NCBI GenBank assembly: GCA_030390025.1
Contig: CM059449.1
Coordinates: forward strand, 15,686,001 to 15,750,000
Source of the DNA: Squalus acanthias
Lineage: Eukaryota
Length of the DNA: 64,000 bases
Direction: 5' to 3'
Program-made: the position numbers and the translations under genes
Shown: positions 1 through 64,000 of the stretch, piece after piece
Layout: every line of letters starts with the position of its first letter
Position numbering within the stretch: position 1 is the stretch's first letter
The notes under the pieces: model-generated
Told to the model about the DNA's origin: nothing
What the model saw: the letters and a program-made list of their open reading frames with translations, nothing else
Databases searched by the model: none

Positions 1-384
1 AAATTTTGTGCGATTATTTTGCTCTTCGTCCCGAGCCATACTTTCGATTTCCTGCAAAGTTGCTTCCTGGAACCGTCCTTTAAACATGTAACAACAGTCA
101 AATGTTCAGATCCGAATGTTCTCTTTGTTGTCAGATATTATAGAGATGGTTCGCTCCGTAGATTTTAACTGGGTGCTTTGTAAACTTACAGTTACTGAAA
201 TTCAGACATAGAATGTATTTATTGTTTCTGTAGAAAACCCCCATGTCAGGTAAAAACGAAAAACTCCTCAGAGCGAAAAATGCCACTTTTGAACTCACTA
301 TAAAAGCTTATATATTTTTGAAAAAAGGGAAATCCATTAGGCAAACCGAGCCACTGTCCCCTATTGTGAGACAAATCCAACCTA

Positions 385-590
385 ACAACAACTACTTGCA
401 TTGATATAGCGCCTTTTATACAGTAAAACGTCCCACAGTCTTCACAGGAGCGATTATCCATCAAAATTTGACACCGAGTCATATATTAAGACAGAGGTAG
501 GCTTTAATGAGTGTCTTAAAGGAGAATAGCGAGGTGCAGAGGCTTAGGAAGGGAATTACAGAACTGAGGACCCAGCCAGCTGAAAGCCTT
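385..590 (-). mobile_element. L2-clade LINE 3' end fragment
   Basis: Reverse complement reads ...gtgaagactgtgggacgttttactgtataaaaggcgctatatcaatgcaag plus a (ttg)n tail. It resembles the + strand L2 3' end at 52620-53010. Boundaries approximate. Confidence 0.65.
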
Positions 591-1189
591 CTCATCCAAT
601 CGCTTAATCCACTATCTCTCTGGAAGCGCATTTAACAGTGGTCTTGCAGTACGGCAGCCTCAGCTAAGCAAAACAGTTCGCGGTACCCTTGGATGTGACA
701 GCAGCAGTGGAGCTTGGGGACCAAGCTGTCAGTCAGAATACAATTATACTGAGGCAACCAGGTGTGAGACCACCTCTAGCAAAGGGACGAGCATGACCAA
801 TCCGCTTCATAATCTCGCAAACATGAGCGCCATTCTCTTGAAATCTCCTCTCCTCCTAAGAAAAACATAGCCAAACTCTATAACTTTCCTTGATAACATA
901 TTATTCAGTTTGTTCCTGAACTGTTTCCCTTTTCCTTAAGACGCTTCTTATTTGCATACCGCTCCATGAGTGATGGCCGTCCTCCAGTAACTCGGCCAAG
1001 TGGCCATTGTACATATATGAACATCGACCGTGAATTTAACAAGCCGATCCTGTAATCAGCAAAGTCCCACACGCATGCCATTTCTATTACATGGTCGATG
1101 AAGATCCAATGAGTACACGAAATCTAGCTAATGCTCCATCCCTAACCCAGTGGCGTTGAACCACCTCTCCCCAACACTTGCCGAACTCT

Positions 1190-1540
1190 ACTACTCTCCT
1201 TTTGCCTTGCACCATCTCTTAATGTCTCTTAATCTTCCTGCCTTCCATCTAGAGCCATCTTTTGTTTCTTAACTTGTCCCATCACCATCTCTTTTGCCTT
1301 GCACCATCTCTTAATCTCTCTTAATCTCTTTTGTCTTCCATCCTATTACAGACCTTCCCTTTTGTTCTTTCCTCCCCTCCCCCCTTTCCCTGCCCCTGCA
1401 CTTATTTAAAAACCTGTTCTATCTTCAGCTTTTTCCAGTTCTGACGATGGGTCATCGACCTGCAACGTTAACTCTGTTTCTCTCTCCACAGATGCTGCCT
1501 GACGTGCTGAGTATTTCCAGCAGTTTTCTGTTTTTATTTC
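1190..1540 (+). mobile_element. Penelope-like element terminal repeat with decayed hammerhead motif (1437-1473)
   Basis: A pyrimidine-rich body is followed by agtt-CTGACGA-t-gggtc-atc-gacct-GCAA-cgtt-aact and then ...acagatgctgcctgacgtgctgagtatttccagc. The same terminus is attached to the GIY-YIG-coding copy at 7238-7827. The GAAA core is mutated to GCAA. Confidence 0.7.
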
Positions 1541-1639
1541 AACTAAAGTGTTGCTTGCTTGTTCTGTGCAGCTCCTCTACTCAATGGACTCACGCCTTTG
1601 AGGCATGGGGGAGCGTTTATCCTTAAAAAAGGAAATCAC

Positions 1640-3870
1640 CGAATCATAAAATGACACAGCACAGAAAGCCATTCGACCCATTGTACCTGTGCCGGCTCTT
1701 TGATAGAGCTATCCAATTAGTCCCACTGCCCCGCTCTTTCCCCATCGTCCTGTATTTTTCCCCTTCAAGTGTTTATCCAATTCTCTTTTGAAGGTTACTG
1801 CATTTCAGACAGTGCATTCCAGAGCACAACAACTCGCGGTGAATAAAGAGTTTCCTCATGTCACCTCTGGTTCTTTTGCCAATCAACTAAACTCTGTGTC
1901 CTCTGGTTACCGACCCTTCTGCCACTGGAAACAATGTATCCTTATTTACTCTATCAAAACCCTTCATGATCTTAAACACCTCGATCAAATCTCCTCTTTA
2001 AATTCTCTGCTCTGCGAAGAACACGCCCAGCTTCTCCAGTCTGTCCACATAACTGAAGTCACTCAATGGTAACATTCTAGTAAATCTCTTCTGCACCCTC
2101 TCTCAGGTCTTGACATCCTTCTTAAAGTGGGGTGCCCAGAATTGAACACAACTCTCTAGCTGAGCCATAACCAGTGTTTTATAAAGGTTCAGCATACCTT
2201 CCTTGCTTTTGTAATCTTTGCCTCTATTAATAAAGCCAACGATTCTATAAGACTTGTTAACACCCTTCTCAACTTGTTCCGCCATCTTCAATGATTTATG
2301 TACATACAACCGCAGGTCTTTCTGTTCCTGCACTCCCTTTAAAATGTTATCATTTTGTTTATATTGCCTCTCCTCATCCTTCCTACCAAAATGTATCCCT
2401 TCACGCTTCTCTGCGTTAAATTTCATCTGCCATGTGTCCGCCCATTTCACCAGTCTGTCTATGTCCTCCTGAAGTTTCCTGCTCATTCTTTACTTCATTT
2501 CCGATTTTTTTTTCATCTGCAACCTTTGAAATGATGCCCTGTATACCCAAGTTCAGGTCATGAATATATATCAAAAGCAGGGTTCCCAATACTGACCGCT
2601 GGGGAGCACCACTGTACACTTCACTCCAGTCTGAAAAACCACCGTTCACGACGACTCTCTGCTTGCTGTCCCTTAACCAATTTCATTGCCACTGTCCCTT
2701 TAATCCCATGGTCTTTAATTTTGCTAACAAGTCTATTATGTGAGACTTTGTCAAACGACTTTTGAAAGTCGATATATAAAACATCAACCACACTACCCTC
2801 ATCAACCCTTTCCATTACTTCATCAAAGAATTCAATCCAGTTAGCAAATCACGATTTTTCTTCAACAATACCGTGCTGACTTTCATTTATGAGCCCACAC
2901 TTTTCCAAATGCCAGTAAATTTTGTCACGGATAATTGTCTCTCAAAGTTTCACCACAACCCACATTCGGCTGACTGGCCTGTAGTTGCCGGGTGTATTCT
3001 TCTACCATTTTTTAAACAAGTGTGTAACATCTGCAATCCTCTAGTCCTCTGGCACTACCCCCATTTCTAAGGAGGATTGGAAGATTGTGGCCAAAGCCTG
3101 TGTAATTTCCGCCCATACGTTCCTCTGCAACCTAAGATGCATCCCATCCGGACCGGGTAAGCTTTCTACTTTGAGGACTGCCTAACTCCTCTTAAAATAT
3201 TTGTATCCTAAATATATCGCCACTACCTCCTCCTTTACTGCTACATTGGCAGCATCCTCTTCTCTAGTGAAGACAGATAAAAAGTATTCATTTAGTACCT
3301 CAGCCATGCCTCTGTCGGAGCAAGAATTACATAGGATTACATCGGCACAGAAACAGGGCTTTCGGCCCAAGCAGTCCATACCGGTGTTTATGATCCACTC
3401 GAGCCTCCTCCCGTCTTTCCTCATCTAAATCTATCAGAATAACCCTCTATTTCCTTGTCCCTCATGTTTGTCCAGCCTCCCCTTAAATGCATCTATACTA
3501 TTCGCTTCAACCACTCCCTGTGGTAGCGAGCTCCACATTCTCACCAGTCTTTGGGTAAAGAAACTTCTTCTAAATTCCCTATTGGATTTCTTGGTGCCTT
3601 TCGTATATTGATGGCGAAAATTGCCTTTTTGGTCCCTAATCTGTCCGATCCTTCCTTTGACTACCCTTTTACTATTTATATGTTTATAAAAGACTTTTGG
3701 CTTCCCTTTATGTTGCCGCTCATCTATTCTCATACTCTCTCTTTGCCCCTCTTATTCCCTTTTATAGATCTCCTCTGTACTTCCTGTATCCATCCTGCTT
3801 CTCGACTGTATTATGAACCTTACGTTTGTCATAAGCCTCCTTTTTCTGTCTCAACTCTGAACTCGGTCAC
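1640..3870 (-). mobile_element. Degenerate CR1 LINE ORF2 (RT) with 3' tail
   Basis: ORF fragments are typical of CR1 RT and its C-terminus: VDVLYIDFQKSFDKVSH, SGAPQRSVLGTLL, LQEDIDRLVKWADTWQMKFN, QLESCVQFWAPH. Multiple frameshifts and deletions. Confidence 0.9.
3325..3620 (-). mobile_element. CR1 3' fragment nested inside the older CR1
   Basis: FRRSFFTQRLVRMWSSLPQGVVEANSIDAFKGRLDK plus 3'UTR and tail interrupts the host ORF between IRDQKG and MAEVLNEYF. Same subfamily as 48232-48685. Confidence 0.8.
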
Positions 3871-3874
3871 CTTG

Positions 3875-4072
3875 GGGGGGGGGGGGCGGTGAAATTGATC
3901 ATTGGCGAAGCCGCAAAACAGGTGGAATCGCATATACTACTGATAATCAATTCCATTGAAGTCAATGGCGTTGAATATCGGGCGCAGCGTATAACAGGGG
4001 ACCCATGCAAAACCGCCTGTTTTCCGTCCCTGCCCATGTCAAATTTCAAGCCCACCCTCCATATTTCTTGTT
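3875..4072. mobile_element. Short non-autonomous DNA transposon (MITE-like)
   Basis: Imperfect inverted ends (gggcggtgaaattga / tcaaatttcaagccc) and a central palindrome ccattgaagtcaatgg. Confidence 0.45.
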
Positions 4073-4553
4073 TGCCCCTGTTAACTTTCTCAAAGGCAAG
4101 AATATTTGTCCTGTGATTGGGTGACCAGAAAAGATCACGTGCTGCTCCGGATGGATTCTGATTTCTGAATTAATAGTTGGCTTTATGCTTTCCTTTGCTT
4201 TAATAAAGAGAAAATGTAAACCTTACCTATATTTCTAAGTTATAAGCCTAGAAATTCTACGTCGTTATTGAAGTAACAACACTTAAAACCATTCGGTATT
4301 AAATCTCTCTAAGAGAGATTTTTAATCCATTTATGCTAAAGGTCCTGTGCCTTCCTCAAGTAACAGGCAATAAAATTTGATGGAAGTGCTTTAAGCGTTT
4401 GAATGATAACATAACATCTGGGGGACATTATATGTAACAAAGGAGCAAACCGATTCTGTATAAATAAGATATTAATTTCATTCAGCATAGTGCATAGGAG
4501 AAACGGTCCCTTATATTAAATTTCAAGCTCTTGTGTAATCATGTCTAATGTTT

Positions 4554-5400
4554 GGTCAGAATTTTGCCAGCTGTGTTTTATTCAGTTTTAATAGATTCGT
4601 TGATCTTCGAATTTTTCACAAATTTTCCTTCATTTCGTTCTGTGGTGAACTTTGTAATGGCCCAAAAATTCATCCCGGTGCGCGAGAGTACGCACTGCGT
4701 ACTCTCGCGTATTCCCTCTGCAATTGCCGGTTTTCTGCATGCCCTGCGCATGCGCTGAAAACCGGCAATTGCTCTTTTGAAAAGGGGGTGGTTCCTCGGT
4801 GAATCGCGTGCGCGCTACAGGCTGCGCGCACGCTGTGCACTTCATGCTTTGGACGCGCAGGTAAGTACTGAAGATTTTAGAAATGTAAAAAGGAGGAGTA
4901 AGACCCACTTTTAACAAGGTAAGTAGTGAATTAAGTATTTTTTTGAATTTTTTTTTACAGGTATATCTATTTTAGAGACTTTAAAGACAGGTAAGTTTAT
5001 TTTTATAACTTTTTAAAAGATTTAAAAAAAATTCAAAAATTGAATTTTTTATTTAAAATGGTTAATTTATTTAACTATACTTATTTTATTAATGTGATGG
5101 TTTTTTTTTTATTTAATTGAGGTTTAGCTGTTATTTTGGGGGGGTGTCAGATTCATAGATTTCACAGCACGTCTGTGAAACTTATGAATGGAAGATGGCG
5201 TGCTGCCATTGGCTCTAACTGAGTCATGTGATCCCACAGCTCGCACGAATTCACTACGCCGGTGGGATACGCAAGCACTGCCCGGCTGATGTCTGGAACA
5301 TCAAGTTCCTGCGAGCTGGATCTGAAAAAGCACAAGCGAGGTGAGAGATCGCGGGGAAGGCTTACCCCCGCGGGAACAGAGCGAGATCAATTTCTGGGCC
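4554..5400. mobile_element. ~850-bp non-autonomous DNA transposon (possibly PIF/Harbinger-type)
   Basis: Imperfect TIRs (ggtcagaattt / aatttctgggcc) and internal hairpins (4681-4709, 4722-4770). A close copy lies in opposite orientation at 63399-64000 with different flanks. The superfamily is inferred from TIR style only. Confidence 0.7.
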
Positions 5401-5944
5401 AATATGTTTAATTACTTTAACATAAACAGAATGAAAACATATTTAAACCATATGCAACAGTGAAGAAGAAAACAACATAAAATATGGGACCTGCATTTGG
5501 AAGGGACTGCAATGAGGAATTCGGTATAAACAGCTCCACAAGTGTAAAGTGTAAAGATTCTGCTTTTTCACATGACTCCTGCAAACTATCTAATCCATCA
5601 AATCTGTTTCGGGGTGATTGCAAAGATGTCTCTGGCAATGTTGGTCAAGCATAAAATCTGTAAATAACAGTTTGTTAAAAGTTTCAATGATGATTCAATT
5701 AATTGATAAAACATAATCTGATTAATCTGCTTGCTAGAAAAATGGTATCTTGATCACAGATTGCACACCGTGTCTTACTATCACAGATAGCATCCCATTA
5801 ATCGTAAGATATTATTGATTTAGGCCCTATTTTATCTTTTGAATATGCCAAAGAAATCATCAATAGATCAGAAACAGCACTGATCTCCCACAGAAATATA
5901 GACCGACTGGTAAAATGGGCAGTCTGATTTTTGGATGCCCCCAG

Positions 5945-6770
5945 CAGGAAAATCAAGCAACGCTGTTGTGGGCAAGTTATTAGAATCAATATTTAAGGAC
6001 AGCGTGACTGAGCACTGGGAGAAATTTGAGGTGATTAGAGAGCGCCAACATGGAATTGTAAAGGGTAGGTCATGTCTAACGAACCGAATTGAATTTTTTG
6101 AGGAATGACTAAAATAGTCGAGAGGGGATTGTCTATGGATGTGGTTTATATGGACCTCCAGAAAGCATTTGATAAGGTTCCGCATAAGAGACTGTTGGCT
6201 AAAGGTAAAGCTCATGGAATTGAAGGCAAATTATTGACCTGGTTACGAGATTGGTTAGACGGTGGAAGACAGACAGTAGGGATAATGGGTTTATACTCGA
6301 ATTGCAAGGTATTAACTAATATTGTCCCACAAGGATCTGCGCTGAAGCCTCTTCTATTCACTATATTGATTAATTACTTAGATAGCACAATAGAAAGCCA
6401 CATACCCAAGTGCACCAAAGATGCAAAATAGGTGGTGTAGTAAGTAGTGTAGATGGGAGCATAAAATTACAAAGAGTCATTGATAGATTAAGTGAGTGGG
6501 CAAAGCTGTGGCTGTTCGATTTCAACGCAGGTAAGTATGAGGTCATCCATTTTGGTTCAATTCAGGACAGATACAAATATTTTCAAAACGGTGAAAAGCT
6601 AGGAACAGCGGAGGTCCGAAGAGATTTAGGGGTCCATGTACACAGATCACTAAAATGTAGTAACCAGGTACAAAAAAATAATCAAAAAGGCTAATGGAAA
6701 GTTATCCTTTATATCTGGAGCACTAGAAAATGAAGGGGCGGATATTTTGCTGTAGCTATACAAAGCCGCT
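5945..6770 (+). mobile_element. Degenerate CR1 RT fragment
   Basis: RQHGIVKGRSCLTN, DVVYMDLQKAFDKVPHKRLL, VPQGSALKPLLF, LQRVIDRLSEWAKLW. Confidence 0.85.
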
Positions 6771-7237
6771 TCTACCCTCTCACCTGGAGGGAAAATGTGC
6801 CCTGGCTCTATTTGGACAAGAGCAGGGGACGAGGGCATTTTAGGAATCCTGAAAATCGCTATATAAATGCACCACTTTTCATTCTTGAAGTTACATTTAT
6901 AAAGCGCACTTTGAGAACTCCAAGCAGTCAGAGACGGCTTGCTATGTGAAGCCTCACACATCAGGATGCTAGGGCCCTGGGAAACTTCAGAGTTATATGA
7001 CTACATATGCGTTGATTTTCACTTTGCATTAACACAAACAACAGTTTAAACAGTTTTTTGTGATGAACAGAGTAACTTCCGGTCTGATTATATTAACTAT
7101 CTACCCAAATGGAAAGATACCAATACAGATTATCCTAGGCGGCATTGGGCTGTTTTGGGTTACATTATCCTTGAAGCGGAGGGGGAGGGGGGGGGCGGTC
7201 CCACCCTTGCCAGTTGACCAATGACTAACCAGTGTAC

Positions 7238-7827
7238 ACAAAAGCAAAATACTGCGTATGCTGGAAATCTGAAATAAAAACAAACAATGCTGGGAATACC
7301 CAGCAGGTCAGGCAGCACCTGTGGAGATAGAAACAGAGTTAACGTTTGAGGTCGATAGTACTCCGTCAGAACTGGAAAAAGCTGGAGATGTAACAGGTTT
7401 TTAAGCAAGTGTAGGGGCAGGGAGAGCGGAGAGGGGAGGAAAGAACAAAAGGGACTTTCTGTGATAGGATGGAAGGCAGGAGAGATTAAGAGACAAAAGA
7501 GATGATGGAGCAATGCCAAAGGAGATGGTAATTGGACAAGTTAAGAAACAAAATATGATTCTAGATGAAGTGTAAATGGCACTGACTGAATGATCGATGT
7601 GAGAGAGAATTTTTTTTTTTAAAAGATAGGGCCAGAGGTTATGGTCTGAAATTGTTGATCTCGATGTTGAGTGCATCGGGTTGTAAAGTACCTGATTGAA
7701 AGATGAGGTGCTGTTCCTCGGGATTACGTTGTGCTTCATTTGAACAGTGTAAGAGGCCGAGGACGGAGAGGTCAGAGTGTGAGTGGAGCGGAGAATTAAA
7801 GTGACAGGCGACTGGAAGCTTGGGGTC
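7238..7827 (-). mobile_element. Penelope-like retroelement, 3' part of GIY-YIG endonuclease plus terminal repeat (continues at 16142-16260)
   Basis: Minus-strand translation gives PKLPVACHFNSPLHSHSDLSVLGLLHCSNEAQRNPEEQHLIFQSGTLQPDALNIEINNFRP*. It is followed by a terminal repeat with a decayed hammerhead at 7337-7373. Confidence 0.85.
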
Positions 7828-8348
7828 TGTCGAAGTTTCGACTTCCGATTCAAGACTCTTGTAAACAATATCGTCAAAGAAGGCTTTTTATTATATTTTA
7901 CTTGCAAGGAGACTGCAACCATAGCCCAATTAGCTATGATGACAGACTGCCGAATCACAGAAAATGGAGTATTCTTATACAGTATAATATCACATGACAT
8001 GTTGTTTAAGGTAAGCTAAGTTAACAATTAGAAAAAACACGTTAGAAATGCCTTACAATGAGACTAGCTAATCTCTATAAAATGGAGTCTCTCTATTTTA
8101 CTTCTCTCACCAAGGCCAAGGCGCCTGGTTTGTTTACTTTACTAGCCCTTGGTTATCTCAATATTAAGCCTGTTTTCTTTTGTGCAGGCAGACTTTTGCT
8201 GACAGCATAGTCTAAGACTTTAAAGTTATTTTCAGAAAAGAACATAACAATGGATTTTTTCCCTTTTCCACACAAGTCAGAGTCGGCCATTTTATTAGTT
8301 TAAATTCAAGGAAACCATTTTGTCCGAGACAGAAACTGCACTTCCACA
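7828..8348 (-). repeat. 3' LTR
   Basis: tgtcgaag...cttccaca, directly preceded on the - strand by the PPT. It differs from the other LTR at about 5 positions by eye. Confidence 0.95.
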
Positions 8349-8362
8349 TTCCCCCCTTTTTT
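8349..8362 (-). promoter_or_regulatory. Polypurine tract
   Basis: The - strand reads AAAAAAGGGGGGAA immediately before the TG of the LTR, the classic gamma/epsilon-retroviral PPT form. Confidence 0.9.
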
Positions 8363-9181
8363 GTCCTTCTAGGACAAAATAGCTCAATTTAACTTTTTCG
8401 GTCTTTTTTGTCGGTTCCTGTACCAAATTTGGATTTTGGCCAGGGATGCCAACTTCTTTTCTGTTTTAACCATCCTCGGGATTATACCTGTACTGATGGC
8501 TGACCTTATTTAAGATCGTCCTTCTTCTCTGCCTAGTCTCGGTGTTTGGGCGTATGTTCTTGTAGGGGTTTTAGTTGTGTTTTGGTGACTGTGGCGTACT
8601 TTTGTGGTTCATTAGTCTGCTGTTCTCTAACTTTTCCTGCAGCTTTTACTAGCCTGCAGTTCAGGTGTTGCTATACACCCTCTAAGGAGATAGGGTACAG
8701 CAGCTCATAGAGGAGTTCTAAGTCATGGCCCACACAGTTTATGCCTAACCAGTAGGGTTCTCCTAGGGAACTGCAGCTTATAGAGGAGGACTGATTCATG
8801 ACCCACACAGTTTATGCCTAACCTGTGGGGTTCTCCTAAGCACAAGTGCTTCTACATGAGCCTCCAGAGTGCGGACCAAGTGATATACAAGGTCGACGTC
8901 ACCGGTAGTTGAAAGGAGTCCTCTCTCTTTCCCTAGCCTGCAGGTCCCATTGATGGCTGGAAGAATGTTTACCAAAAGTGGGGAGCATGCAAAAATGTAT
9001 ATATATCTATATGTATATTTTGTCTAGGTTGTCTAATCCTCAAAATTGTATTTTATTCAATCGCCTCAGTTCCTCCCCGAAGGGACCATACTTTTCTTCT
9101 TCATCATTTGTTTCTTTCTGTATCATTATACTTACTTCAGGTATGACTACCTTGCCTAACCTATCAAATCTTTTAATCATC

Positions 9182-9777
9182 TTAAACACCTCGATCAGGG
9201 TTTACGTTTTTGTGGAAAACGGTAAAACCCATCTGATTGTCAGTATTCAATCGTTTAGTCCCATTCCATGGTCTGTTGTTAGTCAAATTCATCAAACCGG
9301 TAGTATTGAACCACCAGCTTTCCATGGAACTTCCTGCCTTGTACGTAATAAACTTTTGTATGCAACGACTTTTCCCCATATTAACTCTGTTCCCTTTAGT
9401 CTGTCCTAGATTTTCTAACGAATATCCTCCCCCCTTAAACTCGTTTCTTAGGCTAGACCACTTTTGTTCCAATTCTTTCCCGAAGGTGGATAGGGTGGTA
9501 TCTTTCTGTTTCGTATGATTTTTATTAATTATCCATTCTGCCATATCTGTGAGGTTCAAGGGTATCGGTCGCAGAAGTATTCCTCTTTTCACATGGGTAG
9601 GAATATGGCTACATACCCAACAGGCGTTTATCCCACTTTTTTTTTGGCATACTTATATGACATATACAAAAAGGTGTTCATATGTAATTCTCGTTTCTTT
9701 CGGGGTTCTTTTCCTCTCCCTTGGCAGGCTATACATATCAGTCCGATTAGTAGGTAAAACGTAAATAACAGCTTCAT
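9182..9777 (-). pseudogene. env: Gamma-type env SU remnant (signal peptide plus CWVC motif), frameshifted and internally deleted
   Basis: ATG at 9777 begins MKLLFTFYLLIGLICIACQG... A frameshift in the A9 run (9637-9645) leads to SGINACWVCSHIPTH...LRPIPLNLT (CWVC at 9611-9622). It starts just after the integrase stop. No CX6CC/TM subunit was found. Confidence 0.8.
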
Positions 9778-9802
9778 TGTTTAAGTCTTTTCAAATTCAA
9801 AT

Positions 9803-10543
9803 TCAACTGTCCTTATCTGATACTTTCTTGCAATGGGATGCGTGGATTATAGTAGGTCTTTCCTTGACCTTTACAGCTGTATTTGTTGTCAAGAGTACTT
9901 GATATGGCCCTTCAAAGCGTGGCTGCAGACCGTTCTTCCTCTTATAGACCTTTACGTAGACGTCATCTCCTGGTTCCAAGTTATGGCACTTTCCTTCGGC
10001 CGGTTCCGTTTGAGCTTCCTTTACCTGTTGGTGAAAGCTGGAAATACATCTAGTTAATGCAATGCAATAGTTTAGCATACTTTCATCCATTTTATGAATG
10101 TCCATTTGTTTAACCGTAAAGGGTGCTGAGAATGGCAGCCTTTGGGGTCGTCCCATAACAATCTCATGTGGCGACAGTCCAGTTGTCCTGTTAGTTGCTG
10201 CTCGCATTACCATCAATGCTAAGGGTAACAGTTCAACCCATTTTAGTCCAGTTTCATTACAAAGTTTAGAAAGTTTATTCTTCAGCATTCCGTTATATCT
10301 TTCTACTAGTCCCGCAGATTGCAGATGATAACTGCAGTGGAAATGCTGATTAATCTGCAAAGCTTTACATAGTTCCTTTATGATCATTCCAGTAAAATGT
10401 GATCCGTTGTCGCATGAAAGTTGCATAGGTATTCCATACCTTGGTATGATTTCTTTTAACAAACACTTTGCAACTGTTACAGCATCATTCTTTTTACATG
10501 GAAAAGCTTCAACCCATCTTGAAAACATATCTATGATTACCAT
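9803..10543 (-). CDS. pol: Retroviral integrase, N-terminally truncated (core plus GPY/F C-terminal domain)
   Basis: 246-aa open frame: [53 protein letters not shown]. An in-frame stop lies 5 codons upstream, so the HHCC finger and first catalytic Asp are missing. Confidence 0.9.
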
Positions 10544-11039
10544 TGTGTAAGTCCTTCAAAATTTAATTTTTTTTCTCTCTGTCTATTACCCCCCCCACCC
10601 TGTGTTGTTTTGCATTTTACGATTCCCTTATCACTTCTATTTGTCTTTTGATGCTTGATATTCGACCTTGCTGGCATTTCTGCTATCTATTCCTGGCTGC
10701 ATGTTGTCAGTTTCTGTTCTAAGAATTAAAACCCATCTTTGAATCTAACAGCTATTTCTTACAATTCCCTTCTTTGAGAAGGAAATAACCCTTATTGACT
10801 TCTCACAATCGGCTCTTGACTAATCTAGCTTCTTATTGCTCTCTCTCAACTTGGGCATTAGTTAGTAGGGAGTCTTGAAGATTTCTCCCTTCTAATAGTC
10901 CATTCCGGTGTTCCAATTCTGCCCCGCCTCGGGTATCCTCTGTTTCTTCTATCTTTCCTGATGTTACCCCGCCTGGGGTCTCCTCTACATTGCTTCGGAT
11001 CTTCTCTTTCGGTGTGCTCAATTTGTTAGTGCTGGTTAG

Positions 11040-11915
11040 TCATGGGCATGAGTACCCAATTGCTCTTGTGTATCTTACTACATAGGTTACATATATCAAA
11101 TACACTATCATTACAAGTTGGAGAACTACCAGAGCGTGTGAAATAATACAAATCTAAGTGTGTGCTGATATATTAAGCCCAATTATCCCACCAGTGTGAG
11201 TTGTCCCCTATACTGTCAATTTCAATATCTATTCCCGAGTTGTCTTCCTTCAGAACATAAAAATGCTTTAGGGAGGAGTTCAGTCGCATCATGAGCGCCA
11301 GAGACCCGGGTTCGAATCTGACCTCAGGTGACTGTCTGTGTGGAGTTTGCACATTCTCCCCGTGTCTGCGTGGGTTTCCTCCGGGTGCTCCGGTTTCCTC
11401 CCACAGTCCAAAAATGTGCGGGTTAGGTTGATTTGGCTATGATAAATTGACCCTTAGTGTTAGGGGGGGATTAAATATGTGGGGTTATGGGGATAGGATG
11501 GGATATGTTAGGGGGAATTAAATACGTGGGGTTACGGGGGTAGGGTGGGATATGTGTACTGTGGGGATTAAAGCAGGGACAGGGTACTGGAATTGGATGA
11601 TCAGCCATGATCGTATTGAATGGTGGAGCAGGCTCGACGGGCCGAATGGCCTACTCCTGCTCCTGGATTCTATGTTTCTATGTTTCTATGAGCTCACTGA
11701 TAACTTTAGACAACAGGGGAATGTCGTATCCGAATTATGCCACATAATTGTGCAGCTCATACTTAAGTACCTCATTTACTGTCAGTTTCACTTGAGCATA
11801 GGTTTCGATATTATGTAAAATGTGTTGGTTAGCGGGACAGGTCCTGTTAGACCCGTAATGCATGGTAGTTGCGGTAGTAGTGACACAGGAGGCACTACCA
11901 AAACCACCTCATACT
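11040..11915 (-). pseudogene. Second envelope/fusion-protein relic (heptad, Trp-rich region, TM), putatively lokiretrovirus/F-type Env
   Basis: With the SINE removed it reads GGFGSASCVTTTATTMHYGSNRTCP...VLKYELHNYVA*FGYDIPLLSKVISELMMRLNSSLKHFYVLKEDNSGIDIEIDSIGDNSHWWDNW / GLNISAHT*ICIISHALVVLQLVMIVYLIYVTYVVRYTR. The frame is restored exactly across the SINE TSD. The family is assigned from recalled similarity, not a search. Confidence 0.6.
11297..11687 (+). mobile_element. V-SINE (HE1-like) with CR1-derived tail, 5'-truncated
   Basis: B box ggttcgaatc, V-domain tgtgtggagtttgcacattctccccgtgtctgcgtgggtttcctccgggtgctccggtttcctcccacagtccaaa, and tail ggccgaatggcctactcctgctcc...(tatgtttc)n. TSD ATGAGC at 11291-11296 and 11688-11693. 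Confidence 0.9.
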
Positions 11916-13779
11916 GGATTCGCACTGGTTTTTCCCACGCTCTGTTACCTACAAAACACAATTATTACAGTCACAGTTCAATTCAGTCTTACAATTTCAA
12001 GCAACATTACAGTTTAACATGTAATCAACAAATCATGTACTTAAAAGATTCTCCAGATCTCTTTTTTACTCGTATCCATCTTGTGGATAATTCTTGTTAA
12101 ACATGATTTCTCCTTAGCCCTCAATTGTCCCAATCCAGATTCCATGTAACTCTCCACTTCAACTTCAATTTCAATCCTTCTAACAGGTACCAGTGTGTTT
12201 AACTCTATTCTGATTGTTTCATTAATTAGATAGTTTCTCGATGGAGTATGTGTCAATGCTTTAAAAGTTGTCTCGCTCTCCAGAGCCACATTAACCATTT
12301 CATGTCTTGCTGTTGTCAAGTAACTGAGCATGTCTGAGACCCGTTCTTCAGTGCAAATTCAACATACATTTCCAGATGGTAATCGCTTCATACGTAACAA
12401 ATCACATTTGCACACTCATACCGGTATCTCAATATCGTGCCACATGTGCCCCTCTCGCGCTCCCAGGCATCTTATCAAAACATTGTCTTTGTTCATCTTC
12501 CTCTGCATGGTCCCGATATCTTGGATAGTGGCCAGGCTATCAAATTCAGTTTTCTTAAAAGTTCATTATAGGCAGGGACACAAATGTCTCCAAGAGAAAG
12601 CTATCAATTTACTATTCTTAGCTACACTTTCCTGACTTTCACTAACAAGTTTTTTTTTAAATTCCCATTCAGCTGTGTAATTTCTCCTGTTTCTATCTTA
12701 CACATCCCATTAATTACCATTCATATCTCATTCATGAGCCCTGGAGTAACTTTACTGTCCAGTATAATATTTAAGATTGAAAACATAGATCAAACATTCT
12801 CACTAGGTCCAAGTTACTAACACTTTTTATTTATCATTATTTTAGAGGATCTTTTATTTTCCCAAAAGTAACCCAATAGATAGTGCCTGAGTCCATTTTG
12901 TTATTACAAAATTATCCCAAAATCCAAACAGCAGTACTGTTGAACTGATAGGTTTTGTCAATGTTCAATTTCATTTCTATCAATTTATCCTCCATTTCCA
13001 ATTTCAGAAACAAGTGATTCCCAGGCTAGGTGGCTTGCACAGTGTTTTAACATTAGAGACAGAAGTGCTGCAATTAGTTTACAAGGTAACTTCCATATAA
13101 CAAAAGAAAGAAGAGACTCCATTGTGACTCTACTTAGAGCCCAAGGGGTTAATTTATCAAATCATAATTTTCCTTCTGTCACTGTGGGGAAATATTAAGT
13201 TAAAATTAAGAAACTTATATTTAATAATGTCCAATATCTTTAAATTTCATACTAAAGTTGTTGCTCGATGAACTTAATCAGCTGTCAGTGGAAAGGGTTA
13301 ACTCCTTTGCAGGTTTTTTTAAGAAGGTGGAGCAAAACATTATCAGGCGCACGCAATTGCGTCACTTCACGTAAATTAAAAAAAACTTTCCCGATCCAAA
13401 AAAGCAGTTGTGTTTTCACACTTTAAATAAACACGAACAGAACAGATAAAACAAAACAAAATAGCACATGCTTGCAGAACTAGTAAATTACATCATATTT
13501 CTTATTGTCCTTTCTTCAGATGTCTTTCCAAAATACTATAACTATAAATTAGTTTTTCACATTTAAGCAAATCAAATCAAATTGCTTTGGAAGATTTCAC
13601 CATAGCAACCGCGACTCCAAGGTTAAATCTTAGACCGAAACTTGTTATTTTGTTAAACAAACTTTTTTTGTTGTTCTTCTCAGTTTTTACACACCAGCTT
13701 AACTTAAATTGTAATTCAAATTAGTTTTTTTTTCTAATTCTTGGGGCACTTTCCCTGCAAAGTCTGATATAAAATTCCT

Positions 13780-13900
13780 GTCTATCCCTGACAGTAAAGG
13801 CGAATTTCCTTGTGATTCATCTGCCAATGGGATGGACCAGAACCCGTTCTGTATCCAAGACTGTAAATATTTCAAAATCTGGTTTCAGACCATTAAATAT
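13780..13900 (-). pseudogene. Reverse transcriptase fragment with foamy/loki-like NGFW signature
   Basis: IFNGLKPDFEIFTVLD / NGFWSIPLADESQ / KFAFTVRDRQ, with two frameshifts. It corresponds to the RT motif A region. Confidence 0.7.
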
Positions 13901-14559
13901 CTTATTCAATGCGGTCTACACAAATTTACACCAACCAGAATTTCACCGTGCACAATGAATGTCTGGTTTTTAATAGGTTAATTAACCTCAATAATTCCAA
14001 TTAAATCCAGATCAATTTTTTTTTAAAACTAACCAGTATCAGTTGGAAAAGAAACCATAGTCACATTTAACAAATAAACAATTACCATGCCTTGTAAACA
14101 TTAAAATTAATTTTCTTTCCAGGCACATTGGCAACTGTGACTTCAAGGCTGAAACTTATACCTCTTTTGTAAAACAATTAACAAACTTAAAACAACAACG
14201 CTTGAGTATCATTCAAGACAAGTCTTCAAAGAGTTAAAAAACAGCTTTTAGCTCTCTGTACAAAAGAGTGGGTGGAGCTAAAACATAAACAAAATGATTA
14301 ACACCCTTTTTTTTAGGCAGAATTTTTTTTCTCAGGGACAAAATAACACTGCAACTTAACAAACTTAAACATTCACACAATCAGGAATCTTTTACACTTT
14401 TCACACACACTTTCACACAACTGAGATCCCAGTATTCCTTTTAAGATTCCTTTAACTCAACAAATCTTGTATATTAGCTTTTATCTCGGCACAGACACTA
14501 ATAACTTCCATGCCGGTAAAACTTTTCTCAGCAGCTTTTCCTGGCTTTCCAAATCCCTT

Positions 14560-14850
14560 TTTTTTTGCTTTGAGTTTCAGATTTCAATTCTGGTCCGTCG
14601 GTGTTGCGGAAGCTGCTTGCTCCATTAAGAGGGAAACTTTATTCTTTTGGTCCCTATTTGTCTAACTTCATTTTGTTTAGCCAATTTACTCACGGGGTCT
14701 TTTCTCTTATTTTTAATGTCAGATCTACTGGTTTGTATACTACGGTCCTTACGCCTTTCTGCTTCCTTTTTCCAGTCTGAAAAGGCTGACCAATTTACTG
14801 ACTTTTTTTTGTGGGTCTCTATTTGCGAGACAGTCCTCTAGACATGTAAT
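14560..14850 (-). pseudogene. Possible gag (matrix) remnants
   Basis: Fragments SVNWSAFSDWKKEAERRK and IKFPLNG lie at the expected position downstream of the leader. Frameshifted. Confidence 0.35.
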
Positions 14851-15596
14851 TCTTCTATTCTTAGTAAAGTTTTAATTATACTAGGCACTCTTCTTCTTCT
14901 AAATCGCAAGTTTTACCCTTTACCCCCTTACGATTATTTTTGACCATCCAATTCTATTACAAGACGATAACAAGAACTAACAACAATCAAGACAATTATA
15001 AGTAATGCAAAAAAAGCCCAAATAGGCAAACAAATCAAATAATTAAACATTTAACCTTATACTTTAAACTAAACAAATAGTCAATTCTCAGTTTTGCATT
15101 GTTCTTCATTACAAACTGAGTCCTTAACATTTAACTAATACTCTATACTCTGCCGTGAGATTCTCAATAGTCAATTCTCAGTTATCTTTTCATGGCTCAA
15201 GGGCCCCACCCTTGATACTGCAGTTTTATGTCCTGGTACCTTTTATACTGCAGCTTTCGCTGCTCAAGGGCAAGGGACCCACCCTTGAGACTGCAGTTTT
15301 AATCCGGGATACAACCCTGTCGACTTTTTCCCTTGCCTTCTTTGCCCGACAGTATTTTTTTAAATTTCCTTCCCTTTTTTTTTCCAATTTGTCTAAATCA
15401 AAAGCTACAAGATTCAACTCAAATCTAAACAAAAGTCTTAACAATCGCAGTGTACCTGTTGGAAGAAACAGACATACACCATTCAGGATCTAATGAGAAA
15501 TCCCTTTTTTTAGTGATAAAAAATCACTGTGGCCATAGGATTTGTCACTAGAAATTCATGATGCCTTGTCCGTGACTTACCGAAAGATAGCAAGTG

Positions 15597-15614
15597 ATCT
15601 CGGTGGGACCTCCA
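15597..15614 (-). promoter_or_regulatory. Primer binding site, tRNA-Gln
   Basis: The - strand TGGAGGTCCCACCGAGAT is the 18-nt complement of the vertebrate tRNA-Gln(UUG) 3' end ATCTCGGTGGGACCTCCA. It lies 6 nt from the LTR, and a splice donor cgGTAAGT follows at ~15575-15582. Confidence 0.9.
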
Positions 15615-15620
15615 AGAAAC

Positions 15621-16141
15621 TGTCGAAGTTTCGACTTCCGATTCAAGACTCTTGTAAACAATATCGTCAAAGAAGGCTTTTTATTATATTTTACTTGCAA
15701 GGAGACTGCAACCATAGCCTAATTAGCTATGATGACAGACTGCCGAATCACAGAAAATGGAGTATTCTTATACAGTATAATATCACATGACATGTTGTTT
15801 AAGGTAAGCTAAGTTAACAATTAGAAAAAACACATTAGAAATGCCTTACAATGAGACTAGCTAATCTCTATAAAATGGAGTCTATCTATTTTACTTCTCT
15901 CACCAAGGCCAAGGCGCCTGGTTTGTTTACTTTACTAGCCCTTGGTTATCTCAATATTAAGCCTGTTTTCTTTTGTGCAGGCAGACTTTTGCTGACAGCA
16001 TAGTCTAAGACTTTAAAGTTATTTTCAGAAAAGAACATAACAATGGATTTTTTCCCTTTTCCACACAAGTCAGAGTCGGCCATTTTATTAGTTTAAATTC
16101 AAGGAAACCATTTTGTCCGAGACAAAAACTGCTCTTCCACA
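15621..16141 (-). repeat. 5' LTR
   Basis: 521-bp direct repeat of 7828-8348, adjacent to the PBS. Confidence 0.95.
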
Positions 16142-16260
16142 GGTCCCCCTTACGGACTGAGCGGAGGTGTCCCGCAAAGCGGTCACCCAATTTGCGTTTG
16201 GTCTCCCCAATGCAGAGGAGATCGCATCATGAGCAGCAAATACAGTATACATCAAACCAG
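16142..16260 (-). mobile_element. Penelope-like GIY-YIG fragment, 5' part, split off by the ERV insertion
   Basis: VYCICCS*CDLLCIGETKRKLGDRFAGHLRSVRKGD joins in frame to PKLPVACHFN at the 7824-7827 TSD once the provirus and one GGTC copy are removed. Confidence 0.85.
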
Positions 16261-17359
16261 TGAACATTCTCCATCGTGCGGGGAGTAAAGTGATGGCTTC
16301 AAACTCAAAATGCCTCCATGGTGACTCACGGGAGTAAAGGTTCAGAACCAAAGTAACTATGTTACAGCCTAAGTAATGGGATAGCTGAGCCAGAATTAAC
16401 CACCGGGCCCAACCTGTCATCTGCTGACATTGACAGATGTACAATATTCGGCAGGGGAAGCCCTCCTTAGTTGAATAGCTTCCGTCGATCATTGTCCGGG
16501 CTCACAGATGAAGATGGCCACTAAGGGTTACCACCTGTGGAACAATAGGCAACCCGTGACTCAGCTCCTTCAGCGGGATGGCAGGGGGTCAATTATGTAA
16601 ATAGCTTCATGAGATGTTTCTTGCCCCCTAAATTTCCTGTATCAATCTAATCGAAATCACCAAAAGCAAGCTCTTTTTTTCTGTTGGCCGCGTTTGCTTT
16701 TCCAGACGTTTAATATTTACAGAGAGAATTGTTGTTCTTTTTTCACTGACTTGTTTTCTGTGCAGAATGTGGCTCATCTGCAGGTTACTAAAGTTCATGC
16801 CGAGTGTGCTATTCTGCACGTAGCTTCATGTGTTCAGCCGGATTCACACTAACAACGAAACTCTGCAACAAAGCACTTGTGTCAAAGGCCGAATCTATAA
16901 AAGACACTGAGCCTCGTTCAAAACCTATAGCTGGAATCCAATGTGTTAGAAAAGTGTTAGGTTGCAAAAATGGGTGTTGCTGTTTCTTAATTGCAGTCAC
17001 TTAATTTAAGCAACGAGAACCATTCGTCAACTTGACTCGACACTGCACGATGCTAAGGAAAGCCAGAGTGAACTCCATCCCAGTCTGTGGTCAGCTCCAT
17101 CCTCATTTTAGATAGCATCATAAAGTGGAAGAAAGATACCAACAGACCAAAATCCATCGCAACTGCCTAAAATTCAGACATTACGCCTGGGCCTTAAATT
17201 TACAAATAAAATATAAGGAAACTTACCATCTTCACGTGCAACCATTGTATATGTCTTTTCAGGAAGATGTTAACTTTTTTACTTTAAAAAAACTTCAAGG
17301 ATTCCAATAAAATGACAAGCAAGAGAAATTGATAATATAGAGCGAGGATTTCAGTCTTT

Positions 17360-20300
17360 TAGAATCAGAAACATTTACGGCACAGAAGGGGGCCATACGC
17401 CCCATCATGTCTGTGCTGGTTTAAATAGAGCTCACCAGCCTAATCCCACTTTCCTGCTCTTGGTCGGTAGCCTTGTAGATTACAGCACTTCAAGTACATA
17501 TTCAACTATTATTTAAATGTGACGAGGGTTTCTGCCTCTACCATCCTGTCATACATTGTGCTCCAGACCTCCACCACCCTCTGGGTGAAAAAAGTTCGCC
17601 TCAACTCCCATCTAAACATCCCATCAATTACTTTAAATCTATGCCCCCTGGTTATTGACCTCTCTGCTAGGGGAAATAGGTCCTCCATATCCACTCTATC
17701 TAGGCCCCTCATAATTTTATACATCTCAATCAAGTCTCCAGTCAGCCTCCTCTGTTCCAAAGAAAACAGTCCCAGCCTATCCAAACTTTCCTCATAGCTA
17801 AAACTCTCCAGCCCTGGCAGCATCCTCGTAAATCTCTTCTGTACCCACTCTAATGCAATGACATCTTTCCTGTAATATGGTGAACATAACTGTACACAGT
17901 ACTCTAGCTGTGACCTAGCGAGAGTTTTATATAGTTCAAGCCTAACCTCCCTGCTCTGATATTCTATGCCTCAGCTAATAAAGGAAAGTATCCTGTATGC
18001 CTGTCCTGCTATTTTCAGGGACCTTTGGGCATGCATTCCAAGGTCCCTCGGTTCCTCTATGCATCTCAGTATTCTACAAATTAATGTGTATTCCTTTGCC
18101 TTATTAGCACTCCCCAAGTGCATCATACTTCTCCAGATTTTACTTATTCCTTCACAGGATGTGGGCATTGCTGGGAAGGCCAGTATTTATTGCACATCCC
18201 CCAATAGCCCTCGCGAAGGTGGCGTTGAGTTGCCTTTTTGAATAAGTGGCTTGCTAGGCCATTTCAGAGTACAGTTAAGAGCCTACCACATTTCTGTGGA
18301 TCTGGAGTCACATTTGGCCAGACTAGATAAGGACGGCAGATTTCCTTCCCTAAAGGGCATTAATGAACCAGATGGGTTTTTACGACAATCTGGTAGTTTC
18401 ATGTAATTTTTGTAATTCATTGAAGCTGCAGTGGTGGTGATATGAACTCATATCTCCGGATCATTAGTCCAGGCGCCTGAATTACTAGATCAGTAACATA
18501 ACCATTATGGTACCAAACACCCAATTCCATTTGCCACTTTTCTGCCCAGCTGAACAGTCAATTGATATATTGCTGCATTCTACAGCTTTCATCCTCATTA
18601 TGAACCAAACGGCCAATTTTTATATCATCTGCAAATTTCTTCATCATGCCACTTACATTGAAGTATATATCGATTATATTTTTAATGTAGTATCGCTGCA
18701 AGATAGTAATTCTTTCCAAGTAATTGATTAACATTCTCTTAATCAAGGTGTATAAAATTATGAGGGGACTAGAATGAGTGGATAGGAAGGACCTATTTCC
18801 CTTAGCAGAAGGGACAATAACTAGGGGACACAGATTTAAAGTAATTGGCAGAAGGATTAGGGAGGAATCGAGGAGAATGCTTTCACCCAGAGGGTGGTGG
18901 GGATCTGGAACCCACTGCCTGAAACGTTGTTAGAGGCAGAAACCCTCATCACATTTAAACTGTACTTGGATATACCTGAGAAGAGCTGTAACCAACAGGG
19001 CTACGGACCAAGAGCTGGAAAGTGCGATTATGCTGCAGAGCTGGTTTCGGCCGGGCAGTCAGGATGGGCCGAATGGCCTCCTTCTGTGCCATAAACCTCT
19101 ATGATTATAAGAAGCCTACATTTGTGAAGGAGGAGGGATGGTCCTGTTTATGTCAAGCTTATGGATTTTTAACAAGCTGCAAGACGACCATTCTTGACTT
19201 GATTCTAAGTTCAGCACCTCCTTACAGAGCCGTGTTGCTATTGCGAAACATAAACAGGAAACGCTGAAAGTGCTCAGCATGTCAGTCGACATAGAATCAT
19301 AGAATCATAGAAAGTAACAGCACGGAAGGAGGCCATTTCGGCCCATCGTGTCCGCACCGGCCAACAAAGAGCTATCCAGCCTAATCCCACTTCCCAGCTC
19401 TTGGTCCGTAGCCCTGCAGATTACAGCACCCCACGTGCACATCCAAGTACTTTTTAAATGTGGTTAGGGTTCCTGCCTCGACCACCCTTTCAGGCAGTCA
19501 GTTCCAGACCCACACAACCCACTGGGTGAAGACATTTCCCCTCAAATCCCCTCTAAAATTTCCACTAATTACTGTAATTCAGTGCCCCTTGGTTTTTGAC
19601 CCCTCTGCTGAGGGAAATAGGTCCTTTCTATCCACTTTATCTGTGCCCCTCAAAATTTTATCCATCTCAATAAGGTCTGCCCTCAGCCTCCTCTGTTCCA
19701 AGGAAAACAGACCCAGCCTATCCAGTCTTTCCTCATAGCTAAGATTCTCTACTCCTGGCAACATCCTTGTAAATCTCCTCTGAAAACTCTCTAGTGCAAT
19801 CACATCTTTCCTGTAATGTGGTGACCAGAACTGCACGCAGTAATCTAGCTGAGGCCTAACTGTGTTTCATACAGTTGAAGTATAAACCCCCTGCTCTTGT
19901 TTTCTATGCCACGGCTAATAAAGGCAAGCATTCCGCATGCCTTCTTAACTAACTTATCAACCTTGCCTGCTACCTTCAGGGATGTGTGGGCATGCATTCC
20001 AAGGTCCCTCTGTTCCTCTATGCTTCTCAGTATCCTACTATTTAATGTGTATTCCTTTGCCTTATTAGCACGCCCCAAGTGCATCATAATTCTCCAGATT
20101 TTTTCTTATTCCTTCACAGGATGTGCGCATTGCTGGGAAGGCCAGCAATTATTGCCCATCACCCAATTGCCTTGCGACGGTGGCGGTGAGTTGCCTTCTT
20201 GATTAACTGGCTTGCTAGGACATTTCAGAGGTCAGTTAAGAGCTTACCACATTTATGTGGGTCTGGAGTCACATATAGGCCAGATTAGTTCAGGACGGCA

Positions 20301-23300
20301 GATATCATTCACTAAAGGACATTAGTGAATCAGATGGGTTTTTACGACAATCTGGTAGATTCATGTAATTAGTGTGATTCATTTAATTTAAATTTTTCCG
20401 CTGCAGTGGTGGAGATATGAACTCATATCTTCGGATCATCTGTCCAGGCCTCTGAATTACTAGACCAGTAACATAACCATTATGGTACCGTACCCCCAAT
20501 TCCATTTGCCACTTTTCTGCCCAGCTGAACAGCCATTGATATATTCCTGCATTCTACAGCTTTCATCCTCATTATCATCAAACGGCCAATTTTTGTATCA
20601 TCTGCATACTTCTTCATCATGCCCCTTACTTGAAGTCTATATCGATTCTATCTTTTAATGTAGTATCGCTGCAAGATAGTAATTGTTTCCAAGTAATTGA
20701 TTAACATTCTCTGAATCAAGGTGTATAAAATTATGAGAGGCCTCGATAGAGTGGATAGGAAGGACCTATTTCCCTTAGCAGAAGGGTCAATAACCAGGGG
20801 CCATAGATTTAAATTAATTGGTAGAAGGATTAGGGAAGATTTGAGGAGAATGCTTTCACCCAGAGGGTGGTGGGGATCTGGAACTCACTGCCTGAAAGGG
20901 TGGTAGAGGCAGAAACCCTCATGGCATTTAAACTGTACTTGGATATACACACGAAGTGCTGTAACCTACAGGGCTACGGACCAAGAGCTGGAAAGTGGGA
21001 TTAGTCTGGAAAGCTGTTTTTCGGCCGGCACAGTCAGTTTGGGACGAAAGGCCTCCTTCTGTACCATAAACTTGTATAATTATAAGAAGACTATATTTGT
21101 GAAGGAAGTGGGATGGTCCTGGTTATGTCAAGTTTATGGATTTTTAACGAGCTGCAAGACGATCATTCTTGACTTGATTCTAAGTTCAGCACCTCCTTAC
21201 AGAGCAGTGTTGCTATTGCGAAACATAAACAGGAAACGCTGAAAGTGCTCAGCATGTCAGTCGACATAGAATCATAGAACCATAGAAAGTAACAGCATGG
21301 AAGGAGGCCATTTCGGCCCATCGTGTCCGCACCGGCCAACGAAGAGCTATCCAGCCTAATACCAATTCCCAACTCTGGGGCCGTAGCCCTGCAGATTACA
21401 GCACCCCACGTGCACATCCAAGTACTTTTTAAATGTGGTTAGAGTTCCTGCCTCTACCACCCTTTCAGGCAGTCAGTTTCAGACCAACACAACCCACTGG
21501 GTGAAGAAATTTCCCCTCAAATCCCCTCTAAAATTTCCACTAATTACTGTAAATCAGTGCCCCTTGGTTTTAGACCCCTCTGCTGAGTGAAATAGATCCT
21601 TTCTATCCACTTTATCTGTGCCCCTCAAAATTTTATCCATCGCAATAAGGTCTGCCCTCAGCCTCCTCTGTTCCAAGGAAAACAGACCCAGCCTATCCAG
21701 TCTTTCCTCATAGTTAAGATTCTCTACTCCCGGCAACATCCTTGTAAATCTCCTCTGAAAACTCTCTAGTGCAATGACATCTTTCCTGTAATGTGGTGAC
21801 CAGAACTGCACGCAGTAATCTAGCTGAGGCCTAACTGTGTTTCATACAGTTGAAGTATAACCCCCCTGCTCTTGTTTTCTATGCCACGGCTAATAAAGGC
21901 AAGCATTCCGTATGCCTTCTTAACCACCTTATCAACCTCGCCTGCTACCTTCAGGGATGTGTGGGCATGCATTCCAAGGTCCCTCTGTTCCTCTATGCTT
22001 CTCAGTATCCTACTATTTAATGTGTATTCCTTTGCCTTATTAGCAAATCCCAAGTGCATCATACTTCTCCAGATTTTTTTTTATTCCTTCACAGGATGTG
22101 CGCATTGCTGGGAAGGCCAGCAATTATTGCCCATCACCCAATTGCCTTGCGACGGTGGTGGTGAGTTGCCTTCTTGATTAAGTGGCTGGCTAGGCTATTT
22201 CAGAGCGAACTTAAGAGTTTACCACATTTCTGTGGGTCTGGAGTCACATATAGGCCAGATTAGGTCAGGACGGCAGATTTCCTTCCCTAAAGGACATTAG
22301 TGAACCAGATGGGTTTTTACGACAATCTGGTAGTTTCATGTAATTAGTGTAATTCATTTAATTTAAATTCTTCAGCTGCAGTGGTGGAGATATGAACTCA
22401 TATCTTCGGATCATTTGTCCAGGCCTCTGAATTACTAGACCAGTAACATAACCATTATGGTACCGTACCCCCAATTCCATTTGCCAATTTTCTGCCCAGC
22501 TGAACAGCCATTGATATATTCCTGCATTCTACAGCTTTCATCCTCATTATCAAACAAACGGCCAATTTTTGTATCATCTGCAAACTTCTTCATCATGCCC
22601 CTTACTTGAAGTCTATATCGATTCTATCTTTTAATGTAGTATCGCTGCAAGATAGTAATTGTTTCCAAGTAATTGATTAACATTCTCTGAATCAAGGTGT
22701 ATAAAATTATGAGAGGCCTCGATAGAGTGGATAGGAAGGACATATTTCCCTTAGCAGGAGGGTCAATAACCAGGGGCCATAGATTTAAATTAATTGGTAG
22801 AAGGATTAGGGAAGATTTGAGGAGAATGCTTTCACCCAGAGGGTGGTGGGTATCTGGAACTCACTGCCTGAAAGGGTGGTAGAGGCAGAAACCCTCATGG
22901 GATTTAAACTGTACTTGGATATACACTAGAAGTGCTGTAACCAACAGGGCTACGGAGCAAGAGCTGGAAAGTGGGATTAGGCTGGAGAGCTGTTTTTCGG
23001 CCGGCACAGTCAGTTTGGGACGAATGGCCTCCTTCTGTACCATAAACTTCTATGATTATAAGAAGCCTATATTTGTGAAGGAGGAGGGATGGTCCTGGTT
23101 ATGTCAAGCTTATGGATTTTTAACGAGCTGCAAGTCGACCATTCTTGACTTGATTCTAAGATCAGCACCTCCTTACAGAGCCGTGTTGCTATTGCGAAAC
23201 ATAAACAGGAAACGCTGAAAGTGCTCAGCATGTCAGTCGACATAGAATCATAGAAAGTAACAGCACGGAAGGAGGCCATTTCGGCCCATCGTGTCCGCAC

Positions 23301-26300
23301 CGGCCAACAAAGAGCTATCCAGCCTAATCCCACTTCCCAGCTCTTGGTCCGTAGCCCTGCAGATTACAGCACCCCACGTGCACATCCAAGTACTTTTTAA
23401 ATGTGGTTAGGGTTCCTGCCTCGACCACCCTTTCAGGCAGTCAGTTCCAGACCCACACAACCCACTGGGTGAAGACATTTCCCCTCAAATCCCCTCTAAA
23501 ATTTCCACTAATTACTGTAATTCAGTGCCCCTTGGTTTTTGACCCCTCTGCTGAGGGAAATAGGTCCTTTCTATCCACTTTATCTGTGCCCCTCAAAATT
23601 TTATCCATCTCAATAAGGTCTGCCCTCAGCCTCCTCTGTTCCAAGGAAAACAGACCCAGCCTATCCAGTCTTTCCTCATAGCTAAGATTCTCTACTCCTG
23701 GCAACATCCTTGTAAATCTCCTCTGAAAACTCTCTAGTGCAATCACATCTTTCCTGTAATGTGGTGACCAGAACTGCACGCAGTAATCTAGCTGAGGCCT
23801 AACTGTGTTTCATACAGTTGAAGTATAAACCCCCTGCTCTTGTTTTCTATGCCACGGCTAATAAAGGCAAGCATTCCGCATGCCTTCTTAACTAACTTCT
23901 CAACCTTGCCTGCTACCTTCAGGGATGTGTGGGCATGCATTCCAAGGTCCCTCTGTTCCTCTATGCTTCTCAGTATCCTACTATTTAATGTGTATTCCTT
24001 TGCCTTATTAGCACGCCCCAAGTGCATCATAATTCTCCAGATTTTTTCTTATTCCTTCACAGGATGTGCGCATTGCTGGGAAGGCCAGCAATTATTGCCC
24101 ATCACCCAATTGCCTTGCGACGGTGGCGGTGAGTTGCCTTCTTGATTAACTGGCTTGCTAGGACATTTCAGAGGTCAGTTAAGAGCTTACCACATTTATG
24201 TGGGTCTGGAGTCACATATAGGCCAGATTAGTTCAGGACGGCAGATATCATTCACTAAAGGACATTAGTGAATCAGATGGGTTTTTACGACAATCTGGTA
24301 GATTCATGTAATTAGTGTGATTCATTTAATTTAAATTTTTCCGCTGCAGTGGTGGAGATATGAACTCATATCTTCGGATCATCTGTCCAGGCCTCTGAAT
24401 TACTAGACCAGTAACATAACCATTATGGTACCGTACCCCCAATTCCATTTGCCACTTTTCTGCCCAGCTGAACAGCCATTGATATATTCCTGCATTCTAC
24501 AGCTTTCATCCTCATTATCATCAAACGGCCAATTTTTGTATCATCTGCATACTTCTTCATCATGCCCCTTACTTGAAGTCTATATCGATTCTATCTTTTA
24601 ATGTAGTATCGCTGCAAGATAGTAATTGTTTCCAAGTAATTGATTAACATTCTCTGAATCAAGGTGTATAAAATTATGAGAGGCCTCGATAGAGTGGATA
24701 GGAAGGACCTATTTCCCTTAGCAGAAGGGTCAATAACCAGGGGCCATAGATTTAAATTAATTGGTAGAAGGATTAGGGAAGATTTGAGGAGAATGCTTTC
24801 ACCCAGAGGGTGGTGGGGATCTGGAACTCACTACCTGAAAGGGCGGTAGATGCAGAAACCCTCATGGCATTTAAACTGTACTTGGATATACACACGAAGT
24901 GCTGTAACCTACAGGGCTACGGACCAAGAGCTGGAAAGTGGGATTAGTCTGGAAAGCTGTTTTTCGGCCGGCACAGTCAGTTTGGGACGAAAGGCCTCCT
25001 TCTGTACCATAAACTTGTATAATTATAAGAAGACTATATTTGTGAAGGAAGTGGGATGGTCCTGGTTATGTCAAGTTTATGGATTTTTAACGAGCTGCAA
25101 GACGATCATTCTTGACTTGATTCTAAGTTCAGCACCTCCTTACAGAGCAGTGTTGCTATTGCGAAACATAAACAGGAAACGCTGAAAGTGCTCAGCATGT
25201 CAGTCGACATAGAATCATAGAACCATAGAAAGTAACAGCATGGAAGGAGGCCATTTCGGCCCATCGTGTCCGCACCGGCCAACGAAGAGCTATCCAGCCT
25301 AATACCAATTCCCAACTCTGGGGCCGTAGCCCTGCAGATTACAGCACCCCACGTGCACATCCAAGTACTTTTTAAATGTGGTTAGAGTTCCTGCCTCTAC
25401 CACCCTTTCAGGCAGTCAGTTTCAGACCAACACAACCCACTGGGTGAAGAAATTTCCCCTCAAATCCCCTCTAAAATTTCCACTAATTACTGTAAATCAG
25501 TGCCCCTTGGTTTTAGACCCCTCTGCTGAGTGAAATAGATCCTTTCTATCCACTTTATCTGTGCCCCTCAAAATTTTATCCATCGCAATAAGGTCTGCCC
25601 TCAGCCTCCTCTGTTCCAAGGAAAACAGACCCAGCCTATCCAGTCTTTCCTCATAGTTAAGATTCTCTACTCCCGGCAACATCCTTGTAAATCTCCTCTG
25701 AAAACTCTCTAGTGCAATGACATCTTTCCTGTAATGTGGTGACCAGAACTGCACGCAGTAATCTAGCTGAGGCCTAACTGTGTTTCATACAGTTGAAGTA
25801 TAACCCCCCTGCTCTTGTTTTCTATGCCACGGCTAATAAAGGCAAGCATTCCGTATGCCTTCTTAACCACCTTATCAACCTCGCCTGCTACCTTCAGGGA
25901 TGTGTGGGCATGCATTCCAAGGTCCCTCTGTTCCTCTATGCTTCTCAGTATCCTACTATTTAATGTGTATTCCTTTGCCTTATTAGCAAATCCCAAGTGC
26001 ATCATACTTCTCCAGATTTTTTTTTATTCCTTCACAGGATGTGCGCATTGCTGGGAAGGCCAGCAATTATTGCCCATCACCCAATTGCCTTGCGACGGTG
26101 GTGGTGAGTTGCCTTCTTGATTAAGTGGCTGGCTAGGCTATTTCAGAGCGAACTTAAGAGTTTACCACATTTCTGTGGGTCTGGAGTCACATATAGGCCA
26201 GATTAGGTCAGGACGGCAGATTTCCTTCCCTAAAGGACATTAGTGAACCAGATGGGTTTTTACGACAATCTGGTAGTTTCATGTAATTAGTGTAATTCAT

Positions 26301-29300
26301 TTAATTTAAATTCTTCAGCTGCAGTGGTGGAGATATGAACTCATATCTTCGGATCATTTGTCCAGGCCTCTGAATTACTAGACCAGTAACATAACCATTA
26401 TGGTACCGTACCCCCAATTCCATTTGCCAATTTTCTGCCCAGCTGAACAGCCATTGATATATTCCTGCATTCTACAGCTTTCATCCTCATTATCAAACAA
26501 ACGGCCAATTTTTGTATCATCTGCAAACTTCTTCATCATGCCCCTTACTTGAAGTCTATATCGATTCTATCTTTTAATGTAGTATCGCTGCAAGATAGTA
26601 ATTGTTTCCAAGTAATTGATTAACATTCTCTGAATCAAGGTGTATAAAATTATGAGAGGCCTCGATAGAGTGGATAGGAAGGACATATTTCCCTTAGCAG
26701 GAGGGTCAATAACCAGGGGCCATAGATTTAAATTAATTGGTAGAAGGATTAGGGAAGATTTGAGGAGAATGCTTTCACCCAGAGGGTGGTGGGTATCTGG
26801 AACTCACTGCCTGAAAGGGTGGTAGAGGCAGAAACCCTCATGGGATTTAAACTGTACTTGGATATACACTAGAAGTGCTGTAACCAACAGGGCTACGGAG
26901 CAAGAGCTGGAAAGTGGGATTAGGCTGGAGAGCTGTTTTTCGGCCGGCACAGTCAGTTTGGGACGAATGGCCTCCTTCTGTACCATAAACTTCTATGATT
27001 ATAAGAAGCCTATATTTGTGAAGGAGGAGGGATGGTCCTGGTTATGTCAAGCTTATGGATTTTTAACGAGCTGCAAGTCGACCATTCTTGACTTGATTCT
27101 AAGATCAGCACCTCCTTACAGAGCCGTGTTGCTATTGCGAAACATAAACAGGAAACGCTGAAAGTGCTCAGCATGTCAGTCGACATAGAATCATAGAATC
27201 ATAGAAAGTAACAGCACGGAAGGAGGCCGTTTCGGCCCATCGTGTCTGCACCGGCCAACGAAGAGCTATCCAGCCTAATCCCACTTCCCAGCTCTTGGTC
27301 CGTAGCCCTGCAGATTACAGCACCCCACGTGCACATCCAAGTACTTTTTAAATGTGGTTAGGGTTCCTGCCTCTACCACCCTTTCATGCAGTCAGTTCCA
27401 GACACACACAACCCACTGGGTGAAGAAATTTCCCCTCAAATCCCCTCTAAAATTTCCACTAATTACTGTAAATCAGTGCCCCTTGGTTTTTGACCCCTCT
27501 GCTGAGGGAAATAGGTCCTTTCTATCCACTTTATCTGTGCCCCTCAACATTTTATCCATCTCAATAAGGTCTGCCCTCAGCCTCCTCTGTTCCAAGTAAA
27601 ACAGACTCAGCCTATCCAGTCTTTCCTCATAGCTAAGATTCTCTACTCCCGGCAACATCCTTGTAAATCTCCTCTGAAAACTCTCTAGAGCAATCACATC
27701 TTTCCTGTAATGTGGTGACCAGAACTGCACGCAGTAATCTAGTTGAGGCCTAACTAGTGTTTCATACAGTTGAAGTATAACCCCCCTGCTCTTGTTTTCT
27801 ATGCCACGGCTAATAAAGGCAAGCATTCCGTATGCCTTCTTAACCACCTTATCAACCTCGCCTGCTACCTTCAGGGATGTGTGGGCATGCATTCCAAGGT
27901 CCCTCTGTTCCTCTATGCTTCTCAGTATCCTACTATTTAATGTTTATTCCTTTGCCTTATTAGCACGCCCCAAGTGCATCATACTTCTCCAGATTTTGTT
28001 TTATTCCTTCACAGGATGTGCGCATTGCTGGGAAGGCCAGCAATTATTGCCCATCACCCAATTGCCTTGCGATGGTGGTGGTGAGTTGCCTTCTTGATTA
28101 ACTGGCTTGCTAGGCCATTTCAGAGGGCAGTTAAGAGCCTACCACATTTCTGTGGGTCTGGAGTCACATATAGACCAGATTAGGTAAGGACGGCAGATTT
28201 CATTCCCTAAAGGACATTAGTGAACCAGATGGGTTTTTACGACAATCTGATAGTTTCATGTAATCAGTGTAATTCATTTAATTTAAATTCTTCAGCTGCA
28301 GTGGTGGAGATATGAACTCATATCTTCGGATCATTTTTCCAGGCCTCTGAAGTACTAGACCAGTAACATAACCATTATGGTACCGTACCCCCAATTCCAT
28401 TTGCCACTTTTCTGCCCAGCTGAACAGCCATTGATATATTCCTGCATTCTACAGCTTTCATCCTCATTATCAATCAAACGGCCAATTTTTGTATCATTTG
28501 CAAACATCTTCATCATGCCCCTTACTTGAAGTCTATATCGATTCTATCTTTTAATGTAGTATCGCTGCAAGATAGTAATTGTTTCCAAGTAATTGATTAA
28601 CATTCTCTGAATCAAGGTGTATAAAATTATGAGAGGCCTCGATAGAGTGGATAGGAAGGACCTATTTCCCTTAGCAGAAGGGTCAATAACCAGGGGCCTA
28701 GATTTAAATTAATTGGTAGAAGGATTAGGGAAGCTTTGAGGAGAATGCTTTCACCCAGAGGGTGGTGGGGATCTGGAACTCACTGCCTGAAAGGGTGGTA
28801 GAGGCAGAAACCCTCATGGCATTTAAACTGTACTTGGATATACACACGAAGTGCTGTAACCTACAGGGCTACGGACCAAGAGCTGGAAAGTGGGATTAGG
28901 CTGGAGAGCTGTTTTTCGGCCGGCACAGTCAGTTTGGGACGAATGGCCTCCTTCTGTACCATAAACTTCTATGATTATAAGAAGCCTATATTTGTGAAGG
29001 AGGAGGGATGGTCCTGGTTATGTCAAGCTTATGGATTTTTAACGAGCTGCAAGTCGACCATTCTTGACTTGATTCTAAGATCAGCACCTCCTTACAGAGC
29101 CGTGTTGCTATTGCGAAACATTAACAGGAAACGCTGAAAGTGCTCAGCATGTCAGTCGACATAGAATCATAGAATCATAGAAAGTAACAGCACGGAAGGA
29201 GGCCATTTCGGCCCATCGTCTCTGCACCGGCCAACAAAGAGCTATCCTGGCTAATCCCACTTCCCAGCTCTTGGTCCGTAGCCCTGCAGATTACAGCACC

Positions 29301-32300
29301 CCACGTGCACATCCAAGTACTTTTTAAATGTGGTTAGGGTTCCTGCCTCTACCACCCTTTCAGGCAGTCAGTTCCAGACCCACACAAACCACTGGGTGAA
29401 GAAATTTCCCCTCAAATGCCCTCTAAAATTTCCACTAATTACTGTAAATCAGTGCCCGTTTGGTTTTGACCCCTCTGCTAAGGGAAATAGGTCCTTTCTA
29501 TCCACTTTATCTGTGCCCCTCAAAATTTTAACCATCTCAATAAGGTCTGCCCTCAGCCTCCTCTGTTCCAAGGAAAACAGACCCATCCTATCCAGTCTTC
29601 CCTCATAGCTAAGATTCTCTACTCCCGGCAACATCCTTGTAAATCTCCTCTGAAAATTCTCTACTGCAATCACATCTTTCCTGTAATGTGTTGATCAGAA
29701 CTGCACGCAGTAATCTAACTGAGGCCTAACTGTGTTTCATACAGTTGGAATATAACCCCCCTGCTCTTGTTTTCTATGCCACGGCTAATAAAGGCAAGCA
29801 TTCCGTATGCCTTCTTAACCATCTTATCAACCTCGCCTGCTACCTTCAGGGATGTGTGGGCATGCATTCCAAGGTCCCTCTGTTCCTCTATGCTTCTCAG
29901 TAGCCTACTATTTAATGTGTATTCCTTTGCCTTTTTAGCACGCCCAAGTGCATCATACTTCTCCAGAATTTTTTTTATTCCTTCACAGGATATGCGCATT
30001 GCTGGGAAGGCCAGCAATTATTGCCCATCACCCAATTGCCTTGCGACGGTGGCGGTGTGTTGCCTTCTTGATTAAGTGGCTTGCTAGGCCATTTCAGAGG
30101 GCAGTTAAGAGTTTACCACATTTCTGTCGCTCTGGAGTCACATATATGCCAGATTAGGTCAGGACGGCAGATTTCCTTCCCTGAAGGACATTAGTGAACC
30201 AGATGGGTTTTTACGACAATCTGGTAGTTTCATGTAATTAGTGTAATTCATTTAATTTAAATTCTGCAGCTGCAGTGGTGGAGATATGAACTCATATCTT
30301 CGGATCATTTGTCCAGGCCTCTGAAGTACTAGACCAGTAACATAACCATTATGGTACCGTACCCCCAATTCCATTTGCCACTTTTCTGCCCAGCTGAACA
30401 GCCATTGATATAATCCTGCATTCTACAGCTTTCATCCTCATTACCAATCAAACGGCCAATTTTTGTATCATCTGCAAACTTCTTCATCATGCCCGTTACT
30501 TGAAGTCTATATCGCTTCTATCTTTTAATGTTGTATCGCTGCAAGATAGTAATTGTTTCCAAGTAATTGATTAACATTCTCTGAATCAAAGTGTATAAAA
30601 TTATGAGGGGCCTCGATAGAGTGGATAGGAAGGACCTTTTTCCCTTAGCAGAAGGGTCAACAACCAGGGGCCATAGATTTAAATTAATTGGTAGAAGGAT
30701 TGGGGAGGATTTGAGGAGAATGCTTTCACCCAGAGCGTGGTGGGGATCTGGAACTCACTGCCTGAAAGGGTGGTAGAGGCAGAAACCCTCATGGCATTTA
30801 AACTGTACTTGGATATACACACGAAGTACTGTAACCTACAGGGCTACGGACCAAGAGCTGGAAAGTGGGATTAGGCTGGAGAGCTGTTTTTCGGCCGGCA
30901 CAGTCAGTTTGGGACGAATGGCCTCCTTCTGTACCATAAACTTCTATGATTATAAGAAGCCTATATTTGTGAAGGAGGAGGGATGGTCCTGGTTATGTCA
31001 AGTTTATGGATTTATAACGAGCTGCAAGACGACCATTCTTGACTTGATTCTAAGTTCAGCACCTCCTTACAGAGCAGTGTTGCTATTGCGAAACATAAAC
31101 AGGAAACGCTGAAAGTGCTCAGCATGTCAGTCGACATAGAATCATAGAACCATAGAAAGTAACAGCACGGAAGGAGGCCATTTCGGCCCATCGTGTCCGC
31201 ACCGGCCAACGAAGAGCTATCGAGCCTAATACCAATTCCCAGCTCTGGGGCCGTAGCCCTGCAGATTACAGCACCCCACGTGCACATCCAAGTACTTTTT
31301 AAATGTGGTTAGGGTTCCTGCCTCTACCACCCTTTCAGGCAGTCAGTTCGAGACACACACAACCCACTGGGTGAAGAAATTTCCCCTCAAATCCCCTCTA
31401 AAATTTCCACTAATTACTGTAAATCAGTGCCCCTTGGTTTTAGACCTCTCTGCTGAGTGAAATAGGTCCTTTCTATCCACTTTATCTGTGCCCCTCACAA
31501 TTTTTTCCATCTCAATAAGGTCTGCCCTCAGCCTCCTCTGTTCCAAGGAAAACAGACCCAGCCTATCCAGTCTTTCCTCATAGCTAAGATTCTCTACTCC
31601 CGGCAACATCCTTGTAAATCTCCTCTGAAAACTCTCTAGTGCAATCACATCTTTCCTGTAATGTGGTGACCAGAACTGCACGCAGTAATCTAGCTGAGGC
31701 CTAACTGTGTTTCATACAGTTGAAGTATAAACCCCCTGCTCTTGTTTTCTATGCCGCGGCTAATAAAGGCAAGCATTCCGTATGCCTTCTTAACCACCTT
31801 ATCAACCTCGCCTGCTACCTTCAGGGAAGTGTGGGCATGCATTCCAAGGTCCCTCTGTTCCTCTATGCTTCTCAGTATCCTACTATTTAATGTGTATTCC
31901 TTTGACTTATTAGCAAGCCTCAAGTGCATCATACTTGTCCAGAATTTTTTTTATTCCTTCACAGGATATGCGCATTGCTGGGAAGGCCTGCAATTATTGC
32001 CCATCACCCAATTGCCTTGCGACGGTGGCGGTGAGTTGCCTTCTTGATTAAGTGGTTGCTAGGGTATTTCAGAGCGAAGTTAAGAGTTTACCACGTTTCT
32101 GTCGGTCTGGAGTCACATATAGGCCAGATTAGGTCAGGACGGCAGATTTCCTTCCCTAAAGGACATTAGTGAACCAGATGGGTTTTTACGACAATCTGGT
32201 AGTTTCATGTAATTAGTGTAATTCATTTAATTTAAATTCTTCAGCTGCAGTGGTAGAGATATGAACTCATATCTTCGGATCATCTGTCCAGGCCTCTGAA

Positions 32301-35300
32301 TTACTAGACCAGTAACATAACCATTATGGTACCGTACCCCCAATTCCATTTGCCACTTTTCTGCAAAGCTGAACAGCCATTGATATATTCCTGCATTCTA
32401 CAGCTTTCATCCTCATTATCAATCAAACGGCCAATTTTTGTATCATTTGCAAATATCTTCATCATGCCCCTTACTTGAAGTCTATATCGATTCTATCTTT
32501 TAATGTAGTAGCGCTGCAAGATAGTAATTGTTTCCAAGTAATTGATTAACATTCTCTGAATCAAGGTGTATAAAATTATGAGAGGCCTCGATAGAGTGGA
32601 TAGGAAGGACATATTTCCCTTAGCAGAAGGGTCAATACCCAGGGGCCATAGATTTAAATTAAGTGGTAGAAGGATTAGGGAAGATTTGAGGAGAATGCTT
32701 TCACCCAGAGGGTGGAGGGGATCTGGAACTCACTGCCTGAAAGGGTGGTAGAGGCAGAAACCCTCATGGCATTTAAACTGTACTTTGATATACACACGAA
32801 GTGCTGTAACCTACAGGGCTACGGAGCAAGAGCTGGAAAGTGGGATTAGGCTGGAGAGCTGTTTTTATGCCGGCACAGTCAGTTTGGGACGAATGGCCTC
32901 CTTCTGTACCATAAACTTCTATGATTATAAGAAGCCTATATTTGTGAAGGAGGTGGGATGGTCCTGGTTATGTCAAGCTTATGGATTTTTAACGAGCTGC
33001 AAGTCGACCATTCTTGACTTGATTCTAAGATCAGCACCTCCTTACAGAGCCGTGTTGCTATTGCGAAACATAAACAGGAAACGCTGAAAGTGCTCAGCAT
33101 GTCAGTCGAGATAGAATCATAGAATCATAGAAAGTAACAGCACGGAAGGAGGCCATTTCGGCCCATCGTGTCCGCACCGGCCAACAAAGAGCTATCCAGC
33201 CTAATCCCACTTCCCAGCTCTTGGTCCGTAGCCCTGCAGATTACAGCACCCCACGTGCACATCCAAGTACTTTTTAAATGTGGTTAGGGTTCGTGCCTCT
33301 ACCACCCTTTCAGGCAGTCAGTTCCAGACCCACACAACCCACTGGGTGAAGAAATTTCCCCTCAAATCCCCTCTAAAATTTCCACTAATTACTGTAAATC
33401 AGTGCCCCATGGTTTTTGACCCCTCTGCTGAGGGAAATAGGTCCTTTCTATCCACTTTATCTCTGCCCCTCAAAATGTTATCCATCTCAAAAGGTCTGCC
33501 CTCAGCCTCCTCTGTTCCAAGGAAAACAGACCCCGCCTATCCAGTCTTTCCTCATAGCTAAGATTCTCTACTCCCGGCAACATCCTTGTAAATCTCCTCT
33601 GAAAACTCTCTAGTGCAATCACATCTTTCCTGTAATGTGGTGACCAGAACTGCACGCAGTAATCTAGCTGAGGCCTTGCTGTGTTTCACACAGTAGAAGT
33701 ATAACCCCCCTGCTCTTGTTTTCAATGCCACGGCTAATAAAGGCAAGCATTCCGTATGCCTTCTTAACCACCTTATCAACCTCGCCTGCTACCTTCAGGG
33801 ATGTGTGGGCATGCATTCCAAGGTCCCTCTGTTCCTCTATGCTTCTCAGTATCCTACTACATAATGTTTATTCCTTTGCCTTATTAGCAAGCCCCAAGTG
33901 CATCATACTTCTCCAGATTTTTTTTTATTCCTTCACAGGATGTGCGCATTGCTGGGAAGGCCAGCAATTATTGCCCATCACCCAATTGCCTTGCGACGGT
34001 GGCGGTGAGTTGCCTTCTTGATTAAGTGGCTTGCTAGGCCATTTCAGAGGGCAGTTAAGAGCTTACCACATTTCTGTGGGTCTGGAGTCACATGTAAGCC
34101 AGCATAGGTCAGGACGGCAGATTTCCTTCCCTAAAGGACATTAGTGAACCAGATGGGTTTTTACGACAATCTGGTAGTTTCATGTAATTAGTGTAATTCA
34201 TTTAATTTAAATTCTTCAGCTGCAGTGGTGGAGATATGAACTCATATCTTCGGATCATTTGTCCAGGCCTCTGAAGTACTAGACCAGTAACATAACCATT
34301 ATGGTACCGTACCCACAATTCTTTTTGCCACTTTTCTGCCCAGCTGATCAGCCATTGATATATTCCTGCATTCTACAGCTTTCATCCTCATTATCAATAA
34401 AACGGCCAATTTTTGTATCATCTGCAAACTTCTTCATCATGCCCCTTACTTGAAGTCTATATCGATTCTATCTTTTAATGTAGTATCGCTGCAAGATAGT
34501 AATTGTTTCCAAGTAATTGATTAACATTCACTGAATCAAGGTGTATAAAATTATGAGAGTCCTCGATAGAGTGGATAGGAAGGACCTATTTCCCTTAGCA
34601 GAAGTGTCAATAACCAGGGGCCATAGATTTAAATTAATTGGTAGAAGGATTAGGGAGGATTTGAGGAGAATGCTTTCACCCAGAGGGTGGTGGGGATCTG
34701 GAACTCACTGCCTGAAAGGGTGGTAGAGGCAGAAACCCTCATCGCATTTAAACTGTACTTGGATATACACTAGAAGTGCTGTAACCTACAGGGCTACGGA
34801 CCAAGAGCTGGAAAGTGGGATTAGGCTGGAGAGCTGTTTTTCGGCCGGCACAGTCAGGTTGGGACGAATGGCCTCCTTCTGTACCATAAGCTTCTATGAT
34901 TATAAGAAGCCTATATTTGTGAGGAGGAGGGATGGTCCTGGTTATGTCAAGCTTATGGATTTTGAACGAGCTGCAAGACGACCATTCTTGACTTGATTCT
35001 AAGTTCAGCAACTCCTTACAGAGCCGTGTTGCTATTGCGAAACATAAACAGGAAACGCTGAAAGTGCTCAGCATGTCAGTCGACATAGAATCATAGAAAG
35101 TAACAGCACGGAAGGAGTCCATTTCGGCCCATCGTGTCTGCACCGGCCAATAAAGAGCAATCCAGCCTAATCCCACTTCCCAGCTTTTGGTCCGTAGCCC
35201 TGCAGATTACAGCACCCCACGTACACATCCAAGTACATTTAAAATGTGGTTAGGGTTCCTGCCTCTACCACCCTTTCAGGCAGTCAGTTCCAGACCCACA

Positions 35301-38300
35301 CAACCCACTGGGTGAAGAAATTTCCCCACAAATCCCCTCTAAACTTTCCACCAATTATTGTAAATCTGTGCCCCTTGGTTTTTGACCCCTCTGCTGAGGG
35401 AAATAGGTCCTTTCTATCCACTTTATCTGTGCCCCTCCTAATTTTATACTCCTCAATACGCTCTCCACTAAGCCTCCTCTGTTCCAAGGAAAAAAGACCC
35501 AGCCTATCTTGTCTTTCGTCATAGCTAAGATTCTCTAATCCCGGGAACATCCTTGTAAATCTCCTCTGTACCCTCTCTCGTGCAATCACATCTTTCCTGC
35601 AATGTGGTGACCAGAACTGCACACTGTACTCCAGCTGAGGCCTAACTAGTGTTTTATACAGTTGAAGTATAACCCCCCTGCTCTTGTTTTCTATGCCACG
35701 GCTAATAAAGGCAAGCCTTCCGTATGCCTTCTTAACCACCTTTACTGAGGGGCCTGCTACCTTCAGGGATCTGTCAGCTTGCATTCCAAGGTCCCTCTGT
35801 TCCTCTATTCTTCTCAGTATCCTACCATTTAATGTGTGTTCCTTTGCCTTATTAGCACTCCCCAAGTGCATCACACTTTTCCAGATTTTTTCTTATTCCT
35901 TCACAGGATGTGGGCATTGCTGGGAACGCCAGCATTTATTGCCGATTCCCCAATTGCCCTCGCGAAGGTAGCGGTGAGTTGCCTTTTACAATAAGTGGCT
36001 TGCTAGGCCATTTCAGAGGGCAGTTAAGAGCCTAACACATTTCTGTGGGACTGGAGTCACATATAGGCCAGACTAGGTAAGGACGCAGATTTCCTTCCCT
36101 GAAGAACATTAGTGAACCAGATGGTTTTTTACAACAATCTGGTAGTTTAATGTAATTTGTGTAATTCACTGAATTTAAATTATTCAGCTGCAGTGGTGGT
36201 GATATGAACTGATATCTCCAGATCATTAGTCCAGGCCTCTGAATTACTAGACCAGTAACATAACCATTATGGTACCGTACCCGCAATTCCATTTGCCACT
36301 TTTCTGCCCAGCTGACCAGCCATTGATATATTCCTGCATTCTACAGCTTTCATCCTCATTATCAACCAAACGGCCAATTTTTGTACCATCTGCAAACTTC
36401 TTCATCATGCCCCCTACATTGAAGTCTATATCGATTCTATCTTTTAATGTAGTATCGCTGCAAGATAGTAATGGTTTCCAAATAATTTATTAACATTCAC
36501 TAAATGAAGGTGGATAAAATTATGAGTGGCCTCGATAGAGTGGATAGGAAGGACCTGTTTCCCTTAGCAGAAGGGTCAATAACCAGGGGACATAGATTTA
36601 AAGTAATTGGTAGAAGGATTAGGGAGGATTTGAGGAGAATGCTTTCACCCAGCGGTTGGTGGGGATCTGGAACTCACTGCCTGAAAGGGTGGTAGAGGCA
36701 GAAACCCTCATCGCAGTTAAACTGTACTTGGATGTGCACTGCAAGTGCTGTAACCTACAGGGCTACGGACCAAGAGCTGTAAAGTGGGATTAGGCAGAGA
36801 GCTGTTTTTCGGTCGGCACAGTCAGAATGGAACGAATGGCCTCCTTCTGTGCCATAAACTTCTATGATTATAGGAAGCCTATATTTGTGAAGGAAGCGGG
36901 ATGCTACTGATTATGCCAAGCACATGGATTTTTAATGAGCTGCAAGACGACCATTCTTGACTTGATTTTCCGTTCTGAACCTCCTTACAGAGCAGTGTTG
37001 CTGTTGCGAAACATAAACAGGAAATGTTGAAAGTGCTCAGCATGTCAGTCGACACAGAATCATAGAACCATAGAAAGTTACAGCACGGAGGAGCAATTTC
37101 GGCCCATCGTGTCTGCGCCGGCCAACAAAGAACTATCCAGCCTCATCCCACTTCCCAGCTCTTGGTCCGTAGCCCTGCAGATTACAGTACCCCACGTGCA
37201 CATCCAAGTACTTTTTAAATGTTGTGAGGGTTCCTGCCTCTACCACACTTTCAGGCAATGAGATCCAGACCCCACAACCCTCTGGGTGAAGAAATCACCC
37301 TTCAAATCCCCTCTAAACCTTCCACCAATTATTGTAAATCTGTTCCCCATGGTTTTTGATCCCTTGCTAAGTGAAGTAGGCTCTTTTTATACACTTTATC
37401 TGTGCCCCTCATAATTTTATACACCTCAATAAGGTCTCCACTAAGCCTCCTCTGTTCCAAGGAAAACAGACTCAGCCTATCCAGTCTTTCCTCATAGCTA
37501 AGATTCTCTACTCCCAGCAACATCCTTGTAAATCTCCTCTGAACCCTCTCTAGTGCAATCACATCTTTCCTGTAATGTGGCGACCAGAACTGCACGCAAT
37601 AATCTAGCTGAGGCCTAACTGTGTTTCATACAGTTGAAGTATATCCCCCCTGCTCTTGTTTTCTATGCCACGGCTAATAAAGGCAAGCATTCCGTATGCT
37701 TTCTTAACCACCTTATCTACCTGGTCTGCTACCTTCAGGGATGTGTGGGCATGCATTCCAAGGTCCCTCTGTTCAACTATGCTTCTCAGTATCCTACTAT
37801 TAAATGTGTATTCCTTTGCCTTATTAGCATTCCCCAAGTGACTCACACTTCTCCAGATTTTTTCTTATTCCTTCACAGGATGTGGGCAGTGCTGGGAATG
37901 CCAGCAATTATTGCCATTCCCCAATTGCCCTCGCGATGGTGGCGGTGAGTTGCCTTCGTGATTAAGTGGCTTGCTAGGCCATTTCAGAGGGCAATTAAGA
38001 GCCTACCACATTTCTGTGGGTCTGGAGTCACATATAGGCCAGATTAGGTAAGGACGGCAGATTTCCTTCCCTAAAGGACATTTGTGAACCAGATGGGTTT
38101 TTACGACAATCTGGTAGTTTCATGTAATTTGTGTAATTCATTGAATTTAAATTCTTTAGCTGCAGTGGTGGAGATATGAACTCATATCTTCGGATCATTA
38201 GTTCAGTTCCCTGAATTACTAGACCAGTAACATAACCATTATGGTACCGTACCCCCAATTCCATTTGCCACTTTTCTGCCCAGCTGACCAGCCATTGATA

Positions 38301-41300
38301 TATTCCTGCATTCTACAGCTTTCATCCTCATTATCAATCAAAAGGCCAATTTTTGTATCATCTGCAAACTTCTTCATCATGCCCCTTACTTGAAGTCTAT
38401 ATCGATTATATCTTTTAATGTAGTATCACTGCAAGATAGTAATTGTTTCCAAGTAATTGATTAACATTCTCTTACTCAAGGTGTATAAAATTATGAGGGG
38501 CCTCGATAGAATGGATAGGAAGGACCTATTTCCCTTAGCAGAAGGGTCAATAACCAGGGGACATAGATTTAAAGTAATTGGTAGAAGGATTAGGGAGGAG
38601 TTGAGGAGAATGCTTTCACTCAGAGGGTGGTGGGGATCTGCAACTCACTGCCTAAAACGGTGGTAGAGGCAGAAACCCTCATGGCATTTAAACTGTACTT
38701 GGATATACACTAGAAGTGCTGTAACCTACAGGGCTACGGACCATGAGCTGGAAAGTGGGTTTAGGCTGGAAAGCTGTTTTTCGAACAGCACAGTGAGGAT
38801 GGGCCGATTGCCCTCCTTCTGTGCCATAAACCTCTATGATTATAAGAAGCATATATTTGTGAGGAGGAGGGATGGTCCTGATTGTGTCAAACATATGGAT
38901 TTTTAACGAGCTGCAAGACCACCATTCTTGACTTGATTCTAAATTCTGCACCTCCTTAACAGAGCCGTGCTGCTATTGCGCAACATTAACAGAAAATGCT
39001 GAAAGTGCTCAACATGTCAGTCGACATAGAATCATAGAATCATAGAAAGTAACAGCACGGAAGGAGCCATTTCGGCCCATCGTGTCTGCGCCGGCCAACA
39101 AAGAACTACCCAGCCGAATCCCACTTCCAGCTCTTGGTCTGTAGCCCTGCAGGTTAGAGCATGCCACGTGCACATCAAAGTACTTTTTAAATGTGGTTAG
39201 GGTTCCTGCCTCTACCACCCTTTCAGGCAGTGAGTTCCAGACCCACACAACGCTCTGGGTGAAGAAATGTCCCCTCAAATCCCCTCTATACCTTCCACCA
39301 ATTAATGTAAATCTGACCCCCTTGGTTTTTGACCCCTCTACTGAGGGAAATAGGTCCTTTCTATCCACTTTATCTGTGCCCCTCATAATTTTATACACCG
39401 CAATAAGGTCTCCACTAAGCCTCCTCTGTTCCAAGGAAATCAGTCCTAGCCTATCCAGTCTTTCCTCTTAGCTAAGATTCTCTAATCCCGGGAACATCCT
39501 TGTAAATCTCCTCTGTACCCTCTCTAGTGCAATCACATCTTTCCTTAATGTGGTGACCAGAACTGCACGCAGTACTCTAGCTGAGGCCTAACTGTGTTTC
39601 ATACAGTTGAAGTATAACCCCCCTGCTCTTGTTTTCTATTCCACGGCTAATAAAGGCAAGCATTCCGTATGCTTTCTTAACCACCTTATCTACCTGGTCT
39701 GCTAACTTCAGGGATGTGTGGGCATGCATTCCAAGATCCCTCTGTTCCTCTATGCTTCTCAGTATCCTACTATTAAATGTGTAATCCTTTGACTTATTAG
39801 CACTCCCCAAGTGCATCATACTTCTCCAGATTTTTTCTTATTCCTTCACAGGATGTGGGCATTGCTGGGAAGGCCAGCAATTATTGCCCATCCCCCAATT
39901 GCCCTCGCGACGGTGGCGGTGAGTTGACTTCTTGATTAAGTGGCTTGCTAGGCCATTTCAGAGGGCAGTTAAGAGCCTACCACATTTCTGTGGGTCTGGA
40001 GTCACATATAGGCCAGGCTAGGTAAGGAGGGCAGATTTTCTTCCCTAAAGGACACTGGTGAACCAGATGGGTTTTTACGACCATCTGGTAGTTTCATGTA
40101 ATTTGTGTAATTCATTGAAATTAAATTCTTCAGCTGCAGTGGTGGTGATATGAACTCATATCTCCGGATCATTAGTCCAGGACCCTGAATTACTAGGCCA
40201 GTTACATAACCATTATGGTACCGTACCCCCAATTCCATTTGCCACTTTTCTGCCCAGCTGATCAGCCATTGATATATTCCTGCATTCTACAGCATTCATC
40301 TTCATTATCAACCAAACGGCCAATTTTTGTATCATCTGGAAACTTCTTCATCATGCCCCTTAATTGAAGTCTATATCGATTATATCTTTTAATGTAGTAT
40401 AGGTGCAAGATAGTAATTCTTTCCAAGTAATTGATTAACATTCTCTGAATCAAGGTGTATAAAATTATGAGGGGCCTAGTTAGAGGGGATTGGAAGGACC
40501 TATTTCCCTTAGCAGAAGGGTCAATAACCAGGGGACATAGATTTAAAGTAATTGGTAGAAGGATTAGGGAGGATTTGAGGAGAATGCTTTCACCCAGAGG
40601 GTGGTGGGGATCTGGAACTCACTGCCTGAAAGGGTGGTAGAGGCAGAAACCCTCATGGCATGTAAACTGTACTTGGATATACACTAGAAGTGCTGTAACC
40701 TACAGGGCTACGGAACAAGAGCTTGAAAGTGGGATTAGGCTGGAGAGCTGTTTTTCGCCGGCACAATCAGGTTGGGACGAATGGCCTCCTTCTGTACCAT
40801 AAACTTCTATGATTATAAGAAGCCTATATTTGTGAAGGAGGAGGGATGGTCCTGGTTATGTCAAGCTTATGGATTTTTAACGAGCTGCAAGACGACCATT
40901 CTTGACTTGATTCTAAGTTCAGCAGCTCCTGACAGAGCCGTGTTGCTATTGCGAAACATAAACAGGAAACGCTGAAAGTGCTCAGCATGTCAGTCGACAT
41001 AGAACCATAGAATCATAGAAAGTAACAGCACGGAAGGAGCCATTTCGGCCCATCGTGTCTGCGCCGGCCAACAAAGAACTATCCAGCCTAATCCCACTTC
41101 CCAGCTCTTGGTCCGTAGCCCTGCAGGTTAGAGCATCCCACGTGCACATCCAAGTACTTTTTAAATGTGGTTAGGGTTCCTGCCTCTACCATCCTTTCAG
41201 GCAGTGATTTGCAGACCCCCACAACCCTCTGAGTGAAGAAATTTCCCCTCAAATCCCCTGTAAACCTTCCACCAATTATTGTAAATCTGTGCCCCTTGGT

Positions 41301-42793
41301 TATTGACCCATCTGCTGAGGGAAATAGGTGCTTTCTATCCACTTTATCTGTGCCCCTCATAATTTTATTCTCCTCAATAAGGTCTCCACCAAGCCTCCTC
41401 TGTTCCAAGGAAAACAGACCCAGCTTATCTAGTCTTTCCTCATAGATATGATTGTCTAATCCCGGGAACATCCTTGTAAATCTCCTCTGTACCCTCTCTA
41501 GTGCAATCACATCTTTCCTGTAATGTGGTGACCAGAACTGCACGCAGTACTCTAGCTGTGGCCTAATTAGTGTTATATACAGTTGAAGTATCACCCCCCT
41601 GCTCTTGTTTTCTATCACCAGGTTATAGTCCAACAGCTTCACCTGACTAAGGAGCAGCGCTCCGAAAGGTTGTGATTTCAAATAAAGCTGTTAGACTATA
41701 ACCTGGTGTTGTGCGACTTGTCACTTTTGTCCACACCAGTCCAACGCCCGCATCTCCTCATCATGGCTTGTTTTCTATGCCAAGGCTAATAAAAGCAAGC
41801 ATTCCATATGCCTTCTTAACATCCTTATCTAACTGGCCTGCTACCTTCAGGGATCTGTCGGCATGCATTCCAACGCCCCTCTGTTCCTCTATTCTTCTCA
41901 GTATCCTACCATTTAATGTGTATTCCTTTACCTTATTGGCACTCTCCAAGTGCATCATACTTCTCCAGATTTTTTCTTATTCCTTCACAGGATGTGTGCA
42001 TTGCTGGGAAGGCCAGCATTTATTGCCGATTCCCCAATCGCCCTCGCGAAGGTGGCGGTAAGTTGCCTTTTTGAATAAGTGGCTTGCTAGGTCATTTCAG
42101 AGGGCAGTTAAGAGCCTACCACATTTCTGTCGGTCTGTAGTCACATATAGGCCAGATTAGGTAAGGACGGCAGATTTCCTTCCCTAAAGGACATTAGTGA
42201 ACCAGATGGGTTTTGACGACAATCTGGTAGTTTCATGTAATTAGTGTAATTCATTGAATTTAAATTCTTCAGCTGCAGTGGTGGTGATATGAACTCATAT
42301 CTCCGGATCATTAGTCCAGGCATCTGAATTACTAGACCAGTAACATAACCATTATGGTACCGTACCCCCAATTCCATTTGCCACGTTTCTGCCCAGCTGA
42401 TCAATCCATTGATATATTCCTGCATTCTGCAGCTTTCATCCTCATTATCAACCAAACGGCCAATTTTTGTATCATCTGCAAACTTCTTCATCATGCCCCT
42501 TACTTGAATCTCTCTCGATTATATCTTTTAATGTAGTATCGCTGCAAGATAGTAATTCTTTCCAAGTAATTGATTAACATTCTCTTAATCAAGGTGGTAT
42601 AAAATTATGAGGGGCTTAGAATGAGTGGATAGGAAGGACCTATTTCCCTTAGCAGAAGGGTCAATAACCTGGGGACATAGATTTAAAGTAATTGGTAGAA
42701 GGATTAGGGAGGATTTGAGTAGAATGCTTTCACCCAGAGTGTGGTGGGGGTCTGGAACTCACTGCCTGAACGGGTGGTAGAGGCAGAAACCTC
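17360..42793. repeat. Macrosatellite: 13 tandem units of ~1,967-1,976 bp (first diverged, last truncated)
   Basis: Unit starts (gtcgac/atagaa) fall at ~17360, 19290, 21265, 23241, 25208, 27184, 29160, 31135, 33110, 35084, 37053, 39025 and 40998. Each unit has a (-) CR1 fragment from KFADDTK to the tail with an inserted tRNA-SINE, a ~100-bp spacer, a (+) CR1 3' fragment and a ~185-bp spacer. Confidence 0.97.
41616..41766 (+). mobile_element. 151-bp Penelope-like terminal fragment with inverted 5' end and decayed hammerhead
   Basis: 12-bp TSD CTTGTTTTCTAT (41604-41615, 41767-41778). 24-bp inverted repeat 41616-41639 / 41685-41708 with 1 mismatch. Motif tcac-CTGACTA-a-ggagc-agc-gctcc-GAAA-ggtt-gtga. 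Confidence 0.8.
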
Positions 42794-43510
42794 TCACTCT
42801 CACCTCTGGAATTCAGCTCCTTTGTCAATGTTTGGACCAAGTCTGTAATGAGGTCGGGAGCTGAGTGGTCTTGGCGGAACCCAAACTGGGCATCAGCGAG
42901 CAGGTTATTGGTGAGTAAGTGCCGCTTGATAGCACTGTCGATGACACCTTCCCTCACTTTGCTGATGATTGTGAGTAGACTGATGGGGCGGTAATTGGCT
43001 GGGTTGGATTTGTCCTGCTTCTTGTGGACAGGACATACCTGGGCAGTTTTCCACATGGTCGGATAGATGCCAATATTGTAGCTGTACTGGAATAGCTTGT
43101 CTAGAGGCGCGGCTAGTTCTGGAGCACAAGTCTTCAGCACGATAGCCGGGATGTTGTCGGGGCCCATAGCCTTTGCTGTATCCAGTGCGCTCAGCCGTTT
43201 CTTGATATCACGTGGAGTGAATCCAATTGGCTGAAGACTGACTTCTGTGATGTTGGGGAACTTTGGAGTAGGCCGATATGGATCATCCACTCGGCACTTC
43301 TGGCTGAAGTTGGTTGCAAACGCTTCAGCCTTGTCTTAATCACTCACGTGCTCGTACTCCCTCCCTAACAGGACTGTGGGAGTACCTTCACCACACGGAC
43401 TGCAGCGGTTCAAGAAGGCGGCTCACCACCACCCTCTCAAGGGCAATTAGGAATGGGCAATAAATGCTGGCCTTGTCAGCGACGCCCGCATCCCATGAAT
43501 ATTTTAAAAA
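42794..43510. mobile_element. 5'-inverted LINE insertion (same family as 59020-62212)
   Basis: 42794-43352 is (-) ORF2 (KAMGPDNIPAIVLKTCAPELAAPL...NYRPISLL...QFGFR). 43356-43510 is the (+) 3' end of the same family. Confidence 0.8.
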
Positions 43511-44152
43511 CTATGTGGCTGATTCTCCTGTTCCTGCGCATAGGACTATTGAAACCCATGAGCGCAGCGAATGCAGCAACATTGGACAGGATGTGGTTAG
43601 GGGCGTCTGCTGCTCTCCACCCGCTTTTCCTGCATTGGTTGCGCCCAGGTGATTGAAGAGTCCAGGCGCAGGAACGGGGAAAGACTGCCCCTTAAACTTT
43701 TATGCGTTCACTTTCATGCAAGCCCATATATTTTCTCCTGTGGGCCATTTGCAACGAGTTCTAAGATCTTGCAGGGAAGAGGAAAATAGCAGACAATAAT
43801 GTGCTTTATTATGATCAAATCTATTGCAAACAGTTCCCAAATATTAACTCAATATTTCCAATGCGGCCGAAATTCCACCGTAACTTCAACTGAGATCGAG
43901 GGAAACTACAAATTGCTCTTTTATATTACTTCTAATGCATACAGTTTTTTTATACGACTGCATATTTAAATGTGCATTTGTAAGTTTGCGGTTCGGCATC
44001 ACAGTCGCTGCAATTTCAATTCAAACTATTCTGTTGAATAGTGATTGGTATTTGACACGAGTATTTTGCTAAACTAGCCCATTTAAAAAAGGAAGTTTTC
44101 CGTCCTGTCAACGCGGTTTACAATTCAGCCCGGGTCTCAGCTTTTGAGCTAT

Positions 44153-44500
44153 AAATAACAACAGAAAACGCGGGAAAAACTCAGCAGGCCAGGCAGCATC
44201 CGTGGAGAGAGAAACAGAGTTAACGTTTCAGGTCGAAGACCTTTCGTCAGAACTGGAAAAAAGCAGGAAATGAAATAGATTTAAAGCAAGTATAATGCTG
44301 GGGAAAGGGGGTTTGGATGAAAGAACAAAAGGCAAGGTCAGTGGTGGGATAGAAAGCAGGAGAGATTAAGAGACATTAAGAGATAATCAAGGCAAGAGGA
44401 GGTGGTAATATGACAGGTAGAGGCTAGTTGAAGTGTGAGATGCGCTGGCAGAATGAAGGACAGCTGCCAGCTTCTGGGAGGGAAGAAAAAAGGCCAAACA
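44153..44500 (-). mobile_element. Penelope-like terminal repeat
   Basis: Similar along its length to 57160-57482 (opposite strand) and to the terminus of the GIY-YIG copy at 7238. Confidence 0.75.
44218..44254 (-). ncRNA. Minimal type I hammerhead ribozyme motif, core intact
   Basis: The - strand reads AGUU (helix I), CUGACGA, A, AGGUC-UUC-GACCU (helix II), GAAA, CG, UU, AACU (helix I'). Helix III is the palindrome AACGUU, as in Penelope-associated dimerising hammerheads. Confidence 0.75.
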
Positions 44501-44970
44501 AAAGGGTTCGCTATAATCCCCGCATGCTTCATTGCTGCCTCTGTATCTCTCACTCCTGGCCTGTTCTGATTTATCTCCGAATGCACATTCATTAATAGGT
44601 CAGCCAGACATCTGGCTTAGCAGCTTTAAGCCAGAAGTGTCTCCCACGCTTTCCTTTTCTGCGGAAGAGTTTGATTTTGCAAGTTCTCCGCGCAGTTAAT
44701 TTCAGTTACCATGGTACCGAGGTATACCAAAGGACACTGAAGTACAACTGAAGTGGATTCGAAACCACAGCTTGTGCCTGGTATTCTGGCATCTATGTCC
44801 CTGCAGAGGCGGGAAGAAATGAAAACCGAGAATGCCAATTGGGCGATTGGGTCCGTTACATCACATACTGTGTCATGCGCCTCTCCACAGTTAGAATTCG
44901 ATTGTTACTTTTCTCTGATCCTGCACTGCTGTTCCTCAACTGACTTCATGCCCAGAACTGTGCAGACACC

Positions 44971-45022
44971 ATGAACTTTAGCCATGTTATTGGAACAATC
45001 TGGGTAACGGCTATGATCGCCG
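44971..45022 (+). CDS. NCR3: NKp30/NCR3-like exon 1 (leader)
   Basis: gacaccATG in good Kozak context, MNFSHVIGTIWVTAMIA, then a phase-1 donor G|gtaagg that matches the phase of the V exon. Confidence 0.75.
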
Positions 45023-45423
45023 GTAAGGAACTATTTTATGTTATGTCGGTTTCCAATTGCAAGATGAGAGTACAAACCGGAAAGAAAGCAACATCCTCTT
45101 GTAGCGCATTCTTATATTGTTTCATTTGTTAAATTCAAGTACTCTTAGATATTATGATCCGCACGCGGATAAATAAATAGGGCGTTAAGCGTTAAAAAGA
45201 AATCAATGGTACCGAAAGGACAGCTTTCCAAACTTGAAATGGTTGACGTGACTGAGAAATGTGCCGATTTCAAATACATACACGCGCAATGATCACCGAG
45301 CCATTATTGTTTAGCAACCCTCGCCGACAATCAAAGCTGGCGCCCATCTTAAGTGAATGGCCCAAAATTGCAAGGAAATAAATCAACATTTTGAAATAAC
45401 ACAGATCCGAATAATTTCTTAAT

Positions 45424-45785
45424 ATCATTGAGGGGCCTAGATAGAGTGGATAGGAAGGATCTATGTCCCTTAGCAGAAGGGGTCAATAACCAGGGGGCAT
45501 AGATTTAAAGTAATTGGTAGAAGGTTTAGAAGGGAGTTGAGGAGAATTTTCTTCACCCAGAGGGCGGTGGGGGTCTGGAACTCAATGCCTGAAAGGGTGG
45601 TAGAGGCAAAAAACCTCATCGCATTTAAAATGCACTTGGATATGCACTTGGAGTGTTGTAAACTACAAGGCTACAGACCAAACGCTGGAAAGTGGGATTA
45701 GGCTGGATTGCTCTTTGTCGGCCGGCGCGGACAAGATGGGCCGAATGGACTCCTCCTGTGACGTAAATTTCCATGATTCTATGAT
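45424..45785 (+). mobile_element. CR1 3' fragment in NCR3 intron 1
   Basis: GLDRVDRKDL...FFTQRAVGVWNSMPERVVEA, then 3'UTR and (atgattct) tail. Confidence 0.85.
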
Positions 45786-46744
45786 TTGATTTATTCCCAA
45801 TCCTTTTATTTCGGTGTTCTGAAGTGATAATAAGATGAAAAATAGCCGATATATTGAGAATGTAACGAAGCAATTTAAAAAAACGCCATAAGTGTGTTAG
45901 AATATAAAGCCATGATAGTGTCAGAGAACTAAACTAAGCTTCTAAATGCACGGGTCAACTATTGTTAAAATCCTACTTTCAGCTTTCCTATCGATGACAC
46001 AAAATATATCTGGACTGGAAAGGGTGCATTGAGGAGCAACAAAACCCTTCCGAAGTGTAAAGAGATGATACGTGAGGAGAGGTAAGCGAAGCATAAGTGT
46101 TTCAGTCTTACAATAAGGCAGTTAAGTGCCGGGGGCGGCGGGGGGTGGGTGTGGGGGGGGGGGGGAACTTAATCATAAATGCTATAGATAAAGTGCATCC
46201 CGATTATTCCATCGAAGCCATGAAAGTAGAATCAGATCCATCAATGGGTAATAGTGAAAAGGGACATTTTAAGCTAAAAGCAAGAACAACGTGTTTGTCT
46301 CAAAACTTGTAGGAATTTATACAGCGCGCAATAGAGGTAAATATTGGGGCTACTCAAAATGCAATTAAATGCCGTGGCGGGAGTTCGTGTATCTAATGGT
46401 TGATTTTGATGGGTTGAGGGACATTTTCTCGTCACAGGCTTTTTAAGTGCCTTTTGAGCAATGTTTTATTGCACCAACTAACAACACGGGCTATATACAG
46501 TCAATGTCACTGTATTAATATCCGTGTTTTTCTAAATATATTTGAACAATGTATCCTTAAAAATTGCCATTCGGCAGAGTGGCGGCGCGCACGCCTCGCT
46601 CAACTGTAACAATACTGATAATTTTTAAAGGTTTAAGGACTCTTTTAAACGCTGCGAGCATTCATGCCGAATATAGGAAGCAGTACTTTCCAGGGCAAAA
46701 GATCTCACCCCACTGTGTATTGTATTGACTTCAACCATCTACAG

Positions 46745-47086
46745 CAGTTACTGTTGGAAAAATCACCGTAATTCAGAGCCCGCAATCACTCACCAAAACC
46801 GCGGGACAGACAGCGGACCTGCTCTGCAGATATGAGGGTCCCAAAGGAATCGGCAGCTGCACGTGGCACCGAGGCACCAAACAGGGAAATGAAGTTTCCA
46901 ACAATACAGCGGAATACAGAGGCAGGGTGTTCGGGGCAAGTGAAGAGCAATTCAGCCAGAGGGGAGACGCGTCCATTAGAATAATCCAGCTGAAACCGGG
47001 AGATACCGGGCTCTATTTTTGCAAACTGGAGCTCTTGGGATTCGCTGCAGCAGACGGACCCGGGACAGCAGTGACCGTGGAACGGG
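46745..47086 (+). CDS. NCR3: NKp30/NCR3-like exon 2 (VJ-type Ig V domain)
   Basis: Acceptor ctacag|cag (NAGNAG; alternative start 46748). AVTVGKITVIQSPQSLTKTAGQTADLLCRYEGPKGIGSCTWHRGTKQGNEVSNNTAEYRGRVFGASEEQFSQRGDASIRIIQLKPGDTGLYFCKLELLGFAAADGPGTAVTVER, donor G|gtaagt. It parallels human NKp30 (IGSVTWFR, GKEVRNGTPEFRGR, YVCRVEVLG, GNGTRLVVE). Confidence 0.92.
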
Positions 47087-47272
47087 GTAAGTTTGTATTT
47101 TTTTTGAAAAGTAGACGGGTTCTTTTAAGTGCGAGAGGTGTGCCCTGCCAGGTTACCACCCAGGATGGTAACGGCGAACTTCCAGCCCGGAGGACGTCTT
47201 AGCCCCCTTGCGTTACTCGTTGCCTTGGACCAGAAAGCGATAGGGAGATTTTTTAGACCTGTTATTCCATAG

Positions 47273-47424
47273 GTGCCGAAACGGAATTTAAGATAATGAG
47301 CAAGGAAGAGCCTACAAGCTTCTTCAGCGACGTCCGGATTCTATGGTGTGTCCGTGCTGCAGTGATAGCTTTACTGGTCGTTTTTGGAATCATCGTCGCT
47401 ATCTATCTGCTTCCGTCAGAAGAG
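47273..47424 (+). CDS. NCR3: NKp30/NCR3-like exon 3 (stalk plus TM with Arg)
   Basis: Phase-1 acceptor ttattccatag|. GAETEFKIMSKEEPTSFFSDVRILWCVRAAVIALLVVFGIIVAIYLLPSEE, with the TM Arg placed as in NKp30 LLLRAG. The donor GAG|gtactg is tentative; read-through would stop at 47499. Confidence 0.85.
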
Positions 47425-47531
47425 GTACTGGTAGCGAATGTCAATATATGTATTATTTACTGTTTGGGACGCATGGAAAACTATTTTATAATTGTTTAGC
47501 ACAACGATTACACTCTGGTTCCATAGAATGA

Positions 47532-47912
47532 GGGAACGATAGCAGAGTGGTAATGTTACTGGACTGTTAATCCAGAAACCTGGACTAATAATCCGAGGAC
47601 AAGCGTTTAAATCCCACCACGGCAGCTGGGAAATTTAAATTCAATTAAATAAATCTGGGATAAAAAGCGAGCATCAGTAATGGTGAGCATGTAACTACCG
47701 GATTGTCGTCAAAACCCATCTGGTTCACTAATGTCCTTTAGGGAAGGAAATCTGCCATCCTTACCTGGTCTGGCCGATATGTGACTCCAGACCCACAGCA
47801 ATGTGGTTGACTCTTAACTGCCCTCTGAAATGGACTGGCAAGCCACTCAAGGGTAATTAGGGATGGGCAATAAATGCTGGCCTTGTCCACATCCCGTGAA
47901 TGAATAAAGAAA
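47532..47912 (+). mobile_element. tRNA-derived SINE sharing both head and tail with the LINE at 59020-62212
   Basis: A-box-like tagcagagtggtaatg and a degenerate B box, core gggaaggaaatctgccatccttacctggtctggcc...gactcttaactgccctctgaaatgg, and tail aattagggatgggcaataaatgctggcc. Confidence 0.85.
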
Positions 47913-48231
47913 ACGTTTATCGTTTAATTAATGTAAGATGCAGGAAGATAGCGGTGTGAGAAGGATTGCTGCACTTGGGTTCCAGCCAAGCAGAACCGCA
48001 CAACAATGTCTGGATCCTTGAAGTCTGGGTCTGTAACAGTCTTAGCTCAAGACTGAGCTGCGAGCACGTTTGATAAAGGCTCGCTCCCTCTCTCCGAACG
48101 TTAAGTGTTTCTAAAGCCGGGAGAGGAGAACACCTGCTCTCAAGACACATAAATTGAGATGATATGGGTTTGCAAAGTGTTCAGGATGTCCAAGGAAACA
48201 CAGGTGAAGATAATCCTTCCAAAGTGTCCGT

Positions 48232-48685
48232 TACATAGGATTACATTACATAGGATATACGGCACAGAAACAGGCCATTCGGCCCAGCTAGTCAATGCCA
48301 GTGTTTATGCTCCACTCGAGCCTCCTCTAGTCTTTCCCCATCTAAATCGATCAGCATAACCCTCTATTCCCTTCTCCCTCATATGCTTGCCTAGCCTCCC
48401 CTTAAATGCATCTATACTATTCGCCTCAACCATTCCCTGTGATAGCGAGTTCCACATTCTCACCACTCTTTGGGTAAAGAAGTTTCTTCTGAATTCCCTA
48501 TTGGATTTCTTGGTGTCTATCTTATATTGATGGCCTCTAGTTATGCTCTTCCCTACAAGTGGAAACATTCTCTCTGTACCCACTCTTTCAAAACCTTTAA
48601 TAATTTGAAAGACCTCTGTTAGGTCAGCCTTCAGACTTTTTGTTTTCAGGAGAAAAGAGACCCAGCCTGTTCATCCTTTCCTTAT
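48232..48685 (-). mobile_element. CR1 3' fragment
   Basis: MFPLVGKSITRGHQYKI...FRRNFFTQRVVRMWNSL plus tail. Confidence 0.85.
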
Positions 48686-49434
48686 ATACATACTTTATTT
48701 GTTCTATGTTATTTTACTGAAAACAGCTCACTGTAAAGCAGTTTCAGTTTGAGCTTTCTCCGTACAACTTCACTGCTTTCCCAAGGTTTCTCTTGCTCTC
48801 CTCTGGGGTGAGAAGAACCTCCGCGGAAAATCCAGGCGATTCCACTTACAAGGGAAAAATTGTAGGATTGTATCGTGCGGTAACTAACTTATTGTGTGTC
48901 TGCAAACTGAGTCTACTTTGAGCTCCATAGCACATTTCCAAATAATTAATTTGGCCTTTCTTAAAGAAGGTCGTAAATGCAATACTGAGGGATATTTATA
49001 TTCATCAGTTCTTGCAAAGCCCAGTTAAGCGCTACCATAATTAATTAGTCCTGAACACATGACAGCAGGACTAATACACTTTCCGAGTCTCATAAGGGTG
49101 ATATTAACAATTTTGAAGTACCGCAATTTTAAAAAAAATGAAGCAGAGCTGGATTGACACCGCTTGACAGTTTTTGCCGGGTCGTCACGGGTTTCCGCCG
49201 ATCTTCTGCCAAAGTTACGGCGGGAGAAACCCCAGCGAAAATTCGCCCCTAGTGTTTGTAACGTTCAGCTCAGAGTTATTTAATTAAATTGCTATGGACG
49301 CGATAGATAACACGGTCCTGTTTCCCAAATGGGAATTCTATGAAGATCCTGCAATAGTAAGTTATATAATTGAAGGACAGTGACAAATTAGCAGAAATAA
49401 ATGATCCAAAGGTTTATAAACTAGTCTGAACTAC

Positions 49435-49898
49435 AAAAAAGTCTTGCATTTCTATAGCGCATTTCACGACAAAAGGACATCCCAAAGTGCTTTGCAGCCA
49501 ATGAAGAACTTATGAAGTGGAGTCACTGTTGTAATGTAAGAAACGCAGCAGCCAATTTCTGCACAGCAAGCTCCCACAAACAGCAATGTGATAATAATCA
49601 GATAATCTGTTTTTGTTATGTTGGTTGAGGGATAAATATTGGCCACTGCACCGGGGATAGCTGCCCTGCTCTTCTTCGAGATAGTGCCATGGGATCTTTT
49701 ACATCCAACTGAGAGGGCAGACGGGGCCTCGGTTTAATGTCTCATCCGATAGACGGCACCTCCGACAGTGCAGCACCCCCTCAGTACGACACTGGAATAT
49801 CAGCCTAGATTTTTGTGCTCAAGTCTCTGGAGTGAGATTTGAACCCACAACTTTCTGACTCAGAGGCGACAGTCCTACCCACTGAGCTATGGCTGACG
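49435..49898 (-). mobile_element. DeuSINE (SacSINE1-like) with L2-type tail
   Basis: tRNA head (tagctcagtggg...ggttcaaatc), Deu domain gtgctgcactgtcggaggtgccgtctatcggatgagacattaaaccgaggccccgtctgccctctcag, and tail gcgctatagaaatgcaag. Confidence 0.85.
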
Positions 49899-51164
49899 CC
49901 GATATGATAGCAATTGATGTTTGATTTTTACTCTGGAGTCCAAGATTGTTTTGGACATTCTAGGATATATTTCTCTTAATTCCTGTTGTACAGAAATACA
50001 TGATCAGAGGTCTCGAGCGAATGTTTAAAATAGGGTATCTAGCGTAGCACAAACATTATGTACAGCCCATAATTTATGTAATCTTTAGCCCATTTCTGTC
50101 GGAAACTCTACCAATTCATTGTTGTATTAATTGCGGTACAGTTAAGGTACTGTTCCCCATGTAAGGGTATGATGTTTCATTAAGCGCTGATCTTTTTCCC
50201 ATTGTCCTATTTATCCTCACACTTTCTAGTTTCCTTGTGATGAGATTTGTCACTCTGTTTCATTACTTTGTTTTCTAATACTTGTTTTTCTTTGAGCATC
50301 GTGAACTGCTGTAAATGTTGCTGTTCAGCATTATACCGAAAACCAGAACTGGTGTTTTTCCCCCTGCAAAATATCTGTATGCGGGAAATAAGTGTACGGT
50401 GCCCCTGCCCCATCGTCACCAACACCCAAATCCATCAGTTGACAAGTAATCTACAAATGGTAATAACTTGGTCTGAAATTCATTTTTCTGTTACTTTTGT
50501 GAAAGAACGAATCTACTTTTTATAAAAAGCTAAAACAAGGAGAACATTTTCAGGTAAACATGTAAAGAGCTGGTATCCTCGTCTCCGACAGCCTAATGTC
50601 TTGCTTTTTATCAAGTATCCACGCATAAACCCACCAATAAATGCAATGTTTTCGGGTAAAGCAGTGGAGCCTATATGTTATGTTTCAATCATTCTAATCT
50701 GGCACAATTTGCATAAAATAAATAATGGTTTCCGTCATTTTATTCCAATTTGGGGTCATAATAGTGGCAGTAAAGGTGAATATCTGGTACTATTGCTGAA
50801 AGGCTAAACCATGGTAATACTCGAACTGGAAATCTGAATAAGGTGGTTACAAACGTACCAGATTTTTACACTATGATTGTGATTTACAATAAATGTGATT
50901 GCCATTGAAACTATTGAAATTAACTTTTCAAATTTTATTTTGATGAATATGTTTCCTCATCACGGAGGCAATGGAAGTACTGAACATTCAACCCATGTGG
51001 GACCTTTTTCTCCTCCCCCAAATACTGCATCTAACGCCGACTTCAGACTGCCCACTTCCGATGATGATGGTGATTTTCCATTTCCTAACGGCCTTCTCAC
51101 AGTCCATCTTTCGACTCAATGCATTCAGGAGAAATAAGCTTCCCCATAGGCTGCACGCAAACTT

Positions 51165-51420
51165 TTATTTTATTCCTTCTGGGGAAGGTGGGCGTCGCTA
51201 GTTCATCCCTAGTTGCACTTGAGAAGGTGGGGGTGGGCCTCCTCCTTGAGTCACTGCAGTCCGTGGGGTGAAGGTACTCCCAAAATGCTGTTAGGTAGAG
51301 AGTTCCTGGATTTTTGACCAAGCGACAATGAAGGAAAGACGATATATGATGATACAATTCGGGATGGTGTGTGACTTGGAGGGGAACTTGGAGGTGATGG
51401 TGTACCCATGCACCTCGGTT
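51165..51420 (-). mobile_element. LINE 3' end (family of 59020-62212)
   Basis: Collinear with 59030-59280. Confidence 0.75.
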
Positions 51421-52619
51421 GTTCCTACGAACTACATTTCCATCGGAGTTTAATTGTTTGATGTCGGACATTTTCAGATTGGCCTGAGTCTGTGTTTACT
51501 TAGCAATAATAGTATTGGGTGGCTTTAAGGAGATGCTTTCCTACCTTAGTAGCAGAATAATATACCGTGTCTTACATGGCATAACGGTTGTGTACTTGTA
51601 AGATAAACACCATCCACCTCAGAGTGATCAGTACGATGAACAATTAGCCTTCCCATCTTGGTCCGTAGGAAAAACAATGTTAATCTATGTTATGTTCCAG
51701 TACGTGCTGCCTTGTTCTACTCTATGTAGCGCGCTTGAGTAAGATTAAATTGTACATAACTACTTATTTCTAAGCCCAATTAGGATTCAAACTCATTTCG
51801 TCAAGTAAAATAAAACGAATCAAGCATTTTGCTCATTAACTGGTGGTGCAAAAATCACTTTATCACCCATTACAAGATAAAACATTGGCAACAGTTCGTA
51901 TAGAAGTTTCAAGAGTACTGTTAAGCCGAAACTTCTGGAGTGAAATTAAAATAAACATAAAGAGTAAGAGACACTGGTTATTGATCAGAAGAATTTGGGA
52001 TTGTGTTTGGAATAGTACATTTTCCTCTGCTCACTTACGTCAAGTCTGTCGGAATTTAGAACAGATTTTAAAATCTTCAATGTTTCCTTCATAAAGTGAA
52101 GAGCTTGACTTGCCAAAAAATCCTATTCCTTAAACTAAATTGAATTCCATTCGCCACCAATCTGGAACTGTTGCTTACTGAATAACCATTCGGAGATTTC
52201 CCAAATAATGTTTTATTAATTCGGCATGTGCCTTCACTTCTTTTGACTTTAACAGGAAGAAGATGATGATGGCACAGTGAAACTGGGCGGATGGATGGAA
52301 AGCACAAACTCACTCTGATACAAAGACTCACTGTAATACGAAGACTGCCGTGTTAAATTGCCTTCCGTCCAGACCACGTCCCTGCAAGTCATTCTTGGCA
52401 ATACACAAGTCTCAGTGCGGCAACTTGATCAAGCTGGCAGTTCCATATTTGCGAAACATTCAAAGATACTCACATTATAGACCTTTGGCATGAAGACTCT
52501 TTAATATTTTCATGTTGGTGAGCTGCTGCCTTAAATAGCTGCAGTGTGGACCACTAGTTATTCTGCTGTTTAATTACTTCGGTCCGTCTTAGATTTGAAA
52601 ATGTGTTCTTTAAATAGTC

Positions 52620-53010
52620 ATCCTTGTCTTCAAATCCCTCCATGGCCTCGCCCCTCCCTATATCTGTAATCTCCTCCAGCCCCACAGCCCCCCGAGATAT
52701 CTGCGCTCCTCTAATTCTGCACTCTTGAGCATCCCTGATTATAATCGCTCAACAATTGGTGGCCGTGCCTTCAGCTGCCAAGGCCCTAAGCTCTGGAATT
52801 ACCTCCCTGAACCTCTCCGCCTCGCTAACTCTCTCTGTCCTCCTTAAAGACGCTGCTTAAAACCTACTACTCCTGTACTAATATCTCCTTATGTGGCTCG
52901 GAGTCAAATTGTGTTTAATAATCGCTCCTGTGAAGCGCCTTGGGACGTTTTGCTACATTAAAGGCGCTGTTTCAATACACGTTGTTGTTGTTGTTGTTGT
53001 TGTTGTTGTT
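52620..53010 (+). mobile_element. L2 LINE 3' end with (GTT)10 tail
   Basis: ILVFKSLHGLAPPYI...GGRAFSCQGPKLWNYLP, then tgtgaagcgccttgggacgttt...aaaggcgct and (gtt)n at 52981-53010. Confidence 0.85.
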
Positions 53011-53446
53011 ATGTTTCAGTTTCTGAAGTAAATATGTTTGCCTTTGATAACTTCCCAAACTTTCCTTGCATTCCCAAGGAAATATTTGGATCTACGCAGT
53101 AAATTACCTTAGTTGTAGAATTTCACTTCACTGTCAAAACAATCATGTTAAATATAAATGAAAACATTGCAAACAGCTTTGCACCGTGCGGTCGGGATCC
53201 TCACAACACAAAGGTGTTCACCATGGCATAGACTCCCCGCACCGTATGCCATATTTTCCAAAAACATCTTATCTAGGCGTCTCTGAAAATAAATAAGCTC
53301 AAAGACACAGGAGTCAGATCTCTGCAATAGCTCAGGAGCCTTATAGCGTTGTTATATTCCTTACTTACCTATCCAGCGTTCGATGGAGAACACTTTAAGG
53401 TTAATTACTCATCGATTTCAATTAAATAGTGTTATTTTAAGACATT

Positions 53447-54118
53447 GGCCCTGAATTTCCAATCCAAAGCTTCCTGCGAGCGGATGCCTCCGATTGGAAA
53501 AAATCTACGAACCTTACTGCTGGTTCCATAGATCCCGAGGCTTCCGATCCTGGGCCTCTCCTGTTGGAAATGCGCAGAGCCTCAGGTAGCCGAGGGGCGC
53601 ATGCGGTTTGCCCCAGCCCCCCTGGGATCACGTGGGCCAGGCGAACCAATCATACGCACAGAACTGTCAAAAGTATGAATGGAGATCACATCTAAAAACA
53701 CACTAAAGAATTAAATAATTTTTTTAATTACATAATTTAAAATTAATTAAAATTCAATTGAACTAAAAATAAACTTACTTTTTTGAAGAGTATTTTTAAT
53801 TTATAAATGAGTTATCAAAGTTAATTTTTCTATTTTTCAACACTCATAAGCTGGTAATAGCAGGCCTTACGCATGCTTTTACCAGGCGTAAGAATTCTCT
53901 GGCCTTTCAGCGGGCGGAAGTTGTGGAAAAAGAGCAACTCTCCACCCGCATAGGCACTTTTCCCGGGCAGGCGGATGATCTGTCAAGAGAATTCTTGACA
54001 GATCGCAAGTACCGGTTTTCAGCGCATGCGGTTCGCATGCCTGAAACCGGCACTTGCGCGGACCCTACGGTCGCATATGCTCCTCGTACGCACCAGTGGA
54101 GGTGGCAAAATACGGACC
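53447..54118. mobile_element. Non-autonomous DNA transposon related to 4554-5400 and 63399-64000
   Basis: Ends ggccctgaatttcc / ggcaaaatacggacc. It shares the blocks gggatcacgtg, an AT-rich core with aataaacttac, and the ccggttttcagcgcatgcg...gaaaccggc hairpin. Confidence 0.6.
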
Positions 54119-55029
54119 ATAGTTTCTTGCCTCCAAACTATTCATTATACAGTTAGGGGTTGAATTTCTATGAGGGTTTACATGATCATCCACCGTGACT
54201 TCGAAGGAAACACTGGAGAAAAGGGTATAAACATATTCAAGGTAGCAAATGCCTGTTCAATTTGGCCGCCCAGGACGCCGGAAAAACCGTGAGGCCAATA
54301 TGGCTCTGGACATATTTCAGCTGTCGTTGGGGCGCAGGGCATAGTCCTGTGAAACTGTTCATGGTTACCCCCATTTTCCGCGCAGAAAACGAGCGTAATG
54401 AGGACCAATTTCCACCCTTTCCCCAGATGCCAGCTCTGAGATACTTATTGCCAAACTATCGGTGCCAATAAATAAAAGTCGGGGCAAAAACTGCATAAAT
54501 GCGGACAAAGGGCTGATGAAAGCCAGAGAGTGTGGGCGCTAGCGCAAAACGGGCGAGAATGAAACAGCCATAAATGGAATAGGGAATTGGGCGGGGTGTA
54601 AAATGTGCTTTCCATCCACTAGAGGCCATTTTGCCCTATCGTCCACGAACAATTTCACGCCCATGGAATGTTAGAAGTCGTCCCACGATGAATCCAGTCC
54701 TCTTTGCCCATATAAGAACAGCGCCACATCCGTATCCTGAGCTATCTGCTAACAGATAATCACCATAACCTCCGGGAAACAACGCTAAGTGGGTCGGGTC
54801 CAATCCCATTGCATTTCCGATCGGTACCGCCTGGCAGAAACCCGTAAGTGAAGAAACGAGAATCGGCCCCATCTAGTCTGAAACCCACCAGTGTGTTTTG
54901 CTTTACAAAATGAAATTTTATCATGGAATTTGGAGATATTTGTTGATTATTAACAATATATAGAACTGGAAACCTTAAACGAGAGATGGAGTGGGTAAGT
55001 ACCACAACTTCACGCCGTTGCACATAATT

Positions 55030-55238
55030 TTTTTATTCGTTCCTGGGATATGGGCATCGCTGGCAAGGCCACCATTTGTTGCCCATCTCAAGTTGCCCTC
55101 GAGAAGGTGATGGTGAGCCGCCTTCTTGAATACAGCTGAATGGCTTGCTAGGCCATTTCAGAGGGCAGCTGAGAGTCAAACACATTGCTGAGGGTCTGCA
55201 GTCACATGTCGGCCAGACCTGGTAAGGATGGCAGATTT
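55030..55238 (-). mobile_element. tRNA-SINE 3' half
   Basis: Same core and tail as 47532-47912. Confidence 0.75.
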
Positions 55239-58012
55239 CATAAGAACATAAGAAATAGGAGCAGGTGTAGCCCATTTGGCCCTTCAAGCCTGCTCTGCCA
55301 TTCAATAAGATCATGGCTGATCTTCTACCTCATCTCCACTTTCCTGAATTAAACCCATATCCCTTGATTCTGTTAATATTCACGAATCTATCGATCTCTC
55401 CCCATCCCAGGAACCAGTCTGGTGAACCTTTGTTGTACTCCCTCTATGACAAGTATATCCTTCCTGCTCTCTGTTTTCTGTCCATTAACAAATCCTCAAT
55501 CCATGCTAGTATATTACCCCCAATCCCATGAGCCCTAATTTTGTTTAATATCCTCTTGTGTGGCACCTTATCAAATGCCTTCTGAAAATCCAAATACACC
55601 ACATCCACTGGTCCCCCCTTATCTATTCTGCTAGAAACAACCTCAAAAATCTCTAATAGATTTGTCAAACACGATTTCCCTTTCATAAATCTGTGTTGAC
55701 TCTGCCCAATCCTGTTATTATTTTCTAAGTGCCCTGTTACCACGTCCTTAATAATAGATTCTTGCATTTCCCCTACTACTGATGTCAGGCTCACTGGTCT
55801 GTAGTTCCCCGTTTTCTCTCTCCCTCCTTTCTTAAATAGTGGGGCTACATTTACTACCTTCCAATCCATGGGAACCATTCTAGAATCTATGGAATTTTGG
55901 AAAATGACACCCAATGCATCCACTCTCTCTATAGCCAACTCTTTCAAAACCCTAGAATGTAGGCCATCAGGGTCCAGAGGATATATTGGCTTTTAGTCCC
56001 ATTAATTTCTCCAGTACTACTTTTTTACTAATACTAATATCTTTCAGTTCCTCATTCTCGCTAGACCCTTGGTTGTCCACTATTTCCGCGAGATTTTTTG
56101 CGTCTTCTTCCATGAAGACAGACACAAAGTATTTGTTTAATTTCCCTGCAATTTCCTTATTCCCCATTATAATTTCTCCTGTCTCAGCCTGTAAGGCACC
56201 CACATTTACTTTCGCTAATCCTTTTCTTTTTACATACTTATAGATGCTTTTACAGTCTGTTTTATGTCTCTACCTAGTTTACTCTCATATTCTATTTTCC
56301 CTTTCTTTTCAATTTCTTGGTCCTCCTTTGCTGAATTCTAAATCCTCCCAATCCTCAGGCTTACGACTCTTCTTGGCATCATTATAAGCCTCTTCCTTTG
56401 ATCTAATACTATCTTTAACTTCTCTTGTTAGCCTCGGTTGGACCACTCTTCCTGTGAGGGTTTTCTGCCTGAAAGGAATGTATATTTGTCGGCAATTTTG
56501 TATTAATTCTTTAAATGCTAGCCATTGCTCGTCCACTGTCATTCGTTTTAAGGTAGTTTCCTGATCTACCTTCGCCAACTCGCCCCTCATACCTACATTG
56601 TTTGCTTTGTTTAGATTTAAGACCCTAGTTTCGGATGTAACTAAGTCACTTTCATACTCAATATAAAATTCTATTATATTATGGTCACTCTTCCCTAAAG
56701 GCCCCTTTACTTATTAATTAACCCTTTCTCGTTGCACAATACTCGATCTAAAATAGCCTGTTCCCCAGTTGGTTCCTCAACATACTGGTCTTGAAAACTA
56801 TCTTGCATACATTCCTTGAATGCGTCCTCCACACTGTTACTGAAAATTTGGTTTGCCCAGTCTATATGTAGATCAAACTCCCCCATGATTATTGTGTTAC
56901 CCTTGTTACATGTCCTCTAATTTCCTGATTGATACTCTGCCCTACATTACAACTACTGTTTAGATATAAAAGTCGATGTTAAGTCCGGAAGGCTGTAAAG
57001 TGCCTAATCGGAAGATGAGCCATATCTCTGTTATGGCTATTAAATCATCTTCCGATTAGGCACTTTATAGCCTTCCGGACTCAATATCGAGTTCAACAAT
57101 TTCAGGTCATAACCTTGGCCCCTACCATATATATATTTATATTATCCACCCTTTTGGTTTGTGCCTTTTCCCTTTTTTTCTCTCTCCCCACGGCAGCTGT
57201 CTCTCATTCTGCCAGCATTTCACACTTCACAATTTGGAGCCGCTTTTTGTTTCTTAACCTGTCCTATTACCATCTCGTCTTCCCTTGAGCATCTCTTAAT
57301 GTCTCCACATACCTTTTGTTCTTTTATTCCTCCCCCCAGCCTCCCCCTTGCTTTTTTATCTGTTTCATTTCCTGCTTTTTTCTCATTTCTGACGAAGGGT
57401 TTGGACCTGAAACGTTAACTCTGTTTCTCGCTCCACGGATGTTGCCTGGCCTGCTGAGTTTTTCCAGCGTTTTCTGTTGTTGCTTCTAAAAGTTATGTAT
57501 CTTGGAATATTTAGTACCCAACCTTGACCAATTTGAAACCACATCTCTGTTATGGCTATATATCAAACCTGTTAATTTCTATCTGCGCTATCAATTCATC
57601 TATTTTGTTGCGAATGCTTCGCACATTCAGATATAGTGCCTTTAGCTTTGACTGATTTCTCTTTTTCGCTGATGTCACCTTAGTCACTGATGCCTTATTA
57701 CCTTCATTACTCTCTCTGTTCCTTCCTGACCCACTCAGATGATGTTTTAGCCAAAACTCTTCTCTACACCAGAGCCTTTATATTTCTCTCACTGCTTTTA
57801 AATTTACACTTTCCTGAATTCTCCCGCCCTCGCCCCCCCTTCATTAGTTTAAAGCCCTGTCGACTGCCCTAGTTATTCGGTTCGCCGGGACACTGGTCCC
57901 AGCCCGGTTTAAGTGGAGCCCGTCCCAACGGAACAGTTCCCTCTTTCCCCAGTACTGGTGCCAGTGCCGCATGAACCAAAACCCCTTCCTCCCAAACCAA
58001 TCTTCGAGCCTG
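55239..58012 (-). mobile_element. CR1 LINE: ORF1 esterase C-terminus, endonuclease and RT fragments, tail; interrupted by a Penelope insertion
   Basis: ORF1 end ELFRWDGLHLNRAG (SGNH esterase motif), APE start ALYLNVRSIRNKIDEL, and RT NYRPVSLTSVVG, KGKSCLTNLLE, VYLDFQKAFDKVPH. Confidence 0.85.
56975..57482 (+). mobile_element. 5'-truncated Penelope-like insertion with inverted 5' duplication and hammerhead motif (~57384-57420)
   Basis: IFRLGTL*PSGLNIEFNNFRS* is the GIY-YIG C-terminus. A 37-bp inverted repeat lies at 56982-57018 / 57045-57081. Hammerhead motif CTGACGA-a-gggtttggacct-GAAA-cgtt-aact. Confidence 0.8.
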
Positions 58013-59019
58013 AAGGAATTTAGTGAACCACATGCGTTTTTACGACAATACACGGGAACGCCGAGTGTCTCGGCGAGATCCTGTTATAGCAAACAGTAGG
58101 AGCAGGGAAACTCGGACAGCAACCTTCCAATTTCTGCTTTAACTGCGCCTGTGCGGACGCCGGAAGTTGCTGTCCGATTTACTTCTTAATAACCGAGACG
58201 GCTGATAGCCTAATAGTATCATATATAGAGAGCGTTCCGTTTCAATTGAAGTTCTGTTATGTTTATTTGGAGTCGAATGAAATGCGTTCTAAATGTCACG
58301 GAGGGAAATGCTTGGAGCAAGACTCTACAATATCTGTTGTGGAATTTCATGTTGGCAAAGCTTTATTTCGGACTGTAGTTCACTGCTGAGCCTCTACTTC
58401 AATCCCTTCATATCAGTGACGCCGAAAACCAACCAAATACAGAATGCCAATATCGGACTATTAATTTTATGCTTGCATTTAAGTGACAATTGTCTGTTTC
58501 AGAGTCCAATTTGCAGTGCCGATTGACTTTAAAAGAACTGTATAACAATCACATGAAAGTCATGGTTTAATCACCACGTGAGCAGCATTCAGTGTGCTGA
58601 CTGTCTTCTCGCTTTTGACAACGCATTGGAAATGACCGGAATTAATGGAATCTTCCTTTGGACAAAGATCGAGATATATTGAGCCATCCGGGCTATAAAT
58701 TCCCTGTTTGGAGCCCCGCTCTGTGCCGGATGAACAAGTGTCACTATAATTGGTGTTGGAAACCCCGGACGAGGAATGAGCAATATGCTCAATCTGACAC
58801 TCCTGGTGGAACCTGATGACCTCTAGTGAAAAGTGCACCAATGCTCACGTCGGGTGAGGGCCGGTCCCTATTATTTTGGGAAGCCCCAATTTAATGGAAA
58901 AATGTAAATATATCATGTGTGGTGGTCATCATTTCAAAGGTATATCAACTTCAGGATGATATCGTGTATATTAAATAAAATGCAGCAGATTGTTTGAATA
59001 TTATTAACATGTTACTTTT

Positions 59020-62000
59020 TAAAAATTTGTTTGTGGGATGAGGGCGTCGCTGGCAAGGTCAGCCTTTATTGCCCATCCCTAATTGCCCCTGAGAAGCTGG
59101 TGGTGAGCCACCTTCTTGAACCGCTGCAGTCCGTGTGGTGAAGGTACTCCCTCAGTCCTGTTAGGGAGTTCCAGGATTTTGACCAAGCGACGATGAAGGA
59201 TCGGCGATATACTTCTAAGTCAGGATGGTGTGTGACTTGAAGGGGAACTTGGAGGTGGTGGTGTTCCCATGCGTCTGCTGCCCTTGGATGTCTAGATGGA
59301 AGAGTTTGCGCGTTTGGGAGGTGCGGCCGAAGAAGCATTGGCGAGTTGCTGCAGTGCATCTTGTAGATGGTACACACTGCAGCTACCGTATGCCGGTGGT
59401 GGAGGGAGTGAACCTTTAAGGTGGTGGATGGGGTGCCAATCAAGTGGGCTGCTTTGTCCTGGATAGTGTCGAGCTCCTTGTGTGTTGTTGGAGCTGCACT
59501 CATCCAGGCAAGTGGAGAGTGTTCCATCACACTCCTGACTTGTGCCTTGTAGATGGTGGAAAGGGTTTGGGGAGTCAGAAGGTCAGACACTCGCTGCAGA
59601 ATACCTGGACTTTGACCTGCTCTTGTTGCCACAGTATTTATGTGGCTGATCCAGTTAAGTTTCTGGTCAATGGTGACCTCCAGGATGTTGATAATGGGAG
59701 ATTCGGCGATGGTAATGCCATTGAATGTCAAGGGCGGTGGTTAGACTCTAAGTTTTTGGAGATAGTCATTGCCTGGCAATTGTGTGGCGTGAATGTTACC
59801 TGCCACTTATCATCCCAAGCCTGAACGTCGTCCAGGTCTTGTTGCATGCGGGCATGGACTGCTTCATTTTCTGAGGAGTTGTGAATGGCACTGAACACTG
59901 TGCAGTCATCAGCGAACATCCCCATTTCTGACCTTATGTTGGAGGGAAGGTCATAAATGAAGCAGCTGAGGCTGGTTGGGCCCAGGACACTGCCCTGAGG
60001 GACTCATGCAGCGATGTCCTGGGGCTGTGATGATTGACCTTCAACCACCACAACCATCTTCGTTTGTGCTAGGTATGACTCCAGCCAGTGGAGCATTTCG
60101 CCCCGATTCCGATTGACTTCAATTTTACTTGGTCTCCTTGATGCCACACTCGGTCAAATGCTGCCTTGATATCAAGGGCAGTCACTCTCACCTCAGCTCT
60201 GGAATTCAGCTCCTTTGTCCATGTTTGGAGCAAGGGCGTAGTGAGGTCAGGAGCCGGGTGATCTTGATGGGACCCAAACTGAGCATCACTGAGCAGGTTA
60301 TTGGTGAGTAAGTGCCACTTGATAGCACTGTCAATGACACCTTCCATCACTTTGCTGATGATTGAGAGTAGACTGATGTGGCAGTAATTGGCCGGGTTTG
60401 ATTTGTCCTGCTTCTTGTGGACAGGACATTCCTGGGCAATTTTCCAATTTGTTGGATAAGTGCCAGTGTTGTAGCTGCACCGGAACACCTTAGCTAGAGG
60501 TGAGGCTAGTTCTGGAGCACAAGTCTTCTGCACGAAATCCGGGATGTTGTCGGGGCCCATAGCCTTTGCTGTATCCAGTGCGCTCAGCCGTTTCTTTATA
60601 TCATGTGGAGTGAATCGAATTGGCTGAAGACTGGCTTCTGTGATGATGGGGACCTCAGGTGGAGGCTGATATGAATCATCCACTCGGCACTTCTGTTGAA
60701 GATGATTGCAAACGCTTCAGCCTTGACTTTGCACTCACGTGCTGGTTCCGCCATTATTAAGGATGGGGATATTCATGGAACCTCCTCCTCCCATTAGTTG
60801 ATTAATGGTCCACCACCATTCACGAGCTTTGATCTGATCCGTTGATTGTGGGATCACTTAGCGCGGTCTATAGCATGCTGCTTCCGCTTTTTAGCATGCA
60901 TGTAGTCCTGTGTTGCAGCTTCCCCAGGTTGACACCTCATTTTTAGGTATGCATGGTGCTGCTCCTGGCATGCTCTTCTACACTCCTTATTGAACCAGGG
61001 TTGGTCCCCTGGCTTGATGGTAATGGTAGAGTGAGGTATATGCCGGGCCATGAGGTTACAGATTGTGGTGGAATACAATTCTGCTGCTGCTGATGGCCCA
61101 CAGTGCATCATGGATGCCCAGCTTTGAGCTGCTAGATCTGTTCTGAATCTATCCCATTTAGCACGGTGGTAGTGCCACACAACACGATGGAGGGTGTCCG
61201 TGAAGACGGGACTTCGTCTCCACAATGACTGTGCGGTGGTCACTGCTACCAATATTGTCATGGACAGATGCATCTGCGACAGATAGATTGGTGAGGACGA
61301 GGTCAAGTAGGTTTTTCCCTTGTGTTGGTTCTCTCACCACCTGCCGCAGGCCCAGATTAGAAGCTATTTCAATCAGGACGCGGCCAGCTCAGTCAATAGT
61401 GGTGCTACCGAGCCACTCTTGGTGATGGACATTGAAGTCCCCCACCCAGAGTAAATTGTGCCCTTGCTACCCTCTGTGTTTCTTCCAAGTGGTGTTCAAC
61501 ATGGAGGAGTACTGATTCATCAGCTGATGGAGGGCGGTAGGTGGTAATCAGTAGGGGGTTTCCTTACCCATGCTTGACCTGAAGCCATGACGCTTCATGG
61601 GGTCCGGTGTCAATATTGAGGACAGCCAGGGCCACTCCTTCCCGACTGTATACCACTGTGCCGCCACCCCTGGTGGGTCTGTCCTGCCGATCGGAGGATT
61701 TTGGGAAATTGGCTGAAAGGTATGATTCTGTAAGTGTGACTATGTCAGGCTGTTGCTTGCCTAGTCTGTGGGACAGCTCTCCCAATTTTGGCACAAGTCC
61801 CCAGATGTTGGTGAGGTGGACTTTGCAGGGTCGACTGGGCTGGGTGTGCCGTTGCCGGTGCCGGTGCCGAGGTCGATGCTGGGTGGCCCATCTGGTCTCA
61901 TTCTTATTATATTTCGTAGCAGTTAGTTACAACTGAGTGACTTGCTCGGCCATTTTAGAGGGCAGTTATGAGTCAACCACATGTAGGCCAGACCAGGCAG

Positions 62001-62212
62001 ATTTCCTTCCCTGAATTAGTGAACCAGGTGTTTTTTTAACGACAATCCGATAGTTTCATGCTCACCATTACTGATACCAGCTTTTTATTCCAGATTTATT
62101 TAATTAACTGAATTTAAATTCCCCAGTTGCCGCTATGGGATTTGAACTCAAGTCTCTGGATCATTAGTCCAGGCCTACTGGATTACTAGTCTAGTGACAT
62201 TACCACTACGCT
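59020..62212 (-). mobile_element. Near full-length LINE (CR1/L2-group, APE plus RT, no ORF1) with tRNA-derived 5' head; frameshifted
   Basis: APE: TNIWGLVPKLGEL...QPDIVTLTESYL, GDFNVHH, NLLDLVLTN, SDHRTV. RT: ALDIKAAFDRVWH, MFADDCTVF. The head at 61930-62212 has A/B boxes (gagttcaaatccc at 62137-62149). Confidence 0.9.
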
Positions 62213-63398
62213 TATCGGCTCAAGAACATGGACCGGGAGATCTGACTGCAACCTAATTTTATTCTTCTCACATTTTACATGCATTCACTTAGTTCCAAGT
62301 CGTTTTCCTACCTATCCTTATATAAATGATGACAAATCTTCCAGCCCATACATATTTTAATCGATTTGTTCCATCCAGTGTTAATCCCGCTCTATATTGT
62401 TAAAGAAAAATATGGTGTGCTAAATTTGGGCATACTTCTGCTACGGGCCCTGGCGATGCTTAGGTGTGCCGAGCTTTGAGACGTCCTGCCAAGTAATCAT
62501 TTCTCGGGGAGCTGGTTCTGCCGATCGTCTACCGTGACTTCGCTGGAAGTTCGGCAGAACACCGCTTTATCTATTCCGCGCTTCTTCTGAGTTCCGCCTA
62601 TCTTCCGCTCACGTTACCAGAGGAGAGCGGGAGAACCCCGCAGAAGTCGTTTCGCCCGCCCCCTTTGAGTTTAACATAAAACATTAATTTTAATAAAAGT
62701 TACAACGGAAAATCAACAGAACAACCGGACATGATTCAACTGAGAAGAACTTTTATTCCGAAAATGTCAAATACTTTACAGGATTATGATGAAATGTAAG
62801 GAGTTATGTGATGAAACTAGGCTGAGTGAACAGCAACGAGTATGAACGCTCAACATGTTGGTTTTCATTTTAACAGCGGCATGAACCTGTTTATTTTCTA
62901 GGATAACACGCTCCTAAACATAGGGGACTGATACATGTCATACAAATGTGATAAATGTTCACAACTAACACTAAAGATTCTAATGTTAAAGCATTGGAGA
63001 TTCCAAGACCTTGTTACTGAATTATGTGAGGATAAACCTCACTCACTAAGTTAGAGGACAAAACATTCGCCTGGAAATTCCCATGGAGGGTTCTCTGATC
63101 ATCCGCCGTTGAAGATCCAACAGAACCCCCGAGCATCCGCCCAAGTTACGGCGGGAGATCGGGACAACTCTGCGGAAATTCCACCACTTGTCCATCGGGG
63201 GAGCGGGGGGGGGGGCGCGTCTCATCATTGGGGTGGAATATATCGGCTCCGCTTACTTCACCGAAGCGTACAACACCGCTTCTCGCTTCACACAGCGCTC
63301 AGTTTGATTGCTGTCCTGAATATTCAGCGTGACGTATTGGAACTTCTCATCTCCCTCTCTCTATTGAGATGAAAGGGTTTCAGTATTGAATAAAATAT

Positions 63399-64000
63399 TG
63401 GCCCAGAAATTGATCTCGCTCTGTTCCCGCGGGGGTAAGGCTTTCCCGCGATCTCTCACCTCGCTTGTGCTTTTTCAGATCCAGCTCGCACGAACTTCAT
63501 GTTCTAGAGATCAGCTGGGCAGTGCTTGCGTATCCCAGCGGCGTAGTGAATTCGTGCGAGCTGTGGGATCACGTGACTCAGTTAGAGCCAATGGCAGCAC
63601 ACCATCTCCATTCATAAGTTTCACAGCAGGGCAGTGAAATCTATGAATCTTACACCCCCCCAAAATAACAGCTAAACCTCAATTAAATTTTAAAAAAAAC
63701 CATCACATTAATAAAATAAGTATAGTTAATTAAATTAACCATTTTAAATAAAAAATTAAATTTTTGAAAAAATTTAAAATCTTTTAAAAAGTTATAAAAA
63801 TAAACTTACCTGTCTTTAAAGTCTCTAAAAAAGATATACCTGTTAAAAAAAATTCAAAAAAATACTTAATTCACTACTTACCTTCTTAAAAGTGGGTCTT
63901 ACTCCTTTTTACATTTCCAAAATCTTCCGTACTTACCTGCGCGTCCAAAGCATGAAGTGCACAGCGTGCGCGCAGCCTGTAGCGCGCACGCGATGCACCG
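63399..64000. mobile_element. Second copy of the 4554-5400 transposon, inverted, running off the window end
   Basis: Reverse complement of ~4797-5400 with scattered substitutions. The flanks diverge right after ccaatat. Confidence 0.85.

What the first reader, a model, noticed from the sequence alone, without database searches (positions are those of the whole stretch)
7828..16141. Chimeric ERV: class I backbone carrying RT and envelope relics of a second (foamy/lokiretrovirus-like) lineage, giving two unrelated env types in one provirus
Seen: between one LTR pair the - strand order is PBS(Gln), possible gag bits, an RT fragment (TVLD..NGFWSIPL..ES..KFAFT, 13780-13900), a fusion-protein-like C-terminus (Cys motif, heptad helix, WWDNW, ~25-aa TM; 11040-11915), then integrase (9803-10543) and a second env with signal peptide and CWVC (9182-9777). 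Known: CxxC SU, the GPY/F integrase tail, a 4-bp TSD and this PPT typify gamma/epsilon (class I) retroviruses, whose RT motif A reads D/NAFF. NGFW is the foamy-type reading (LDLANGFW), and lokiretroviruses carry Env related to Mononegavirales F proteins. Inference: an env lying upstream of integrase is out of order, so this genome probably captured pieces of another retroviral lineage by template switching.
Basis: partly seen in the sequence, partly recalled or inferred. Interest (0 to 1): 0.8.

Follow-up and report, generated by a model that had tools for sequence, protein, structure and literature searches.

The report
Patchwork defective shark retrovirus, two lineages
This is a young but gutted retrovirus insertion, probably in a shark, whose ends come from one virus lineage while its middle holds long-dead polymerase and probably envelope remnants of a distant second lineage, a record of gene swapping between fish retroviruses rather than a virus with two working envelopes.

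Summary
The provirus is real: 521-nt LTRs with 5 mismatches, a 4-bp target duplication, a Gln PBS and a PPT. LTR ends, PBS and integrase are class I epsilon-like. Env2 is the start of a gamma-type SU with no TM subunit. The RT relic is real (0 of 1000 shuffles) and not class I (0 of 23 class I relatives share its diagnostic residues). It matches the SnRV-like class III elephant-shark CmiERV lineage I, not lokiretroviruses. The upstream 'env1' has a Trp-Trp plus TM end (2 of 3000 shuffles) resembling Ovex1/GGLTR11 Env by eye, but no database homolog. F-like fold is unproven. Env1 and gag are heavily decayed while integrase is open and the LTRs are 99% identical, so the mosaic was assembled stepwise and copied as a helper-dependent element. 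It never had two working envelopes. Class I/III recombination is known in the opposite polarity. Verdict: new variant of a known kind, moderate interest.

The parts
16142..16145 (-). 5' copy of 4-bp target-site duplication (GACC)
15621..16141 (-). 5' LTR, 521 nt, TG...CA; first 8 and last 7 bases equal those of epsilon-like CmiERV scaffold 324
15597..15614 (-). Primer binding site, tRNA-Gln, 6 nt after the LTR
   Evidence: CmiERV scaffold 324 has the same PBS with one difference
15456..15580 (-). Splice-donor-like site after the PBS (15580) and acceptor-like site (15456); seen by eye, untested
14960..15035 (-). T-rich hydrophobic open stretch in frame with the gag-like relic (glyco-Gag-like leader, label recalled; may only reflect T-richness)
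   Evidence: KD 3.13
14600..14950 (-). Probable class I matrix (gag) relic, decayed (5 stops in 70 codons), motif-level support only
   Evidence: no hit
13760..13880 (-). RT motif-A relic of an SnRV-like class III retrovirus, broken by frame changes
11040..13182 (-). Probable env1 relic: acceptor-like site 13182, ATG 13122 with weakly hydrophobic stretch, 105-codon open stretch 12041-12358, Cys cluster near 12011, Trp-Trp plus TM at 11190-11075; heavily decayed
   Evidence: no database homolog
11293..11690 (+). Host SINE inserted into env1, GCTCAT on both sides; tail shared with LINE 3' ends elsewhere in the window (V-SINE/HE1 name recalled)
10570..11039 (-). Unassigned A-rich stretch: possible long cytoplasmic tail or 3' region of the env1 donor, ending in a G-run
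   Evidence: (68-codon open stretch not significant)
9803..10555 (-). Class I (epsilon-like) integrase core and C-terminal domain, open frame, N-terminal part and first catalytic Asp absent
9182..9777 (-). Env2: signal peptide and first part of a gamma-type SU (CWVC), one frame break, no TM subunit
9161..9197 (-). 37-nt LINE-like scrap at the point where SU stops; 86% identical to window 1951-1987
8691..8838 (-). 73-nt tandem duplication in the 3' untranslated region
8349..8370 (-). Polypurine tract (A-run, G-run, AA before the LTR)
7828..8348 (-). 3' LTR
7824..7827 (-). 3' copy of the target-site duplication

Best explanation
A non-autonomous, helper-dependent endogenous retrovirus built in steps by template switching between co-packaged RNAs. 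SHOWN: the cis signals (LTR ends, Gln PBS, 4-bp TSD) and the integrase are class I epsilon-like; about 4 kb of class I gag-pol (capsid to integrase N-terminus) is missing; its place is taken by a block of about 4 kb holding an SnRV-like class III RT relic followed by a decayed membrane-protein gene; the block and the gag relic were dead long before this copy integrated. INFERRED: step 1, an epsilon-like genome switched onto a (probably already deleted) SnRV-like RNA after matrix and picked up RT relic plus env1; step 2, this coding-dead element was copied on its cis signals alone and decayed; step 3, a later switch onto a younger epsilon-like helper RNA added integrase core, the start of a gamma-type SU and probably the 3' end; SU was cut off at a LINE scrap; step 4, a class I helper supplied RT and integrase for this insertion. 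No viral protein here can work: RT is about 40 codons, integrase lacks an active-site Asp, neither env is complete.
For: LTR, TSD, PBS, PPT. Same LTR ends, Gln PBS, donor site and integrase type in epsilon-like CmiERV scaffold 324; different LTR ends, PBS and PPT in SnRV-like scaffold 2 (by eye). Class III XtERV-S relatives leave 5-bp TSDs (PMC8278194). Integrase is sister to a sawshark protein (100/99) inside a 98/98 clade of fish, amphibian and turtle class I pols (47 rows, 4 short hits dropped, no outgroup). RT relic. All 23 class I relatives with the motif have A and F where the relic has G and W, and 0 of 21 readable ones have K before F-x-F. Replacement rather than insertion: homology starts at Gag-Pol residue 1387 of 1723 in P0020; no inner LTR pair among repeated 13-mers. 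Age contrast: minimum breaks 0 in 750 nt (IN), 1 in 593 (SU), 17 in 1424 (env1, shuffle mean 19); 5 stops in 70 gag-like codons against 0 in 250 IN codons, Fisher p=4.5e-4; 0.5% decay predicts 0.07 stops per 100 codons.
Against: Only one copy was seen, so order and timing of steps are inferred. The class III call rests on about 40 degraded codons compared by eye with published sequences; no RT tree was built. Single diagnostic residues do occur in class I rows of PMC2717909 Fig S8 (GGLTR11 has the W, HERV-H the G). Env1 has no database homolog, and the Env family it resembles also occurs with class I pol (GGLTR11) and alpha-type gag (TERV), so env1 need not come from the RT donor. The gag relic got no support from tools. 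About 1.3 kb (14560-13900, 13740-13190) is unassigned. A weak DNA match between the block's two border zones (15 of 500 shuffles) leaves a decayed inner repeat not fully excluded.
Confidence: 0.65

Rival explanations
1. Only the RT scrap is foreign. Env1 is either the native non-gamma env of an older class I virus (as in GGLTR11) or a relic of some other membrane-protein gene, so the element is a class I/class I mosaic with a small class III capture.
For: GGLTR11 pairs class I pol with the Env family that env1 resembles. No homolog for env1. Only about 600 nt separate RT relic and env1, far less than a full pol would leave.
Against: RT relic and env1 lie in canonical order with an acceptor-like site between them. 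Ovex1, a class III SnRV/SpeV relative, has both KFAFT and this Env type. Trp-Trp plus TM arises in 2 of 3000 shuffles.
Confidence: 0.13
2. Nested insertion at the DNA level: an SnRV-like provirus integrated into a class I provirus, later deletions removed its LTRs and the flanking class I gag-pol, and the product was copied again.
For: The SINE with a short flanking duplication shows that DNA-level insertions into this element happen. A G-run near 10590 could be a worn PPT. Weak border similarity, 15 of 500 shuffles.
Against: No inner LTR pair; the border match runs into the integrase frame and has no protein-level support; the lineage I PBS is absent at up to 3 mismatches; it needs at least two precise deletions.
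Confidence: 0.12
3. One reading: a lokiretrovirus or foamy-like virus with a Mononegavirales F-like Env.
For: NGFW occurs in loki and foamy RT. Loki Env resembles Pfam PF00523 and foamy Env is structurally F-like. Foamy-like ERVs exist in elephant shark.
Against: Around NGFW the loki and foamy sequences differ from the relic (TMRV, KLAF, RCPFG in loki; AHPI, TAFT in foamy), whereas CmiERV lineage I matches both motifs fully. No WWD in the held part of the loki supplement (file cut when stored); the one loki Env read has no such end. The host groups listed for lokiretroviruses do not include cartilaginous fish.
Confidence: 0.07
4. No second lineage: the RT relic is a decayed class I RT and the env-like block is noise.
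For: Epsilon-like RTs share FTV-D, SIPL and FAFT with the relic; openness of env1 is like shuffled DNA.
Against: About five specific base changes would have to converge on the class III residues; rough odds 1e4 to 1e7 against (a sketch, motif chosen after the fact). The TM end is non-random.
Confidence: 0.03

Closest known systems
CmiERV lineage II, scaffold 324 (elephant shark, epsilon-like class I; PMC4422223)
   Same: LTR starts TGTGGAAG and ends TTCGACA, Gln PBS, donor site after the PBS, similar matrix motif and integrase (by eye).
   Different: It has a full class I gag-pol with an A-F-F type RT and one complete gamma-type env; no foreign block.
CmiERV lineage I, scaffold 2 (elephant shark, SnRV-like; PMC4422223)
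   Same: RT motifs NGFWSIPL and KFAFT; its gamma-type SU start shares two motifs with env2 (0 of 2000 shuffles each, patterns chosen after comparison).
   Different: Class III LTR, PBS, gag and pol with a single gamma-type env: the opposite polarity. No env1-like gene.
Ovex1 / GGLTR11 / TERV Env family (PMC2717909)
   Same: His-Trp-Trp-acid, Gly, then His and TM at similar spacing, preceded by a helix and a Cys-rich region; Ovex1 RT has KFAFT.
   Different: Resemblance is by eye only; Cys spacing matches loosely; these are bird elements with one env.
XtERV-S and ERV-SA.a-Ppe (class III pol with class I env; PMC8278194, bioRxiv 2021.11.23.469661)
   Same: Class I/class III recombination in anamniotes.
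   Different: Class III backbone with a clean env swap (XtERV-S has intact ORFs; 5-bp TSD in its related copies); here class I ends, 4-bp TSD, two env relics, coding-dead.
Harlequin HERV mosaic and KoRV-PhER recombinants (PMC10536682)
   Same: Defective multi-donor mosaics; KoRV-PhER is listed under env degradation and intragenomic spreading.
   Different: Harlequin is described among class I HERVs; neither is described there as holding two env types.
Lokiretroviruses (PMC7947760) and foamy viruses (PMC11468914)
   Same: NGFW in RT; non-gamma Env with C-terminal TM.
   Different: Flanking RT residues, integrase group and Env end differ.

Membership tests
Class I (gamma/epsilon-like) ERV | Integrase in the class I clade with GPY/F C-terminal domain | tested here: met
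   (tree has no non-class-I outgroup)
Class I (gamma/epsilon-like) ERV | RT in class I (the usual basis of classification) | tested here: not met
   The only RT relic has G/W/K where 23 of 23 relatives have A/F and none K; no class I RT remains
Class I (gamma/epsilon-like) ERV | 4-bp TSD (class rule recalled), Gln PBS and LTR ends like shark lineage II | tested here: met
Class I (gamma/epsilon-like) ERV | Class I Gag | tested here: inconclusive
   Motif match to CmiERV scaffold 324 matrix (0 of 2000 shuffles, pattern chosen after comparison); no tool hit
Gamma-type Env (env2) | CxxC motif near the SU N-terminus and similarity to a known gamma-type SU | tested here: met
   no Pfam or atlas support
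Gamma-type Env (env2) | TM subunit with ISD and CX6CC | tested here: not met
   absent from 8349-9802 in all three minus frames; gene is truncated
SnRV-like class III (inner block) | RT motif-A signature of SnRV/CmiERV lineage I/Ovex1/SpeV | tested here: met
   KFAFT in 6 of 28 rows of Fig S8 (Ovex1 x5, SpeV), NGFW in 3 of 28 (SnRV, FFV, HFV), both together in CmiERV lineage I
SnRV-like class III (inner block) | Phylogenetic placement of RT in the SnRV clade | not testable with these tools
   No class III reference protein could be retrieved into the session (empty); relic is about 40 codons
Lokiretrovirus | Loki-type RT | tested here: not met
   only NGFW and K-x-AF shared
Lokiretrovirus | Env with detectable similarity to PF00523 fusion glycoprotein | tested here: inconclusive
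   no Pfam hit on single, broken frames; sensitivity low
Lokiretrovirus | CGIN1-related integrase | tested here: not met
   the integrase present is class I; it need not come from the inner-block donor
Foamy-like ERV | Foamy RT signature; Lys, Asn or Thr PBS; GGGTG PPT:LTR junction | tested here: not met
   a GGGTG lies near 10598 inside the element but no LTR follows
F-like (paramyxo/pneumo/foamy-type) fusion protein | Shared fold with F | not tested
   no fold prediction was run: no alignment depth was available and the gene is broken across frames

The most novel reading that the evidence does not exclude
This locus is one copy of a widespread non-autonomous shark element that shuttled between epsilon-like and SnRV-like retroviruses. 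It would preserve an otherwise unsampled F-like Env of an SnRV-related shark virus next to the gamma-type SU family that SnRV-like CmiERV lineage I now carries, and so capture an intermediate of the F-like to gamma-type env replacement, with both env types in one packaged RNA.
Probability: 0.2. Interest if true: 0.68.

Novelty: new variant of a known kind. Interest (0 to 1): 0.45.

Why it matters
Env swaps between retrovirus classes are usually inferred from discordant trees of finished products. A single provirus holding relics of both parents, with class I cis signals around class III sequence, is direct evidence that epsilon-like and SnRV-like RNAs were co-packaged in cartilaginous fish and that class I machinery mobilised the product. 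It also warns that RT-based classification would file this element in the wrong class. If env1 proves to be a new non-gamma Env, it adds a sample to a poorly known envelope group. It is not a virus with two functional envelopes, which limits the surprise.

Tried and rejected
No result: Pfam on six frames of the interior and 18 sub-regions found only integrase domains. Word-seeded homolog searches for env1 and the RT relic (14 candidates, none at E<=10) were empty. Full phmmer of one env1 frame against 1.84e9 representatives was empty; only 1 of 3 frames was searched. PDB searches with RT-relic frames were empty. Atlas look-alikes gave nothing for the gag-like frame and only chance-level hits (0.84 or less) for SU; env1 has no atlas result. 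Rfam found nothing in the element. tBLASTn of 50 named hits against the gag region gave only noise; an HMM from 23 of them gave the RT relic only iE 3.6 without frameshift tolerance. Rejected: an integrase-like relic at 14119-14044 (weak DNA match; no protein support); a topology in which LTR, PBS and gag belong to the class III donor (LTR ends, PBS and TSD fit class I); lokiretrovirus as donor; chance origin of the RT motif. 20 of the 70 hits (unnamed or metagenome-labelled) were left out of all counts. Unchecked: the host genome (only the window was available), viral and metagenome contig collections (closed), supplements of the bioRxiv env survey (closed; they may hold this lineage). No fold prediction and no RT tree were run. 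The bacterial, phage and plasmid collections were not used as irrelevant.


Full report
Setting. The window is host DNA rich in LINE remnants (CR1/L2 labels recalled). The closest relative of the integrase is a sawshark protein, 86-87% identical over about 130 residues, so the host is probably a shark or ray (inference). The provirus splits a Penelope-like endonuclease remnant whose frame runs up to the 5' LTR and resumes after the 3' LTR (label recalled).

The provirus. LTRs at 15621-16141 and 7828-8348 differ at 5 of 521 positions and are flanked by GACC on both sides. With the two rates used in PMC4422223 this gives about 2 or 22 million years, a rough figure. The PBS equals the 18-nt tRNA-Gln3 site of PMC1592299; PMC3564811 labels the same 18-mer Thr. 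A purine tract precedes the 3' LTR.

The ends are class I. In the supplement of PMC4422223, the epsilon-like CmiERV scaffold 324 begins TGTGGAAG, ends TTCGACA, has a Gln PBS and a donor site right after it, as here. The SnRV-like scaffold 2 differs in LTR ends, PBS and PPT. Class III XtERV-S relatives leave 5-bp duplications. The integrase hits rve and MLVIN_C and nests with class I pols of fish, amphibians and turtles (47 rows, 4 short hits dropped, no outgroup). It begins 12-14 residues after the first catalytic Asp motif of its relatives, so it is truncated and dead. A matrix-like motif at 14600-14950 resembles scaffold 324, but Pfam, tBLASTn and the atlas gave no support.

The RT relic is real and foreign. 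A frameshift-tolerant profile from 13 class I RT segments scores 51.8 at 13760-13880, best in the window, null 24.1+/-2.6, 0 of 1000 shuffles. Of 60 Gag-Pol profile windows only the two covering this motif stand out (z 13.8 and 7.3; next 2.5). Of 50 named hits, 23 show the motif; all 23 have A and F where the relic has G and W, and none of 21 readable ones has the relic's K. In Fig S8 of PMC2717909, KFAFT occurs in 6 of 28 rows (Ovex1, SpeV) and NGFW in 3 of 28 (SnRV, two foamy viruses); none of the 9 rows I class as class I (my assignment) has either motif, though GGLTR11 has the W and HERV-H the G. CmiERV lineage I, which clusters with SnRV, has NGFWSIPL and KFAFT in full (translated by eye). 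Lokiretrovirus and foamy RTs share NGFW but differ around it. Database searches with the relic were empty and no RT tree was built, so the SnRV-like call is motif-based.

Env1 is probable, not proven. For: an acceptor-like site at 13182 and an ATG at 13122; a 105-codon open stretch (1.7% of shuffles); Trp-Trp followed by a TM segment (2 of 3000 shuffles; with the fuller His-Trp-Trp-acid pattern 0 of 3000, pattern chosen after the fact); by-eye likeness to the end of the Ovex1/GGLTR11/TERV Env. SnRV Env has a 136-residue tail, which could explain the stretch after the TM. Against: no hit in Pfam, in 1214 word-seeded candidates or in 1.84e9 representatives (the last two used one frame only); the Cys cluster is not significant; overall openness equals shuffled DNA; the signal peptide is weak (not among the windows with KD>=2.0). 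Nothing here tests an F-like fold. Loki Env resembles PF00523 and foamy Env is F-like, but the passages I saw say nothing on SnRV- or Ovex1-type Env. That Env family also travels with class I and alpha-type partners.

Env2 is a gamma-type SU stub. Two motifs match the SU start of CmiERV scaffold 2, whose env has an ISD and CX6CC (0 of 2000 shuffles each). It ends near 9200 at a 37-nt LINE-like scrap, with no ISD or CX6CC downstream. The same SU family thus sits beside a class I integrase here and beside class III pol in elephant shark, independent sign of exchange between these lineages.

Different ages. Minimum frame breaks: integrase 0 in 750 nt, SU 1 in 593, env1 17 in 1424 (shuffle mean 19.0). 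The gag-like frame has 5 stops in 70 codons against 0 in 250 for integrase (p=4.5e-4), while 0.5% decay since insertion predicts 0.07 per 100 codons. A truncated integrase has no reason to be kept open, so it was most likely added late, and env1 and gag were dead before this copy integrated (inference).

Mechanism. Class I sequence stops after matrix and resumes at Gag-Pol residue 1387 of 1723 in P0020: about 4 kb is replaced by about 4 kb (3.6 without the SINE). No inner LTR pair or lineage I PBS was found; one border match is marginal (15 of 500). Replacement at near-constant length fits template switching between co-packaged RNAs, the known route of env exchange. Shown: anatomy, lineage of ends and integrase, foreign RT motif, age contrast. 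Inferred: switching, order of steps, helper dependence, common origin of RT relic and env1.

What is known. Env/pol discordance is widespread in fish and amphibians, including class III pol with gamma-type env. Defective multi-donor mosaics are known in mammals. I found no report of a class I-ended provirus holding class III RT plus two env relics in 9 library searches (only 20, 41 and 64 aimed at this); subscription papers, Repbase and the closed supplements of the bioRxiv survey may hold it.

What I saw of each paper. PMC7947760: parts 1-2 of 4, supplement passages and part 11 of 82. PMC4422223: part 1 of 2 and supplement 1 whole. PMC2717909: passages, a supplement search, supplements 5 and 7. 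bioRxiv 2021.11.23.469661: parts 1-3 of 6. Passages only: PMC5210030, PMC13524379, PMC3564811, PMC1592299, PMC5512871, PMC13709493, PMC10536682, PMC11468914, PMC12193657, PMC8278194.

Verdict. A real two-lineage mosaic, SnRV-like rather than loki or foamy, coding-dead, from a single locus. New variant of a known kind; interest 0.45.

Noticed in passing
window 17300-43000: Tandem array of about 13 units of 1.97 kb, mostly 83-100% alike over the 300-nt reference copies, containing LINE 3'-end coding remnants.
   Followed up: no
window 46729-47202 (+): Open frame with an immunoglobulin V-type pattern, probably a host exon (label recalled).
   Followed up: no
window 16142-16226 and 7639-7827 (-): Penelope-like GIY-YIG remnant split by the provirus; confirms the insertion point (label recalled).
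   Followed up: partly
window 14960-15035 (-): Strongly hydrophobic open stretch in frame with the gag-like relic, like a glyco-Gag leader; CmiERV scaffold 324 also has a T-rich stretch before gag.
   Followed up: partly
window 15075-15300 (-): Short direct repeats in the leader (31 nt at 73-nt offset; 18 nt at 90-nt offset).
   Followed up: no
window 10586-10602 (-): G-run with GGGTG just upstream of the integrase junction; could be a worn PPT of the inner donor.
   Followed up: partly
P0005: The sawshark database protein is a gene model fusing an N-terminal part annotated PF04109 to the same integrase stretch, probably an annotation artefact over a related provirus.
   Followed up: no
window 4894-5408 and 63392-63906: Two 95%-complementary inverted copies of about 215 nt each, a recent dispersed repeat.
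   Followed up: no
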